Source of the DNA: an uncultured Verrucomicrobiae bacterium
Lineage (GTDB): Bacteria; Verrucomicrobiota; Verrucomicrobiia; Chthoniobacterales; Terrimicrobiaceae
Assembly (NCBI GenBank): GCA_963706955.1
Contig: CAVPOC010000008.1
Location: forward strand, 576,001 to 640,000
Direction of reading: 5' to 3'
Length of the DNA stretch: 64,000 nucleotides
Below the pieces are notes generated by a model, which saw only the letters and a list, made by a program, of their open reading frames with translations, ran no database searches and was not told the DNA's origin. A program made the position numbers and the translations under genes. Shown piece by piece: positions 1 through 64,000 of this stretch (position 1 is the first letter of the stretch; each line of letters begins with the position of its first letter).

Positions 1-678
1 TTCCAGTTCGAACCAGGCCCAATTTTCGCGAATATCATTCTTGCGGACGAAGTGAACCGCGCCACCCCAAAAACACAAAGCGCTCTCCTCGAAGCCATGC
101 AGGAAAGGCACGTTACAATTGCGGGACAACAGCACCGCATGCCGAGGCCGTTCCTGGTGCTGGCGACTCAAAATCCCATCGAGATGGAGGGCACCTATCC
201 ACTCCCTGAAGCTCAACTCGACCGGTTCTTGCTGAAGCTTAGCGTTCAGTATCCCGGCGCTGACGAACTCCATGAAATTCTGAATCGCACGACCCGCGAA
301 CACTTCCCTACGATTTCCACCGTTCCACTCGAAAGTCTCGACAGTCTGCGCGAACTTGTTCGCGCCGTTCCGGTAGTTCGCGAAATTGAAGCGAGGGCGG
401 TGCAACTGGTCCTCGCCACGCATCCCGAGCGCCCGGAAGCTGTGCCGCTGGCGAAAAAGTTCGTCCGCTATGGGGCGAGCCCGCGCGGTGCCCAAGCCCT
501 CATACTGTGCGCAAAAGTTAGCGCACTACTCGATGGCCGCTTTCACGTCGCCAAAGAAGACATCGACGTGTGGGCATTGCCCGCCCTGAGGCACCGGCTC
601 ATAATTAACTTTGAAGGCGAAGCGGAGGGAATCACTGCGGAGCGCGTCGTGGCCGAGGCACTTGCCTTGCCTAAGTAG
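1..678 (+). CDS. MoxR-family AAA+ ATPase, 5'-truncated by the window edge
   Basis: Frame is open from base 1: FQFEPGPIFANIILADEVNRATPKTQSALLEAMQE; also ATQNPIEMEGTYPLPEAQLDRF and GASPRGA, all MoxR signatures. Confidence 0.93.
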   Translation, partial: FQFEPGPIFANIILADEVNRATPKTQSALLEAMQERHVTIAGQQHRMPRPFLVLATQNPIEMEGTYPLPEAQLDRFLLKLSVQYPGADELHEILNRTTREHFPTISTVPLESLDSLRELVRAVPVVREIEARAVQLVLATHPERPEAVPLAKKFVRYGASPRGAQALILCAKVSALLDGRFHVAKEDIDVWALPALRHRLIINFEGEAEGITAERVVAEALALPK

Positions 679-777
679 GCATAGCTTTCACGATAGGCGC
701 CTGAACGCCACCGGACCGCGAGAGAGGCCATTTGCGGTCGGCCGCAAATCCATCCGGCTTGAGTGCGCTTGGAAACG

Positions 778-807
778 AAAACGCCGCCCGTTTGGGGCGG
801 CGTTTTT
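778..807. terminator. Probable bidirectional intrinsic terminator between the convergent MoxR and glnA genes
   Basis: AAAACGCCGCCC-GTTTG-GGGCGGCGTTTT perfect stem with A tract and T tract. Confidence 0.75.
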
Positions 808-830
808 GGCGCAGAGTGCTAACCCGAAAG

Positions 831-1844
831 TCAGTTCGTCGGCACCGTGGCGATCGTTTGAAGGATCCGGCTGGCGACCTTGTAGGGGTCAGCCGCAGAA
901 TTCGGACGACGATCCTCGAGGTATCCCCGATATCCGCTGTTAACGAAGCTATGCGGAATACGGATTGATGCTCCGCGATTGCCGACGCCGTAGTTGAACT
1001 TGTCTATCGACTGAGTCTCGTGCAGTCCAGTCAGACGCAAGTGGTTGTCAGGACCATAGACGGCGATGTGCTCATTGCGATACTTCTCGAAGGTCTCCAT
1101 GAGTTTCTCAAAGTATTCCTTTCCGCCGACTTCGCGCAGATGCTTGGTGGAAAAGTTGCAGTGCATTCCCGAACCATTCCAATCGCCGCGAATGGGCTTG
1201 CAATGGAGTTCGAGGTCCACGCCGTAAGTCTCCCCAAGGCGTGCCATCAGATACCGGGCAACCCAGACGTCGTCCGCGGCTTTCCTGGATCCTTTGCCGA
1301 AAATCTGGAATTCCCACTGTCCCTTGGCTACCTCCGCATTAATTCCCTCATGTCCAACGCCGGCGTAGAGACACAGATCGAGATGCTTGTTGACAATGTC
1401 ACGGGCAAGCTCTCCCACGTAGGAATAACCTACCCCTGTGTAGTATTGGCCCTGCGGAGGAGGAAACCCGTCATTCGGGAATCCGAGCGGTCGGCCGTCC
1501 TTTAAGAGGAAATACTCTTGCTCGAAGCCGAACCAGGCGTCGGGATCATCAAAAATTGTCGCCCGTGAATTACTTGGGTGAGGACTGCCATCAGGCCAGA
1601 GCACCTCTGACATAACGATGGCGCCGTTCGGCCTGGTCGCGTCCGGATACACTCCCACCGGCTTGAGAACGCAATCGGAGGCACGTCCCTCCGCCTGCTT
1701 TGTTGAACTGCCATCAAATCCCCAGTTCGGCACCTGCTCCAAGGTGGGAAAACTCTCGAAGTCCTTTACCAGAGTCTTGCCTCGAATATTGGGAATCGGC
1801 TCATAGCCATCGAGCCAGATGTATTCCAATTTGTACTTCGCCAT
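831..1844 (-). CDS. glnA: Glutamine synthetase type II (GSII)
   Basis: MAKYKLEYIWLDG, WGFDGSST, GFEQEY, INAEVAKGQWEFQ, DWNGSGMH, RLTGLHET, YLEDRRP. Start set at the ATG at 1844. Confidence 0.95.
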   Translation of the reverse strand: MAKYKLEYIWLDGYEPIPNIRGKTLVKDFESFPTLEQVPNWGFDGSSTKQAEGRASDCVLKPVGVYPDATRPNGAIVMSEVLWPDGSPHPSNSRATIFDDPDAWFGFEQEYFLLKDGRPLGFPNDGFPPPQGQYYTGVGYSYVGELARDIVNKHLDLCLYAGVGHEGINAEVAKGQWEFQIFGKGSRKAADDVWVARYLMARLGETYGVDLELHCKPIRGDWNGSGMHCNFSTKHLREVGGKEYFEKLMETFEKYRNEHIAVYGPDNHLRLTGLHETQSIDKFNYGVGNRGASIRIPHSFVNSGYRGYLEDRRPNSAADPYKVASRILQTIATVPTN

Positions 1845-1950
1845 ATTGTCTTTGGTTGAATGTCTATTTTTGAGCGGATCCGCCTGCTGTCCACCGCATA
1901 CTGTTGATTTCTTCTGTCCTCGTGTCCCTTTCAGGCGTGTCGGAGACAAA

Positions 1951-1966
1951 AGCAGGAAGCATGCCA
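1951..1966 (-). promoter_or_regulatory. Putative sigma-54 (-24/-12) promoter for glnA
   Basis: Minus strand TGGCATGCTTCCTGCT has GG-N10-GC spacing about 107 bp upstream of glnA, a classic RpoN target. Confidence 0.6.
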
Positions 1967-2128
1967 CCTGCCAACAAAATGATGCTGAAGACCCTAGCCG
2001 ATTTACGCACCGTCAGAGACTAGCTATCCGACCCGGCGATGCAACTATTTCGCCATCGTGAAAGCGAGCTGGTTGATGCTTGCTTCGGAGCTTGCTCGGT
2101 CCTTCTGGTAGGCCATGTTGGCTCCAGC

Positions 2129-2599
2129 ATGAACGAGGTCAAGGATACGTTGAGGGCAAAGGTTCGCATCGGCTACGATGGGCGTGTTCATAAGACGTTT
2201 CGCGGACCGAAGGCCGATGAGCGCTTTGCCAATGAAGTCCGTGTGCTCCGGCATCTTGAAAGCCACGGATGCCCGTTCGTGCCAAGGCTTATTGAGATCC
2301 ATCCGGATGAACTCAAGATTGTCACAACCAACTGCGGGACACGTGTCGAGCATCTCGACGAGGACCGTGCCAAAGAGCTCTTTGCAGAGCTGGAACATTA
2401 TGGCGTCAGGCATGATGATGCCGAGGTAAGGAACGTAACTTACCGACAGTCCGACGGCCGCTTCTGCTTGATCGACTTCGAGTTTTCCACGATCCTTCCC
2501 GGCTTCGAAGAATCGAATGACGGACGGACAACGCATAATCCCGGCACAACTGCAGTGGTTCGGGTTGACGGACAAGGGCAAGATTCGACCGAACAATGA
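2129..2599 (+). CDS. Small protein-kinase-like fold protein (mini Ser/Thr kinase or phosphotransferase)
   Basis: VHK-type Lys, FANEVRVL alphaC Glu, HDDAEVRN catalytic loop (HxDxxxxN), LIDFE (DFG-like). Confidence 0.7.
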   Translation: MNEVKDTLRAKVRIGYDGRVHKTFRGPKADERFANEVRVLRHLESHGCPFVPRLIEIHPDELKIVTTNCGTRVEHLDEDRAKELFAELEHYGVRHDDAEVRNVTYRQSDGRFCLIDFEFSTILPGFEESNDGRTTHNPGTTAVVRVDGQGQDSTEQ

Positions 2600-3356
2600 A
2601 GATTCCTTTCTTTGCCTTCAATTCGACGCTGTTGAGTTGCAATACCTGGGAAAGTACGGCCAAGCGCCCTCCCAAAACTGCGATTTCGTCTTTGCTGTAA
2701 GCGACGGGATGGGCGGCGCAATGGCTGGAGAGTTCGCCAGCCGAGTCACTGTTGATAAGGTCACGCGCCTCTTACCCCCGGCTTTCAAGCGATCCGCCGC
2801 TGGCCTACCGAATGATTTCGAGGACGTTCTCGACGAGTTGTTTGAAGAGATTCACCGCTCGCTGATGTTTCTCGGCTCCACAGACCCCGATTGCGCGGGA
2901 ATGGGAGCCACCCTGAGTATGTGCTGGTTCACACCGGGCTGGATGTATTTCGGACACATCGGAGACAGTCGGATCTACTATTTGCCAAAGGAGGAGGGAG
3001 GGATCAAACAAGTCAGCCACGATGACACCTATGCAGGCTGGCTCTTTCGCAACGCCAAGATCAGCGAATTCGAAGCACGCCAGCATCCTAGCCGTCACTC
3101 TCTGCAGCGAGCCCTCGGCGCCGACAATCAATTCGTCGATCCACAGGTGGGAGCCGTCGCTTGCGAACCCGGAGACCTTTTCCTTCTCTGCAGCGACGGC
3201 CTAGTCGACGGCCTCTTCGACTCTCAGATCCTCGACATCCTTTCGAGCTCCCAGCCGTTCGGAACGGGATCAAACCCGGCCGAACGCCTTGTCCGACAGG
3301 CTGTCTTGCAGGCTGGACGCGACAATACGACCGTCGTGGTCGTCGAGGTTCAATAA
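2517..3356 (+). CDS. PP2C/PPM-family Ser/Thr protein phosphatase
   Basis: RPNNEDS, VSDGMGG, HIGDSRIY, LCSDGL, GRDNTT motifs. Confidence 0.93.
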   Translation: MTDGQRIIPAQLQWFGLTDKGKIRPNNEDSFLCLQFDAVELQYLGKYGQAPSQNCDFVFAVSDGMGGAMAGEFASRVTVDKVTRLLPPAFKRSAAGLPNDFEDVLDELFEEIHRSLMFLGSTDPDCAGMGATLSMCWFTPGWMYFGHIGDSRIYYLPKEEGGIKQVSHDDTYAGWLFRNAKISEFEARQHPSRHSLQRALGADNQFVDPQVGAVACEPGDLFLLCSDGLVDGLFDSQILDILSSSQPFGTGSNPAERLVRQAVLQAGRDNTTVVVVEVQ

Positions 3357-3366
3357 GAGAAATCCG

Positions 3367-4041
3367 CTAACGCGGCGGGAGCATCAGCACGTTGCGAGCG
3401 CTGCGGTTGCCCAGGGTGAAATCGCCTCCCAGGAACACACCGTCCGGCGCTATCTTAATCGTTCTCACAGCGCCAGAAAGGGTCTGCCCGGTTATTATCG
3501 GCTCATCCAACGCGCCGTCGGCATTCAGCCGGGCTATCCCGTGACGGGAGACGCCGAAGATCGCATTGAAATTCCCACCGACGAGAATTTTGCCGTCCGG
3601 TTGCACAGCGAGAGCGAAAACGCTTCCATTGATGCCTGGGCTGGCACCACCGCCAAACGCCGCGTCTACCTGGCCGTTTGCGTCATAGCGCACAAGATTC
3701 AAAATCTCCCTTTGGCCCGCCTGAGAGAAAGTTCCGCCGGCAAGAATCTGTCCGGTTGGCTGGATGGCCAACGCGTTCACCTGGCCGTTCACCCCTTCCT
3801 GCTCAGCAAACGAACGGTCCAGCGTTCCGTCTGGATTCAGTCGCGCGATGTTATTACGCACGATGCCATTAACCGCGGTAAAGCGGCCACCGATCACGAT
3901 CTTACCGTCCACCTGCACGACAGCGGCGAGGACTTCGCCATTGACACCTTCGCCAGAACCGAAGGCGGAGGAGAGGGCGACCTCGTTTTGGGCATGCACC
4001 GCCTCAATCACCATGGCCAGAACCACGAGGAATGTTCTCAC
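3367..4041 (-). CDS. Secreted delta-60 repeat (DUF5122-like) protein
   Basis: Signal peptide followed by three repeats of the type AxQPDGKILxGGxF...IARLNxDGxLD. Confidence 0.85.
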   Translation of the reverse strand: MRTFLVVLAMVIEAVHAQNEVALSSAFGSGEGVNGEVLAAVVQVDGKIVIGGRFTAVNGIVRNNIARLNPDGTLDRSFAEQEGVNGQVNALAIQPTGQILAGGTFSQAGQREILNLVRYDANGQVDAAFGGGASPGINGSVFALAVQPDGKILVGGNFNAIFGVSRHGIARLNADGALDEPIITGQTLSGAVRTIKIAPDGVFLGGDFTLGNRSARNVLMLPPR

Positions 4042-4126
4042 AGCCCCAATCCATCCGCGAAATCTCCCAAAATCAAGCTCTGACCGCTTGATTCGGATTT
4101 CGGATTGCGCGAACCTCGCCTCCGAC

Positions 4127-4200
4127 GCACCCGTAGCTCAATTGGATAGAGCGACAGCCTCCGGAGCTGTAGGTTGTGGGTTCGAGCCCCGCCGGGTGCA
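4127..4200 (+). tRNA. tRNA-Arg(CCG)
   Basis: GCACCCG/CGGGTGC acceptor stem, TAGCTCAATTGGATAGAGC D arm, ACAGC-CTCCGGA-GCTGT anticodon arm, GGTTCGAGCC T loop. Confidence 0.97.
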
Positions 4201-4257
4201 CTTATTGAACCTTCCCATCCTCGAGGGGAACGGGCCGAACGACTGCGGAGAAATACG

Positions 4258-5525
4258 GGGTCTCCACCAAATTTTGGGGATGGGGTAGGTTTGATTGGTA
4301 TATTTAGCCGCATTGAGCAATAACGCGAAGGCGGTAGTTGGAGAAGTTTTTAAAGCCGTAAGCTCGGCGTTGAATGAGTTTCATTTTGCGATGGAAGCCT
4401 TCAGTAATGCCGTTGTTTTTGGTAAAGCGCCACATGGCCGCCAAGGGTTCTCTCCAGCGCGATAAGGTGTCAGCCAAAGTCAACATCGAGGAGAAGCAAC
4501 TGGCTTTGAGCTCAGCGATAAAATCCAGAAGTCTCTTAGCCAAAGGGCGGCAAGCACGCTTTGTTTGATGCTTAATATTCAAGAGGGCGCGCAGCCGATG
4601 CATGGCCTCATAGAGGGGTTGGAGAGCAGGGTATTTGGCAAAGAGGGCTTGGAGGCGCAGGCAATCAGTGGGCGCGAGGTTGTCCTCTCGTTTGCGCAGA
4701 GCCCCCAGGAAGCCGCGGTGGTTCTTGATTGTGGGGGCAATCTGGCGAGCTAACTCCAGGAAGTGCTGGGTGACAATGCGGATGACATGGAAGCGATCGG
4801 CAACGATCTTGGCTCTGGGAAAGTAAGAGGCAATCAGGCTGCGATAGGGACTGGAGAGATCGATGCAAACGACGCGCACCTTCTCTTTGCCTTGGAGGGC
4901 AGCCAGAAAGGAGCGCAGAGCGCTCGGAGTGCGTCCCGCAACGACGTCGAAGACGCGGTGGTTCTTCAGATCGCAGAAGGTGGTGGCAAAGCGCTGCCCT
5001 TTGTGCAGGGTGTGCTCGTCGATGCCGAGAACCTGAGGGCATTGCAGGCTCAAACGTTCTCTGGCCTGACGGGAAGTAAATTCCGCATAGATCCGCTCGA
5101 CGGTGGCGCTGCCCAGCTTCATGAGGCGCGCGAGAGCCGAGGCACAAATGCCTTCGTGATGCTGGCTATAGACCTTCTGTCGCCAGGGTTCGGTGCTGCG
5201 CTTCCAGGGCCGCAAACCGGGCGTCTCGGGCAGAAAGCTGCGACCGCATGCCCGGCACTCAAAGCGCCGGGTTTCGATATGAAGAAGGCTCGGCAACCCA
5301 AAGGAGTTTAGATGCCGAGCGCGCCGTCGATAACGCCCTTTAGCTACGATGCGGGGGCTGGCGCAGCACCGACAGCAATCGGGTTCCCTTTCCAGTTCCA
5401 AGTGCACGAGCACTTGCTTGTTGCTTTCGCTCCGCAAGACGCGGTAGCCTCTTAGTCCGATATCACACACAGGGGGCATGGTGGTCTTTCATTGACCCCA
5501 TGTCCCCACTTTTTGATGGAGAGCC
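4258..5525 (-). mobile_element. ISL3-family insertion sequence, complete copy
   Basis: Terminal inverted repeats GGGTCTCCACCAAATTTTGGGGA (from 4258) and GGCTCTCCATCAAAAAGTGGGGA (minus strand from 5525) enclose the transposase. Confidence 0.88.
4304..5479 (-). CDS. ISL3-family transposase
   Basis: N-terminal zinc-finger Cys pairs, LGIDE, VCIDLS, DRFHV, NNGITEGFHRKMKLIQRRAYGFKNFSNYRLR. Confidence 0.95.
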   Translation of the reverse strand: MPPVCDIGLRGYRVLRSESNKQVLVHLELEREPDCCRCCASPRIVAKGRYRRRARHLNSFGLPSLLHIETRRFECRACGRSFLPETPGLRPWKRSTEPWRQKVYSQHHEGICASALARLMKLGSATVERIYAEFTSRQARERLSLQCPQVLGIDEHTLHKGQRFATTFCDLKNHRVFDVVAGRTPSALRSFLAALQGKEKVRVVCIDLSSPYRSLIASYFPRAKIVADRFHVIRIVTQHFLELARQIAPTIKNHRGFLGALRKREDNLAPTDCLRLQALFAKYPALQPLYEAMHRLRALLNIKHQTKRACRPLAKRLLDFIAELKASCFSSMLTLADTLSRWREPLAAMWRFTKNNGITEGFHRKMKLIQRRAYGFKNFSNYRLRVIAQCG

Positions 5526-6687
5526 CGATAACGCGAAGGCGGTAGTTGGAGAAGTTTTTAAAGCCGTAGGCGCGGCGTTGGATGAGTTTGAATTTGCGAT
5601 GGAAGCCCTCGGTGATGCCATTGTTTTTGGTGAAGCGCCACATGGCCGCGAGAGGTTCTCTCCAGGCCGACAAGGTTTGAGCGAGGGTAAGGAGCGAGGG
5701 GAAGGCACTGGCTTTGAGCTCATCGATAAAATCGAGGAGTTTCTTAGTGAGAGGACGGCAGGCGCGTTTTGTTTGATGTTTGAGGTTGAGGAGAGCGCGA
5801 AGTCGATGCATGGCGTCATAGAGGGGCGCGAGAGCAGGATATTTAGCAAAGAGCGCCCTGAGGCGCTGGCGGTCAATGGCCGAGAGGTTGTCCTGTCGTT
5901 TACGCAGGGCAGCCAGGGAGCCGCGATGGTTCGTGATAGGAGGGGCGATCTGACGGGCCAGCTCCAGGAAGTGTTGGATGACAATGCGGATGACATGGAA
6001 GCGATCGGCAACGATCTTGGCTCTGGGGAAATAGGAAGCAATCAGGCTGCGGTAGGGACTTGAGAGATCGATGCAAACCACGCGAACCTTGTCTCTGCCT
6101 TGGAGAGCGGCCAGAAAGGAGCGCAGATCCCTTGGACTGCGGCCGGCAACAATATCGAAGACCCGGTGGTTCTTAAGATCACAGAAGGTGGTGGCAAAAC
6201 GTTGCCCCTTGTGAAGGGTGTGCTCGTCGATACCGAGAACCCGAGGGCATTGAAGACTCAAACGTTCCCTGGCCTTGCGAGAAGTAAATTCCCCGTAGAT
6301 GCGCTCCACGGTGGCGCTCCCCAGCTTCATAAGACGCGCCAAAGCCGAGGCGCAAATGCCTTCATGGTGCTGGATGTAGACCTTCTGCCGCCAGGGTTCG
6401 GTGCTGCGCTTCCAGGGCCGCAATCCGGGCGTCTCGGGAAGGAAACTGCGACCACAAGCCCGACACTCAAAGCGCCGGGTCTCGATCTGAAGAAGGCTCG
6501 GTAAGCCAAAGGAATTTAGATGCCGAGCGCGCCGTCGGTAACGTCCCTTGGCGACAATGCGCGGGCTGGCACAGCACCGACAGCAATCCGGTTCCCTTTC
6601 CAGTTCCAAGTGCACAAGCACTTGCCGATTGCTTTCGCTCCGCAAGACGCGGTAGCCTCTTAGTCCGATATCACACACAGGGGGCAT
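5452..6687 (-). CDS. ISL3-family transposase, diverged paralog; native C-terminus (AQCG in copy 1) replaced by read-through into the neighbouring IRL
   Basis: Same motifs as 4304-5479 with many substitutions; tail GLSIKKWGHG... is translated from the IRL. Confidence 0.9.
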   Translation of the reverse strand: MPPVCDIGLRGYRVLRSESNRQVLVHLELEREPDCCRCCASPRIVAKGRYRRRARHLNSFGLPSLLQIETRRFECRACGRSFLPETPGLRPWKRSTEPWRQKVYIQHHEGICASALARLMKLGSATVERIYGEFTSRKARERLSLQCPRVLGIDEHTLHKGQRFATTFCDLKNHRVFDIVAGRSPRDLRSFLAALQGRDKVRVVCIDLSSPYRSLIASYFPRAKIVADRFHVIRIVIQHFLELARQIAPPITNHRGSLAALRKRQDNLSAIDRQRLRALFAKYPALAPLYDAMHRLRALLNLKHQTKRACRPLTKKLLDFIDELKASAFPSLLTLAQTLSAWREPLAAMWRFTKNNGITEGFHRKFKLIQRRAYGFKNFSNYRLRVIGLSIKKWGHGVNERPPCPLCVISD

Positions 6688-6733
6688 GGTGGTCTTTCAT
6701 TGACCCCATGTCCCCAATTTTTGATGGAGAGCC
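5526..6733 (-). mobile_element. Second ISL3 element, 3'-truncated (left inverted repeat only), abutting the first copy
   Basis: IRL GGCTCTCCATCAAAAATTGGGGA ends at 6733. The sequence switches to the first copy's IRL right after the YRLRVI codons. Confidence 0.85.
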
Positions 6734-7009
6734 AGAATACGCAGCTGTTTCGTAGGGCTTCCTCCCGGTTGAAACCAGCAATCGTAACCAAGCCCTCGAT
6801 TGTCGCAGGCCTGCTGAAGATAGCCAAGGGCTACCGAGCTCAAGCGAAGCTCAATGCCTTTCCATCCAAGAGCTTATGAGATCTGGGTTCTAGTCGCCGG
6901 TGCTTCAACAATAAGCAAAGTGAAATCAGAGGGCAGACTCTCTCCTATTAGGTGTGGATCACCTTAGTTTTCCCGGACCAGTCTGACACTTCTTTGCAAG
7001 TTAAACTAG

Positions 7010-7034
7010 GATCCGAGATCAGATGAGAGTCGTA
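7010..7034 (+). promoter_or_regulatory. Possible ECF-sigma promoter (GATCC-N16-CGTA)
   Basis: GATCC at 7010-7014 and CGTA at 7031-7034, upstream of the TPR/DUF4331 cluster. Resembles SigK/RpoT-type ECF promoters as I recall them. Confidence 0.3.
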
Positions 7035-7086
7035 GTAATTGTTAAAACCAGCCTAATGATGTTGACCTCTGAGACGGATTTCATCT

Positions 7087-8592
7087 ATGAAGATCGCTGG
7101 TCCACGAGCTCAGGCGATGATCAAAGATGCCTTATCTCCGCGGGCAATCCTCGCAGTTCATCGCCAATTACAGAGGATATTCGTTCCGGCCATCCTATGC
7201 GCGAGCGTCTTAGTGTTTGTCTCCACCGGACTTAGCGAAGATCGGGGACGTTTGCCTCGGGCGGTGGTCGATCTCCCCACCGCGAAGCACAGTGCAAACT
7301 TAGCGACGACTTACCCCGAATTGCGCGCGGCAATCTCCTACAAGATAGTGCTCAGCCCTCATGTCGGTGCAGCAGAAATTGATCGTAACATCCAAATCGC
7401 ACAGCGCCGCGTCAAGCAAGCGTCCGATCCGCGCCCATTCCTGGAACGGCTGGGTTGGCTTTACGTCACCAAGGCGCGGACAAGTCACGATCAAGGCTTT
7501 TACAAGCTGGCTGAACAGTGCGCATTGGCATTGGAAACTGCCGACTCGAAGAGTCCGGCAGCGTTGCTCCTGCGCGGCCACGTTCTCATTAGCTTTCATC
7601 GCTTTGCGGAGGCCGAGGCTATTGCCAAAGAACTCGTCGCGCAACGCACGCTCCCCTTCGACTACGGACTGCTGGGCGATGCGCTGGTTGAACAGGGCCG
7701 CCTTGCCGAGGCCGTCGATGCCTACCAGCGCATGGTTGACCTTCGGCCTGACTTGCAATCCTACAGCCGGGTCGCTTATATGCGCTGGCTGAAAGGGGAT
7801 CTCGACGGCGCCATCGAGGTGGCCCGCCTGGCGGCTCGGGCTGCGAGCCCGCTCGACCCAGAGTCTGCATCGTGGTCTCTTACGCGCCTCGGGCACTATT
7901 ATTTGCAGGCCGGTTCGCTTGCCGATGCCAAGGCAGCTTGCGAGGCGGCTCTAACATATTCAGCTGAACTATCCTGCAGCCTTATTGCTGAAGAGCCGAT
8001 TTCTGCTCCTCGAGGACAACACTGCCGAGGCGACTATTGCCCTGCAAGGTGCCGTGGCCGTCAATCCGCTGCCCGAATTTCAGTGGGCCCTGGCTGACAA
8101 CCTCCACGCGGCAGGTCGCGTCGACGAAGCCGCCAAAGTCGAAGCGACTCTAATGCAGACCGGCATGCAGAGCGATCCGCGGACGTTTGCTCTGTTCCTG
8201 GCGACCCGGGGTGAGCAGACAGAATTAGCGGTTCAACTCGCGCAACGCGAATTGCAGGCCCGCGCAGACATTTTTACGCACGATGCGCTGGCGTGGGCGC
8301 TCGCTGCCGCGGGTCGACTCGACGAGGCATGGCCGCACATGGAGAAGGCGCTGGCCGAGGGCACCATCGATGCGCGGCTCTTCACCCACGCCGGAGTGCT
8401 TGCGGCCAAACTCGGACGCACGACCGAAGCCGAGTCGTGGCTGACCAAAGCCCGCAGCCTGCAGCACATGTTGCTCCCGTCGGAACATCAGCAACTCGCC
8501 GCGACATCGGCCTCCCTGGAGGCACCGGACGGCGCTCCATCTGCGGGTCCCGCAGCGACCGAAGCGATTTCCAGCGCGAGAAGAGCAATTAG
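7087..8592 (+). CDS. Tetratricopeptide-repeat protein, split by frameshift(s) near 7970 and probably near 8580
   Basis: TPR helices (YGLLGDALVEQGRLAEAVDAYQRMVDLRP; DALAWALAAAGRLDEA) continue across ORFs 7087-8097 and 7985-9007. Start and end are approximate. Confidence 0.75.
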
Positions 8593-8635
8593 CGAAAGCT
8601 TCACTCGCAAACAAAAACAAGGAAGGGAAAGAAAA

Positions 8636-10185
8636 ATGAAAATCAATATCATCACACTCACAGCAGCCGTTTCGCTGGCGATGGCGTCGCCCCCGGCGGC
8701 GCATGCATCTAGCCACATGGATGCGCCACTGATCACCCGCGATCCATCGGCTAACACCACCGACGTATACGCTTTCGTTGACCAGGACGAGCAAGCAAAA
8801 CAGATTTGGTCGGCGGAGGAACCCAGCCGCCGAAATCCCTTGTCGTCGCCCTTGCCGTCTATCCCCACGAGGAACCGGGAGTCGGGCCGAATATTTACAA
8901 CTTCGACGACAATGTGCTTTACGAGATCCATGTGGCGACCGGCCGTGATGTCGCGGCGGGCAGAGCTACCATCAGCTATCAGTTCCGATTCACGACTACT
9001 TTCCTGAACCAGAACACCATTCTGGATTCCTACCTGGGCGTTTAGGTCTAGATCCGCTGATGCCATCCACGACGCCAATCAGAACCTGCGTCAGACATAC
9101 ACGGTCACCAAGGTCAATTGGCACTCGAAGACCGTCCTCGGCACGGGCATCGTTCCGCCGAACAACCAGGGTAGACGCAACGCCCTTCTACAACCAGGGC
9201 GATCGACGGCGACAATCCGGCCAAGGATGGCGTTTCGACGGATGATCGAACTCGACCAGTATACCCAAGAAGCCATCACCGATTCATGGACAAAGGAGAT
9301 GGCTATGTCGCCTTCGCCGGCCAGAGGGACGACGGCTTCTACGCCGATATCAACTCCATCTTTGATCTGCTGAGTCTCCGGAATCCGGGAAAAGATTCAC
9401 AAGGGGGTTTCAACCTCCACCTTATGGCGTTGAGAATCCCGATCGCGGAACTGGGCTGGCGGTGACCAGCAAATCGTCGGTGTTTATGCCACAACCAGCC
9501 GTCAAAAGGTTACCGTGTTGCGAGACAGGCCGCGGGGGCAATAAGACAGAAGAACAACTCCTCCTCTTCGTGGGTGCAGGTTGCGCGCCAGGGCAACCCG
9601 CTCTTCAACGAAGGCCTCGTCGCCATCGTGGACAAGGACCTTTACAGCCGCACCAGCCCGACGGTGGACAATCGAATTCTTTCAGCAAGTATGCGCTCAA
9701 CCCGGAACTGCGCGCTGATTAATGCCGCTCCGGTTGCTCCTTGGATCCCCGGCCGTAACAACCGGACGACCGATATCGCGGCCATCTATATCCCCGACCT
9801 GATCAAGGTGGATCTCTCGACGCCGGGCGTGCGTCTTCGCCGGCAGCGGCCCAGCGGCATCCGACGAATCCGGATGATCCCGGCTTCTCGCGCCTGAGCA
9901 TCTTCGGTGGCGATGTGCTTCCAGAGCGAGATTCCAGGTCATCCGTTCAACATCGGCGGATTCGTCCCCGGCGGCTGGCCCAATGGTCGCCGCTTCGGCG
10001 ACGACGTGGTGGACATCGCGGTAACTGCTCTCATTAGCGATCTGCGCGATCCTGACAATCTGATCATTCGCGTGGCGGACGGCAATGACGGCGTGAGCAG
10101 AAACGACATCGGTTTCAACAAGACGTTCCCCTACGAAGGCACGCCGCAGAACGGCCGCAACCACGCGCACCCTGCACCAGTCTAA
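8636..10185 (+). pseudogene. DUF4331-family secreted protein with many frameshifts (pseudogene or assembly errors)
   Basis: Signal peptide then SSHMDAPLI...NTTDVYAF; fragments FDDNVLYEIHV, FAGQRDDGFYAD, QVARQGNPLFNEGLV, GWPNGRRFGDDVVDI, FNKTFPY in shifting frames. Confidence 0.8.
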
Positions 10186-10297
10186 GTCCAAGTCAGAGCC
10201 CAACACCTTAGCTGCCCTGCACGCGGCCGGTCCAGGCCGGATCGTGAACTCCGCTCCGAACAGTAACGAGTCTGAGGTAGATCACTCGCATGAGTTG

Positions 10298-11395
10298 ATG
10301 GGTACGAAAAACCGTCTGTGTGGCTGGCTGGCAGCGCTTCTCATGGGCGTTGCCAGCCTCGCGCTCGCTCACGATCCCGGCCTGAGCACGGCTGCCGTGA
10401 AGATCTTTCCGGATCATATGGAGGCGCGAGGCGACCTTCGCGCGCGCCGACATCGAGGCACTTGTCGCCCTCGACGTGAATCACGACGGGAAGGTCAGCG
10501 CTCAGGAGTGGCAGCAAGCGCGGCCCATCCTCGAACCGCTCCTGCGGGATACGCTCGTCGTCCGGGGGAACGACGGCACCACCGGCATGACGGAAATCGG
10601 CTTTCAGCTTGATGAGAACGACAATTTTCATGTCGCTGGCATCCTGCGCGCAGAAGGCGCGAAGCTTACCCTGGAGTCGCCGTTACTCAAGCAGCTCCCT
10701 CGCGGGCATCGGCAATTCATTAGCGTGCTAATCAACCAAGGCACTCCAGTCGGCGAGGCGCTGCTCAGCGCAGAAAATCATGCACTGGAGGTCGACGCAG
10801 GAATTGGCTGAGGAGCCACGACACTTGCAAAGCGCAGCCACGTTCGGAGGGTTCTTCTTCATGGGCGTGGAACACATCCTGACCGGCTATGATCACTTGA
10901 TCTTTCTCTTCGGCCTGCTTATCGCGATGTCACAATTTCGCGCGACGCTTTGGGTGATCACGTGCTTCACGCTGGCACACTCGGTCACGCTGGCGCTGGC
11001 AGCGTTCGATCTGGTGCGGATCCCAGAGCACATCGTCGAACCATTAATCGCGGCCACCATCATCTACGTCGGCGTGGAAAATTTGCTGCGGCTGGACAAT
11101 GCGACAGGTCGCTGGAGGTTGGCGCTTATTTTCGGTCTGGTTCACGGTCTCGGCTTCGCCACAGATCTGAAAGAAAAAGTCGCCGGCATGAGTGGCGAAA
11201 AAATCGTCGTTCCATTGGTGTCGTTCAACCTTGGAGTCGAGGTCGGCCAATTGGCCGTCGCCGCGCTGGTCTTGCCATTGATCATGGTGGTTGCGGAGTC
11301 AGGCCGGTTTACGGCGGAGTCTGGTGCCATCCTGCTCCACCCTGGTAGTGCTGGCTGGCGCCTGGTGGCTCGTGCAGCGAACGCTACTGGGATAA
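10298..11395 (+). CDS. HupE/UreJ-family membrane protein with periplasmic N-domain (about three frameshifts)
   Basis: Signal peptide ALA-HDPG; EF-hand-like DVNHDGKVSAQE; GVEHILTGYDHLIFL, FTLAHSVTL, FGLVHGLGFA, FNLGVEVGQ. Confidence 0.82.
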
Positions 11396-11519
11396 GAGCG
11401 CTCAGCCCAAGCCTCAGAACCGGCAATTAGGCTGTGTCGCGCCTTAGATTGGCGAGCCAAAGTGCGGTCTAGCGATCCGCGTTCCGTCCGTCGCCATCCG
11501 TCGCCAGAATTTTTCGCCC

Positions 11520-12293
11520 CTATGAGGAATGGCTGACCGTCTCGCGCGCCGTGCGAATCTCGTGCAACACGAGGTTCATCAGTTCTTCAACAGAAGTATC
11601 ACGCGTCGGTCTGTCGAAGGTAATCTGGCCGTTTTGCAAGAGACTGACGCGATCGCAGACGTCGAAGACGTGCGCGTAGTTGTGCGCTACAAGAATGATC
11701 GATACTTCGCCCTTTTCTTTGAGGCGACGGATGAGGTCCAGGATCATGGCGCTCTCTTTCACACCCATTGCTGCCGTCGGCTCGTCCAAGAGCAACACCT
11801 TGGCATTGGCAAAAACCGAGCGCGCAACCGCTATGGCCTGCCGCTGACCGCCCGAGAGTTTGGAGATTTCCACGTCGACTCTGGGAATGTTGACACCCAT
11901 CCCATTCAGCTGCTCGATCGCGCGCTCGCGCATGGTCCGATCATCTAGAATACCAAGGAAGCGGCTATACATGATTTCCCGTTGTAGGAACATGTTGCGA
12001 TAAACATTCAATTCATTTATCAGCGCGAGATCCTGGTAAACGGGTTCGATTCCCAGCGACCGGGCGTGGCTGACAGACTTGAGCTCGATCTCCTCGCCCT
12101 GAAAATAGATCTTCCCGCTGCTCGGCCGATGAAAGCCGGTAAGAATCTTCAACAACGTGGATTTTCCGGCGCCGTTGTCGCCGAGAAGACCTAGGACTTC
12201 GCCTCTGGCAAGACGGATTGACGCATCCCTGAGAGCTGTCACCCGGCCAAAGGATTTGGAGATGTGCTCCGTCCGCAATACTTCCTCGTTCAT
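11520..12293 (-). CDS. Sugar ABC transporter ATP-binding protein
   Basis: GDNGAGKST Walker A, VYQDLAL, LSGGQRQ, LLLDEPTAAMG. Confidence 0.95.
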   Translation of the reverse strand: MNEEVLRTEHISKSFGRVTALRDASIRLARGEVLGLLGDNGAGKSTLLKILTGFHRPSSGKIYFQGEEIELKSVSHARSLGIEPVYQDLALINELNVYRNMFLQREIMYSRFLGILDDRTMRERAIEQLNGMGVNIPRVDVEISKLSGGQRQAIAVARSVFANAKVLLLDEPTAAMGVKESAMILDLIRRLKEKGEVSIILVAHNYAHVFDVCDRVSLLQNGQITFDRPTRDTSVEELMNLVLHEIRTARETVSHSS

Positions 12294-13321
12294 TATCCAC
12301 CTCCCGCCGCGCGCAGACGGCTCAAGTGCACATTGATGAGCATCGTGATGAGGATTGCGCCTCCCAAAATCATGTTGAAAGTGTACGCGCTGACCCCTGA
12401 GAGCGTAAAGCCGTCTTTCAATATCCCAAGCACTGCGGCGCCGAGAAATGCACCGATGATTGTGCCTGAGCCTCCAGTGAGCAGAGTTCCGCCGATAACA
12501 GCAGATGCGATCGCCATAAACATGATTTCTGTTCCACCCGCGAGCGGATCGATCGAGCCGATGCGAAAGGTGTCCAGGGTGCCTGCAAGGCCTCCCAAGA
12601 CACTACAAATGACGAAATTCCCCATCTTTATGCGACCGATTTTGATGCCCACCTCGGCGGCACCAATTAAGTTCCCGCCCGTGGCCACGGTGTGTAGCCC
12701 CCAACGTGTCTTGACGAGCACGAACTGGAGAATGAGCGTCACGCCGATCGCCCACAGGATCTGCGAGAGCGGGTTGCCACCGAAGATTTCCTGAAGCATT
12801 GGCCCCGCTTTCGGTCGCACGGGAAAACCGCCCGAGATGGTTAGCGTGAAGCCGTTTATAAAGAACAGCGTCCCGAGAGTGGTGATGAAAGAGGGTATTC
12901 GGAGTATCACGGTAAAAAATCCGTTGATGAGGCCCACAATAGCCGCAGCGACTAAACCGATTCCGACCGCGGGAACGAAGGGAACGCCCGCTTGCTGCGC
13001 GAAATGCATCACGAACGGCGACAGCGCGTAAACCTGACCCACCGACAAATCTACCTCACCGGCGATCAGAACCATGACCAGGCCCGCCGCGATGATCGCG
13101 GTCATGGCCGTGTATTCGGCCAGGTTTCCAATGTTGCTGGGCGTAAGGAACGCGGGAGCCGTGCTCTGAAAGTAGATGACCATCACGATACCGGCAATCG
13201 CGGTGCTCGCCTCTCGAGAGCGCAGGAGGAAAAGACCAGCCCGGCTCACCCAGCTTCGGGGCGCAGCACGCCGGACGGTATCCTTTCGTTGCGGAAGAAG
13301 ATCCGCTTTGTCTGCTGCCAT
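12293..13321 (-). CDS. Sugar ABC transporter permease (RbsC-like)
   Basis: Multiple hydrophobic segments; GEVDLSVG, IPSFITTLG, IASAVIGGTLLTGGSG. Confidence 0.93.
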   Translation of the reverse strand: MAADKADLLPQRKDTVRRAAPRSWVSRAGLFLLRSREASTAIAGIVMVIYFQSTAPAFLTPSNIGNLAEYTAMTAIIAAGLVMVLIAGEVDLSVGQVYALSPFVMHFAQQAGVPFVPAVGIGLVAAAIVGLINGFFTVILRIPSFITTLGTLFFINGFTLTISGGFPVRPKAGPMLQEIFGGNPLSQILWAIGVTLILQFVLVKTRWGLHTVATGGNLIGAAEVGIKIGRIKMGNFVICSVLGGLAGTLDTFRIGSIDPLAGGTEIMFMAIASAVIGGTLLTGGSGTIIGAFLGAAVLGILKDGFTLSGVSAYTFNMILGGAILITMLINVHLSRLRAAGGG

Positions 13322-13336
13322 GACGTTGCGCGATCT

Positions 13337-14435
13337 TTATCCGATGGGGCCCGACCGCGTAACCACTTTTTGCTCGCTTGAGTTACCCTGATAGCGACTC
13401 TCAGTCTTTATGAAGGGCTCGACGTTTGCCTTCGTCAAGAAGCTCAGGCCGGTATTGATGTCGGAGGGACCCGTCAACCCGCCTGAGATCTTGTAGAGAA
13501 AGAGCACCATGACGGTGTAGAAACCTTGGAGATACGGCTGTTGGTCGATGGTAAAGTCGAGATCTCCCTTTTGCACGTAGTCGAGCGTACTTGGCAGAAG
13601 ATCAAAGCCACCGGCGTGAATACCCTTTGACTGTAGTTTATTTTCACTCATCGTCTTCCCGACCGCTGAGGTGCTGCCCGCGTCTACGGCAAACATGCCT
13701 TTTATGTCTGGGTGGCCCGCATAGTAAGCAGCAACCCGCGAGACCTCCTCATTTAGGGTGGGTCCGCTCGCTATCTCATTCAGCTTGATATTCTTGCCAG
13801 ACTCCTTGATCGCCTCGGCTGCGCCGTCCAGCCGCGGCTGGATGTTCAGTTGGCCAGGCGTAGCAATAAATCCAACCACTTCGCCCTCCGGAACTAACTC
13901 GACGATGCGCTCGCCTAACCCCTTGCCGGAGAGAAAGAGATCCTGGCCAATGTAGCACAATCGCTTGTTCTTTGCGTCGGCGTTGTACGACACCACGGGA
14001 ATGCCTGCCTTGAGTGCTTTTTCGGTAGGCTCGTTAAAAGCCGTGCAGATCAACCAGACAGACGGCTATGCCGTCGGCACCTGCCGAGATCGCCGTATTC
14101 ATGGCATTGACCATATCGGTAGCGATGGATTTCTCGGAACCGGTCCACTGATAGGTACAGCCCAGAAGTGCGCAGGCATCCTCGGCGCCGTACTTGGTGG
14201 GAACAAAGAACGGGTTCGTTGTGACGTGATTCACGAAAACGAATTTCCATTGTGGATGCTTCGGGAAAAGGCCGAAGCCTCCTTCCGCGGCCTCTGCACT
14301 TTCCGGTATTCCGAGACCGAACGAGGATAGCGAAGCCAGCGCGCCAAAGCCGGCCGCGCGTCGCAACGCTTCGCGCCGTGAAACGCCGCCCACGTCTTTT
14401 TGGCTGCTGTTGGGGGAACGGTTCGTCTTTTTCAT
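13337..14435 (-). CDS. Sugar ABC transporter substrate-binding protein, Tat-exported; frameshift near 14040
   Basis: SRREALRR twin-arginine signal, NPFFVPTKYGAEDA, ADGIAV; continues in the second frame with GIPVVSYNAD...TIDQQPYLQG. Confidence 0.88.
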
Positions 14436-14472
14436 GGGATCTTACTCTGGGGGATGGGTTGATTTGTGTAAT

Positions 14473-15619
14473 CTACTTGGTCGAGAAACGATAAACCGTC
14501 GTTTGTGTGTACTTCTCACCCGGCTGTAACTCGGTTGTGGGAAAGTCCGGCTGGTTTGGTGAATCTGGAAAGTGCTGCGTCTCTAAACAGAGGCCAGTCC
14601 GGTGTTGGTAAGCGGTGCCGCCCTTGCCTTTGTTTGTCCCGTCGAGAAAGTTGCCGACATAAACCTGCAAACCCGGCTCGGTGGTTAGGAGTTCCATGAA
14701 TCTTCCTGTGGTTGGCTCGTAGAGGGACGCCACCAATTCAAGGTCGTTTCCGGTTCGGTTCAGCACCCAGTTGTGATCGTAACCACTACCAAATTTCATC
14801 TGTTCATCGTCGCTTTCGACCCGGGCTCCAATGGCTGTGGGCTTGTTGAAATCGAACGGCGTGCCCGCAACCGGCCTGAGCTCCCCCGTCGGAATCAGAC
14901 CCTTGTCAACCGGAGTGAACTTATCAGACTTAATCATCAGCTCGTGCCCCAGGATATCGCTCGCTCCGGCATCTTTTAGGTTAAAATAGGAATGGTGCGT
15001 CAAATTGACGAAAGTGGGCTTATCGGTTTCAGCGGTGTACTGGATCTTCAACTCATTGTTGTCCGTAAGGGTGTAAATCACCTCGCAGCGAAGAGTGCCT
15101 GGATAGTTTTCCTCCCCATCTTTGCTCGTGTACGTCAGCTTGAGGGCCGGTCCTTCGGGAGTGTCCAACTTTTCAGCCTGCCAGACGACTTTATCGAATC
15201 CTTTGCGACCGCCATGCAGGGCGTTCTCAGCGTTGTTCTGCGCAAGTTGGTAGTCGACACCGCTGATCTTGAATCTGCCCTTTGCGATTCGATTGCCATA
15301 GCGGCCGATCAAGGCACCGAAATAGGCGAGTGTTGCCGATATAGTCGTTTAGCGTGTCATATCCAAGCACCACATCGCCAAGTTTGCCATTTTTATCAGG
15401 CACCGAAAGTGAAACGACGATTCCACCGTAGTTGGTGATTGTCGCTTCGAGGCCATTCTTGTTCTTTAGCGTGTAGAGCTCGACTTGAGCGCCATCGATC
15501 TTTCGGCGAAATGCTTCCGGATTAACTTGCCCGCTGGAGGTCCTGACGAAACCGCCGAAGAATATCGCCAAAGCCAGCGCGGGGCCAACAACAACCAACC
15601 CACGACGAGGAGTAAACAT
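14473..15619 (-). CDS. galM: Aldose 1-epimerase (mutarotase) with signal peptide; frameshift near 15325
   Basis: ITNYGGIVVSL, DVVLGYD, IGRYGNRI, LHGG, NLTHHSYFNL, YDHN, CLETQHFPDSPN. Confidence 0.9.
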
Positions 15620-15952
15620 AAAGACACCTTTCGGTGAACAGGGGAATGCCAGAATATCCCGCTAAAATTCCTTGAATTCAACAGCGTTTTTCAAGGTAAC
15701 CTCCCTATCTCACCTGCAAGCCTTCTGCCCTCCGGGAAATCCGTAGGTCCACTTCGATTCTCACTAAAATACTTCCCGGCAAACCTTCATAGTTCGGACG
15801 CACATGAATTGCGGTTGCAGTTGGAGCGCCAGAGGCGAGTATCGTCGGAAAAGTTGCCCAAGTCCGGTGCGCAGCCGTCTGCCCACAATTGCGCGTTGGT
15901 TCTCGATGAGCCGATGCTTGAGAGCATGGCAACTACGGCGCATGGCCTGCCC

Positions 15953-16975
15953 TCACGGAAGCGTCCAGGGTTTGAAGTAGTCGAGAAGAATGAGCGACGA
16001 GCCACCAGAGGAGCGTCGAGACGACTCAAGGACGGCGGGAAAGTCTGTCATTGGTCCAAAGACAAACCCGCGCGAGAGAGGACGAAAGAAATCGTCCTGA
16101 TGACTGGGAAGAACATATCGAGGTCGCAACTGTTCCAAAATTTCGGCAAATCGCTTTCGGGAGTCTGGGAGCGCCACTCCGAGGATCGCCAGATCGATTC
16201 GCCCGAGCGATGGCGGTAAGGCGCCGTTGGGTCTGCCGCCGGCTGCGATGTAGATTCGCCGCCCACCGATCTCGATTAAGAAAGCGAGCGGCTCTCCGCA
16301 GACCCAATCTCCGGCTGCCCGCGGCGGCAGACGGCGAGGTGGTCCATCGAAGGGAACACGGCCAAAAAGGCGGTCATGCTTTGCTGGGAGGACGCTTACG
16401 GTGGCTCCACGGAGAGAGACCTTCTCTCCAGCAGTAACGACCATGCACTTTTCCGATGGAACGCCCGCCGACCGCGCCAGTTGAATGCTGGTGGAAGAAG
16501 CGATCAGCCTCGCACCTGTGAGAGCGACGACCTCAGGGACATCGAGCAGATGATCGAAATGGCCGTGGGTCACCATGACGGCGTCGATTCTGCGCACCGG
16601 CAAGTATCGCTCGATTAGCTGGCGACTCGAGGAGACCGGAAGATTCATCGCGGCGCGAAAAAGCCTAATGCGCGAAAAGTAGGGGTCGATCAGCAGCGCC
16701 GCGTCGCGCGATTGTAGCAGATAAGCATTGGTTCCCAAATAGGCGATGCGCACTCCTGTTTTCGGTGGCGCAAACGACACATCTTGATCCGCGACGATCA
16801 AGTCGCGATAGCGCTGCAAGCCGGCGTGAAGCTCCTCCCTTGTCATCCAGAGGCCTAGAACGACCAGAATCCCGATCAGCCTCACAGATCGGCGAATTGC
16901 CGATTTCGCTGCTCTGACAACACATTCGAGACTGGCGCCGTCCCTTCTCTCTAGCTGGTTCTTCGATTTGCTCAT
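15953..16975 (-). CDS. Metallo-beta-lactamase-fold hydrolase (UlaG-like)
   Basis: LLIDPYFSR, THGHFDHLLD, H in PAKHD, PSHQDDFF. Start overlaps the upstream stop (ATGA). Confidence 0.85.
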   Translation of the reverse strand: MSKSKNQLERRDGASLECVVRAAKSAIRRSVRLIGILVVLGLWMTREELHAGLQRYRDLIVADQDVSFAPPKTGVRIAYLGTNAYLLQSRDAALLIDPYFSRIRLFRAAMNLPVSSSRQLIERYLPVRRIDAVMVTHGHFDHLLDVPEVVALTGARLIASSTSIQLARSAGVPSEKCMVVTAGEKVSLRGATVSVLPAKHDRLFGRVPFDGPPRRLPPRAAGDWVCGEPLAFLIEIGGRRIYIAAGGRPNGALPPSLGRIDLAILGVALPDSRKRFAEILEQLRPRYVLPSHQDDFFRPLSRGFVFGPMTDFPAVLESSRRSSGGSSLILLDYFKPWTLP

Positions 16976-17700
16976 ACAAGCGCGCGAAAAGCTCCGTAGA
17001 AGCGGAAAGGGTCGGTGTAAAGATGTTCCAAGCTTCGGAAGCCCCCTTCGAAAGCTATCCGTTCGAAGGTCCTTAGATTCTCGGGAAAGTCATACTGTGA
17101 AACATGCTCCCAAATGATTTTCCTTTCCTCGGAAGTGAACGCTTGCCAGTCGTGTTCAAGGGAAGCCTTCCAGCGATCAAGAAATTCTTCGCGCGTCTCC
17201 TGGCCATCGAGCATCGGTTCGAAGAAAATCCATTCGCCGCCTGCGCTAAGTGCGCGGCAAATTTGCGGTGCGAAGGCAACTTTGGCTTTGCTATCCAAGT
17301 GATGAAACGAGAAGCCAACAAAAATGATGTCCCACCGGCGGGAGGCTGCGTTAACATACTCCTGAAAGTCCTGGTGTATTACCTGCGTCGCGCACCCGAG
17401 TGAATGAGCGTTATCGAAAGCGACGGAGAGGGCGGGCTCCGAGAGGTCGACCGCGATGTATTCGCTGACGTTCGTTCCACGAAGAGCGGCAACGGAACAA
17501 CCCGCGTCCCCACAGGCGAGATCGAGCAACGAAAACGGCGCGCTTCGCGCCTTGAGCAGGTCGTGTAAAATTCCAAAGAGCGCGCGATGCGACATATAGT
17601 CCGCCTCAACGACGCGGCGATACATCGCCTGCTGCGCCACAAAAATCGCGAGTCCGCCATCGCTTCGAGATTCGGGGGTCAGACCCATCCCGACAGTCAA
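16972..17700 (-). CDS. Class I SAM-dependent methyltransferase
   Basis: LLDLACGDA motif I, AVDLS, FSFHHL, ALSAGG. Confidence 0.88.
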   Translation of the reverse strand: MTVGMGLTPESRSDGGLAIFVAQQAMYRRVVEADYMSHRALFGILHDLLKARSAPFSLLDLACGDAGCSVAALRGTNVSEYIAVDLSEPALSVAFDNAHSLGCATQVIHQDFQEYVNAASRRWDIIFVGFSFHHLDSKAKVAFAPQICRALSAGGEWIFFEPMLDGQETREEFLDRWKASLEHDWQAFTSEERKIIWEHVSQYDFPENLRTFERIAFEGGFRSLEHLYTDPFRFYGAFRALV

Positions 17701-17780
17701 GCAGACGCGAAGCGTCCGGTAAACTCTCCTCCTTCATTCGCTGCCGCCCGCACCTTCGGCCCACAAAGGAGCCGCGGCAA

Positions 17781-17862
17781 TGCCCGGAGAGGGACTCGAA
17801 CCCACAAGGATTGCTCCACCAGATCCTAAGTCTGGCGCGTCTGCCAATTCCGCCACCCGGGC
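17781..17862 (-). tRNA. tRNA-Leu(TAG)
   Basis: GCCCGGGTGGCGGAATTGGCAGACGCG, CCAGA-CTTAGGA-TCTGG anticodon arm, long variable arm, GGTTCGAGTCCC. Confidence 0.97.
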
Positions 17863-17993
17863 CTACTAATCACCAATCGCGCGTCGATAGACGATACGCT
17901 TACAATATAACGCGAGACAATGCCACCCCTACTCGCGTCGTTGATGGCAACGATAACGATCTGACGAGCAGCGGCGCCCGCCGCTCGAAATTT

Positions 17994-18365
17994 CTATAAA
18001 ACGGCAGAATGCTTTAACGGGCGCTTCCTGTGGTATTTCCGACGCAGGTTGACTTCACAGATGATGAGCGGCTTTCGGTTTTTTTCGAGAATGTCCTGAA
18101 TGCCTTCTACGCAAGCCTCTACCACTTGCGACTGGCTGCGGTTCAGCTCGTCGGCCAACTCAGTCACCTTCTGCTTGCACTGCGACGTTACATTGACGAT
18201 GTGCGAACCGTTGCCTTCGTGCTCTGCAGGCGCGATAAACTCGCTGATCGCGTGACGAACGATATCCGACAGTCTCTCGCCCTTGCCGCGAGCAACCGCG
18301 ATCTCAAGCAATCGCTCGCGCTGCCCATCTTCTAGACGAACACGTAGCTGGTTGCTCTTAGGCAT
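17994..18365 (-). CDS. Ribbon-helix-helix (CopG/Arc-like) DNA-binding protein, apparently two tandem RHH units
   Basis: QLRVRLEDGQRERLLEIA...LSDIVRHAISEFI, then HIVNVTSQCKQKVTELADELNRSQSQVVEACVE. Confidence 0.65.
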   Translation of the reverse strand: MPKSNQLRVRLEDGQRERLLEIAVARGKGERLSDIVRHAISEFIAPAEHEGNGSHIVNVTSQCKQKVTELADELNRSQSQVVEACVEGIQDILEKNRKPLIICEVNLRRKYHRKRPLKHSAVL

Positions 18366-18422
18366 CTAAGTGTGATAAGGTAAAACTAAACAATTGCAAC
18401 ATTTTGTAAGCATCACCTCGGT

Positions 18423-19946
18423 TTAGGCAGCTGCTAAGGAAAAGCGAACCGCATGGTTGATGTCGTCGGTGAATTCAGCACTGCCCTCGTTGACATCCGG
18501 TTCGTAGAAGAGAACCGCATTCTCCGCGGTTCGTCCCTTCCCCAGGCGTAACCTTAGCGCTTTGACGTTCTTCGCCTGGGCTTGAACCGCACAGTCTCTA
18601 ATGGCCTGACCATCTGCATCGGAGATCTGAACACGAGGTAACGCAGCGGTTCCGGGGGAGATTTCGTTATCGACGAGAACCGGCACTGGCAGCGAGTCGA
18701 GAACTGCCTTCAGGTCCAAAGTACTCGGGGCGCCTTGACTTTCCTCATGCTTAGATCCGCGAGGCCCCCAGAAGACCGCGATTTTGCCATCGGCAAGCTT
18801 GGTCGCGAGGCAGGAAATCGTCGCCTGCGACTCGAAATCGATCCATGATTTCTCGACAAAGCTTCCTTTCAAAGCAAAGGCGATGACCTCCCGCGCGTAG
18901 CTATTGTGAATCGCCCTGAAATAATCTCCGTCTCGGGGTTCACTGCCTAAGAGCGCAGTCGCACCCGCTACGCTCAGAATTCGACCCTCTTGACTTATCG
19001 TGAGAATGCCGAATTTCAGCGCAGCAAAGGCTTCAAATAGATTCTTGGTTTGATGGTTTTGAGAGTCCCGTTCGAAGGCTGCCGCCACGTTTGTCGTCAG
19101 CAAATATCCGGCAACCTGGAGATCATCGAGCAGATCATCGGTGCAACGAGCGGCGTCGACTCCGAACGCCAGCCATCCGAGCAGCCGCGCCTCCTTCACC
19201 ATGGGGAGCAGCAGATTGCAATTGCGGTTGGCCAGATAGTTGAAAAGCGGAAGGGAGGCTCGATTTTCAAGTTCCTCCGTGGTGAGCGGATGGGCGCGCT
19301 TCTTGATCAAGCGGATAACCTCCTGAGAAGGTGCGCATTCTCGCCCACGAGATTTTCGCTCGGCGTAGGTTTCCGGCTCGACGTAGATGCGCCGGAAGGC
19401 ATTCTTCTCGACGTTCCGCAAAAATACTTCCACTCGGTCGGCCCGCAAGTCCCAACACAACTGCCGTGCCGCAGCGATGAGGACGGCCTGCGGCGTCTGG
19501 ACGTCGCCGGCCGCACGCGCGAGGGTGTGATCAAGAGGACTCGATATTCTGCGGGTTTGACGCCTCGGCTCGTGCCTTCGTGAAGGTGGAAAATTGTCTG
19601 TTGGGTGCGAGACGAGGTGCTGGCGGACGGCGTTGAGGACTTGATCCGGGGAGGAGGAAAGCCGGCCGGCATAACCGTTCAACTCGATCTTCGATTCTCC
19701 TAAGCCATCGACGACAAAGGTGGGAACGTCTTCGAGACGGACCTGAACTTGGTGCGCCTTCTCGAGCGTTTCATCGTCGATGACAACGCAAAGGGCTACG
19801 TCCGGCTGACGGAAGAGGGGGGCCCGCAATTCGTCGTATGAGCGAAGTTGGACCTCTGCAATTGATTCCAGGGCTTCTGCCACGTTAAGGGCGGAGCGGA
19901 GGCCATTGTGATCGTAAGCAACTATAATGGAGTGAGCGTGATTCAT
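18423..19946 (-). CDS. Hypothetical multi-domain sensor-like protein (receiver-like N-terminus, GAF-like, PAS-like; no kinase domain visible)
   Basis: 507 aa, ATGA-coupled to the KS gene. GAF-like LLLPMVKEARLLGWLAFG; PAS-like FGILTISQEGRILSV and LDSLPVPVLV. No H-box or HATPase motifs. Confidence 0.55.
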   Translation of the reverse strand: MNHAHSIIVAYDHNGLRSALNVAEALESIAEVQLRSYDELRAPLFRQPDVALCVVIDDETLEKAHQVQVRLEDVPTFVVDGLGESKIELNGYAGRLSSSPDQVLNAVRQHLVSHPTDNFPPSRRHEPRRQTRRISSPLDHTLARAAGDVQTPQAVLIAAARQLCWDLRADRVEVFLRNVEKNAFRRIYVEPETYAERKSRGRECAPSQEVIRLIKKRAHPLTTEELENRASLPLFNYLANRNCNLLLPMVKEARLLGWLAFGVDAARCTDDLLDDLQVAGYLLTTNVAAAFERDSQNHQTKNLFEAFAALKFGILTISQEGRILSVAGATALLGSEPRDGDYFRAIHNSYAREVIAFALKGSFVEKSWIDFESQATISCLATKLADGKIAVFWGPRGSKHEESQGAPSTLDLKAVLDSLPVPVLVDNEISPGTAALPRVQISDADGQAIRDCAVQAQAKNVKALRLRLGKGRTAENAVLFYEPDVNEGSAEFTDDINHAVRFSLAAA

Positions 19947-21247
19947 ACTAAGACATTACTGAGGTTGGGATTGTATATCATTAACTTGAAGTTCCGGTTA
20001 TCCTTAGGGAAAGTCGCCAGCTTTGCCTGTGGCGCTCTCAAGAGCAAAGTGACATTGGCCCCCCCGATACCATGCGCATTCAGCAAAGCTGTTTCGGGAA
20101 ATGAATACCTGGCAGTTTCGCGAACGAAGTCGAGGGCTTCGGGGATGGGCACATCCAGATTAGCGGTGGGCGGCACAACTCCATCGCGAAAGGAAAAGAT
20201 CGCCGCAGCAACCTGCAATGGTCCGGCCGCAGCCAAAGGATTTCCAATGGCTCCTTTGATCGAATAAACGGGAACGTGGGCCGCCTGGCGACCGAGCGTT
20301 TCCACAAGGATTTGCGCCTCGATGCGGTCAATGACCGGATGCCCCGGACCCCACGCCGAGATCGAATCGATCGTGGCTGGGCTCCATCCAGCATTGTCTA
20401 AAGCTTTCTGGATTGAAGTGGACCATCCACTCCCGGGCACGTCCTTCTCCGTATCGAGGTGGGAACCATACCCGGCGATCTCCGCGAGAATGGAAGCCCC
20501 CCTCCTCAGGGCGGACTGCTTCTCCTCGATCAGGAAGAGACCGGCGCCTTCGGCGCATACCCCGCTGTCGGCAAAAACGTCGAATGGCCGACTGGCCTTC
20601 TCAGGGCAGGAATTCCGGATCGATGAGAATCCGCTTCTGACGAATTCGGCGAGTGGGGTCAAACCGATAGCGCAATCAGCTCCCCCGGCGATCGCCTGAT
20701 CGGTTGCACCTGTGGCGATATCGCGAGCAGCTAGCCCAATGGCTTCCAAACCGGCGGCGCAGGCCGTGGAAACGGTTAATACATCGCCCGAACTTTCCAG
20801 GTATCGCGCGATTGCCCCCGCAGCGGCATGAGGTGGACTTTGCGAAGCCGCGTACGGAGAGGCCGCCGATCCCCCTTTCTGGCTGCGTGCAATGCCTGAT
20901 TCGCTAATCATTGAGGTGCAACTCGTCGCCACCCCGAGTCTAATCGAAGGCCGCTGCCCCAACTGTTTAACCTCATCTTTGATCTGGCGCGCTGCCCACA
21001 GTAAGAGTTGTGTGTGCCGCGCGACACGCTTGGGCCTAAGTTCTGCCGGAAACAGAGAAAGGTCGAAGGGTGGCACCTCCCCCCCAAAGGAGCATCCCGA
21101 TTCCGAGGTATCCAGGCGTCTGATTTTGCCGATTACCGTCCGCCCTGTCCTAATGATCTCCCAAAACGATTCTGGCTCAAGGGCGCCTGGCGCTGCCAAT
21201 CCCATGGCGGTGATGACGGCAACACGTGGGCGAGTTATGCCATGCAT
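19943..21247 (-). CDS. FabF-like beta-ketoacyl synthase with atypical active site
   Basis: VSTACAAG catalytic Cys, SRPFD, EGAG, AEIAGYG, PPTANL, HGIGGAN. The His positions read SAWGPG and GNPLAAAG. Confidence 0.88.
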   Translation of the reverse strand: MHGITRPRVAVITAMGLAAPGALEPESFWEIIRTGRTVIGKIRRLDTSESGCSFGGEVPPFDLSLFPAELRPKRVARHTQLLLWAARQIKDEVKQLGQRPSIRLGVATSCTSMISESGIARSQKGGSAASPYAASQSPPHAAAGAIARYLESSGDVLTVSTACAAGLEAIGLAARDIATGATDQAIAGGADCAIGLTPLAEFVRSGFSSIRNSCPEKASRPFDVFADSGVCAEGAGLFLIEEKQSALRRGASILAEIAGYGSHLDTEKDVPGSGWSTSIQKALDNAGWSPATIDSISAWGPGHPVIDRIEAQILVETLGRQAAHVPVYSIKGAIGNPLAAAGPLQVAAAIFSFRDGVVPPTANLDVPIPEALDFVRETARYSFPETALLNAHGIGGANVTLLLRAPQAKLATFPKDNRNFKLMIYNPNLSNVLV

Positions 21248-22752
21248 AGTTCTGTCTCCAACAGTTTCTCCGTGCCGAGTCTCGGCTCGTTTTGCCAGAG
21301 CGGTTCATAGCGGGAAGGCGCCATGCACTCGCTCGGATCGAAGGTCCGCTGTATTCCAGAAAGAATCCGCGGCCACGGCCGCTCCATTCGCGGAATCTGA
21401 TCGCCCTGGGCCAGGCCAAGACGATACGGGATCAATCCACTCCGCAGGTAAGTCTCGAGCAAGTCGTCAGCCGCTTGCCGAGCGATCCTAGTTGCTCGGG
21501 CGCAACGACGGTCAAACCCGAGCGAGACGATGAAGGCAGCCTGGCGCGCAGTTACCGCGTTGATGGAAAGCGGAATTGTCTCATAGCCATATCGCCGGAG
21601 CGTTGTCATCGTTTGCCTTTCGATAGCGCTGACCATCTCCCCACAAAGCGGTAACATCGGCGTAACGTGGATGAGACCGGCGCCACTCGCCTCCAAAGAC
21701 ACCCCCGTCGGAGCGGCGCGTCCAAAGACACTGAAAGATACGCTCGCCAGCGTCAGATCTGAAGGGTGACCAAACACCAAATTACTTAGCTTCACCCTTT
21801 CTTGATTGCTTAGAACCTCGACCGACCCCAGCGACGCCAAAGAAGAGGTTAGGTATTCCGCCGAAGCGGCAAACACCGCTGTCGATCCACGTATCGGAAT
21901 AAGCGCCGTCCACGGCGCGGCGCTCGAGCGAAGCTCAGCTGCTTGAGTATCCGTCAGGTGCGGGCACAGCGTCGTAACAATCCGCTCTCGATTGAAAATA
22001 TGAGGCACGCCAGAACAGGCTCCCTCCGCCATCAAATCGGAAATGGTTGAAATTAGATCGGCGAGTTGATCGCCGCTGCTCAGCCGGCAGAGCACTCCTC
22101 CCATCATTGTCGGACGTCGGTGAAGCGCGATGGTCGCCGCAGTGACCACGCCGAAGTTGCTTTGACAGAAGAGCGCCGTCGGGTCCGGACCCAATCCACT
22201 AAGACCCGCTCTGGTGCGCGACAACATCCCGAATCGGGACGTGTGGGCGAGCTCGCCAGTCGGCAAGACAACCTCCAAGTCCAACAAATCAAGGTGGCGC
22301 TGGCCGGAGTAGCCAATCCCCCGCTCTAAGGCGTTACCCAGAACACTCGCCCCAAGCCCGGCCCCTGTGACATTGAAATAGTGACTGCCCCCTTCGTGCT
22401 CGAGGGCATCGTCTAGCTGGCCCTGTGTAACGCCGGGTTCAATCTCCGCACAATGCATCTTCAAATTGAAAGCCCGGATCCTTCGAAGCGCCGACAAGTT
22501 CAAAGTGTAGACATCGTCTGTCGTCGCGAGATCGGAACCGAAGCCCCAATTTCGACCGCATGAAAGTGGTTGCAATTTGACGGCGCCTCTGGCCCGTGAG
22601 GCCGCTGCGACAATACGCTGCACATCGGCCACACACTGCGGAGTCAGCACGCCGGCACTATGGCGGCGATGTCCACATAAAGACTCCGCCATCGCCCCCG
22701 GAGCTAACCAGCGACTCACTTCATCTGCAAAAACCTTCTTCGAACTACGCAT
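21235..22752 (-). CDS. FAD-binding oxidoreductase, VAO/PCMH (p-cresol methylhydroxylase flavoprotein-like) family
   Basis: PLSCGRNWGFGS, IEPGVTQGQL, SVLGNALERGIGY, LEVVLPTGE, GPDPTALFCQSNFGVVT, PYRLG...FDP...APSRY. Confidence 0.88.
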   Translation of the reverse strand: MRSSKKVFADEVSRWLAPGAMAESLCGHRRHSAGVLTPQCVADVQRIVAAASRARGAVKLQPLSCGRNWGFGSDLATTDDVYTLNLSALRRIRAFNLKMHCAEIEPGVTQGQLDDALEHEGGSHYFNVTGAGLGASVLGNALERGIGYSGQRHLDLLDLEVVLPTGELAHTSRFGMLSRTRAGLSGLGPDPTALFCQSNFGVVTAATIALHRRPTMMGGVLCRLSSGDQLADLISTISDLMAEGACSGVPHIFNRERIVTTLCPHLTDTQAAELRSSAAPWTALIPIRGSTAVFAASAEYLTSSLASLGSVEVLSNQERVKLSNLVFGHPSDLTLASVSFSVFGRAAPTGVSLEASGAGLIHVTPMLPLCGEMVSAIERQTMTTLRRYGYETIPLSINAVTARQAAFIVSLGFDRRCARATRIARQAADDLLETYLRSGLIPYRLGLAQGDQIPRMERPWPRILSGIQRTFDPSECMAPSRYEPLWQNEPRLGTEKLLETELCMA

Positions 22753-23006
22753 ATCTCTTTAGGTAATCTCTTCACTCGTTTTCGCCCGCGTCGGGAAGGC
22801 AGCCTTCGACAGTTGCGAATCACACCGACAAGACCGTTCACCGCGGGGGGCTAAGACGAGTCAATCTGATTAGAATTTCGCCCTTCTAAGGCTCAGTTTG
22901 CAGGTGCGTCACCGCTAATTTTCTGTAGCGTGCCTTGTCGTTTTGTTTCCTTTGATGCACAAATAGGGCACATTTGTATCACAAACATGTTATCTGCAAT
23001 ACACCT

Positions 23007-23627
23007 ATGACAAGTGAGTTACACGGAGAGAGTCTCGGACGCTGGGCTCGGCGTTGTGGAATTACATATCGGACCGCGTGGCGTTGGTTTCGCGACGACA
23101 AATTGCCGGAAGACGTGATTGCCGAGCGGATGCCCACCGGAACGATCCTGATCCGTGACGGCCGAACTCTAAGGAGTGTGGAGCAAGATAAGACCGCGGT
23201 AATTTATGCACGGATTAATGCTCGCCAGGAACCCTCGGTGTTGGCGGAGCAGATCGCTATGTGTCAGGACTTCTGTGTGGCGCGAGGATGGACGATCACC
23301 CGGGTGATTCGGGAGATTGCCCCCGGAGTTGGACTTCAACGAACAAAGTTGACGCGGCTCATTGAGCAGCGGGCGCCAAGAGTCGTCGTGGCGAAACCAA
23401 GTGTCTTGAGCCGCTTTGACTATCGGCTCTGTGAGGCTCTCTGGCAGAACCTTGCCTCAGAGCTTGTGATTGTGAACCAAGCCGAGGAGATCGGTGGGGA
23501 GGGTGGCGCGCTCGAAGATTTGACCGACGCAATAAACATTATTTGTCATCGTCACTATGGACCGAAACGCGGCGGCGCGCTGGTCGAGCTGCTCAGCCGA
23601 GTCATTCACGGAACGCTCTCTGTTTAA
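23007..23627 (+). CDS. IS607 TnpA-like serine recombinase homolog, predicted catalytically inactive, no tnpB
   Basis: N-terminal MerR-like HTH (WARRCGITYRTAWRWF...PTGTILI) and resolvase-like domain, but YARINA replaces YARVSS and SVLSRF replaces DRLxRF. C-terminal ICHRHYG matches FxARLYG. Confidence 0.8.
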   Translation: MTSELHGESLGRWARRCGITYRTAWRWFRDDKLPEDVIAERMPTGTILIRDGRTLRSVEQDKTAVIYARINARQEPSVLAEQIAMCQDFCVARGWTITRVIREIAPGVGLQRTKLTRLIEQRAPRVVVAKPSVLSRFDYRLCEALWQNLASELVIVNQAEEIGGEGGALEDLTDAINIICHRHYGPKRGGALVELLSRVIHGTLSV

Positions 23628-23644
23628 TTCTTGCGTCGGCGGTC

Positions 23645-24808
23645 TCAAACAAGCCGCGCAAAAGCAGCAATCAACTCGTGGCGGGTCTTAAATCCCAACT
23701 TCTTATAAATGGAACTCAATTGGTTCCGCACGGTGATTTCGCTTTTCCCCAGTCTCTGGGCAATATCCCGATTGTGCAGACCTTGGGCGGCAAGCAGCGC
23801 GCAATCCCGTTCGCGTCGGGTCAACTGATTGAGCTTATCGGCAAGATTTGTCTCTTTCTTGGAAAGACGTTCTTCGTTGAGCGTCAGCAAAAAAGTTCCC
23901 TTCGATAACGATAGCGATCGTGAGGGCAAGAACTCGATGGAAGCGCTCAAGGCGGCATTCGTAGGATGTCGATAGCGAAACTGTATAGATCTGCGGCCGC
24001 CGGGAGTATGGCTCCATTTTTGCCGCATGATGTTCGGGCGCATTCGTTCGAGTTCGGCTAAGATGTCGCCGGGGACTTGAAGTCTTCGAGGAGCTTTGAA
24101 GATCGACGGGCTGCTCCCGTTCTTCCATTGAAAGCAAAGTTGGCTGGCAATGGCGTTGTTGTGCAAGACCTTTAGATTCCAATCGAGGATGATTGTCGCG
24201 GAAGGAAGCGAAGAGACAAAGTAGCGCAGAGACGATTGAAAGAGGCGGCTCTCTTGATGCCCGGCCATTCTGCGAATCACGCAAGCAAAGTGAGGCTGGA
24301 GGGCCTGCAGTTCCTGCATTTGCTCGTCCGTAAAGTTTCCCTGTTCTTTACTGCGCATCACTGTAAGTGTCGCCAGCCAAGTGGTGTCGCGCCAGGCGAC
24401 CACCGAAGCGCCAAACTCGCATTCACTCGGCAGGAGGAGCTTCTTATAGAAGATCGACCGGTGGAGCATGTTTTGCGGCGTGAAATCGGAGTGTCGCACC
24501 ACGGTGACTTGGGGGTTTACTGGACTTCGCCGCAACCAAATATCGTGCTTGTGGGTTTCGGCCATGTACTCGTCCACGAGCGGCTTCCACTTCAAAGGAA
24601 AAAAACGACACGGGAGTTCAAACTCCAACGGACGAAACAGCAAGATCAAAAAACGGTTAGGAATGCAGACGTCGACAAGCTCGAACGTTGCTTTGGCAAG
24701 CTTCGCACCATCATCGACTTCGTGGAGTCGAACTAAAAGCTCCTCCGCCGCACGATTGGTATGAAACGGAAGAAACGACACCTTTTGGTTCGTTTGCACC
24801 ATAGCCAT
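23645..24808 (-). CDS. Solo LuxR-family transcriptional regulator with N-terminal GAF-like ligand-binding region
   Basis: C-terminal LTRRERDCALLAAQGLHNRDIAQRLGKSEITVRNQLSSIYKKLG HTH; no receiver domain. Confidence 0.88.
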   Translation of the reverse strand: MAMVQTNQKVSFLPFHTNRAAEELLVRLHEVDDGAKLAKATFELVDVCIPNRFLILLFRPLEFELPCRFFPLKWKPLVDEYMAETHKHDIWLRRSPVNPQVTVVRHSDFTPQNMLHRSIFYKKLLLPSECEFGASVVAWRDTTWLATLTVMRSKEQGNFTDEQMQELQALQPHFACVIRRMAGHQESRLFQSSLRYFVSSLPSATIILDWNLKVLHNNAIASQLCFQWKNGSSPSIFKAPRRLQVPGDILAELERMRPNIMRQKWSHTPGGRRSIQFRYRHPTNAALSASIEFLPSRSLSLSKGTFLLTLNEERLSKKETNLADKLNQLTRRERDCALLAAQGLHNRDIAQRLGKSEITVRNQLSSIYKKLGFKTRHELIAAFARLV

Positions 24809-25129
24809 CGTTCAATCTTCCTTTAGCATTCAACCTTAGCAGCGACAAGTGTTACATCTTGAGCCATGAGGGTGGCACCGAAGTGCCGGCGCCGCCAAGG
24901 GGTTGGCTTGCCGCCTTGCCAGCTGGAGAATTCGACGCCGCTCGACTAAGAGGAAAGCTCGAACCGGGGGAGACTCGGGCAAAGGAAGTGTGCAGCATTT
25001 GGTTCAAATGCACTATAGTCGGTGTCGCGGCGGTTGTTCTACTGTCATCGAAAAGGAACTCAACGATCGAATCGTGCCGCCTCGGAGACAAGAAAGATGT
25101 GGAAGCTTTTGGTTCATTTGCACCATAGC
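24782..25129. repeat. Three copies of a 24-bp motif with a pseudo-palindromic core (putative operator boxes) at 24782-24805, 24996-25019 and 25106-25129
   Basis: CTTTTGGTTCGTTTGCACCATAGC / CATTTGGTTCAAATGCACTATAGT / CTTTTGGTTCATTTGCACCATAGC. Confidence 0.8.
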
Positions 25130-25290
25130 AGAATCGCCAGACTTCTCCATACTGGGACTTGAAATTCTTCTCGTCGTAGCCCGCGAAAGACCAGGAAGAG
25201 CGGGTGGAGAATTTAAGTAGCCCGATCGGAGTAGAGGCCGATGCGGATAGCGTTTCGGGATTGGGACCCAACAAGAAAGGACACGCCCCC

Positions 25291-25602
25291 ATGTGGAAAG
25301 TCGTAGTAACAGAGATTCAGGACGCAAGCGCCCTGGAGCCCTTCGATGTGCCGGCTGGGGCTTTTTTTGTCAGCAAGGAACGACTTGCGCGGACCGTGGA
25401 GAATCTCGATCTGCCGGGGTTGATCGACGCCCTCGAGGCCATGCAATACGCGAGGGAAGCCCGGCCCGTTTCGAGCGAAGGAACTCCGCCGAGACGGAAT
25501 TCGTTGCGGGCGAACGCGGGCTCTGAAATCCACCGCGTGAACCGACTGCGGTCGCAACCGATAGCAGTGGCAACTCAATTTGTTTCGAAAAACGGTCCAT
25601 GA
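25291..25602 (+). CDS. Small hypothetical protein (103 aa)
   Basis: AGAAAGGA RBS before ATG 25291; stop overlaps the LytTR start (ATGA). Confidence 0.5.
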   Translation: MWKVVVTEIQDASALEPFDVPAGAFFVSKERLARTVENLDLPGLIDALEAMQYAREARPVSSEGTPPRRNSLRANAGSEIHRVNRLRSQPIAVATQFVSKNGP

Positions 25603-26093
25603 TATTCAACCATCTCCAGAAGCGGCTTCCCGGGCCGCCATCTACCATTCACCTCCAAGGGCTTACCAACGGCACCCATCGTCAACCTTCCTCGGCTTCG
25701 GATGACGAGCTGCAAAGCCTCGAGGGCGAAGAGATTGCTCAGCGCAACGGTGGGATCTTTCAAGATAACGACTTCGTTTTCGTCAGTGACAACGTGAACT
25801 GCTGGGTGGTGCGGGCTGCGGATATCTCGGTGCTCGAAGCGTGCGGAAACTACACGCGCGTCTACTTCAACGACTCCTCGGCCTTGATTCGCCGTCCCCT
25901 CCGGGAGTGTGAGTGTCGGTTGGATCCCTCCACGTTTTTTCGGACCCGGCGCGATTGTGTGGTCAATCTCAGCCGCGTGAAGCAAATGCGGATGCTCGAC
26001 GCCAAGCGCTTCCTTTTTGTTCTGCTGGACGGCAAGGAGGTGCCAATGTCGCGAAAGCAGAGCCTCATTTTCCGAAAGACAAAGGCCCTCTAA
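25599..26093 (+). CDS. Stand-alone LytTR DNA-binding domain protein
   Basis: DISVLEACGNYTRVY, LRECECRLDPSTFFRTRRDCVVNL, VPMSRKQS; no receiver domain. Confidence 0.88.
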   Translation: MIFNHLQKRLPGPPSTIHLQGLTNGTHRQPSSASDDELQSLEGEEIAQRNGGIFQDNDFVFVSDNVNCWVVRAADISVLEACGNYTRVYFNDSSALIRRPLRECECRLDPSTFFRTRRDCVVNLSRVKQMRMLDAKRFLFVLLDGKEVPMSRKQSLIFRKTKAL

Positions 26094-26216
26094 GCCAAAA
26101 GTCTTGCCCGAAACCGCCGATCGGCGCTTGGGTGCGGACACTCGCTGACCGCCATTTTGGAACAGGATTTTTGACGAGGTGCGTGGCCAGTGTCGCCCTT
26201 CAGGGAGTGGGCAGAA

Positions 26217-26816
26217 TCAACACCAGCCGCCCCACGCACGGAGCTGGTTAAGGGCTCGCCCGCGATGGCTGAGGCGGTTCTTGGTCGCGACGGGAAGCTC
26301 GCCGAACGTCTGTGAAAAACCATCTGGCATAAAGAGTGGATCATACCCGAATCCCTCCACGCCGCGCACGCATGAGGCGATTAGTCCCTCGACGATACCG
26401 CTGAACGCCGCCAGTTTACGGCCGGCGCGCGCAAGAACGATGACGCAGCGGAATCGTGCTCGTCGCTCCTGTTCAGGAACCTTCTTCAGGTTTTTCAGGA
26501 GCAAGGTGTTATTTTCAGAATCGCTGGCAGCGTCTCCAGCGTATCGGGCGGAGTAGATCCCGGGAGCGCCTCCCAAGGCGTCGACCTCCAGACCGGAATC
26601 GTCAGCGATGACCCATCCCTCGAAAAGCTGTGACGCAGCTACAGCTTTGAGCTCGGCATTTTCCTCGAAGCTGGTTCCAGTCTCCTCCACTTCATGCATG
26701 GTCGGCAGGATAGACAAGTCCGACACCTCGAACGGGTCTCCGAGGATGGTCCGAATCTCGCGGAGCTTGTGCGGGTTTCGCGTGGAGACAAGCAAGGGAA
26801 TTGGCGATGTGCACAT
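26217..26816 (-). CDS. rdgB: Non-canonical purine NTP pyrophosphatase (RdgB/HAM1)
   Basis: STRNPHKLREI, ENAELKA, ADDSGLEVDALGGAPGIYSARY, GFGYDPLF, KNRLSHRGRA. Confidence 0.95.
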   Translation of the reverse strand: MCTSPIPLLVSTRNPHKLREIRTILGDPFEVSDLSILPTMHEVEETGTSFEENAELKAVAASQLFEGWVIADDSGLEVDALGGAPGIYSARYAGDAASDSENNTLLLKNLKKVPEQERRARFRCVIVLARAGRKLAAFSGIVEGLIASCVRGVEGFGYDPLFMPDGFSQTFGELPVATKNRLSHRGRALNQLRAWGGWC

Positions 26817-26899
26817 CTTCCCTCTGTTGCGCTGGAAATGAGTCGCCGGCAAGAAATTGATTTCGCTTGGCCCGCATTGCTTCCAAAGTAGGCTTGAAC

Positions 26900-27439
26900 A
26901 TGGATCGGCTCTTCAAACGCGCACGACAACTGGCAAGACCGATGTTGGCGTGGTTGCGGGCTTGGCCTTGGTTCGTGGCCAGCATCGTTCTTGGATTTTG
27001 GATCGAGGAGAACTTTCCATTTTCGCATTGGCCGATGTATTCAAATTTCTCGAGAGAGTCGGGTTACGTGTATGTGATCAATGCCGCCGGGGAACCGATC
27101 GCCGCGGCGACACTGTTGGAAACTGCGCCGAGGCTCCGACGCCAGTTTGAGCGAGAGCGGCGGACGGAGCTCAATCGTGTGAAAACTGGCCAGGCGGTCA
27201 AAACGCCCGCCGAGATCGAGCGCGATGCCGCAATGCATCTCTTGAAACGGCTCGCACAGCGATTGTCTCCCGATGAGCGAAAGTCCGCAAACGGGCTGGG
27301 ACTGGTCAGCGCACGGCTGAGAATGGACGACAATCGCAAGATCACCGTAACGGAGCAGACCGTGGCGACAATTGAGTTTGAAGGCATACCTTACACCCCG
27401 ACCTCCGCCGGCGACGACCTCCTCAAGGAAGCCCTCTAA
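26900..27439 (+). CDS. Hypothetical membrane-anchored protein
   Basis: N-terminal hydrophobic segment followed by ENFPFSHWPMYS; 11 bp upstream of the HTTM-like gene. Confidence 0.6.
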   Translation: MDRLFKRARQLARPMLAWLRAWPWFVASIVLGFWIEENFPFSHWPMYSNFSRESGYVYVINAAGEPIAAATLLETAPRLRRQFERERRTELNRVKTGQAVKTPAEIERDAAMHLLKRLAQRLSPDERKSANGLGLVSARLRMDDNRKITVTEQTVATIEFEGIPYTPTSAGDDLLKEAL

Positions 27440-27450
27440 CCAAGCAGGCT

Positions 27451-28377
27451 ATGGACAAACGTGCTCTCACCGACATCGTTCCTCGGATAGATTTCGCCTG
27501 GTGGGAAACGGCCATCATGCGGGCAGGATTTGCCATCCTCCTCCTGACTCGCTTTCCCTCTCTTGGTTCTCTTCCGGCCCCCGGGGCCGAGCTTCGTTTT
27601 CCAAACGGCTTGGCCAAGTGGATCGATTTGACCTGGGCTCTCGACCCCGGGCCATACTCGTTCATTGTGATCCTTCTGAATGCTGCCGCAGCCCTCTACA
27701 TCACCGGTCTCGCCTTTCCGCTCTCCTCCACGGTGTTGTTCCTCTGCTACTTGGTGACGGGAACATTGCAGAACTCGCTGGGCTCCATCAGCCACTACTA
27801 TCAAGTAATGACACTGATGCTGCTCGGACAGGCGATCGCCGCCTGGCTGTGGGCCGCGCTGGGGCCAGACCGGCTCGAGGCTTGGACACGTTCCCCGGCC
27901 TCCTTGCACTCTTTCACGACCCGGGTGACTCTCCAGGTTCTCGCAGGTAATTACGTTCTCTGCGCTCTTACCAAGCTCATCCAGAGCGACGGCGCCTGGA
28001 TTTGGAATAGCCAGTATATGCCCGTGCAATATGCGAAGATTCAGGCCCAGCACTACTATACGACCTTACAGAATCGAGACCTCGGGTTGGGAGGGACGCT
28101 CAATGACCTCTGCACCCAACATGCCTGGCTGTGCATGCTCGTTTACGCGCCCGGATTGATCGGGGAACTGCTCACCTTTCTGATGCTTTTCGGCCGAGTC
28201 TGGCTGCTGCTCGTCGGCCTTGCGGTCATTGCGATGCACGCACTCGTCGAAATCACCATGAACCTCGCTTTTCCTCAGCACCAGTGGATCTTCCTTATCT
28301 ACGCCGTCAATCTTCCGTTCTGGATCGTCAGAGGAATGCAGAGCCGTCCCGTCGGACTGCGCCGACATCCCGCCTAA
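27451..28377 (+). CDS. HTTM-like multi-pass membrane protein
   Basis: Several TM helices; SLGSISHYYQ, NYVLCALTKL...W, MHALVEITMNLAF resemble HTTM-domain motifs. Confidence 0.6.
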   Translation: MDKRALTDIVPRIDFAWWETAIMRAGFAILLLTRFPSLGSLPAPGAELRFPNGLAKWIDLTWALDPGPYSFIVILLNAAAALYITGLAFPLSSTVLFLCYLVTGTLQNSLGSISHYYQVMTLMLLGQAIAAWLWAALGPDRLEAWTRSPASLHSFTTRVTLQVLAGNYVLCALTKLIQSDGAWIWNSQYMPVQYAKIQAQHYYTTLQNRDLGLGGTLNDLCTQHAWLCMLVYAPGLIGELLTFLMLFGRVWLLLVGLAVIAMHALVEITMNLAFPQHQWIFLIYAVNLPFWIVRGMQSRPVGLRRHPA

Positions 28378-28443
28378 GATAAGAGTAAACCATACGGGAT
28401 CTTGACTGCCAGCCTAAGCCGTCATGTCCTGTATCGCCCGGCC

Positions 28444-31050
28444 ATGGCATCCCAACGCAAGCAATTTCCTTTTCTTGATTTCGAACCCAAATGGCAGTCG
28501 CGATGGCTGGTCGAAGGAGGGTTTCGCGCTCCCAATCCGGGAGACGCCGGTTTTGATGCAGCAAAGCCCAAGTACTACATCCTCGACATGTTTCCTTATC
28601 CGAGCGGCGAGGGACTGCATGTGGGCCACGTGGAGGGATACACCGCCACCGACATCCTCGCTCGCTTCAAGCGGATGCGCGGCTTCAACGTTCTCCATCC
28701 GATGGGGTGGGACGCCTTCGGACTCCCAGCAGAGCAATTTGCCATCAAGACCGGACAGCATCCTCAGATCACTACTGAGCGCAACATCGCCCGATTCCGA
28801 GCACAACTTCGATCGATCGGCTTCAGTTATGATTGGACACGCGAATTCAGCACGACCGACCCGGATTATCTTCGATGGACTCAATGGATTTTTCTCAAGC
28901 TCTATGGTTCATGGTTTAATCCCCAAACCCAAAAAGCAGAGTCGATAGGAACTTATCAAGGCGAAGACCCAGACAGCGTTCGGCTCGCCTACGTCGCCGA
29001 AATGCCGGTGAACTGGTGCACCGCGCTTGGCACAGTCCTGGCCAATGAGGAGGTCGTCGACGGCAAGAGCGAGATTGGGGGGCACCCAGTCGAGCGACGC
29101 CCGATGAGACAATGGATACTTCGCATCACCGCCTATGCAGAGCGGCTAATCAATGAGCTCGAAGGGCTGGACTGGCCACACGGCATCAAACTCCTGCAGC
29201 GGAATTGGATCGGTCGAAGCGAAGGCGCCGCCGTGAAGTTCAGTCTGGCCAACGGCGGCAGCGACTTGGAAGTATTCACGACGCGTCCAGACACGCTTTT
29301 CGGCGCCACCTATATGGTGCTCTCACCCGAGCACCCGTTAGTCGCTGAGATCACTGCCCCCGAGCAAAGGGCGGACGTGGATGCCTATCAACGCGAGGTC
29401 GGCTCGAAGTCCGACTTGGAGCGCACCGAACTGACCAAGGAAAAGACTGGTGTCTTTACCGGCGCATACGCGATCAATCCGGTAAACGGCGAAAAAATTC
29501 CGATTTGGATCGCGGACTACGTGCTCATGGGTTACGGGACCGGGGCGATCATGGCGGTCCCGGCGCACGACCAAAGGGATTTTGAATTTGCCAAGCAATT
29601 CGGATTGGAGATCCGGCGCGTCGTTCAGGAGGTTGGAGATGACCGGACAATGGACGGTTCTAACGTTCCCATGGCCGCGGCGTTTAGCGGAGAAGGCATT
29701 GCCGTCAACTCCGCGCTGCTGAGTGGACTACCCACACCTCAGGCGAAGGAAAAGATCGTGGCTTGGCTCCAACAGCAGGATTTGGGACGGAGAACTGTCA
29801 GCTATAAGCTTCGCGATTGGCTGTTTTCGCGACAGCGGTACTGGGGTGAGCCGTTTCCGATCGTTTGGGAAAAGGGCAGACATCGCGCTCTCGACGAGAG
29901 CGAACTTCCCCTCCTCCAACCAGCGATGGAAGATTTCAAGCCTACCGGCACGCCAGAGCCGCCGCTCAGCAAAGCCCGCGCTTGGGTAAACTATTCCGAC
30001 TCCATCAGGCGCGAAACGAATACCATGCCGCAATGGGCCGGCTCCTGCTGGTACTATTTGCGCTTCTGCGATCCGAAGAACTCAGCGCGCTTTGTCGGCA
30101 AACAAGCCGAAGCCTATTGGATGACTGGGAGGGTGGAAGGTGCTCCTCCAGAGCCGCAGCCGTGCGGCGGCGTCGACCTCTATGTCGGCGGAACTGAGCA
30201 TGCAGTGCTGCACCTGCTCTACGCGCGGTTTTGGCACAAGGTCCTCTTCGACTTAGACTATCTCTCAACTTCCGAGCCATTCCAGCGGCTCGTTAATCAA
30301 GGAATTATTCTGGGTCCTGACAATCAGAAGATGTCCAAGAGCAGGGGTAATGTGGTGAATCCTGAAAACGTGATCGCGGAGTATGGCGCGGATTCCTTGC
30401 GACTCTATGAAATGTTCATGGGTCCGCTCGAGCAAATGAAACCCTGGAGCATGAAGGGGGTTGAAGGCGTGTATCGCTTTCTCGGACGCGTGTGGCGGCT
30501 GGTCAGCGAGGAAACTCAGGAAGGCGACTGGACGCTTTCTCGTGAACTCGCCGAGGTCGAACTTAGTGACCGCCAACTCCGTCTGATTCACGCGACCATC
30601 AAGAAGGTCACTGAGGACATTGAAGGCTTAGCGTTCAATACGGCGATCTCCCAAATGATGATTTTGACTAATGAATTTGTTAACGCCAGACCTCGCCCCG
30701 TCGCCGGCTTGCGGATTCTGCTGACGCTCCTCTCACCGTTCGCCCCGCATTTGAGCGAAGAACTCTGGGAGCGCCTCGCAGAGAAGTTTTCCGGATTTGA
30801 TACCCACGCGTCTTTGCAGCCGTGGCCCGTTTACGATGAGAATCTCCTGACTGTCGATGAAGTCGAATATGCCGTGCAAATAAATGGCAAGGTGCGCGAT
30901 CGCATGCTCGCGAAGAAGGGCGCCTCGGACTCTGAATTGGAAAAAGCTGCGCTGACGACGCCGAAGGTCCGGGAAGCCGTCGCTGGCAAGCCGGTGCTCA
31001 AAACTATCATCGTGCGCGACAAGTTAGTAAATATTGTGCTGGGAAAATAG
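28444..31050 (+). CDS. leuS: Leucine--tRNA ligase
   Basis: [35 protein letters not shown] editing domain, [13 protein letters not shown]. Confidence 0.98.
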
Positions 31051-31078
31051 GAACGACCATTGTCGTTCGTGCCTCGCC

Positions 31079-32014
31079 ATGCCTGCAAATTCTAACGAGA
31101 TGATTTTTCTGGAAGAAGACGACTGGCACGAGCGCCGTGCCAAGCATAAAGCCAGGGTGCGCAGATGGATTGAGCCACGACTCGAGCGCGCGGCGCGGCA
31201 TGAATGTGATCCGGTGGAAGACTTCCTCTTCGAATATTATCCCTACCGTCCTGCCAAGCTTCTTCACTGGCATCCTGGGATCGGTGTCGAGCTGCAAGGC
31301 GAAACGGCCCGCGAGTATCTCTCTGGCAAGGACTACCATGAAACGCAGCAGGGCGTCACCGTTGGCGTGTCACAGCTCTCCGTGGCGCGGATCCAATCCA
31401 TCGGGTGGATCGGTCACCTGCTTCGGCGCACCGCCGATAGAATCGGCGCCTTCGGTTGCTTCGGTCTTCACGAATGGGCCATGGTCTACGAGGCAGAGTC
31501 GATTCGCCATCCGACCTGGCCCCTGCGTATAACGGCTGCGGAAATTGCCGTCGTTATTCAATCGCTGCGAATCCGCTGCACGCATTACGACGCTTTTCGT
31601 TTTTTCACATCGCCAGCGCGCCCGCTCAACAGATATCAGCTGACGCGCGACACGACATCTGCCTTCGAACAACCGGGCTGCCTGCACACAAACATGGACC
31701 TCTATAAGTGGGCTTTCAAACTTGCGCCCTTCACGTCATCCGACCTCGTGGCGGACTGCTTTGAACTCGCCTGGCGCATCCGAGTGCTCGATATGCGAGC
31801 GAGTCCCTACGATCTCACGGCAATCGGATATCCGCCAGTCTGCGTCGAAACGCCGGAAGGGCGTGCAGAATACGAGAGCCTCCAGCGAGACTTTGCCCGC
31901 AGGGCCGCGCCGCTTCGCCAGCGTTTGCAAGCGGTCTGCGCAACCATCGTCGAGAGCTGGACCATTCGTGAGGTCGATAGGGCCGTTTCCGACTTGCCTT
32001 GTGTCGTCCGATGA
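31079..32014 (+). CDS. Conserved protein of the family often annotated '3-methyladenine DNA glycosylase' (function unverified)
   Basis: PVEDFLFEYY, CFGLHEWAMVY, CTHYDAFRFFT, EQPGCLHTNMDLYKW, DMRASPYDL. Confidence 0.75.
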   Translation: MPANSNEMIFLEEDDWHERRAKHKARVRRWIEPRLERAARHECDPVEDFLFEYYPYRPAKLLHWHPGIGVELQGETAREYLSGKDYHETQQGVTVGVSQLSVARIQSIGWIGHLLRRTADRIGAFGCFGLHEWAMVYEAESIRHPTWPLRITAAEIAVVIQSLRIRCTHYDAFRFFTSPARPLNRYQLTRDTTSAFEQPGCLHTNMDLYKWAFKLAPFTSSDLVADCFELAWRIRVLDMRASPYDLTAIGYPPVCVETPEGRAEYESLQRDFARRAAPLRQRLQAVCATIVESWTIREVDRAVSDLPCVVR

Positions 32015-33093
32015 TCGTCCCAGCAGCCGTCCGTTGCTGGGCCGAAATCGACCTGTCCGCCATTCGTTACAACGTGGGCGTGGTGCGAGACAAAATCGGT
32101 GAGGGACCGGGAATTCTCGCCGTGGTGAAGGCCAATGCCTACGGACACGGCTCCAGCGAGGTCGCTGCCACCCTCACCGATCTCGTTGACCTCTTTGGAG
32201 TGGCCAACGTTGAAGAAGCGCAGCCGCTTGCCGGACTTCGCCGCGACGTTTTGCTGCTGAGCCCGTCAGCACCGGGCGAACGGGCGGAGGTCGTCGCCCG
32301 GCGCTATATTGCCACAGTCTCCAGCGCAGCGGAAGCAGCGCACTTCGCCGGCGGCAGGGTCAACTTTAAGATTGACACCGGCATGGGGCGAATCGGCTGT
32401 CCAGAACGGAATGCCTTGGAAGAACTAGAGGCTCTTCAGCGGCTGAAGACAGTTAAGGTGCACAGCATTTCCACCCATCTCCCCGTTTCGGACGAAGACG
32501 CAGACTACACACGTCTTCAGCTGAACCGCTTTGGGGATCTGGCAATCAGGCTACGGGCGCTCGCCCCGAACGCGAAAATTCACGTCTTGAATAGCGCGGG
32601 CATTCTCGGATTCCCCGGTCATGCGCACGATTTGGTACGGCCAGGACTAATGCTGTATGGCAGCGCCTACCCCTCGGAATTTCAACCGTTCTTGCGCCCG
32701 GCTCTCACCTGGAAAGCCAGAATTTTGCTCGTCCGTGAGGTTGGCCCAAACCAAAGTGTGAGCTACGGAAGGACGTTCATCACCCCACATGCGATGCGCA
32801 TCGCAGCAGTAGCAGTAGGTTATGCCGATGGCTTCCCGCGACAGGTTTCAGGTCGCAACGCTCAGGTACTTGTGGGCGGGAAGCGCTGTCCGATCCTCGG
32901 CCGAGTGACGATGGACCAAATCCTTGCCGACGTGACTTCGCTGCCTGAAATCAACCCGGGCGACGAAGCCGTCCTGATCGGAGATCAAGGAAACGAGAGT
33001 ATTCTCGCGCGAGAACTAGCCGAACAGGCGGGCACCATCTCTTGGGATATCTTCACAAGCATCGGGAACCGCACGCACAGGTTCTATTGCTGA
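32011..33093 (+). CDS. alr: Alanine racemase
   Basis: AVVKANAYGHG PLP lysine, KIDTGMGRIG, VRPGLMLYG, GYADG, GRVTMDQ. Confidence 0.96.
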   Translation: MIVPAAVRCWAEIDLSAIRYNVGVVRDKIGEGPGILAVVKANAYGHGSSEVAATLTDLVDLFGVANVEEAQPLAGLRRDVLLLSPSAPGERAEVVARRYIATVSSAAEAAHFAGGRVNFKIDTGMGRIGCPERNALEELEALQRLKTVKVHSISTHLPVSDEDADYTRLQLNRFGDLAIRLRALAPNAKIHVLNSAGILGFPGHAHDLVRPGLMLYGSAYPSEFQPFLRPALTWKARILLVREVGPNQSVSYGRTFITPHAMRIAAVAVGYADGFPRQVSGRNAQVLVGGKRCPILGRVTMDQILADVTSLPEINPGDEAVLIGDQGNESILARELAEQAGTISWDIFTSIGNRTHRFYC

Positions 33094-33345
33094 CTTGTAG
33101 CAGCCATGCCCTCATTGCCGAGGGATTTGGTAGCAGCGAGGTCCTCGTCGCCGAAACCCTCGGCGGTGGGGACGCCGCCGCGACATCGTCGGCAGCCAGA
33201 TTTCCGAAAATTTTTTGCCAGAAACCGCTCTCCATTAAGCGATCAACGCTGCATCGAGCTGCCAGCATAGACGGATTGAATCGGCCTGCGAAGATTTGGA
33301 GACGAAAACTAGACATCATGAAAGTTTTGTCTACTGTCCGCCATT

Positions 33346-33774
33346 ATGCCGTCCAAAGATGCTTCCGACTTCACGCCGGAATCGGAAGCGCCCACCGATA
33401 TCGCACCGCTGGGGCGCGCCGGCCGAAAGCCTTCTCATGAATTAACGGCGCCCGAAGACGATGATGTTGCCGACTGGAACGCCATCGCCGCCGATCCGCA
33501 ATTCAAGCAACTCCTCAGCGAAAAGGCCCGTTTCATCCTCCTGGCGACGATCTTTTTTATCATCTACTATTTCACCCTGCCCGTGCTGGTGGGCTGGTTT
33601 CCCGAACTGATGGACCGCAAGGTGATCGGAGAGGTAAATTTGGCGTATCTGTTCGCCCTCTCGCAGTTCTTTATGGCGTGGATTCTCGCCTTTCTCTACG
33701 TAGGGGCCGCCGCTGGTTGGGACCGTCAAGCCGCCGCCCTCATCTCACGGTTTCGCAGGCAACCGCGAGTCTGA
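33346..33774 (+). CDS. DUF485 (YjcH-like) membrane protein
   Basis: Two TM segments, DPQFKQLL, FALSQFFMAW; sits upstream of actP as is typical. Confidence 0.85.
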   Translation: MPSKDASDFTPESEAPTDIAPLGRAGRKPSHELTAPEDDDVADWNAIAADPQFKQLLSEKARFILLATIFFIIYYFTLPVLVGWFPELMDRKVIGEVNLAYLFALSQFFMAWILAFLYVGAAAGWDRQAAALISRFRRQPRV

Positions 33775-33898
33775 AGTGCAGACTAATGCTTCGTTCAGGA
33801 GTGCAGTATTCAAGGCGGCGGTCCTCCACCAAGCCAACCCCTTCGAGCCTGTTCTGTGCCCCGCCACTTTGAAATAAAGTCCCTCCCGTAGTCGAAGA

Positions 33899-35554
33899 AT
33901 GACCTCGTTTCTTGCCCAGGCCGCAGCGCCCGCCGAGCGCACCCACGCGGCACTTTTGATGTTTCTGGCTTTTGTCGCGGCGACGCTGATTATCACCTAC
34001 TTCAGCGCGCGGAAATCGTCAGGTTCCAGCGCGTACTTTGCCGCCAACCGCCGCATCAGGGGATGGCAAAATGGTCTCGCCGTGGCCGGCGACTACATGA
34101 GTGCCGCCAGTTTCCTCGGGATTGCGGGCATGATCGCCTTCTTTGGCTATGATGGCTTCATGTATTCAGTCGGCTGGCTGGTGGCCTACCTGACCGTCTT
34201 GATCATAGTTGCCGAACCGCTTCGCAACGCCGGAAAATACACCATGGCGGATCTGCTGGCCTACCGACTCAAACAACGCCCGGTGCGCGCGATGGCGGCG
34301 CTAAGCACGATCACAGTTTCGACCTTCTATATGATCGCGCAGATGGTCGGCGCAGGAGCCTTGGTCAAACTGCTGCTTCCCGGCGTGAGTTTCAATGTAG
34401 CGGTATGTGGTGTCGGCATTCTCATGATCATTTACGTGGTTTTTGGTGGAATGCTTGCCACCACCTGGGTGCAAATCATCAAGGCCGTGTTGCTCATGGG
34501 TGGAAGCATCCTGCTCAGCGTGATGGTCATGGCGCACTTCGGATTCAGCTTCGCGGCCTTCTTCGAAGCAATTTCTCACGTCACCTACCACGTGAAAGGG
34601 CAGGAGGTAACCAAGAACTTTCTCGAACCCGGCCTCAAATTCGGGGCCGCCGTCACCAATGGCTGGGGTCCTCTCGATCTTGTTTCGCTTGGTTTGGCCC
34701 TAGTTTTCGGCACCGCGGGTCTGCCGCATATTCTCGTGCGCTTTTACACCGTGCCGGATGCGAAGACGGCGCGGGTCTCGGTGGTTTGGGCGATGGCGCT
34801 CATCGGGGCCTTTTATATAATGACCACCTTTCTTGGCTTCGGTGCCGCAACAATTCTTACACCGGACCGTATTGTGGTTGATGGCAAGCCGAACGACAAT
34901 ATGGCTGCTCCTCTGCTCGCGCAGGCACTCGGTGGAGAGATCTTCTTCGCGTTCATTTCCGCCGTCGCGTTTGCCACCATTCTCGCGGTGGTCTCGGGGC
35001 TAACCATCTCGGCCAGCACGTCGTTCGCGCACGACTTCTATACAAACGTCATCCATCACGGAAGAGAGCGGTCGCCCGGTGAAGAGGTCCGCGTCGCTCG
35101 CATCACCGCGTTCGTGGTCGGCGCTCTGGCAATTTTCCTCGCCATCCAGCTGCAGACAATCAATGTCGCCTTTCTGGTCGGCCTGGCATTCGCGGTGGCC
35201 GCGAGCGCCAACCTGCCGGTCATCGTGCTGAGCATCTTCTGGAGACGCTTCACAACAGTTGGCGCGGTTTGTGGCCTCGCCGTCGGTCTAGCCGCCAGCA
35301 TTCTCCTGATTCTCCTCAGCCCCTCGATCATGGGAATCGACGCCGCGGATGTTCCCGCCGCCAAACGACATTTGATCCAGGCGGCGCCACTTTTTCCTTT
35401 GACCAACCCCGGCATCATCAGCATTCCCCTTGGCTTCATCGCAGCTATTCTCGGCACCCTCTTCACGCGCGAGCCTAGCGCGGAGGCACAGTTTACCGAA
35501 CTGGTTGTTCGCGCGAACACCGGTCTGGGAGCAGAAAAGGCTACGGTCCATTGA
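33899..35554 (+). CDS. actP: Cation/acetate symporter (SSS family)
   Basis: [51 protein letters not shown]. Confidence 0.92.
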
Positions 35555-35644
35555 TTCCTCGCGAATCGCGAGTATAACTAGCACCGTCCGAAGACGGTTC
35601 CGCTTCTCTGAACGGAAGCCGCAACCTTTGGTCTGATAACCTGT

Positions 35645-36976
35645 ATGTTTTCTCGCCTTTCTGACAAACTTCAGGAGGTCTTCAAAGATCTCCGCGGGCA
35701 TGGCCGCATCAGCGAACAGAACGTAGCCGACGCCCTTCGCGAAGTTCGCCTGGCCCTACTCGAAGCCGACGTTCACTTCCGAGTCGCCAAGGACTTTATT
35801 GCTCGCGTCAAAGACAAAGCCCTGGGCGAGGACGTGCTCCGGAGTGTCACTCCCGGTCAGCAAATCGTCAAAATCTTTCAGGATGAGCTTACTTCCCTTC
35901 TCGGCGGGGATGCTTCACCACTGAACCTCGCTAGCCCCGCGCGAATCCTCATGGTCGGGCTGAATGGCGCCGGTAAGACGACCTCCTCCGCCAAACTGGC
36001 ACGATGGCTCAAAGCGCAAGGCAAAGCCCCTTTGCTCATCGCGTGCGATCTCCAGCGTCCGGCGGCCATCCAGCAGTTGGCGACCTTGGGCCAACAAATC
36101 GGTGTTCGCGTCTTTCAGCCGAAACCCGGCGAGAAAGATCTCCTTGAGGTCAGCCGTCAAGCCGCAGCCTGGTGTGAGCAGGAAGGTGGCAATGTCCAAA
36201 TCTACGATACCGCCGGTCGCCAGGAAATCGACGAGCTCCTTGTCGAAGAACTCCGCCGGCTGAAGGATGCGGTCGCTCCGCAGGAAGTCCTCCTCGTCTG
36301 TGATGCCGCCACCGGCCAGCAGGCCGTCAGTGTGGCTGAACATTTCCACAATGCACTTGGGCTTACCGGAATTGTCCTGACAAAACTCGATGGCGACGCG
36401 CGCGGCGGAGCTGCCCTCTCGCTCCGCGAGGTGACCAAGCAACCTATCAAGTTCGCCGGAGTGGGCGAAAAGCTCGATCAGTTTGAACCGTTCTATCCCG
36501 AACGCCTGGCCGGTCGCATTCTTGGCATGGGTGACGTTGTCAGCCTGGTCGAAAAGGCCGCCGAGGCAATTACCGAGGAAGACGCGCGCCGCATGGAGGA
36601 AAAGCTGCGGACCGCTTCCTTCGATCTGAACGATTTCCTCCACCAGTTTAAGCTGCTGCGCCGCATGGGGCCCTTGGAAAATGTGCTTGGCATGCTTCCA
36701 GGAATGGATAAGCTAAAAGATTCCTCGATTGACGAGAGACAGCTCAAACGGGTGGAGGCAATAGTTCTCTCCATGACTCCGAAGGAACGCGTACGTCCAG
36801 ATATTCTGAACGCGCGACGGCGCCAGAGGGTGGCTCGCGGAAGCGGCTCGACAGTCACCGAGGTCAATAATCTCCTTCTTCGCTTCAACCAGATGCGCAA
36901 GATGATGAAGAAGGCGGGACAAATGAAGAAATTGATGGCCCAAGCCCGCCAGGCCGGAATACCAGGACTTAGCTGA
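35645..36976 (+). CDS. ffh: Signal recognition particle protein
   Basis: ALLEADV, GLNGAGKTT, DTAGR, TKLDGDARGGAALS, RILGMGD, M domain. Confidence 0.97.
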   Translation: MFSRLSDKLQEVFKDLRGHGRISEQNVADALREVRLALLEADVHFRVAKDFIARVKDKALGEDVLRSVTPGQQIVKIFQDELTSLLGGDASPLNLASPARILMVGLNGAGKTTSSAKLARWLKAQGKAPLLIACDLQRPAAIQQLATLGQQIGVRVFQPKPGEKDLLEVSRQAAAWCEQEGGNVQIYDTAGRQEIDELLVEELRRLKDAVAPQEVLLVCDAATGQQAVSVAEHFHNALGLTGIVLTKLDGDARGGAALSLREVTKQPIKFAGVGEKLDQFEPFYPERLAGRILGMGDVVSLVEKAAEAITEEDARRMEEKLRTASFDLNDFLHQFKLLRRMGPLENVLGMLPGMDKLKDSSIDERQLKRVEAIVLSMTPKERVRPDILNARRRQRVARGSGSTVTEVNNLLLRFNQMRKMMKKAGQMKKLMAQARQAGIPGLS

Positions 36977-37028
36977 GCGCGCGGTTGACGCGAAGGCTAG
37001 TAACTACCAATCTCAAATCAGCAGCACA

Positions 37029-37280
37029 ATGGCAGTGGCAATCCGACTCCGGCGCGAAGGCGCTCGCAATAGTCCGTACTACAAGATCGTGGTCGCAGAC
37101 CAACGCAAGCCGCGCGACGGAAAGTTCATCGAGATTATCGGAACGTATGATCCGAAGAAAAAAGGCGAGAACTTCACGCTCCAGCTTGATCGAGCCGACT
37201 ACTGGGTAAGTGTCGGTGCACGGCCTTCACTTACCGTTGGCAGTATCATCAACAAAGCCCGTAAGAAAGCTACCGCTTGA
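37029..37280 (+). CDS. rpsP: 30S ribosomal protein S16
   Basis: MAVAIRLRREG...YKIVVAD...RDGKFIEIIGTYDP. Confidence 0.97.
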   Translation: MAVAIRLRREGARNSPYYKIVVADQRKPRDGKFIEIIGTYDPKKKGENFTLQLDRADYWVSVGARPSLTVGSIINKARKKATA

Positions 37281-37294
37281 GCGGGCCCTGACGC

Positions 37295-37525
37295 GTGGAG
37301 GAGTTCCTTCGCTTCGTCATCGGTCAACTCGTCGAATACCCGGACGAGATTATCCTTACGAAGACCGAAACGCCCGATCGCGTGGTTTTTCACCTGACCG
37401 CCCGGAAGAGCGATGTCCCCAGAATCATTGGCAAAGGCGGGCACACCATCCAGGCAATTCGCACGCTTTTGAACGCTTCCGCTCACCGGCGCGGCCAAAA
37501 AGCAAATCTCGAAATCCTCGAATGA
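37295..37525 (+). CDS. khpA: KH-domain RNA-binding protein
   Basis: RIIGKGGHTIQAIRTLL GxxG motif; directly after rpsP. Confidence 0.9.
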   Translation: MEEFLRFVIGQLVEYPDEIILTKTETPDRVVFHLTARKSDVPRIIGKGGHTIQAIRTLLNASAHRRGQKANLEILE

Positions 37526-37716
37526 ATATCCGGTTAATCCTATTTGCGTCCGCCCTATGCACCTTAAGTTTCGGGTGCGAGATGCATCCTGTGACCGAGG
37601 AAGAGACCGGTGTCAAGGACCGGGCGAAGGCCTCGGCAGAGTTGCAGAGAGCTCTGGAACCCGAGCCGGCCAACCCGCACCCACCGTCGTTTTTCCCGAC
37701 TCCGCAGGCCGAGTAG
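37522..37716 (+). CDS. Small putative lipoprotein (64 aa)
   Basis: ATGA overlap with the khpA stop; MNIRLILFASALCTLSFG-C lipobox-like signal. Confidence 0.55.
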   Translation: MNIRLILFASALCTLSFGCEMHPVTEEETGVKDRAKASAELQRALEPEPANPHPPSFFPTPQAE

Positions 37717-37813
37717 CGCCTCACGGCCAGCTTACTCGGTCCCCTTGAAACCCTGACCTAAGTTGTCAGCACCCTTTTGAAACCCCTTAATTACTGAGCC
37801 TCGACGATATTCC

Positions 37814-39491
37814 GTGATAAAAAAAATCCTCATTCCCCTTCTTGCCATTCTTGTTCTTGTTGCCGCTTACGCTGTTTGGTCACTGAAGGACACTGGACCG
37901 GCCGACGCTGCAGAGCTTGTGCCCGCGGAGACGGTCGCTTTTGCATGCATCCCTGACCTCCCCCGGACCGCCTCACGATGGCCAAAGACAACGCTCGCCA
38001 AGATTGGCGCTGAACCCGAAGTAAAGGCTTTCCTTGAGCGACCTCTCCAATATCTGACCAGCGACCAAGGAGGGAGTGAGGCCGCTGGAATTCTTTGGAA
38101 GCTTAAGCCGGGGCGCATCTTTAGCGCGATGGTTTCGATGACCTCGAACGATGCGACCATACTGGTCGGTTTCCAGTTCTGGGGCGGCAAGAGCGGACAC
38201 GACGTCGCGGTGGCGCGCCTGCGGCGAAGAGCTTTCCAAAGGAAATGCGCCTGCAGAGCTTGTCCGCGAGACCTACAACGGTGTCGAGATTCTCTCCAGC
38301 AAGCACGGCGCTCACACCCTCTACAACGCGAGCGAGGGACAGTGGGGATTTCTCTCGAACAATCTAGATGCCATCAAGGATGCGCTTGATCGAGCGTCCG
38401 GCCGGAAAAAGGAGGGGAACCTTGCGGCGAGCACCGGTTATAAGGAAGTTCTCGAGAAGCTCCTGAAAGATGCCGACTTGCTGTTTTTCTGTCAGCCCCA
38501 GAGCGCTTTGGATGCCTTGCTAGAAGTCGGTTCCTCACTCGGCGCAAAACCCATTCCACAACAGGTCGAACAGCTCAAAAAAGTCGAGGCCGTGGGCGCG
38601 ACCACGATGTTGGACGGCGCAAATCTGCGAGACCGAATTTTTGTTCTCCGCAGAAATCCGCCAGACATCGGCACGCTCAGCCACCACGGCATGAAGCTCA
38701 CCTCGCCGGAAACCATCGCTTACTTCGACTTCGCCAGCGATTTTCGCCAGATCTCCACGGCGACCTCGAATGCCATCACCGCCGGTCTGCTGGATGCGCA
38801 AGCCATCGGGAATTCGCGCCTTCCGCGCTTGATCCCGGAGGGCTTTGGACCCGATTGCGCCATATCGATTTCTTGGACGCCCGAACAAATGACCCCAGCG
38901 GGAGTGATCGCACTGCAGATAAAGGATCAAGCTAAGGCAGATGAGGCAGTCCAGGAGGCGCTCTCACTCCTTCCGGAGGCAAGCGTCACCGAATCCGAAG
39001 GCGTCCGGTATATCAGCTTTCCCTCGTTACAAAGTCCGTTTGCGAATCCGACACTGGCTATGATCGATAAATTTTTGGTTCTGGGCATCAGTTCAGGGGA
39101 GTTGAGTCAGGCGATGCAGTCATTCAAGAGCGGGCAAACCCTGGATAAGGTGCCCGCCTTTGCCGCCGCGGAAACTGCCTATCGCACAGCGAACGAGGTC
39201 TTTGGATACGTGGATACCAAGAGACTCGTTGAGCGCAGCTACCCGCAACTTCGCCAAATCATCATCTTTGGCGCGGCCATCATGCCGGGCGTCAGCGACA
39301 TCATCGATGGCTCGAAGTTGCCTGAAACTGAGACTATCGCCAGGCATCTTCAGCCAATCGTCTACGGACAAACTCGTATCCCGGAAGGTTATCTAATTGA
39401 GTCAAGTGGGCCGATCACCATGAATCACGCCTTCTTGATCGCGGCGGCGGCCGGTGCTTCCCTCTTCAAGCCTGCCACGACCGGTCCATAA
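37814..39491 (+). CDS. Exported hypothetical protein (DUF3352-like), frameshift near 38225
   Basis: Signal anchor, [12 protein letters not shown]; reading continues in ORF 38151-39491. Confidence 0.6.
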
Positions 39492-39573
39492 GGGCATTTT
39501 GAGGCGGGCAGCCGGAGCAAGATTTGAATTGCAACTTGGCGTCCAATCGTGCGTGTTTAGTGAAATTACCGCC

Positions 39574-39984
39574 ATGAAATCTTCGCACTGGATCGTCTCC
39601 GCCACCGCACTCTTGATCGTGCTTGCAGCCTGTCAAAGCGGCAGCGAGAGCGGCTCTCATCGAGCGCCGGCTCCCAACCGGTTCGGCTACCAGGGGACCC
39701 AATCGACGCAGACCCAGTTCGCCGATGCGCCGCCCACTCCGACACCAACTCCGGCGCCCGAGCCCCCTCCGCCGCAGGATACCGCTCCATCTCCCACGCC
39801 GGAGACGACGGCGGCCACGACAGCTCCGACCCGAGACATTCCCTACGGGACGCCGGTCCCAGGGAAGGTCGGATTCGTGACCAGCCCACACGCGCCTTAC
39901 GCCGGCTACGTTGACGTGCGCGGTTTTCCCCCAGGAACTGAGGTCAAGTGCCCATACACGAATAAAATCTTCCTTGTCCCCTGA
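39574..39984 (+). CDS. Pro/Thr-rich lipoprotein
   Basis: LAA-C lipobox, PTPTPTP linker, compact C-domain [18 protein letters not shown]...[11 protein letters not shown]. Confidence 0.75.
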
Positions 39985-40811
39985 GCACGGTCGCCATTCT
40001 TGGCCCCGGCCTGATTGGCGGTTCGCTCGCGCTGGCGCTGCAATGGCGGCGCCCAAACTGGAACCTTCGAGTGTGGGCGCGCTCACCACAGTCGACGGAA
40101 AACGCCCGCAAGTTTTTCCCGACGGTCTCCTCGGATGCGGCCGAGGTGGTCTCGGGTAGCGATATTTGCGTCTTGTGCACGCCGATTGGCGCGATGCCCG
40201 AGCTTGCCCGTCAACTGGCTCCGCTGCTTGCCCCAACGGCGACCGTCACGGATGTAGGCAGTGTCAAAGCGGGAATAGTTAGACAATTGGAAGCAATCTT
40301 GGGCAGCCGATTCGTCGGCTCCCATCCGATGGCTGGCTCTGAGCAAAGTGGCCTCGGCGCTGCCAGAGCAAATCTTTTTGAGGGCGCAGTTTGCATCCTC
40401 ACTCCGACGGGAAACTCGGCGCCCGACAAGATCCAAGCGCTTCGCGACCTGTGGGAATCTGTTGGATGTCGGATCGTTGAAATGACGCCGCAGGACCACG
40501 ACGAACGGATCGCCTGCGTAAGTCATCTGCCGCACGCGATTGCGGCGACCCTCGTGAATGCCGTTCACCTGCGAATTCCGGATGTCGACTGCATCGCCGG
40601 AGGCGGATACCGCGATACAACCCGCATCGCCGCGGGGCCAGCCGCCATGTGGCGGGAGATTCTTCTTGAAAACCGCACGGCTTTGCTGGCGGGATTGGAG
40701 GACTTTACTTCCACGCTCGAGAAGATGAAGGAACTGATCCACCGGGCCGATTCCGCAGAGTTGGAGTTGTTCCTTGAGCGCGCCCGGGCAATTCGCCAGG
40801 ATCTGCCATGA
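39981..40811 (+). CDS. tyrA: Prephenate/arogenate dehydrogenase; probable CTG start
   Basis: In-frame [12 protein letters not shown]ossmann motif upstream of the called start; TDVGSVK, HPMAGSE, SHLPH, DTTRIA. Confidence 0.92.
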
Positions 40812-42214
40812 GCTCGGATGTATTGCGCGTCAGACGGGCACCACGGCTGGAAACCGAAATTGTGGTGCCCGGCGACAAGAGCATATCCCATCGAGCCATC
40901 ATGCTCGCCGCGCTCTCCAACGGCGTTTGCAAGATCACGAATTTTCTCGAAGGAGAGGATTGTCTCAGCACCATCAAGGCGTTCCAACAACTGGGCGTAA
41001 CCATCGAGCGTCCTGACACGGGACTTGTAGTGGTTTACGGGTCTCACGGAAAACTCATCGCCTCAGAAGGCGACATCGATTGCGGAAATTCCGGGACGAC
41101 AATGCGACTCCTTTCCGGAATCCTTGCTGCGCAGCCCTTTGCCACTCGGCTTATTGGCGACGATTCCCTTTCCAAGCGGCCGATGCGCAGAGTTGTCGAA
41201 CCACTCACCCAAATGGGGGCAAGCATCACCGCGCTTGGAGCGAACGATTGTGCCCCCCTTGTCATCCGTGGGGCGCCACTGCACGGTATCACCTACAGCC
41301 CGCCGATAGCCAGCGCTCAAGTCAAGAGCGCAATTCTCTTCGCCGGTCTTTACGCAGACGGGGTCACGACGGTGGTCGAGCCGTTTCCAAGTCGCGATCA
41401 TACCGAACGCATGCTCGAGTATTTTCTCGTCAAGCTTCGGCGAGAAGAAGTCCGGACCGAGCGGAGCCGGAAATCGCAGGAATACCGCGTCTCCATGCTC
41501 GGTCAGCAACAGATCGAATCGCGGGATTTTGTAGTGCCGGGTGATATCTCGAGCGCCGCATTCTGGTTGGTGACCGCCGCCTGCCAGCCTGGTTCTCGCC
41601 TGCTCGTAAAGAACGTCGGACTAAATCCTACTCGAACCGGGATCCTCGACGTGCTGGTCCGAATGGGTGCTCGTGTCCGAGAGGTCGTCGAGAGCGTCGA
41701 GGAAGGAGAGCCCTCCGGTATCATTGACATCAAGGGGGATTCACTCACCGGAACAGTCATCGAAGGCAGCGAGGTGCCAAACGTTATCGACGAGCTACCG
41801 ATCTTGGCTGTCGCCGGCGCACTGGCGCAGGGGAGGACAATCATTCGAGATGCGAAGGAGCTCAGGGTTAAGGAGACGGACCGTATCGCCGCCATCGCCG
41901 AAAATCTGCGGGCGATGGGTGTGGAAGTTCAGGAGGCTGACGATGGCATGACAATCTATGGCGGCGGCAAACTCAGTGGGGCTACCTTGCCGAGCTTTGG
42001 TGATCACCGGATTGCCATGGCCTTCGCGATCGCGGGTCTTTTTGCCACGGGTTCCACCATCATCGAAGATGTCGGTTGCATCCGGACATCCTATCCGCAG
42101 TTCGAGTCGATTTTGATGCATCTCCAAAGAGGAGATCGCACGCTCCGACATCCAACGCCGGTGATTTCCTCGCTCGTCGGAAAGCGGCGAACGTTCCGAT
42201 CTTTCCTGAAGTGA
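40808..42214 (+). CDS. aroA: 3-phosphoshikimate 1-carboxyvinyltransferase (EPSP synthase)
   Basis: PGDKSISHR, GNSGTTMRL, SAQVKSA, RDHTERML, KETDRI, DHRIAM. Confidence 0.97.
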   Translation: MSSDVLRVRRAPRLETEIVVPGDKSISHRAIMLAALSNGVCKITNFLEGEDCLSTIKAFQQLGVTIERPDTGLVVVYGSHGKLIASEGDIDCGNSGTTMRLLSGILAAQPFATRLIGDDSLSKRPMRRVVEPLTQMGASITALGANDCAPLVIRGAPLHGITYSPPIASAQVKSAILFAGLYADGVTTVVEPFPSRDHTERMLEYFLVKLRREEVRTERSRKSQEYRVSMLGQQQIESRDFVVPGDISSAAFWLVTAACQPGSRLLVKNVGLNPTRTGILDVLVRMGARVREVVESVEEGEPSGIIDIKGDSLTGTVIEGSEVPNVIDELPILAVAGALAQGRTIIRDAKELRVKETDRIAAIAENLRAMGVEVQEADDGMTIYGGGKLSGATLPSFGDHRIAMAFAIAGLFATGSTIIEDVGCIRTSYPQFESILMHLQRGDRTLRHPTPVISSLVGKRRTFRSFLK

Positions 42215-42861
42215 AGATTGTCGTCGCGATCGACGGTCCAGCCGCTTCAGGAAAGAGCAGCGTTGCGAGAAGGGTTTCCAAGCGGCTCGGGATCTCTTAC
42301 ATCGATTCCGGCGCGTTCTATCGTGCGATCACCTGGTGGGTGTTGCGCGCCAACACGGATCCGGCGGCGGTGCATGATGTCTCGGCGATCGTCGCCGAAA
42401 GCCAACTCGAGTCGGGATTCGAAGGCGACGAGGGGTACCTCCGGATCGGAGAGACTGATCCGCGGACGCACCTTCGCGACGAGGATGTTAATCGCGCGGT
42501 TTCTCCAGTCTCGATTGTTCCCTCGGTGCGAGAATGCCTGACGAGTCATTTGCGCCAGCTTGCCGAGCTGCGCGATGTGGTAGTCGTAGGACGTGATATT
42601 GGATCGGTGGTTTTTCCGGATACACCTTTCAAGTTCTACATTGATGCATCCCCACACGTCCGCCAGCAGCGACGGAGCGCCGAAGGCCAAGACGATGAAA
42701 TTGCCACGCGCGATCGCATCGACTCAGGGAGAGCGACCGCTCCCTTAACGATCCCGCGCGGCGCGATTGTTATCGACACCACCCACTTGAGTGTCGACGA
42801 GGTGGTGGATGAGATGATCCATCAGCTGAACGCGAGAGGACTGGCCATCGCGCAGCCATGA
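42211..42861 (+). CDS. cmk: Cytidylate kinase
   Basis: AIDGPAASGKSS, DSGAFYRA, GRDIGSVVFPD; GTGA overlap with aroA. Confidence 0.95.
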   Translation: MKIVVAIDGPAASGKSSVARRVSKRLGISYIDSGAFYRAITWWVLRANTDPAAVHDVSAIVAESQLESGFEGDEGYLRIGETDPRTHLRDEDVNRAVSPVSIVPSVRECLTSHLRQLAELRDVVVVGRDIGSVVFPDTPFKFYIDASPHVRQQRRSAEGQDDEIATRDRIDSGRATAPLTIPRGAIVIDTTHLSVDEVVDEMIHQLNARGLAIAQP

Positions 42862-43475
42862 GTCTCGTTTACAATATCTTTTACAACCTGGCGAAGCTCT
42901 TCGCCCGATGCTTTTTCTCGATGCAGGTCGTCCACCCCGAACGGATGATCGAGGAGGGACCGCTCATCCTCGCGGTCAATCACTCCAGCTTCTTCGATCC
43001 GCCTCTGGCTGGGATTTGTTCACGCCGCGCCGTCTACTATCTGGCACGCAAGAATTTGCTGGAATGGCCGCTGCTCGGACCCCTCTTTCCCTCAATGAAT
43101 GTCATCCCGGTCGAGCGGGAAGGTAACGATATGTCGGCCTTGCGCGAGGTCATCAAAAAGATTCGAGAGGGGAATGGCGTACTACTTTTTCCGGAGGGCA
43201 CCCGTTCAAAGGATGGAAACTTACAACCGGCGCGGGCTGGCATTGGGCTCGTCATCTCCAAGACGCTGGCTCCGGTCATGCCGATGCGCATCTTCGGCGC
43301 ATACCAGGCATTTCCCAAGGGCTCGCGCGCCCTGAATCTGACGAAGATTACGGTGGTGATTGGAGAGCCGCTCCGCTTCAGCCCGCAAGAAGTTACTCCT
43401 GCCAACCGCGAAACATATCAACGGCTTGGCGATCGGGTGATGACAGCAATCTCTGCGATCGAGATGGAGGGTTAG
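42858..43475 (+). CDS. plsC: 1-acyl-sn-glycerol-3-phosphate acyltransferase
   Basis: NHSSFFD (HX4D) and FPEGTRS. Confidence 0.9.
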   Translation: MSLVYNIFYNLAKLFARCFFSMQVVHPERMIEEGPLILAVNHSSFFDPPLAGICSRRAVYYLARKNLLEWPLLGPLFPSMNVIPVEREGNDMSALREVIKKIREGNGVLLFPEGTRSKDGNLQPARAGIGLVISKTLAPVMPMRIFGAYQAFPKGSRALNLTKITVVIGEPLRFSPQEVTPANRETYQRLGDRVMTAISAIEMEG

Positions 43476-43547
43476 GCACTTGCTGCGTTAAACCATCTAC
43501 TCGGCGCTGAGCGGTTCTCACCGGGAGGAGAGCTGCCGACAAACGCA

Positions 43548-44414
43548 ATGGCCCTTCTCGAGGCAATTGAAACTTACCCGCTGTGTGGAGACGGCGCCAT
43601 CGCGACGCTGCTCCAGGAGCGCGGCGCGGCGGAGGAGGAATGTCTCGAGGCACTCTGCATCTCCCGCCCCGACCTAATCAGAGAGATTCACGCCGACTAT
43701 GTGAAGGGGGGCGCGCACATTATCAGAACCAACACCTTTGGAGCAAATGCCGTCCAATTGCGACGGCATGGACTTTCCGACCGCGTGAATGAAATTAACT
43801 GGCAGGCGGCCCAACTGGCCAGACAGGCTGCCAAGGGAGCTTTCGTGGCAGGCAGCGTTGGTCCGCTGGGGATTTCTTCCTCCGAAGCCGAGCACGAAGG
43901 TATGGATCGCGAGGAGTGTTTTCGGACGCAGATCGGGGCGCTGCTCGAAGGGGGAGTCGATTTGATCTTCCTCCAAACATTTCAAGACGTCGACGAGCTG
44001 CTCGTCGCCCTGCATGTCAAGCAGTCGCTCCATCACTGTCCGGCGATTTGCTCGTTCGCGGCAAGTGACGGCGACCTGCTTCCTGGCAGCGTCCCTCTGA
44101 AAGTCGCCTTCGAAAAGTTGGTTCGCCACGATGCCGAGATTCTTGGTGTCGATTGCATTAATGGTGCTGAGGTCGCCTTGAGGTTTGTGGAGAAACTGGT
44201 GCCGTCGGAGCTACCTTTGGCGATCTACCCAAATGCGAGCGCGCCGGGGTATTTTCATGGTCGCTACGGCTCTGACTTATCGCCGGCAGCGTTCGCTCAA
44301 ATGGGCCTCGCTCTGGCGCAAAGCGGCGTAGCCATTATTGGTGGATGTTGCGGGACCACGCCAGCCCACATCGCTGCTCTGAGCAGGGCCTTGGCTGACG
44401 CACGCGACGACTGA
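43548..44414 (+). CDS. Homocysteine S-methyltransferase domain protein (stand-alone)
   Basis: DGAIATLL, TNTFGAN, VAGSVGP, GVDC, YPNA, GGCCGTTPAHI zinc ligands. Confidence 0.88.
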   Translation: MALLEAIETYPLCGDGAIATLLQERGAAEEECLEALCISRPDLIREIHADYVKGGAHIIRTNTFGANAVQLRRHGLSDRVNEINWQAAQLARQAAKGAFVAGSVGPLGISSSEAEHEGMDREECFRTQIGALLEGGVDLIFLQTFQDVDELLVALHVKQSLHHCPAICSFAASDGDLLPGSVPLKVAFEKLVRHDAEILGVDCINGAEVALRFVEKLVPSELPLAIYPNASAPGYFHGRYGSDLSPAAFAQMGLALAQSGVAIIGGCCGTTPAHIAALSRALADARDD

Positions 44415-44505
44415 TCCCCCCAACGTGAAAATGGTATAGGCGAACTTGGACGAATCGAAGGGGCGCTTGGCGCAAGTGCCTCCACAAAATTTAAATCCGT
44501 CGAAT

Positions 44506-45540
44506 TTACCCTTTCGATGCGACGTCCACCAGGCCAAGTCCCGGACGATCTGAAAGCACCAATCGGTCTCCGTGAATGCCGAAACCGATCATCGGCGCCG
44601 CCGGGATTGCCTCCGGGGGATCGATGTCCAGCCAATCAGCCAGGGGCGCCAGTTGCGCGGCGGCAGTGCGCGCAATTCCAGTCTCGACCATGACGCCTAC
44701 CATCACCATCATACCAAGCTCGCGAGCCAGCGAAATCCAATCGAGTGCGGCCCCGAAACTACCGGCCTTGAGAAGCTTTACATTCGCGCCATCGACTAGG
44801 CCCCGCAGCCTCGCAAGATCCTGCTGCTCTTGCAGGGATTCATCAGCGATAAGCGGAGAAATCCTTCCCTGAGCCATTCGGGTTCGAAGCTCCCGCCATT
44901 CTTCGATTCCTCGACCGACTGGCTGCTCGACGAAAGCAATGTTCAGCTCGCCAAGTTTAGGAAGAATTTGTGCCGCCTGGACGGGCGTCCATCCCCCATT
45001 GACGTCGAGGCCAAGACGAATATTCCGCGCAACGGCAAGGCGAATGCATCGGCTATCCCACGCAAGGTCTCCGCTGCCGGTCTTCAGCTTGATAGAGGTC
45101 GAGTTGTGTGAAATGGCCTCATCGAGCAGCTCGCAAAGTTCGTGCTCGCTGCTGGCCATGGAAACAGTTCTCCAGCATGCGGGAATCGCGGCGGGGTTCA
45201 ATCCCCATAGCTGCCATAATGGCTTCCCGACCTTCCGAGCTTTTAAATCTTGCAGAGCAATGTCGAGCGCAACATGCCCGGCCGCAGCTTCTGCTGGAGC
45301 CCCGCAGGCGCACTCCCTTTCCCACGCAGCAAGATCGCCCTTTCGCCCAATCGAGTTCAGCCAGCTCAGTGAAGCTTCCGCCGTTGAAGGATAGTATGGT
45401 GGCAAAGCCCCTTCGCCATGAGCCTCGATACCTTCGGCATGGATGTGGACCAGGATGGTTTCTCGCGTCTGGCTTGAACCGTGCGCAATACGGAAGGGTC
45501 GTGGAAGCTTGATGGTGAATTGTTCGGCCTCGAGTTTCAT
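44506..45540 (-). CDS. Dipeptide epimerase (enolase superfamily)
   Basis: PFRIAHG, KLK, LDVNGGW, EQP, ADES, NVKLLKAG. Confidence 0.85.
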   Translation of the reverse strand: MKLEAEQFTIKLPRPFRIAHGSSQTRETILVHIHAEGIEAHGEGALPPYYPSTAEASLSWLNSIGRKGDLAAWERECACGAPAEAAAGHVALDIALQDLKARKVGKPLWQLWGLNPAAIPACWRTVSMASSEHELCELLDEAISHNSTSIKLKTGSGDLAWDSRCIRLAVARNIRLGLDVNGGWTPVQAAQILPKLGELNIAFVEQPVGRGIEEWRELRTRMAQGRISPLIADESLQEQQDLARLRGLVDGANVKLLKAGSFGAALDWISLARELGMMVMVGVMVETGIARTAAAQLAPLADWLDIDPPEAIPAAPMIGFGIHGDRLVLSDRPGLGLVDVASKG

Positions 45541-46772
45541 CGACGCGCGAGCTCGCGTATCGCTGCGACATTGACGGCGCCCATCTCGAGAAATGAAGAC
45601 ACGACCACACACTCGGGCAGTTTCGAGCCATCGGGATTGCGCTCCGAGGAATGCCCGTTCAAGCCAAAGGGTCCGAGCCCGTCCAAGGTAGACACAAAGC
45701 GGGACAGATAGTTTCCGTCGCTCAGGCCACCGCGGGGCTCAGCCCGCAGCGGCAGTCGAAGCGTGTGCGCCGTCTGCATCCAGAGCTCGATCAAATCGTC
45801 GGTCTTGGCGCTCTGCGGCCAGGCAGGATTTCGATTCAGCAACTCAACTTTCACCCGACAAGCGTAGCCGTCGCTGACGGCACGGACAGAAGCGGGCTCA
45901 CCCTCCAAAGCAAACATCGCATCAATCGCGGCCTGAAGAATCGCCTCATCGAACGCGCGAATGTTGACTCCGCATTCTGCGAAGTGTGGCACCCGATTGA
46001 CGGGGCCGCCTCCCTTGATGGATCCGACGTTCACCGTCAGCTCTCGCGAATAGTCGGTTAAGTGCGTTATCCGATCGATCACTTGCGCGATTTCGACGAT
46101 CGCGTTCGCGCCCTCACGATGCCGGCTTCCGGCATGGGCACCCCGACCTTCCACGTAGACGCGCATGTTGGCGGATCCCTTGCGGCAACGCACCAGGCTC
46201 ATTCCTCCGCCTGAACCACCGCACGCTTCAAAGACCAACGCTGCGCGGCATTCACGTGGCATCCGCGCGCGGCATAATTGCGGGAAATCGCGCACCAGTT
46301 CTTCTTCCGCGGCATTAGCCGCAATCTGCCACGAGAGACTCTCAAAGACTTCCGGCGCGAAGTTGCGCAAGGCAGAGAGGACAAGCCAGATCATCACCGT
46401 GCCGCCCTTGTTGTCGTTGACTCCGGGACCGTAAATGCGTCCGTCTTCAACCTGCCAGCTGAAGCCGTGCCTTTTCTCCTCCTCTTCCGGATACACGGTA
46501 TCCAGGTGAGTTACTAGCATCACCCCGGTTCTGCCGTTTCCGGAACGCCGAAGGAACTGGTGATCCCCAAAGCGCGGATTCTCCGCCGGGACACGCTCCT
46601 CCGCGAACCCCAGCTCTCGAAACTGTGCCGCCACGAGCTCCGCGTTGCGAAGCACGCCAGCCCGGTTGCCCGTGAAGCTATTCACTGCCACCAATCTCTC
46701 GAGAAACTTCAGGGCTTCCGGGAGATGGCGCTCGACTATCGATCGTAACGCAGCGAACTCTTCGACGTGCAC
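45537..46772 (-). CDS. M20-family metallopeptidase (glutamate carboxypeptidase-like)
   Basis: HLDTV, GPGVNDNKGG, EEE, GRGAHAG, GGLSDGN, DGLGP...HS. Confidence 0.9.
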   Translation of the reverse strand: MHVEEFAALRSIVERHLPEALKFLERLVAVNSFTGNRAGVLRNAELVAAQFRELGFAEERVPAENPRFGDHQFLRRSGNGRTGVMLVTHLDTVYPEEEEKRHGFSWQVEDGRIYGPGVNDNKGGTVMIWLVLSALRNFAPEVFESLSWQIAANAAEEELVRDFPQLCRARMPRECRAALVFEACGGSGGGMSLVRCRKGSANMRVYVEGRGAHAGSRHREGANAIVEIAQVIDRITHLTDYSRELTVNVGSIKGGGPVNRVPHFAECGVNIRAFDEAILQAAIDAMFALEGEPASVRAVSDGYACRVKVELLNRNPAWPQSAKTDDLIELWMQTAHTLRLPLRAEPRGGLSDGNYLSRFVSTLDGLGPFGLNGHSSERNPDGSKLPECVVVSSFLEMGAVNVAAIRELARR

Positions 46773-46821
46773 GAACTTTGATTGCCGGCAGCCGATTGGG
46801 TGCTACCGACGACCAACGGAC

Positions 46822-47082
46822 TCAAGTGGGTTTGAGAGCACGGTTGAGCGCACTCTTTCGTCGGTCAGCGCTATTCTTGTGAATGATCCCGCGTTTCGCC
46901 GCCCTATCAAGTGCCGCCGTAATCTTGGCAAACTCCGATTTTGCCTCATCGAGTTTCCCTGCCGCGACCGCGGCACGAACTTTCTTCTGTCCCGATTTGA
47001 GCGTACTGATCACGCTGGTATTGCGTGCCCGGCGGGTGACGCCTTGGCGCGCGCGTTTGGCTGCAGATTTGATGTTTGCCAT
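46822..47082 (-). CDS. rpsT: 30S ribosomal protein S20
   Basis: MANIKSAAKRARQ...LDRAAKRGIIHKNSADRRKS. Confidence 0.97.
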   Translation of the reverse strand: MANIKSAAKRARQGVTRRARNTSVISTLKSGQKKVRAAVAAGKLDEAKSEFAKITAALDRAAKRGIIHKNSADRRKSALNRALKPT

Positions 47083-47139
47083 GGAGTAAAGTGGAAGTTG
47101 AGGATGCGAAAGTCGAGCAAGATTCGTGGTTGCGGCAAG

Positions 47140-47211
47140 TGCCAGAGGAGGGATTTGAACCCCCGACCAAGGGCTTATGAGTCCCCTGCTCTACCTCTGA
47201 GCTACTCTGGC
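47140..47211 (-). tRNA. tRNA with CAT anticodon (elongator Met or Ile2; not initiator)
   Basis: GCCAGAG/CTCTGGC acceptor with paired 1-72, CTCATAA loop, GGTTCAAATCC T arm. Confidence 0.93.
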
Positions 47212-47599
47212 AAGTTATTCAAAGTCAATGTATAAAGCCTCGTATGTTTGCTGTCGCTCACCGCGCAAAGGTCGATGATCCGCGCCAGACCGGCCACCTC
47301 GCGCAGTTTATTGCCGCATGCGGTTCCCGCAACAGGAAACTTAGTGCATCTCGGCCAGCGTTCCCGAGCGATCCTCTATTCTGAGTTTCGAACGCCGCGA
47401 GCCATGAGCCAAGTAGATGCACGCCAGAATGACCTTCCAGCGGAAATCGACGCCTTGTCGGCTCCACCTCCACCGGTGGTTGGCACAACCGCCTTTACAG
47501 ACTTTTCGAATTCACGCAGCGGTTCTTAGTTTAAGACGCCTTTCAACGTAACGCAGAAGTGTCACTCTTTGGACATTGTTCGTGTATCCTGCCTGATCG

Positions 47600-47992
47600 A
47601 TGTTTCTTTCGCTCGACTACCTCTATGTGCCGGCCCCCAACATTGACGCCGCAGTAGGTTATTACACCGAACAACTCGGCGGCGAACTCGTTTGGAAGAT
47701 CCATGCGTTCGACACGTGGGTCGCTGCGGTCCGACTCTCTGCAAGCGGGCCGATGGTGTTGCTCGCCGCTCATCTCCACGGGAACACTCCCATTTTGATC
47801 TATCGTGTCGAGCACCTTGAAAGCACTGTCGCTGCGCTGCACGCTCGGGGCTGGAGAGCGGAAAGCGGCCCATTCGAAATTCCCGACGGGCCGTGCTACA
47901 CGTTTCGTGATCCAGAAGGCCTTCGATTGGCCATCTACGAAAATCAGCGTCCGGATGTCGCCAAGCAGTTCGTCGGCCGCATCGACCGCTAG
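47600..47992 (+). CDS. VOC/glyoxalase-family protein
   Basis: IDAAVGYYTEQLG, IYRVEHLE, GPFEIPDG, FRDPEG. Confidence 0.85.
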   Translation: MFLSLDYLYVPAPNIDAAVGYYTEQLGGELVWKIHAFDTWVAAVRLSASGPMVLLAAHLHGNTPILIYRVEHLESTVAALHARGWRAESGPFEIPDGPCYTFRDPEGLRLAIYENQRPDVAKQFVGRIDR

Positions 47993-48086
47993 AATTGAAG
48001 CCGAGAGCAAGTCTCGCTTAGCAAAGCAGGCACCGGCCAGCAGAAGTTTATTGTCTAAGCCCTAATGTGAGTGCTTCACACTGACC

Positions 48087-49169
48087 TCACTCGTGAACCA
48101 AAGCACCATCTCCGATCAGGCACTTGTAGGCTTTTCCATCATGGCCCGTTCTCTCGAAGTACTCGGCTTCCACTGACTTGGCGATGTCGTCAATCGCACT
48201 CAAGGAGACCAGCGCGACGATAGCGCCACCGAAGCCTCCGCCGGTAAGCCGCGCGCCGTAGACGCCCTCCCGGGCGCAGGAGATTTCCACGAGGGCATCG
48301 AGCTCCGGGGTGCTGTTCTCGAAGTTTTCTATCGAGCTACGATGCGACTCTCGCATCAGCTTGCCCAGAGCGACCACGTCATGGCGCTTGAGATGGTCGA
48401 CCGCCTGAAAAACGCGTTCATTCTCGCCGATGATATGTGCGGCGCGGCGCTTGACTAAGGCCGGCATCACGGCCGCCGCGAGTTGCTCGCTCGTCGCGTC
48501 ACGCAGGGCGCGAACTCCCAGAATCTCGGCAGCCTCGAAACACTGATCACGACGTTCATTGTACTCTCCCCCGGAGAGGGCATGCTTGACACCAGAATGG
48601 ACAACCAACAGTCCAACCTCAGGAGGAAACGGCAAGGTTTCGACGGTCTCCGCGCGGCAATCCAGAAAAATGGCGTGATCCTTTTCCCCGAAGATGGACG
48701 ATACCTGGTCCAGCAAGCCGCAACTAACGCCGACATATTCGTTCTCCGCCTTGCGGCAGAGTCTGGCCAGATCAATGGGCGGCACCTGAAAATTAAAGAG
48801 CCGTGTCAAGAGCACAGCCATGCTCACTTCGATAGCGGCCGAACTCGAAAGCCCTGCCCCGAGAGGGAGATTGCTGGAGAAATTCGCCTCGAATCCGGCA
48901 ACCGGAAAACCATTATCGTGCAGGACTTTTGCCACCCCCAATGGGTAATCCGCCCAACTGTCATTTGGAGCTAAGGTCTCCAAATCAGCGTTAACCACCC
49001 CCGAGAGGCCTTCACTTGTGAGACGGATCTTCTCGTCGTTTCGCGTTCGCCCTCGGGCGGCAATCCCAAGGTTAATAGCCACAGAAAGAACCACGCCACC
49101 GTTGTAGTCAGTGTGGTTGCCAAGAAGCTCGACGCGCCCAGGCGCAAAGGAAGAGGCCGACTGCATCAT
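48087..49169 (-). CDS. galK: Galactokinase
   Basis: APGRVELLGNHTDYN, PLGAGLSSSAA, CGLLDQ, GARLTGGGFGG. Confidence 0.95.
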   Translation of the reverse strand: MMQSASSFAPGRVELLGNHTDYNGGVVLSVAINLGIAARGRTRNDEKIRLTSEGLSGVVNADLETLAPNDSWADYPLGVAKVLHDNGFPVAGFEANFSSNLPLGAGLSSSAAIEVSMAVLLTRLFNFQVPPIDLARLCRKAENEYVGVSCGLLDQVSSIFGEKDHAIFLDCRAETVETLPFPPEVGLLVVHSGVKHALSGGEYNERRDQCFEAAEILGVRALRDATSEQLAAAVMPALVKRRAAHIIGENERVFQAVDHLKRHDVVALGKLMRESHRSSIENFENSTPELDALVEISCAREGVYGARLTGGGFGGAIVALVSLSAIDDIAKSVEAEYFERTGHDGKAYKCLIGDGALVHE

Positions 49170-49267
49170 CTATCCGCTACATGATTCCGCCGATAACGAC
49201 AATAGCGGGATCAAGCTTGCCAATGCCCAACCTTCTGGCAGATTCGATTTAGAAACTTATAAGGGAT

Positions 49268-49702
49268 ATGTCCGAGACAAATAGCGAGCAAACAGGCAAC
49301 GTTGGTAGCGAGCAAACAACCAATTCTCCGCAGGATAAATTGGGCAGCAGCGCCGAGCACGCCAAGCAAGCGCTCAGCGCGGCCACCGAAGCCACCAAGG
49401 CGGTCAGCGAAACCGTCAAAAAACAGGCGCAGTCCGCCTACGAAGTAGGCCGCGAGCACCTGACGGCGGCGGCCAAGGATGTCAGCGAGGCGGCCACGGC
49501 AAAATATGCAGAGCTGCGTGGGCAGGCCAGGACAGTCGCTGATCAATACAAAGGCCGCGCTCAAGGCGCGTTGAGCGATGCTTCCGTGAAGGCTTCCAAT
49601 TTCCAGACCGATGCGGAGAGTTACATCCGGAGTTATCCCCTCAAAGCGATGGGGATCGCCGTCGGAATTGGCTTTGTCCTTGGAGTAATCTTCCGCCGCT
49701 AA
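49268..49702 (+). CDS. DUF883/ElaB/YqjD-family tail-anchored protein
   Basis: Ala/Gln-rich helical body, YIRSYPLKAMGIAVGIGFVLGVIFRR tail. Confidence 0.85.
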   Translation: MSETNSEQTGNVGSEQTTNSPQDKLGSSAEHAKQALSAATEATKAVSETVKKQAQSAYEVGREHLTAAAKDVSEAATAKYAELRGQARTVADQYKGRAQGALSDASVKASNFQTDAESYIRSYPLKAMGIAVGIGFVLGVIFRR

Positions 49703-49714
49703 CCTCTTCACAGG

Positions 49715-50135
49715 ATGGCGGAAACTGTATTACCGCCTTCCGCCGACGAGCGGGAGCCGCCACAAGGCGCTGTGCCTGAGGTCCTTCGATTCGCAGGGAC
49801 CTTTGGGCGACATGTTCAGGGACTGGTTCAGCTCGCCAGCATCGAGAGTAAAGAGGCCGCCATGGTCGGCGTGCGGCTGCTCGCTCTCCTGATCGCGAGC
49901 ATTGTTCTGGCCGTCTTCGGCTACGTGCTCATCCTGCTCTTTATCGCCTTTCTGTTGGCCATTGTCTTTGGCGTATCTTGGCTCTGGATTTCGCTTGGCC
50001 TTGCCCTGCTGCATTTCGCGGGATTGGCGATTTGCGCTTTTCTCGCAATGAAGGTCTCTGCGTTCTCCGTTCTTCAAGGCGACCGCTGCGGAGTTGAAGC
50101 GTGATTTCGAAGCCTTGAAGACTTTCGGATCATGA
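49715..50135 (+). CDS. YqjE-like ('phage holin family') membrane protein, frameshift near 50055
   Basis: LASIESKE and two TMs; shifted frame gives the expected PFFKATAAELKRD ending at a TGA that overlaps the next ATG. Confidence 0.75.
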
Positions 50136-50515
50136 CCAAGGACGAAATTTTGGCCGAACTCTCGAGAAGTCGCGCGGGACTGACCCGGGAATGGGTGGCC
50201 TTGCGCAGGGAATTCGACTTCAAAGCCAAGCTCAACAACATCGTTCGTCGCAAGCCCTACGTTTGGCTCAGCGGCGCAGCGGCTCTCGGTTGGGTGCTGG
50301 CCGGCCCGAAAAGCAAAACGCGCGTCGTCACCAAAGTGATTCAGCCGGATGCTGAGGGCAAACCAGTTGTGGTGAAAGAAAAAGGAAGGCGTCGTGCCGG
50401 CTTGGTCGCCCTTCTTCTCGGCTTGATGCGATTCGCCCTTCCATTCGTCAGGCCTGCGGTGACGGCCTACGCCGGAAAATTCTTCGCCGACATGGCGACG
50501 AAACTTCCAAGGTAA
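50132..50515 (+). CDS. Hypothetical protein (YqjK-like position in the DUF883-YqjE cluster)
   Basis: 127-aa ORF coupled by ATGA; RRKPYVWLSGAAALGW. Confidence 0.65.
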   Translation: MTKDEILAELSRSRAGLTREWVALRREFDFKAKLNNIVRRKPYVWLSGAAALGWVLAGPKSKTRVVTKVIQPDAEGKPVVVKEKGRRRAGLVALLLGLMRFALPFVRPAVTAYAGKFFADMATKLPR

Positions 50516-50599
50516 GTTCGGGGTGGCGGTCCCCGCCGCGCCAGGGCAAGAGGGAAATCGCTTCGGGAGAATCGAAACTTTGTCATTCAGGCGCTATTT

Positions 50600-51727
50600 G
50601 TGAGTCCTAACATTATTGATGAATCGAGAATTGAAGTCGTAGGAGAAGATCGAGCGACGACGCTCGATCATGTGGACCAATACTTAATGGTGGGAAAGGA
50701 GTCCGGCGCGTCGGATGTCCATCTGGCCGTTAATTCTCGGCCCTCGTGGCGACGGTTCGGTGACCTCGAGCCGATCTGGCTCAAGGCAGCTATCTTGACT
50801 GCTGCAGATACCGAGCGACTTGCCATCGGCTTTTTGGCGGAGTCGCAGTGGCGAATTCTCGCGGACCGCGGCGACGTTGATTTTGCGTATGCAAATTCTC
50901 TCGGACGGTTTCGCGCCAGCATCGTCAAGCAGCGACTCGGATACGATCTGACGTTCCGCATCATTAACAGCCAGGTGAAGACGATGAACGAGCTGGGATT
51001 GCCTGCGCAGCTCAAGCTCCTGACTCAATATCACAATGGTCTGGTGCTGGTGACCGGCTGTGTCGGCAGCGGAAAGAGCACGACGCTAGCGGCGCTCGTT
51101 GAAGAGGTCAACCTCACGAGGCGTGACCATATCATTACGCTTGAAGATCCGATCGAGTACCTCATTCCGTCCAAAAACTGCCAGGTCACCCAACGTGAAG
51201 TCCATACTCACACGACCTCATTCAGCGCGGCACTGCGAGGCGCATTGCGTGAGGATCCCGACGTGATCATGGTTGGCGAAATGCGTGACCTCGAGACAAT
51301 ATCGCTCGCGATCACAGCTTCCGAGACCGGCCATCTGGTCTTAGGCACACTTCATACGAGTAACGCTGCGCGGACCCTCGATCGCGTGCTGGACGTCTTT
51401 CCCAATGATCAGCGCGAACAGATTCGGATTATGGTCAGCGAGTCGCTGCGCGGGATCATCAGTCAGCAGCTTGTCCCTCGCGCGGATCATACCGGGCGGT
51501 GTCTCGCCATGGAAATCCTCATGAACAATCCAGCCGTAGGAAACCTCATTCGAGAAGGAAAGACTTTCATGCTTCCGGGTGTCATCCAAACAGGTAAGAA
51601 GCAAGGCATGATCCTGATGGATGATTCCCTCCTCCAGCTATGCGAGGCAGGTCTCATTTCTCCAGAGGAAGCCCTGTTTCGCGCGGAAGATAAGTCCACG
51701 ATGAGGCACACTTTGGGATTCAAATAG
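50600..51727 (+). CDS. pilT: PilT/PilU-family type IV pilus ATPase
   Basis: ASDVHL, GCVGSGKSTT, ITLEDPIE, ALREDPDVIMVGEMRD, GHLVLGTLHT. Confidence 0.9.
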   Translation: MSPNIIDESRIEVVGEDRATTLDHVDQYLMVGKESGASDVHLAVNSRPSWRRFGDLEPIWLKAAILTAADTERLAIGFLAESQWRILADRGDVDFAYANSLGRFRASIVKQRLGYDLTFRIINSQVKTMNELGLPAQLKLLTQYHNGLVLVTGCVGSGKSTTLAALVEEVNLTRRDHIITLEDPIEYLIPSKNCQVTQREVHTHTTSFSAALRGALREDPDVIMVGEMRDLETISLAITASETGHLVLGTLHTSNAARTLDRVLDVFPNDQREQIRIMVSESLRGIISQQLVPRADHTGRCLAMEILMNNPAVGNLIREGKTFMLPGVIQTGKKQGMILMDDSLLQLCEAGLISPEEALFRAEDKSTMRHTLGFK

Positions 51728-52876
51728 ATGCCCTATATCGACCATTTCTTTCAGGTCTTGATTGAAGCGGGAGGATCGGACCTCCACCTCGCGCAGGGTC
51801 AACCTCCGAAGATCCGCCGGCATGGCGAAATCCTGCCCATCCGGGACGAGCCGCTTACTCCGGAAGAGATGTCTTTCATGCTGAGCGAGATTTGTTCGGC
51901 GGCGCGCTGGCAGCGGTTCGAAGAACTTGGCGACTTAGATTTCGCCTACGAGATGGATGAAGAGAACCGCTTCCGGGTCAACTATCTCAAGCAAGTTCAT
52001 GGATATGGCGCTGTCTTCCGCATCATTCCGACGAGGATCAGGACGCTTGATGAGTTGGGAGTTCCACCGGTGGTCAAAACTTTCGGTGAAATGCGCGGAG
52101 GCATCGTTCTCGTAACGGGACCGACTGGCTCCGGAAAGAGCACCACGCTGGCCGCTTTGATGGACTACATCAATAGCAACTATTCCCGTCACATTATCAC
52201 CATCGAAGAACCCATTGAGTTTGTGCATCGCAACAAGCGCAGCATCATTACGCAGCGGGAGGTGCCGGAGCACTCCGTCACTTTCCCTGCAGGGCTGAAA
52301 GCCGCCCTGCGCGAGGATGCCGACATAGTGCTCGTCGGAGAGATGCGCGATTTGGAAACCATTTCCCTCGCTTTGACAGCGGCCGAAACCGGACTGCTCG
52401 TCTTTGGCACGCTCCATACCAATAACTCGCGCAAGACGGTTGACCGAATCATCGACGTCTTCCCGGCGGACCAACAAGCCCAGGTGCGCACAATGTTGGC
52501 GGCTTCGCTGCGCGGAGTCGTCGCTCAACTGCTCCTCAAGAGAGCCGACGGAGCAGGTCGAATCGCGGTACACGAGATTCTCGTCTCGAATAGCGCTGTC
52601 GCCGCCATCATTCGCGAAGGGGCAACTCAAAAACTTCAGGATGTAATCGTCGCAGGAAAAGGTGAGGGAATGCAATTCATGGACGACGCCATCTGGTCCG
52701 AACTCGTCGCGGGCAATACCTCACCGCACGAGGCTTACATGAAGGCCATCGATAAGCATCGCTTTAAGCCGTTCCTGCCCGCGGAAGAAGCGGACCTTGC
52801 GCTCGCGGCCGGAGCCTACGACGAACAACCCGCGAAAAACGAAAAGACGAGGCGGCCGTTGCTGGCCCGAAGGTAG
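51728..52876 (+). CDS. pilT: PilT-family type IV pilus retraction ATPase (second paralog)
   Basis: GSDLHL, GPTGSGKSTT, ALREDADIVLVGEMRD, AIIRE. Confidence 0.9.
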   Translation: MPYIDHFFQVLIEAGGSDLHLAQGQPPKIRRHGEILPIRDEPLTPEEMSFMLSEICSAARWQRFEELGDLDFAYEMDEENRFRVNYLKQVHGYGAVFRIIPTRIRTLDELGVPPVVKTFGEMRGGIVLVTGPTGSGKSTTLAALMDYINSNYSRHIITIEEPIEFVHRNKRSIITQREVPEHSVTFPAGLKAALREDADIVLVGEMRDLETISLALTAAETGLLVFGTLHTNNSRKTVDRIIDVFPADQQAQVRTMLAASLRGVVAQLLLKRADGAGRIAVHEILVSNSAVAAIIREGATQKLQDVIVAGKGEGMQFMDDAIWSELVAGNTSPHEAYMKAIDKHRFKPFLPAEEADLALAAGAYDEQPAKNEKTRRPLLARR

Positions 52877-52934
52877 CCGTTTTCAAAAAATTTGGTTGCT
52901 CTGAAAGCAGTGCGGCCGCAGGGCGAAGAATTAT

Positions 52935-52988
52935 TGTAGCGACCGTATCCCCACGGTCAGCGTCGCCGGCGGGGACACCTGCGCTACA
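52935..52988. repeat. REP-like palindromic intergenic element
   Basis: TGTAGCG...CGCTACA terminal inverted repeat enclosing the hairpin GACCGT-ATCCCC-ACGGTC. Confidence 0.45.
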
Positions 52989-53113
52989 GTCCACGGTCAA
53001 GGCGTTCGCCATGGAAAGCGCGACAGCCGTCATCATGATTGCTGAAGGGGGTTGGAGAAAGGCGGTAGATTCTCCTGCGGCTTGACCGCCGGGACGACAG
53101 CGGGAATGCTCGG

Positions 53114-53866
53114 GTGATGCCCGCGGAGTTCATACTTGTGGACATCAGTAACTCATTCACGAAGGTTGCCTTTTCCGGCCGCGAGCGTCTTGGTCGCACC
53201 TTCCGCCTGCCTACTAACGAACTTACCGTCACTTCATTGCGCAGGATTCTGAGAGGTCGTAAGGCGAGACATGCCGTCGTCGCATCGGTTGTTCCGCCCC
53301 GCAACAGTATGGTGGCAAAGGCCCTTCCATCACCGATCTGCTGGGTAAATCACAAGATCCTCCTTGGGGTAGGCGTGGACTATCCAAAGCCAGAGACGAT
53401 CGGCGCCGACCGGCTCGCCAATGCCGCGGCCGCCGTCGTCCTCTACGGCTCGCCGTCTATCGTTGTGGACTTCGGAACGGCGGTCACTTTCGACGTTATC
53501 TCGCCAAAGGCAACATATGTTGGCGGGGTCATCGCCCCCGGGCTTGGAGCGATGACTGACTACTTACACCGTCGGACGGCGCTTCTGCCACGTGTCAAAC
53601 TTCGTGAACCGCATCGAGCCATTGGCCGCAATACAGCGGAAGCGATGCGGGCCGGGGCGGTCTATGGCTATCGGGGTCTTGTCTCCGAAATTCTGCGACA
53701 ACTTTTGAAGGAAATCCCATCCCAATTTCAGACGAACCTGATCGCCACCGGAGGCGATGCCAAGCTCATCGCCGGGAGCACAGGTCTTTTCTCCGCGATT
53801 GCGCCCGCCCTTACTCTGGAGGGACTTCGTCTCATTGGATGCCTAAATTTTCCCGCGCGAAGCTAG
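53114..53866 (+). CDS. coaX: Type III pantothenate kinase
   Basis: VDISNSFTK, ASVVP, IGADRLAN, VDFGTAVTFD, GGVIAPG, ATGG, LTLEGL. Confidence 0.95.
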   Translation: MMPAEFILVDISNSFTKVAFSGRERLGRTFRLPTNELTVTSLRRILRGRKARHAVVASVVPPRNSMVAKALPSPICWVNHKILLGVGVDYPKPETIGADRLANAAAAVVLYGSPSIVVDFGTAVTFDVISPKATYVGGVIAPGLGAMTDYLHRRTALLPRVKLREPHRAIGRNTAEAMRAGAVYGYRGLVSEILRQLLKEIPSQFQTNLIATGGDAKLIAGSTGLFSAIAPALTLEGLRLIGCLNFPARS

Positions 53867-54668
53867 CTTTCGGCTCTTCAACGTCCAACGAAACAGCCGC
53901 CGCTGGAGCTTCCCGTCCGGACCGTTCCATCCCGCGCGGATCGTCGAGGCGAAGCAACTCCAGAGTTCCGTCATAGGTTTCCACTATCGCGGTGCAACTC
54001 TCGACCCAATCTCCAGTATTGTAATAAGTGACACCTTGGATCTCGCGAACCGCCGCCGTATGGATGTGCCCGCACAAGACTCCGTCAACCTCGAAATCGC
54101 GCGCGTAACGAACAATCGCCTCTTCAAACTGGCTGATAAAACCAACAACGTTTTTGACCTCGGCTTTGACGTAGGCGCTGAGTGACCAGTAGCCGAGTCC
54201 GCAACGCCGGCGGATAAAATTGACCACGCCATTGCCTCGCAGGAGGAGTCGATACCCTAGGTCGCCCACGTGGGCGAGCCAGCCAAGATTCTGCACCACC
54301 GTGTCTAGCTCGTCACCATGCATCACCAATAGTCGGCGTCCTGTCGCCGTCAGGTGAACAGCATTCCTTTGCAACGTGATGCTCCCATAATTTCCCTGAA
54401 AGCGCTCAAGGAACTCGTCATGATTTCCTACGATGTAGATTATCTCGGTGCCTTTACGCCCCTTGCGCAAAATCTTTTGAATGACGTCGTTGTGCTCTTG
54501 TGGCCAATAAATCGCCCGCCGCAATGCCCAAATGTCGATCAAATCCCCCACCAGATATAGGGTTTCGAATTCGGTCTCGCGCAGGAAATTCAAGAGGTCC
54601 GTCGCTCTGCTCCCTCGGGTCCCCAGATGCACGTCGGAGATCCAACCGGTTCGATAATAGGTCATCAA
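53832..54668 (-). CDS. UDP-2,3-diacylglucosamine diphosphatase-like metallophosphoesterase
   Basis: ISDVHLG, LVGDLID, GNHD, HGD, CGHIH, NTGDWVES. Confidence 0.88.
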   Translation of the reverse strand: MMTYYRTGWISDVHLGTRGSRATDLLNFLRETEFETLYLVGDLIDIWALRRAIYWPQEHNDVIQKILRKGRKGTEIIYIVGNHDEFLERFQGNYGSITLQRNAVHLTATGRRLLVMHGDELDTVVQNLGWLAHVGDLGYRLLLRGNGVVNFIRRRCGLGYWSLSAYVKAEVKNVVGFISQFEEAIVRYARDFEVDGVLCGHIHTAAVREIQGVTYYNTGDWVESCTAIVETYDGTLELLRLDDPRGMERSGREAPAAAVSLDVEEPKASFARENLGIQ

Positions 54669-54807
54669 TATGGGAATTATTCACAAATTGTTCACAGTGC
54701 GATTTGCAATCAAACCGGTTTTTGTAACAATTCCGCCATACACGCCGATGGGTCGCCGAATTCCGCTCGAACCGGGGCGAGAAAACACATAGATTAACCG
54801 ATACGAC

Positions 54808-55359
54808 ATGACAGACGATTTCGAATGGTATTGCCTGCGGACGAAGCCTCGGAACGAGAGAATCACCAGCAGCATGCTCAAGGTAGAGACTGGGATCGAG
54901 GTGTTTTGTCCATTCGTACGTTTCGAGCGAGCTCGCCGCTCGGGCAAGCTTTGGGTAACCGAGGCCATGTTTCCTGGCTACGTTTTCGCCAGGTTTCGGT
55001 ATGTATCGCAAAACCGACACGTTCGCGCGGGGCGTGGGGTGGTCAAGATCGTCACCTTTGGAGATATTCCCGCGCGAGTGGCTCCGGAGATTATCGGCGA
55101 ACTGCGTAATGCGGTGCAGGATCAGGAGACAATCGTCATCGAGCCAGGCATAGAAGTCGGTGAAGAGGTCAACGTGATATCGGGACCATTTCGCGGATTG
55201 CGGGCCGTCGTCAGCCGCGTCATGCCAGCGCGCGAACGCGTCGCCGTCTTGCTTGAAGTTCTCGGCATGGAGCGCGAAGTGGAAGTCGCCTTTGACACGG
55301 TGATAGCTGATATTCCGCATCCAATGACACGGGCCTCCGCCCAGCAATCGCCCAGGTGA
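54808..55359 (+). CDS. NusG paralog, RfaH/UpxY-like antiterminator
   Basis: WYCLRTKPRNE, AMFPGYVF, GVVKIVTFG, KOW motif GEEVNVISGPFRGL. Confidence 0.88.
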   Translation: MTDDFEWYCLRTKPRNERITSSMLKVETGIEVFCPFVRFERARRSGKLWVTEAMFPGYVFARFRYVSQNRHVRAGRGVVKIVTFGDIPARVAPEIIGELRNAVQDQETIVIEPGIEVGEEVNVISGPFRGLRAVVSRVMPARERVAVLLEVLGMEREVEVAFDTVIADIPHPMTRASAQQSPR

Positions 55360-56207
55360 CCAGCCCGACGACCATTGCTCTCGACCTGGCTGCAGATGGC
55401 GTCACCAAATTAGATTTGCGTCACGAGGACTGCGTCGATGGCCTGAGATCGTTAGAGAATGAATCCGTCGACGTCATCGTCACTTCTCCTCCGTATAATA
55501 TCGATACAAAGTACAGGAGTTACAACGACCGTGGCGGCAGGAGCGAGTATCTGGATTGGTGTTGTTTGTGGGGAACGGAGCTCAGCCGCGTGCTCCGCGC
55601 TGAAGGCTCCCTTTTCCTCAATGTCGGAGCGACTCCTTCAAACCCCTTGTTGCCGCATCAGCTGGTGCTGAGATTCAGCGACTTTCTGGTCCTGCAGAAT
55701 ACAATCCATTGGATCAAGTCCATTTCGATTGCCTTGGAACGTGGAAGCCATTTTTCCCGGGGTCATTTCAAGCCAATCAAATCGCCGAAATTTTTAAACG
55801 GCTGTCAGGAGTTCCTCTTCCATTTTAGCAAGACCGGCGGGGTCAAGATCGATCGACTGAGCATAGGTGTGCCCTATCAGCACAAGTCCAATATTAAACG
55901 CTGGAACCACACGCAGGGGCGGGACAAACGGTGTCGTGGTAATACATGGTTTATCCCCTACAAGACGATCCACAATCGGGATAAGCAGCGGCCTCACCCG
56001 GCCACGTTTCCGGTGGAATTGGCGGAAAATTGTTTCCGCCTTCACGGCATCACCGCGCAGACGGTCGCGCTGGACCCTTTCCTGGGGCTTGGCAGCTCAG
56101 CGATCGCCGCCCGAAACTGTGGGATTCCCACCTTTATCGGCTTCGAGATCGATGACCACTATCTAGGCATCGCGGAGGAACGACTGTTAGGAGGTGGGAG
56201 CACATAA
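55356..56207 (+). CDS. Orphan beta-class amino DNA methyltransferase (N4-C or N6-A)
   Basis: DVIVTSPPYN motif IV precedes HPATFP and DPFLGLGSS motif I. Confidence 0.9.
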   Translation: MTSPTTIALDLAADGVTKLDLRHEDCVDGLRSLENESVDVIVTSPPYNIDTKYRSYNDRGGRSEYLDWCCLWGTELSRVLRAEGSLFLNVGATPSNPLLPHQLVLRFSDFLVLQNTIHWIKSISIALERGSHFSRGHFKPIKSPKFLNGCQEFLFHFSKTGGVKIDRLSIGVPYQHKSNIKRWNHTQGRDKRCRGNTWFIPYKTIHNRDKQRPHPATFPVELAENCFRLHGITAQTVALDPFLGLGSSAIAARNCGIPTFIGFEIDDHYLGIAEERLLGGGST

Positions 56208-56319
56208 GAATGGCGTAAGACGCGCCGGCCCGCGTCCCATGCCGAGGCTTTGTCCCAGCGACCGGAGAAATCCCGTTGCGATAGGAGCTACAAATGCCAA
56301 TACTGTCCCCGGAGGCTCG

Positions 56320-57702
56320 ATGTTTGTTCCCCGCCTAGCCAGCTTCTGTTCCGCGCTGCTGTTGTGCGCGACAACTCCGTCGTCTGCTGCACAATCAGGG
56401 AGCGGCTTTGTTGTCCAGAAACGCGCAGGCGTGGTTTTCGTCAAACCACAGCCGTGGTCGAGGGATAGCGAGGCTACCGTGTTCGAGTTCCAAGCTTTTA
56501 TTAATCGGACGGCAGATGGCGGCTTCGGCGCAGGTTACTATGAGTTTCAGACGAAGAGCGCTGATCGTTGGCAGATCCCCACCGCACGCATCGTCAAGCT
56601 GGTCATCTACCCCGACGTTCAAGAATTCGGAGACATTGTCGGACAACAGGACCGACGCTTATTGGTTTCCGCGATCGAGGAATTGGACCGAGTTGCCGGT
56701 AAGTATCCCTCCTCGCGCCCTTATCTGGAACCTTCCATCGAAAAGCTTAATGACGAGATCGCGCAGTTCGACTCCGGCAACGTGAAAAGCCAGGGCGTCT
56801 GGATGTCCAGAGAAAGCTACATCAAACGCCTGGCAACGAAGCTTGCCGGTCAGTTGAAAGCAGAAATTGCCCGTGCCCAGCCGCCGAGTAGCATCAACCT
56901 GGAGGACGATCCCAAATTCATCAGTCTAAAGGATCTTGGCGGAACGAATGCGGATGCCCAGCGCCTCGCCACAGAGCTTTCAACGCATTTGGAGGCACTG
57001 GTGCGCGATGAAAGGCGCACGGATCTGCTGGGTAAGCTTGCCCGGCCATCCACCACATTGTCGGAGGCCAGGGTTATCGTGGAACAACTCAAAGCGCTGC
57101 GACCCCGTGAGGATCCCAAGGCCGCGGCCTTCGTAAAAACATGGGACTTCGGTCTCGCCGCCGCCGAAGCTGCGCGCGCCGAGGCGGACGAGATTTGTGC
57201 CGCGCTGGAACGAGAACTCGCAGACTTTAGCGCGGAGGGTCTGCCGACTATTTCCGCCGAGCTCGACAAGCAGATTTTTGCACTCAAGGGGAAAATCACG
57301 CGGTTCATGGCGACCAAGCCTCCCAGCCAACTCGTCGCCATCACTGAACGAGCCGCAGCCATCTGCGAGACAGAAGCGGATTTCACAAAACTGAAGGCCA
57401 TCTTTGTCGGAAAGCAATACCTCGAGGCGAAGGATGTCCTGGATGATTTGGCTGGACGAGCCGGACTTGTCGGTCCGGAAACCGTGCGCGTGGTTGCCAC
57501 CCTGCAAAGATCGACAGTCGAGAGAATCGAGGAATTCACGCGACTGAGAGCTGAAGGAAAACTGCTGGCCGAGTCCGGAAAGAAGCTCGAAGCGCTCGAA
57601 AAATTCGATGCGGCGTTCGCGGTTGTTCCGGATGCTGAGGTCGGCCAGCAAATTTCCCAACTCAAAGAGGAAGTCTCCGCGGTCTCTTCCAAAGTGCGAT
57701 GA
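56320..57702 (+). CDS. Exported helical hypothetical protein
   Basis: GGAGG RBS, signal peptide MFVPRLASFCSALLLCA..., long helical body with TPR-like C-terminus. Confidence 0.65.
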   Translation: MFVPRLASFCSALLLCATTPSSAAQSGSGFVVQKRAGVVFVKPQPWSRDSEATVFEFQAFINRTADGGFGAGYYEFQTKSADRWQIPTARIVKLVIYPDVQEFGDIVGQQDRRLLVSAIEELDRVAGKYPSSRPYLEPSIEKLNDEIAQFDSGNVKSQGVWMSRESYIKRLATKLAGQLKAEIARAQPPSSINLEDDPKFISLKDLGGTNADAQRLATELSTHLEALVRDERRTDLLGKLARPSTTLSEARVIVEQLKALRPREDPKAAAFVKTWDFGLAAAEAARAEADEICAALERELADFSAEGLPTISAELDKQIFALKGKITRFMATKPPSQLVAITERAAAICETEADFTKLKAIFVGKQYLEAKDVLDDLAGRAGLVGPETVRVVATLQRSTVERIEEFTRLRAEGKLLAESGKKLEALEKFDAAFAVVPDAEVGQQISQLKEEVSAVSSKVR

Positions 57703-57743
57703 TTCGGCTTGAGACGGAGACGCCGCCGCCCATCATGCGGTGA

Positions 57744-58166
57744 ATGGAGAGCTCTGATCGCCTCACGATTTCCACTGAAGTCCAGGTCATGTATTTCGAC
57801 ACCGATGCTGCCGGTGTCGTGAATAATATCGCCTACCTGCGCTTCATCGAGACCGCCCGGACGCTGCTTGCCTTGAAAATGGGCATGAGCTTCAAGGAGA
57901 TCGCCCGCACGGGAATTCACCCTGTGGTGGTTCGCACTGAAATCGTTTACAAGAAAGCTGCTCTGCTCGGAGATGTCCTGACGATAAACGGCGGTATTGC
58001 AGAATCGTCCGGCGCTCGCTTTTGGGTAAATTTTGAAATCACCCGTCGCGAGGATGACCAGCTTCTAGTCACATGTCGCCAATCTCTGGCCCTCCTTCAG
58101 ATGCCCGAGGGCCGGCCGGTTCGCCTCCCCGTGGGTTTTCCGAACAAAGTATCCCTGGCGCCGTGA
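57744..58166 (+). CDS. Acyl-CoA thioesterase (4HBT/YbgC hot-dog fold)
   Basis: FDTDAAGVVNNIAYLRFIETAR. Confidence 0.9.
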   Translation: MESSDRLTISTEVQVMYFDTDAAGVVNNIAYLRFIETARTLLALKMGMSFKEIARTGIHPVVVRTEIVYKKAALLGDVLTINGGIAESSGARFWVNFEITRREDDQLLVTCRQSLALLQMPEGRPVRLPVGFPNKVSLAP

Positions 58167-59860
58167 GCACTCGAGGGGGCTGGCAACTGGCTCTGCTAAT
58201 CGCGCTGGCCTTCGCGCTGGCTGTCGGGACGGCGGGCTGGGGCAGTCTTTACAACGAGACCGATGGCCAATACGGAGGGGCTGCCAAAGTAATGGTGCGG
58301 AATGGATCGTGGTTGATTCCGGAGAATGACGGCATCCCACGGCTGGTCAAGCCACCTCTGCTTTATTGGGCGCTTGCCGCGTCGATGACGCTTTTTGGCG
58401 TGAACGAATTCGCGGCTCGCTTGCCGAACGCTTTGGCGGTGGTCGCCTGGGTGGCAATCACCTTCTTAATCGGACGGGAGATGGGCGGCACTTCTCGTGG
58501 TTTGCTCGCGGGTATCGTTCTGCTCACCTCAATGGGCACATTTACTCTTGGGCGTATCGTCATGCCCGAGCCAATGTTTTCAGCTTTGATCGCGGCGGCA
58601 CTCTACTGTGTGCTGCGCGGAGTTGATGATGTCGCGTGGCGCGCTGCATGGTTCCTCGGCTTCTGGTTCTTCGCCTCACTGGCGAGCTTCACGAAAGGGT
58701 GGCACGGCCTGCTTTATCCCCTCGCGATTACGGGAGTTGCCGCGCTGTTCCGCAGGGAAAACAGAATTAACCTTCGGGGATTAATCTCATGGCAGGGCGC
58801 TCTCCTCTTCTTGCTGATTAACCTTCCCTGGTACATTTACGTGGAGTTCCGCTTTCCTGGTTACCTTCACAATCTTCTGGTCGCGGAGCAGCTTGGTCAT
58901 GTGATTGGAGCAAGCACGCCTGCCACGCACTATGCGAACGTTCCGCGGTTGCAATTTCTGCTCCTGCAGCTGGCTTGGCTGTTTCCTTGGTCGCTGGCGA
59001 TACTTGCCGCCGTTCCGATCGCCACCAGGTCCGTGCTGCACCGTTGGCGTCTGCCGACGAGCTTTCCGAGTTTGGTCATCTTGGCTTGGTTCGCGGTAAT
59101 CCTCGGCTCGGTCTTAATTGCCGGACAGAGACAAGATTACTATGCGATGGCCATGTGGCCGACAGTTGCGCTAACGGTGGCGTGGCTGATGGAACGCTTA
59201 CGCATTCAGCCCTTGTTGGCAGCATCCGCCCTCCTCTTTGCCGTCGCTTTGGCCGCGGCGAATTCGATGCCGAGCATCGCCGAGGACCCTGCTTCCGTAG
59301 CCCTGGTTGAGCGAGCCACCGCCTGGGCAACGCTCGCCAGTTTCGACCGCGCGATTTGGGCTGCCCTCCAGACAACGGCGTGGCTCTCCCTCGGCGGAGC
59401 CGTGCTTTGCGTCCTTTTCGGGCTTTTCGGCTGGCGGCCCACCATCAAGGTGGGAGCCATCGTCGCTTCCGCAGTCTGCCTGGATCTGGGCGCGGTTAGC
59501 GGGACGGCGCTCGTTTCGCCCTACTTTTCGTTGGCGACCGTGGCGGCCGATATTTCCGAGCGAACTCCGATCGTCTACGACGGGGGCATCGATACAGCCA
59601 GCAGCTTGTTATTTTACAGCGATTCACCCGTCATCCTCCTTGATCAGGATCCGAACGATGATTTCGTCGTCCGAAAGTTTGGAATTGGCCGCGACCGATA
59701 CCTGACTAGCTCGGAATTTGTGGCCTTTTGGAAATCTGCCAGTCGAACCGTATTCATTACCGATGAGAGCAAACTGGCGGGTTGGCAAGAGGTCCTCGGC
59801 GTGGCCTTGGATCGCGCAGCGCAGAGTGGCACGCAGATCCTCGTCAAGAAAACGCCGTAA
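58163..59860 (+). CDS. ArnT/PMT-like membrane glycosyltransferase
   Basis: PRLVKPPLLYW, FGVNEFAARLP, FTKG, LPWY, LFPWS; GTGA overlap with the thioesterase. Confidence 0.85.
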   Translation: MSTRGGWQLALLIALAFALAVGTAGWGSLYNETDGQYGGAAKVMVRNGSWLIPENDGIPRLVKPPLLYWALAASMTLFGVNEFAARLPNALAVVAWVAITFLIGREMGGTSRGLLAGIVLLTSMGTFTLGRIVMPEPMFSALIAAALYCVLRGVDDVAWRAAWFLGFWFFASLASFTKGWHGLLYPLAITGVAALFRRENRINLRGLISWQGALLFLLINLPWYIYVEFRFPGYLHNLLVAEQLGHVIGASTPATHYANVPRLQFLLLQLAWLFPWSLAILAAVPIATRSVLHRWRLPTSFPSLVILAWFAVILGSVLIAGQRQDYYAMAMWPTVALTVAWLMERLRIQPLLAASALLFAVALAAANSMPSIAEDPASVALVERATAWATLASFDRAIWAALQTTAWLSLGGAVLCVLFGLFGWRPTIKVGAIVASAVCLDLGAVSGTALVSPYFSLATVAADISERTPIVYDGGIDTASSLLFYSDSPVILLDQDPNDDFVVRKFGIGRDRYLTSSEFVAFWKSASRTVFITDESKLAGWQEVLGVALDRAAQSGTQILVKKTP

Positions 59861-59908
59861 GAATCTTGGTTTCGCAGACCGTCTAGATCATGTTTATTCA
59901 CTCGCCAT

Positions 59909-60829
59909 ATGGAAAATGTGATCATCGTTGGGACGGGATGCGCCGGACTAACCGGCGCGATATACGCCGCCCGCGCCAACCTTTCACCTCTGGTCCTTGA
60001 AGGTCGGCAACCGGGAGGCCAACTGACGACTACCACGGCCGTGGAAAATTATCCCGGCTTTCCGGACGGAGTCGACGGGCCTGATCTCATTCTGCGGATG
60101 CATCAACAGGCCGAGAAGTTTGGGGCTCGGTTCGAATACGGCACAGTGGAAGATTTCGAACATGTCGACACACACAGCAGGATCAAAGTGGATGGCCACT
60201 GGCGCGACACGAAGGCGTTGATCGTCGCCAGCGGCGCTTCTCCTCGTTACCTCGGTCTGGATCGTGAAAAGGAATTGATCGGACATGGGCTCACCTCCTG
60301 TGCGACGTGCGATGGCGCCTTCTACCGCAACGTGCCCGTTTGCGTTGTTGGAGGGGGAGATTCCGCGTGCGAAGAGGCAATTTTCCTGACCCGATTCGCC
60401 TCACGGGTCTATCTAATCCACCGGCGCAACGAATTGCGCGCCTCGAAGATCATGGCCGACCGGACGCTCGCCAACCCAAAAATCGAACCGATCTGGGATA
60501 CGGTGATCACCGAGTATCTGAAGGACGATGCCGGCGAAATGCGGGCAGTAAGACTTAAGAACGTCAAGACGGGCGCGTCTAGCGAACTCGAAGTCAAATG
60601 TGTTTTTATTGCTATTGGCCATGTGCCCAATACTTCTCCATTTCAAGACAAGCTCGACATGGACGAAAATGGCTACCTCATCCAGCGAAACGGCACCCAC
60701 ACGAATCTCGCCGGTGTTTTTGCTGCCGGTGACGTCGCAGATCATGTCTATCGCCAAGCTATCACGGCGGCAGGTGAGGGGTGTGCCGCCGCAATGGATG
60801 CTGAACGCTGGCTTTCAGAACAAGAGTAA
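59909..60829 (+). CDS. trxB: Thioredoxin-disulfide reductase
   Basis: GGQLTTTTAVENYPGF, CATCDG, VGGGDSACEEA, FAAGDV, QAITAAG. Confidence 0.96.
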   Translation: MENVIIVGTGCAGLTGAIYAARANLSPLVLEGRQPGGQLTTTTAVENYPGFPDGVDGPDLILRMHQQAEKFGARFEYGTVEDFEHVDTHSRIKVDGHWRDTKALIVASGASPRYLGLDREKELIGHGLTSCATCDGAFYRNVPVCVVGGGDSACEEAIFLTRFASRVYLIHRRNELRASKIMADRTLANPKIEPIWDTVITEYLKDDAGEMRAVRLKNVKTGASSELEVKCVFIAIGHVPNTSPFQDKLDMDENGYLIQRNGTHTNLAGVFAAGDVADHVYRQAITAAGEGCAAAMDAERWLSEQE

Positions 60830-60933
60830 AAGCCTGTCGCCCCAACCAGAGCACGCTAGTTCCAGATCGTGAAAGAGGTGCCCATGGCCAATAATATCGA
60901 TGTTAACAAGAGGCGATTACCCCCGCTGCTGCC

Positions 60934-62106
60934 GTGAAAATTTGCGACCTCACGCAGTTCTACTCACCAGTGAGCGGAGGCGTGCGGCGCTACGTAGAGC
61001 AGAAGGTGGCTTTCGTGCGCAAGGCACGCCCCGACTTCCAGCATATTCTGGTTGTCCCGGGGGAGGCCACTACCTGCACCGGTGACGACATTTCCCGCGT
61101 CTACACGATCGCTTCGCCCCTCATTTCTAGGACATCTCGTTACCGCGCTCTCCTCAAGCTTCACCTCGTTGAAGAAGTCCTGGAACGGGAAAAGCCGGAC
61201 ATCATCGAATCGGGCGACCCTTATCAACTCGCTTGGAAAGCGATCGCCTCAGGGCGCGGGCTCGATATCCCCGTAGTAGGCTTCTACCATTCTCACTTTC
61301 CCGAGGCTTATATTCGCTCGGTCGCCAAATACTTTGGATCGATCGCCATCGCCATTGCCGAAGACGCCAGCCGTCGCTACGTAAGAAGTCTTTATAACAG
61401 CCTGGAGCGCACCTTCGTCCCGAGCCCAGTTCTTGCATCGCTCCTGCGCGATTGGGGCGTCGAGCGCGTTGTCAGCATTGACTTGGGAGTGGATGCCGAG
61501 GTGTTCTGTCCGAATGGTGGTCCTTCCAGAGTCTTGCGACGGGAACTCCGGATTCCCGACGAACGTCGACTGCTTCTCTACGTCGGGCGCCTGGCGTCAG
61601 AGAAGAATGTCCGCACTCTTTTTGGGGCTTTTGAAATTCTCCACCGAAAGACGCCTTACAAATACCATTTGCTGGCCGTCGGGGATGGCGCACTCCGACC
61701 AGCATTGGTGCGACTGCGCCGGGAAACTCAGTCGGTGACGTGGCTGCAATACTGCAGGGAACCGGCCGAATTGGCCTCCGTTTACCGCACATCAGACCTC
61801 TTCGTTCATCCTGGCATTCAGGAAACCTTTGGGCTGGTCACGCTCGAGAGTCAGGCATGCGGAACGCCCGTCGTCGGCATCCGCGGCAGCTATATGGACC
61901 GCATCATCTTTTCGAATCAACGCCATTGGGCAGCCGAAAACACACCATACTCCCTGGCGGATGCGATCGAGGCCAAATTCAGCGAAGACTTGCGCGAGAC
62001 CGGGCTGCTCGCGAGCAGGGCCGCGCGGGAGCACTATTCGTGGAATGTCGTCTTCGAGCGTATCTTTTCCTTCTACGAGGAGGTCATTGACTCCTTCACT
62101 AAGTAG
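60934..62106 (+). CDS. GT4-family glycosyltransferase
   Basis: SGGVRRY, YVGRLASEKN, ETFGLVTLESQACGTPVV. Confidence 0.9.
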   Translation: MKICDLTQFYSPVSGGVRRYVEQKVAFVRKARPDFQHILVVPGEATTCTGDDISRVYTIASPLISRTSRYRALLKLHLVEEVLEREKPDIIESGDPYQLAWKAIASGRGLDIPVVGFYHSHFPEAYIRSVAKYFGSIAIAIAEDASRRYVRSLYNSLERTFVPSPVLASLLRDWGVERVVSIDLGVDAEVFCPNGGPSRVLRRELRIPDERRLLLYVGRLASEKNVRTLFGAFEILHRKTPYKYHLLAVGDGALRPALVRLRRETQSVTWLQYCREPAELASVYRTSDLFVHPGIQETFGLVTLESQACGTPVVGIRGSYMDRIIFSNQRHWAAENTPYSLADAIEAKFSEDLRETGLLASRAAREHYSWNVVFERIFSFYEEVIDSFTK

Positions 62107-62181
62107 AAGACATGCCTCCGAGCAAGCCGCTGCTCTCTTTTCCATTTACCCCGCGCCATTGGCGACCTAGCTTTTCGCATC

Positions 62182-62829
62182 ATGCCTCCTGGAGTTGTTG
62201 TCCGCAATTTTGAGCGACGCGATCGGGACGACGTCCGTTTTCTATGCTGCCAGACAGGTTTCCTGGGCAAACCTATCGACCCGGTATTTCAAGATCGCGA
62301 GCTCTTCGCCGATTATCTGACAAGCTACTATACGGATCTGGAACCAGAATCGTGTTTTGTCCTCGAGCAGAACGGCCGTGTAGTTGGCTACCTCTTGGGC
62401 TCGCGAAAGCCTTACCGGCAACAGATTCACAGTTTCTTTCAGAATATTCGCCTATTCATCCGCGGCATCAGTAGATACCCGGGCTACAATCGACCTACAC
62501 GCGATTTCATCGGCTGGATCCTTCGCAACTCCTGGCGCGAAGTCCCTGCGGCGCCGCGACGGATCGCGCATTTCCATTTCAACGTTCTTCCCGAAGCGCA
62601 AAGTGTCGCCGGAACCGGCGCGATGATGAACGCCTACTTCGACTATCTGCGCTCAAAAGGTGAGAAAGCCGTCTTCGGACAGGTGGTCACCTTCGAATCG
62701 CGTCGCGGCGCAAAAGTGTTCGAGCGTTATGGCTTTCGCGTGGTCGAGAAGCGGGAGATAACAAAGTGGCGCGACAAGCATCCTGAGCCTGTCTATCTGA
62801 CGACCGTCATCAAGCAACTCACCTCGTGA
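62182..62829 (+). CDS. GNAT-family acetyltransferase
   Basis: YYTDLEPESCFVLE...VVGYLLG, AHFHFNVLPEAQ, FERYGF. Confidence 0.75.
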   Translation: MPPGVVVRNFERRDRDDVRFLCCQTGFLGKPIDPVFQDRELFADYLTSYYTDLEPESCFVLEQNGRVVGYLLGSRKPYRQQIHSFFQNIRLFIRGISRYPGYNRPTRDFIGWILRNSWREVPAAPRRIAHFHFNVLPEAQSVAGTGAMMNAYFDYLRSKGEKAVFGQVVTFESRRGAKVFERYGFRVVEKREITKWRDKHPEPVYLTTVIKQLTS

Positions 62830-62855
62830 AAGACTTCCCGTGAGGTGAGTCTAAG

Positions 62856-64000
62856 TCACCCGACGATGCCCACCGCTTCAAATTTGTCGGCGATGTGTCG
62901 AAAGTGGCGCTCTGGGGAGCAGGCCTGCGCGAGGTCCTCTTTGGTTAAATAGCGCGCCACTATCGGCTCGGCGGCGAGGTTATCCGTGAAGTTGCCATCC
63001 TGCTTTCCATGTCTTCATGGCCGCGCGCTGAACAGCTTCGTAGGCCTCTTGGCGATCCAGTCCTTTTTCGGTCAGCATGAGAAGAACGCTCTGGCTGGCA
63101 TAAAGCCCGCGGGTGATCTCCATGTTTCGCCTCATGTTCTCGGGATAGACCTGCAAGCCCTCGACGAGCCTCTGCAGAGTGACGAGCATGTAGTCCAGGA
63201 GCGTGCAGGAATCCGGCAGAATGATGCGCTCAACCGAGCTATGGCTGATATCGCGTTCGTGCCATAGGGCAACATTCTCGAGCGCTGCAGCCACATTTCC
63301 CCGGATCACCCGCGCCAACCCGCTCAAGCGTTCCCCGGTAATCGGATTGCGTTTGTGCGGCATGGCCGAGCTGCCCTTCTGGCCTGCGGCAAAATGCTCT
63401 TCAACTTCGAGCACCTCCGTCCGCTGCAGATGGCGAAACTCTGTCGCCCAACGATCAACTGAGCACGCGATCAGTCCGAGCACCGCTATGAATTCTGCAT
63501 GGCGGTCGCGCTGGATAATTTGGGTGGACAATGCTGCCGGTTTGAGACCGAGTTTCTCGCAAACCACTCGCTCGACACGCGGATCGAGGTGCGCATGCGT
63601 GCCAACCGCTCCGCTGATCTTGCCAACGCGGACGCGTTCGCGCATTTGGGTGAGACGCTGGGTGGCCCGCGAAAACTCATCGAACATCAGCGCCAGCTTC
63701 AATCCGAAGGTGATCGGCTCAGCGTGAATGCCGTGGCTGCGGCCGATCATCGGGGTAAACCTATGTTCGATGGCGCGTCGCGCGATTGCATCGCGCAAGT
63801 GATTCAGATCGTCGAGCAGGATGGCGCACGAAGCGTTCATTTGGAATGCCAGAGTCGTATCCAGCAGATCAGATGAGGTTAATCCCTGGTGGATCCAGCG
63901 CGCTTCAGGACCTACGCGGCGCGCGACATCCTCGAGAAAGGCAATAACATCGTGGTTTGTGCGCTTCTCGATCTCGTGGACACTTTCAAGGTCGAAAGCT
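62856..64000 (-). CDS. purB: Adenylosuccinate lyase, 5'-truncated by the window; frameshift near 63000
   Basis: TNHDVIAF, HQGLTSSDLLDT, GRSHGIHAEP, GSSAMPHKRNP; shifted frame continues ...ERHFRHIADKFEAVGIVG to a stop at 62856. Confidence 0.95.

Follow-up and report, generated by a model that had tools for sequence, protein, structure and literature searches.

What are a ketosynthase, a flavoprotein oxidase and a kinase-less sensor doing in one operon beside several candidate DNA-binding proteins? The question arises from a block of genes in a 64,000-nucleotide stretch of Verrucomicrobiae DNA (the window), which the initial annotation interpreted as a self-regulating circuit built on an acylated metabolite. 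Re-reading of the open reading frames gave seven intact cassette genes with coordinates as first described and confirmed the overlapping minus-strand operon. It comprises a VAO/PCMH-fold flavoprotein oxidase of 505 aa (21235..22752, FAD_binding_4 match), a remodelled FabF-fold ketosynthase (19943..21247, ketoacyl-synt match) and a kinase-less sensor of 507 aa (18423..19946, from profile homology and the ESM Atlas), with overlaps of 13 bp and 4 bp, respectively; 57 bp after the sensor follows a tandem ribbon-helix-helix (RHH)-like protein of 123 aa (17994..18365, minus strand; RHH_1 weak, E 0.064). Across a divergent intergenic region (22753..23006), in which an alignment of 13 genus loci shows conservation over the ~100 bp before the transposase gene, lies a catalytically dead IS607-type TnpA (23007..23627, plus strand; Resolvase and IS607 transposase matches below cut-off). 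It is followed by a LuxR/GerE-HTH one-component regulator of 387 aa (23645..24808, minus strand; GerE match), which may in fact begin at the GTG at 24781, and by a receiver-less LytTR protein (25599..26093, plus strand; LytTR family match). The gene set was therefore right as far as it went, but a small conserved gene of no known family, which overlaps the lytTR start (25291..25602, plus strand; 103 aa, the first 55 conserved), had been overlooked. A tRNA-Leu(TAG) gene (17781..17862, minus strand) forms the left border, outside the cassette proper, and sits beside the RHH gene in 12 of 17 genus loci. As first reported, no ACP, chain-length factor (CLF), LuxI, integrase or tnpB turned up among the proteins scanned with Pfam and profiles. 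One canonical-looking ACP sits on contig C1.

The eight genes, including the small one, are collinear in 13 of 17 genus loci; contig ends cut the remaining four, and none contradicts the order. Flanking housekeeping genes are as syntenic as the cassette within the genus, so synteny at this level alone is no proof of coupling. Further afield, the ketosynthase, oxidase, dead TnpA and LuxR-type genes share order and orientation, at 36-68% identity, in metagenome locus L164 and in three genomes from a different order; the RHH gene is present in three of these four distant loci and also in L230. The co-occurrence on which the initial proposal had been staked is thus borne out both within the genus and beyond it. 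The LytTR gene, with three paralogues elsewhere in the window genome, is found in none of the four distant loci: it does lie beside the cassette, as noted at first, but is a genus-specific appendage outside the core. The seven cassette genes are under purifying selection, with dN/dS values of 0.10 (RHH), 0.18 (sensor), 0.10 (ketosynthase), 0.16 (oxidase), 0.10 (dead TnpA), 0.11 (LuxR-type regulator) and 0.14 (LytTR), resembling the flanking Ham1 gene (0.17); the small gene gave 0.29. The reading frames are indeed uninterrupted despite their missing catalytic and signalling parts. A recent genomic island was considered and rejected: GC (0.54-0.59) and GC3 (0.60-0.71) are as in the flanks and no att-like repeat was seen. 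Short contigs from four soil metatranscriptomes (of small share) cover most genes, some spanning the RHH/sensor, sensor/ketosynthase and ketosynthase/oxidase borders, but they may derive from DNA, cannot rank the genes and were given no weight.

The ketosynthase has the FabF fold (TM ~0.8; ~30-35% identity to FabF/KAS II), and its best structural matches are all of the FabF/KS-alpha type. It possesses the elongating-type thiolase fold and the nucleophilic Cys of that family but not its Cys-His-His triad, and scores 245 bits against TIGR03150, for which the cut-off is 494. C163 and K331 are retained, the first His is replaced by W299 and the second by N336, H303 is a new invariant His, and the motifs HGTSTP and GFGG have become WGPGHP and GIGG. 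Among the matches listed, all 120 homologues carry C163, H303, K331 and N336, with Asn at the second-His position in 120 of 120 and Trp (62) or Tyr (58) at the first, which fits an active site that is altered rather than decayed. At the first-His position the window protein has Trp and its relatives Tyr or His. The protein is a member of a single clade in which Cys, Lys, the new His and Asn are invariant; a quick tree of 32 rows, from which 13 intended rows are absent, supported the window-type clade at 99-100, with FabF on a long branch, and supports no root and no donor. The motif is core to the window genus and occurs in 30 of 39 genomes in one Chthoniobacterales family. An alignment-based scan of named genomes was swamped by ordinary FabF/KS-alpha genes and returned one true orthologue. 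The window genome also encodes two canonical C-H-H ketosynthase paralogues. The type II PKS signature of adjacent CLF and ACP is absent among the scanned ORFs, with one ketosynthase per locus, and relatives in annotated loci never stand with an ACP/CLF cluster, in line with the independence from a conventional type II FAS/PKS cluster that the proposal demanded.

In most relatives across Verrucomicrobiota the ketosynthase gene leads an operon with a 7TM-GAF-PAS kinase and a receiver-like-GAF-PAS kinase; in many genomes a sigma54 activator comes next, and FadL, a receiver-kinase and the oxidase seen here stand opposite the operon. The gene after the ketosynthase in 80 metagenome loci is the 7TM kinase in 68, a window-type sensor in five and another gene in two, five loci being too short. 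Around the oxidase, 20 genome loci contain the receiver-kinase (20), FadL (17) and the remodelled ketosynthase (15). A fatty-acid desaturase comes first in the operon in two of the four distant kinase-free loci, an O-methyltransferase is present in three genomes (G255, G205, G085), and OlsB- and OlsA-like acyltransferases lie beside the module in G296. Such neighbours, namely sensor kinases, FadL and a methyltransferase or desaturase, fit a lipid-like signal. FadL and the other kinases were not found with the window form. Its genome (92.5% complete) gave no FadL or 7TM-kinase match, so that a signal from outside may no longer be imported or sensed at the membrane.

The window sensor consists of receiver-like, GAF and PAS regions followed by ~110 aa, unknown in fold, where the kinase domains would otherwise lie. 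Residues 1-399 match receiver-like-GAF-PAS kinases (hhalign 98.4%, E 7e-15) and this homology stops ahead of HisKA; no HisKA or HATPase match and no Pfam match above cut-off was obtained, the ESM Atlas also supports GAF/PAS, and a single-sequence fold (pLDDT 33) was set aside. On profile evidence, then, the sensor is the parent-form receiver-like-GAF-PAS kinase minus its kinase domain, which upholds its first description as a kinase-less GAF/PAS-like protein. The RHH gene fills the post-sensor slot, which in the kinase form belongs to the sigma54 activator; a complex prediction of the sensor with two RHH copies scored 0.00 and carries no weight either way. The window block is a kinase-free, rewired form in which RHH, dead TnpA and a GAF/PAS-LuxR regulator stand where the phosphorelay was.

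The TnpA protein combines an N-terminal HTH with a serine-recombinase domain; its best structural matches are the ISC1926 and IS1535 TnpA proteins, and it scores 93 bits against NF033518 (cut-off 110). It is a single-copy gene at a fixed position in all 15 genus loci that reach that point and in the four distant loci, with luxR, not tnpB, as its neighbour. In place of YARVS it reads YARIN, and the catalytic-Ser site in 120 homologues among the matches listed is Asn in 114, Pro in one and a gap in five. Unlike an IS607 insertion sequence, it lacks the catalytic Ser, the tnpB partner, mobility and variable sites, in agreement with the initial call of a dead, divergent IS607-type recombinase; it is under purifying selection. 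We suggest that it was probably exapted as a DNA-binding protein; TnpB is reported, in bioRxiv 2023.11.30.569447, to have been domesticated into transcription factors, a conceptual parallel. The Ser is required for transposition by IS607-family TnpA, as described in PMC6188088.

The LuxR-type regulator is present in 18 of 18 genus genomes and in none of 83 other genomes of the family. Its N-terminal 310 aa are GAF/PAS-like, resembling unnamed GAF/PAS regulators, and are followed by a C-terminal LuxR/GerE HTH. Pfam gave GerE only, and the profile meets RhlR and CviR only at positions 320-372, within the HTH; the protein first labelled a solo LuxR has no autoinducer-binding domain match. The repeated operator-like box noted initially proved to be a conserved palindrome, TGGTTC-N4-GCACCA, in three copies: one at 24786..24801 (repeat 24780-24804) that overlaps the luxR start and is kept in all genus loci aligned, a degenerate one at 25000..25015 (repeat 24994-25018), and one at 25110..25125 (repeat 25104-25128), 165 bp ahead of the small gene. 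The exact pattern occurs three times in the 4.16-Mb window genome, twice in the window and once elsewhere, these sites being located at luxR and one small gene. It was found in 18 of 19 genus genomes, compared with none of 19 for the reversed control pattern, and lies outside the cassette in 12 of them, ahead of a small ORF in all nine of those read. In L164, luxR is preceded at a distance of 47 bp by a perfect palindrome. Upstream of luxR in G868, G941 and G953 the complete box was not found (G953 has half of it), nor was a box found before the oxidase gene. Its position makes the LuxR-type protein the candidate binder of the box. A LexA/SOS site was rejected, as no box precedes recA and the three exact sites are at luxR and the small gene; a sigma54 site was rejected because the spacing differs from the sigma54 consensus.

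The oxidase has an FAD_binding_4 domain and matches the folds of 9FGE and PCMH over its full length, which places it in the VAO/PCMH family. Its closest solved relatives are 4-phenol oxidases, 9FGE/9FFK, 8S7x, eugenol oxidase and PCMH; identity to any solved structure is ~30% or lower. Y443-R444 is invariant, the C-terminal Tyr-Arg being retained; by VAO numbering, Phe stands where the phenolate-binding set has its first Tyr, and neither the Asp nor the covalent His is present. The FAD_binding_4 fold is common to the family, FeeG, CndG and HyeB included, and FeeG and CndG decarboxylate N-acyl-tyrosine according to PMC11959600 and PMC8762209. The window, however, has no FeeM-type acyltransferase, and the likeness to FeeG/CndG is at family level. 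A plasmid search with the oxidase returned only ~30% PCMH-like catabolic genes (two regions read). Of 26 ketosynthase-anchored metagenome loci that extend 4 kb or more upstream, 21 lack the oxidase, which also has no match in G049 and G353; the two enzymes are thus not an obligate pair. In G108 (L285) only remnants of the ketosynthase are left, while oxidase and kinases remain.

Taken together, we consider it on balance probable that the window holds, in kinase-free and rewired form, a lipid-signal module found across the phylum, for synthesis and sensing of an acyl-derived signal. Of the acyl-metabolite circuit proposed initially, enzymes and regulators are retained on the strength of co-occurrence, purifying selection and lipid-like neighbours, whereas the obligate flavoprotein, LytTR as a core member and membership in the PpyS or Dar systems are not. 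The ketosynthase would be an active enzyme, loaded on C163 with an acyl chain from primary fatty-acid synthesis, and would pass this chain on, though not to malonyl-ACP; the product would then be tailored by the oxidase and, in some lineages, by a desaturase or methyltransferase. This hydrophobic product may be sensed by the GAF/PAS domain of the LuxR-type protein or by the truncated sensor. The LuxR-type protein would bind the palindrome and control its own expression, that of the small gene together with lytTR, and that of small genes at other sites; RHH and dead TnpA may tune the operon promoters. It is tempting to go further, and only tentatively, since we hold the wider claim to be somewhat improbable, to a new bacterial signalling class in Verrucomicrobiota. 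Its FabF-derived Cys/new His/Asn enzyme would yield a non-Claisen acyl product or serve as an acyl-sensing subunit, one lineage would have swapped the kinase cascade for one-component regulators including an IS607 serine transposase turned transcription factor, and the cassette would have moved between orders as a unit.

The ketosynthase might instead be a sensor subunit, bound or acylated by acyl-ACP or acyl-CoA and releasing nothing, that reports the cell's own lipid state through contact with the co-translated GAF/PAS sensor or kinase. Its tie to sensors is the tighter one (where room allows, the following gene encodes a sensor in 73 of 75 loci, against the frequent absence of the oxidase), their genes overlap stop to start, and both His residues of decarboxylative condensation are gone in the Trp and Tyr subclades. 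We nevertheless regard this as unlikely: FadL, which 17 of the 20 oxidase-anchored loci contain, suggests a hydrophobic molecule from outside, the new invariant His and Asn suggest chemistry, and the ketosynthase was retained after loss of the 7TM kinase, its usual neighbour. A structural or envelope lipid made or modified by the two enzymes, with regulators that answer another cue and a product that is no ligand, would suit the desaturase in two loci, the Ols-like acyltransferases, the small proteins rather than the enzyme operon as other box targets, and the box-free oxidase gene. It is quite improbable, given that a module with three kinases, an activator and a transporter for every one or two enzymes has the proportions of a signalling system and that sensors stay constant while tailoring genes vary. 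FadL imports hydrophobic compounds, and with an oxidase akin to 4-phenol oxidases, eugenol oxidase and PCMH the locus could break down or inactivate a phenolic or acyl signal coming from outside, by uptake, oxidation and thiolytic cleavage by the ketosynthase, with the regulators as inducers; the annotated loci contain no downstream catabolic genes and the oxidase is missing from the commonest soil form, which makes this very doubtful. A decaying mosaic of unrelated remnants, suggested by the absence of the catalytic Ser, the His residues and the kinase and receiver domains and by frameshifts in G010, G012 and G006 (oxidase) and G018 (RHH), of which those in G010 and G012 look like assembly errors because LeuRS and Ham1 are frameshifted there too, is refuted by dN/dS of 0.10-0.18, far from the value near 1 predicted for neutral remnants, by a gene order shared by two bacterial orders and by substitutions that are fixed, not random.

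If the lipid-signal reading is correct, it would offer a testable signal synthase-receptor pair for a soil-common phylum, a new reaction for the FabF fold, a signal module whose rewiring from a three-kinase phosphorelay to one-component control can still be followed through its intermediates, and a clear example of a serine transposase that lost catalysis but was retained for DNA binding. Ordinary tests would suffice, because the parts are small soluble proteins and a candidate operator.

The literature searched, mostly open-access text, gave no description of this ketosynthase module or of a domesticated IS607 TnpA. The parent loci resemble the PrsK/PrsR system of PEP-CTERM regulation in pairing a 7TM-GAF kinase with a sigma54 activator, but score below the TIGR02916 and TIGR02915 cut-offs (activators 330-379 versus 502.6), and the window contains none of them. 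In Photorhabdus, PpyS/PluR and DarABC/PauR use photopyrones and dialkylresorcinols as non-AHL signals for LuxR-HTH regulators, and PpyS is FabH-like, as described in PMC7154725; PluR and PauR carry a LuxR signal-binding domain with the motifs TYDQCS/TYDQYI, according to PMC4414361. Membership in either system, to which the initial annotation had likened the locus, is unsupported, because the window ketosynthase is FabF-fold rather than FabH-like and its LuxR-type protein lacks the signal-binding domain; the module, moreover, has no DarA or DarC, and its parent form signals via histidine kinases. What the window would have in common with both is a stand-alone ketosynthase using fatty-acid intermediates, a proposed non-AHL signal and a LuxR-HTH reader.

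The seven open reading frames proposed in the initial annotation lie where it placed them and are uninterrupted: on the minus strand the RHH (17994-18365), sensor (18423-19946), ketosynthase (KS, 19943-21247), VAO/PCMH-fold oxidase (21235-22752) and LuxR-type (23645-24808) genes, and on the plus strand an IS607-like tnpA (23007-23627) and lytTR (25599-26093), whose start is overlapped by an eighth, small gene (25291-25602). The block lies between tRNA-Leu (left) and a Ham1 gene (right), and its GC and GC3 are those of the flanks. Family scans matched FAD_binding_4, ketoacyl synthase, IS607-like resolvase, GerE-type HTH and LytTR, with a weak match for RHH and none above cut-off for the 507-aa sensor. 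Beyond the tRNA, methyltransferase and metallo-beta-lactamase-fold genes (15953-17700) occur in only 4/17 genus loci, outside the cassette. In the window genus, Ham1 and leuS are separated by two conserved genes without a Pfam family (26867-28377; 190 and 308 aa, the latter a membrane protein with a dN/dS of 0.11); in five other genera the two are immediate neighbours.

Named close relatives were labelled Terrimicrobiaceae, Verrucomicrobiota. A KS orthologue (62-88% identity) was present in 17/18 same-genus genomes, the single miss being a genome 59% complete, and in 0/18 genomes from other genera of the family; the LuxR-type gene was found in 18/18 genus genomes and 0/83 other family genomes. 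The expectation that these genes co-occur in other genomes was borne out, as the order RHH-sensor-KS-oxidase-TnpA-LuxR-small gene-LytTR-Ham1 is kept in 13/17 fetched genus loci and the remaining four, truncated by contig ends, are consistent up to there. Median pairwise Nei-Gojobori dN/dS values (13-15 sequences per gene; excluded were pairs whose dS was not within 0.05-2, sequences containing stops or of odd length, and two assemblies with frameshifts) were 0.10 for RHH, 0.18 for the sensor, 0.10 for KS, 0.16 for the oxidase, 0.10 for TnpA, 0.11 for LuxR, 0.14 for LytTR, 0.29 for the small gene and 0.17 for Ham1. Because the flanking housekeeping genes are equally syntenic within the genus, distant genomes provide the stronger test.

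The window KS belongs to a remodelled FabF-fold clade, KS*, which we detected by an exact motif pattern, so that its count of at least 10/401 phylum genomes is a floor. The motif occurs in 38/301 order genomes (the unpublished G591 counted), including 30/39 of family f14, 6/6 of the window genus and 1/30 of family f6; the oxidase clade occurs in 24/401 phylum genomes. In four genomes (G255, G205, G164 and G296), KS* stands first in an operon, followed by a 7TM-GAF-PAS kinase, a receiver-like-GAF-PAS kinase and a sigma54 activator, and opposite lie FadL, a receiver-kinase and, in 3/4, a methyltransferase. The oxidase follows the receiver-kinase in these parent loci, except that G296 has acyltransferases in its place; that slot (L124:13509-15895) holds a methyltransferase, an OlsB-like N-acyltransferase and an OlsA-like O-acyltransferase. 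Twenty further oxidase loci (of 23 non-window) carry the receiver-kinase in 20/20, FadL in 17/20 and KS* in 15/20 cases; KS* is missing from five, four of which are cut off by a contig border, the fifth (G108) retaining remnants only. In 80 flanked loci drawn from 120 metagenome KS* matches, the gene after KS* was a 7TM kinase in 68, a window-type sensor in five and a divergent ORF in two, five being too short. Among 26 metagenome KS* loci with 4 kb or more of upstream sequence, 21 have a lantibiotic-dehydratase-N-like gene and the receiver-kinase without an oxidase, which speaks against KS* and oxidase as a fixed enzyme pair. This stand-alone gene (about 810 aa; also L026:5495-7930 and L126) comes after the receiver-kinase and, in this common soil form, stands in the slot held by the oxidase in other lineages. 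At L024 (G006:C26), a frameshift at oxidase codons about 416-429 joins the N-terminal part of the oxidase in frame to KS*, giving a 936-aa open frame that is either an assembly error or a real lesion.

The window block represents a kinase-free rewiring of this parent module. From residue 1 to 399 the sensor aligns to the second kinase, covering its receiver-like, GAF and PAS regions (98.4%, E 7e-15); beyond that the two diverge. A library-wide sensor profile search retrieved seven clusters of full-length proteins (about 500 aa) as well as fragments, followed by proteins of 607-679 aa. Two intermediate loci, L172 and L290, have the order oxidase-KS*-7TM kinase-second kinase, the second kinase retaining its His box without a HATPase match; in both, a streptomycin-adenylyltransferase-like nucleotidyltransferase follows this degenerate kinase (L172:5007-5906, L290:15793-16680). 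In the window genome (92.5% complete), neither FadL nor the N-terminal part of either kinase had a match, and RHH occupies the position of the parent's sigma54 activator. KS*, oxidase, dead TnpA and LuxR recur with order and orientation conserved in 3/104 genomes of another order, all from a single family (3/23), and at the metagenome locus L164. Across these four distant loci (G868, G941, G953 and L164), RHH is present in 3/4, the operon begins with a fatty-acid desaturase gene in 2/4 and the sensor slot is filled in 4/4, with a profile match only for the G953 protein. LytTR, which the initial annotation had placed beside the operon, is carried by 0/4 and lies outside the core; the window small gene is likewise found in 0/4. 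Its place seems to be taken by another small ORF, helical and about 70-90 aa long (L335:10.7-13 kb, L336, L337:13013-13270, L164:15490-15756), divergent from luxR. Oxidase homologues at this tier were labelled Methylacidiphilales. The patchy spread and the integrase genes adjoining the G953 copy suggest that the cassette may have moved between orders as a unit, the tree being unrooted.

The window KS model has a FabF fold (pLDDT 74, TM about 0.8). Compared with Synechocystis FabF, C163 and K331 are retained, whereas WGPGHP replaces HGTSTP and N336 stands for the second His. C163, H303, K331 and N336 are invariant among 120 listed homologues; position 299 is W in 62 and Y in 58 of these, and His in 6/8 more distant KS sequences. 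The two-His set is the malonyl decarboxylation machinery of ketosynthases, and these changes thus leave it broken, yet in a fixed manner. Both other full FabF paralogues of the window genome are canonical, and an ACP gene is present elsewhere in it. As the most likely mechanism we favour, with modest confidence, acyl transfer followed by tailoring and sensing: KS* would draw an acyl chain from primary fatty-acid synthesis and transfer it to a non-malonyl acceptor; the product would be tailored by the oxidase and read by GAF/PAS domains. Kinases would provide the readout and FadL the import in the parent form, and the LuxR-type protein, RHH and dead TnpA would act in the kinases' stead in the window form. 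The observations cover gene content and order, selection and altered residues; from them we infer every chemical and binding step. KS* might instead act as an acyl-sensing subunit, which we consider unlikely. Somewhat less probable still is a regulated structural lipid as the KS*/oxidase product, and breakdown of a signal by these enzymes is improbable. Decay of the block can be dismissed for practical purposes, the medians of the seven genes (0.10-0.18, not near 1) indicating purifying selection.

The recombinase had been described as dead and IS607-type, and its sequence agrees, with YARIN where IS607-family TnpA structures read YARVS; according to PMC6188088, this Ser is required for IS607-family transposition. 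Among 120 listed homologues, the catalytic position is Asn in 114, Pro in one and a gap in five. The gene is single-copy in the window genome, no tnpB accompanies it, as initially annotated, and TnpA matches occur in only 3/401 class genomes, every one a cassette carrier. On the simplest reading, the dead TnpA is kept as a predicted DNA-binding protein, and conserved DNA just upstream of its gene is a candidate target.

The repeated operator-like box (copies within 24786-25125) also proved genuine, a near-palindrome TGGT(T/G/A)C-N4-G(T/C)ACCA; the copy overlapping the start of luxR is conserved in 13/13 aligned loci. Extra copies, in the window and 6/15 genus loci, come from local duplication, the box being retained while flanks drifted. 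The strict pattern occurs in 18/19 genus genomes (reversed control pattern, 0), and in 12 genomes a site lies beyond the cassette. Nine of these 12 sites were examined: at seven, an ORF from a single family (50-90 aa) begins 100-150 bp downstream, and at two there is an ORF that we take to be DUF2934-like, all in unrelated neighbourhoods, so that the box probably marks a small regulon. In the window genome, one copy (C8:185545-185560; L297, L321) precedes by about 100 bp a 66-aa ORF that lacks annotation; members of its family come after the box in 7/9 loci, in differing neighbourhoods. A recA-type (SOS/LexA) identity was rejected, there being no site at recA. At L164, where LytTR is absent, a perfect palindrome precedes luxR by 47 bp, suggesting the LuxR-type protein as the putative box binder; G953 retains half a box before luxR, and none was found there in G868 and G941. 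The window genome has three further receiver-less LytTR genes (C15:73413-75159 and C2:262084-262515), the C15 pair just before a sugar-transferase/polysaccharide cluster, and no good box was found beside them.

We found no account of the module in the literature searched. The cassette is real, under selection, undescribed and apparently signalling. The parent kinases fall below the cut-offs of PrsK/PrsR, and the oxidase belongs to the VAO/PCMH family, for which FeeG and CndG serve as comparison flavoproteins (PMC11959600 and PMC8762209). Membership of the PpyS/PluR or Dar/PauR type, to which the initial annotation had likened the block, does not hold: PpyS is of FabH type (PMC7154725) whereas KS* is of FabF type, and PluR and PauR have a LuxR signal-binding domain (PMC4414361), none being found in the window LuxR-type protein. 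That the cassette forms a new class beyond known ketosynthase-derived signalling is a tentative proposal that we hold to be rather doubtful, and its mode of action may resemble that of PpyS/PluR and Dar/PauR.
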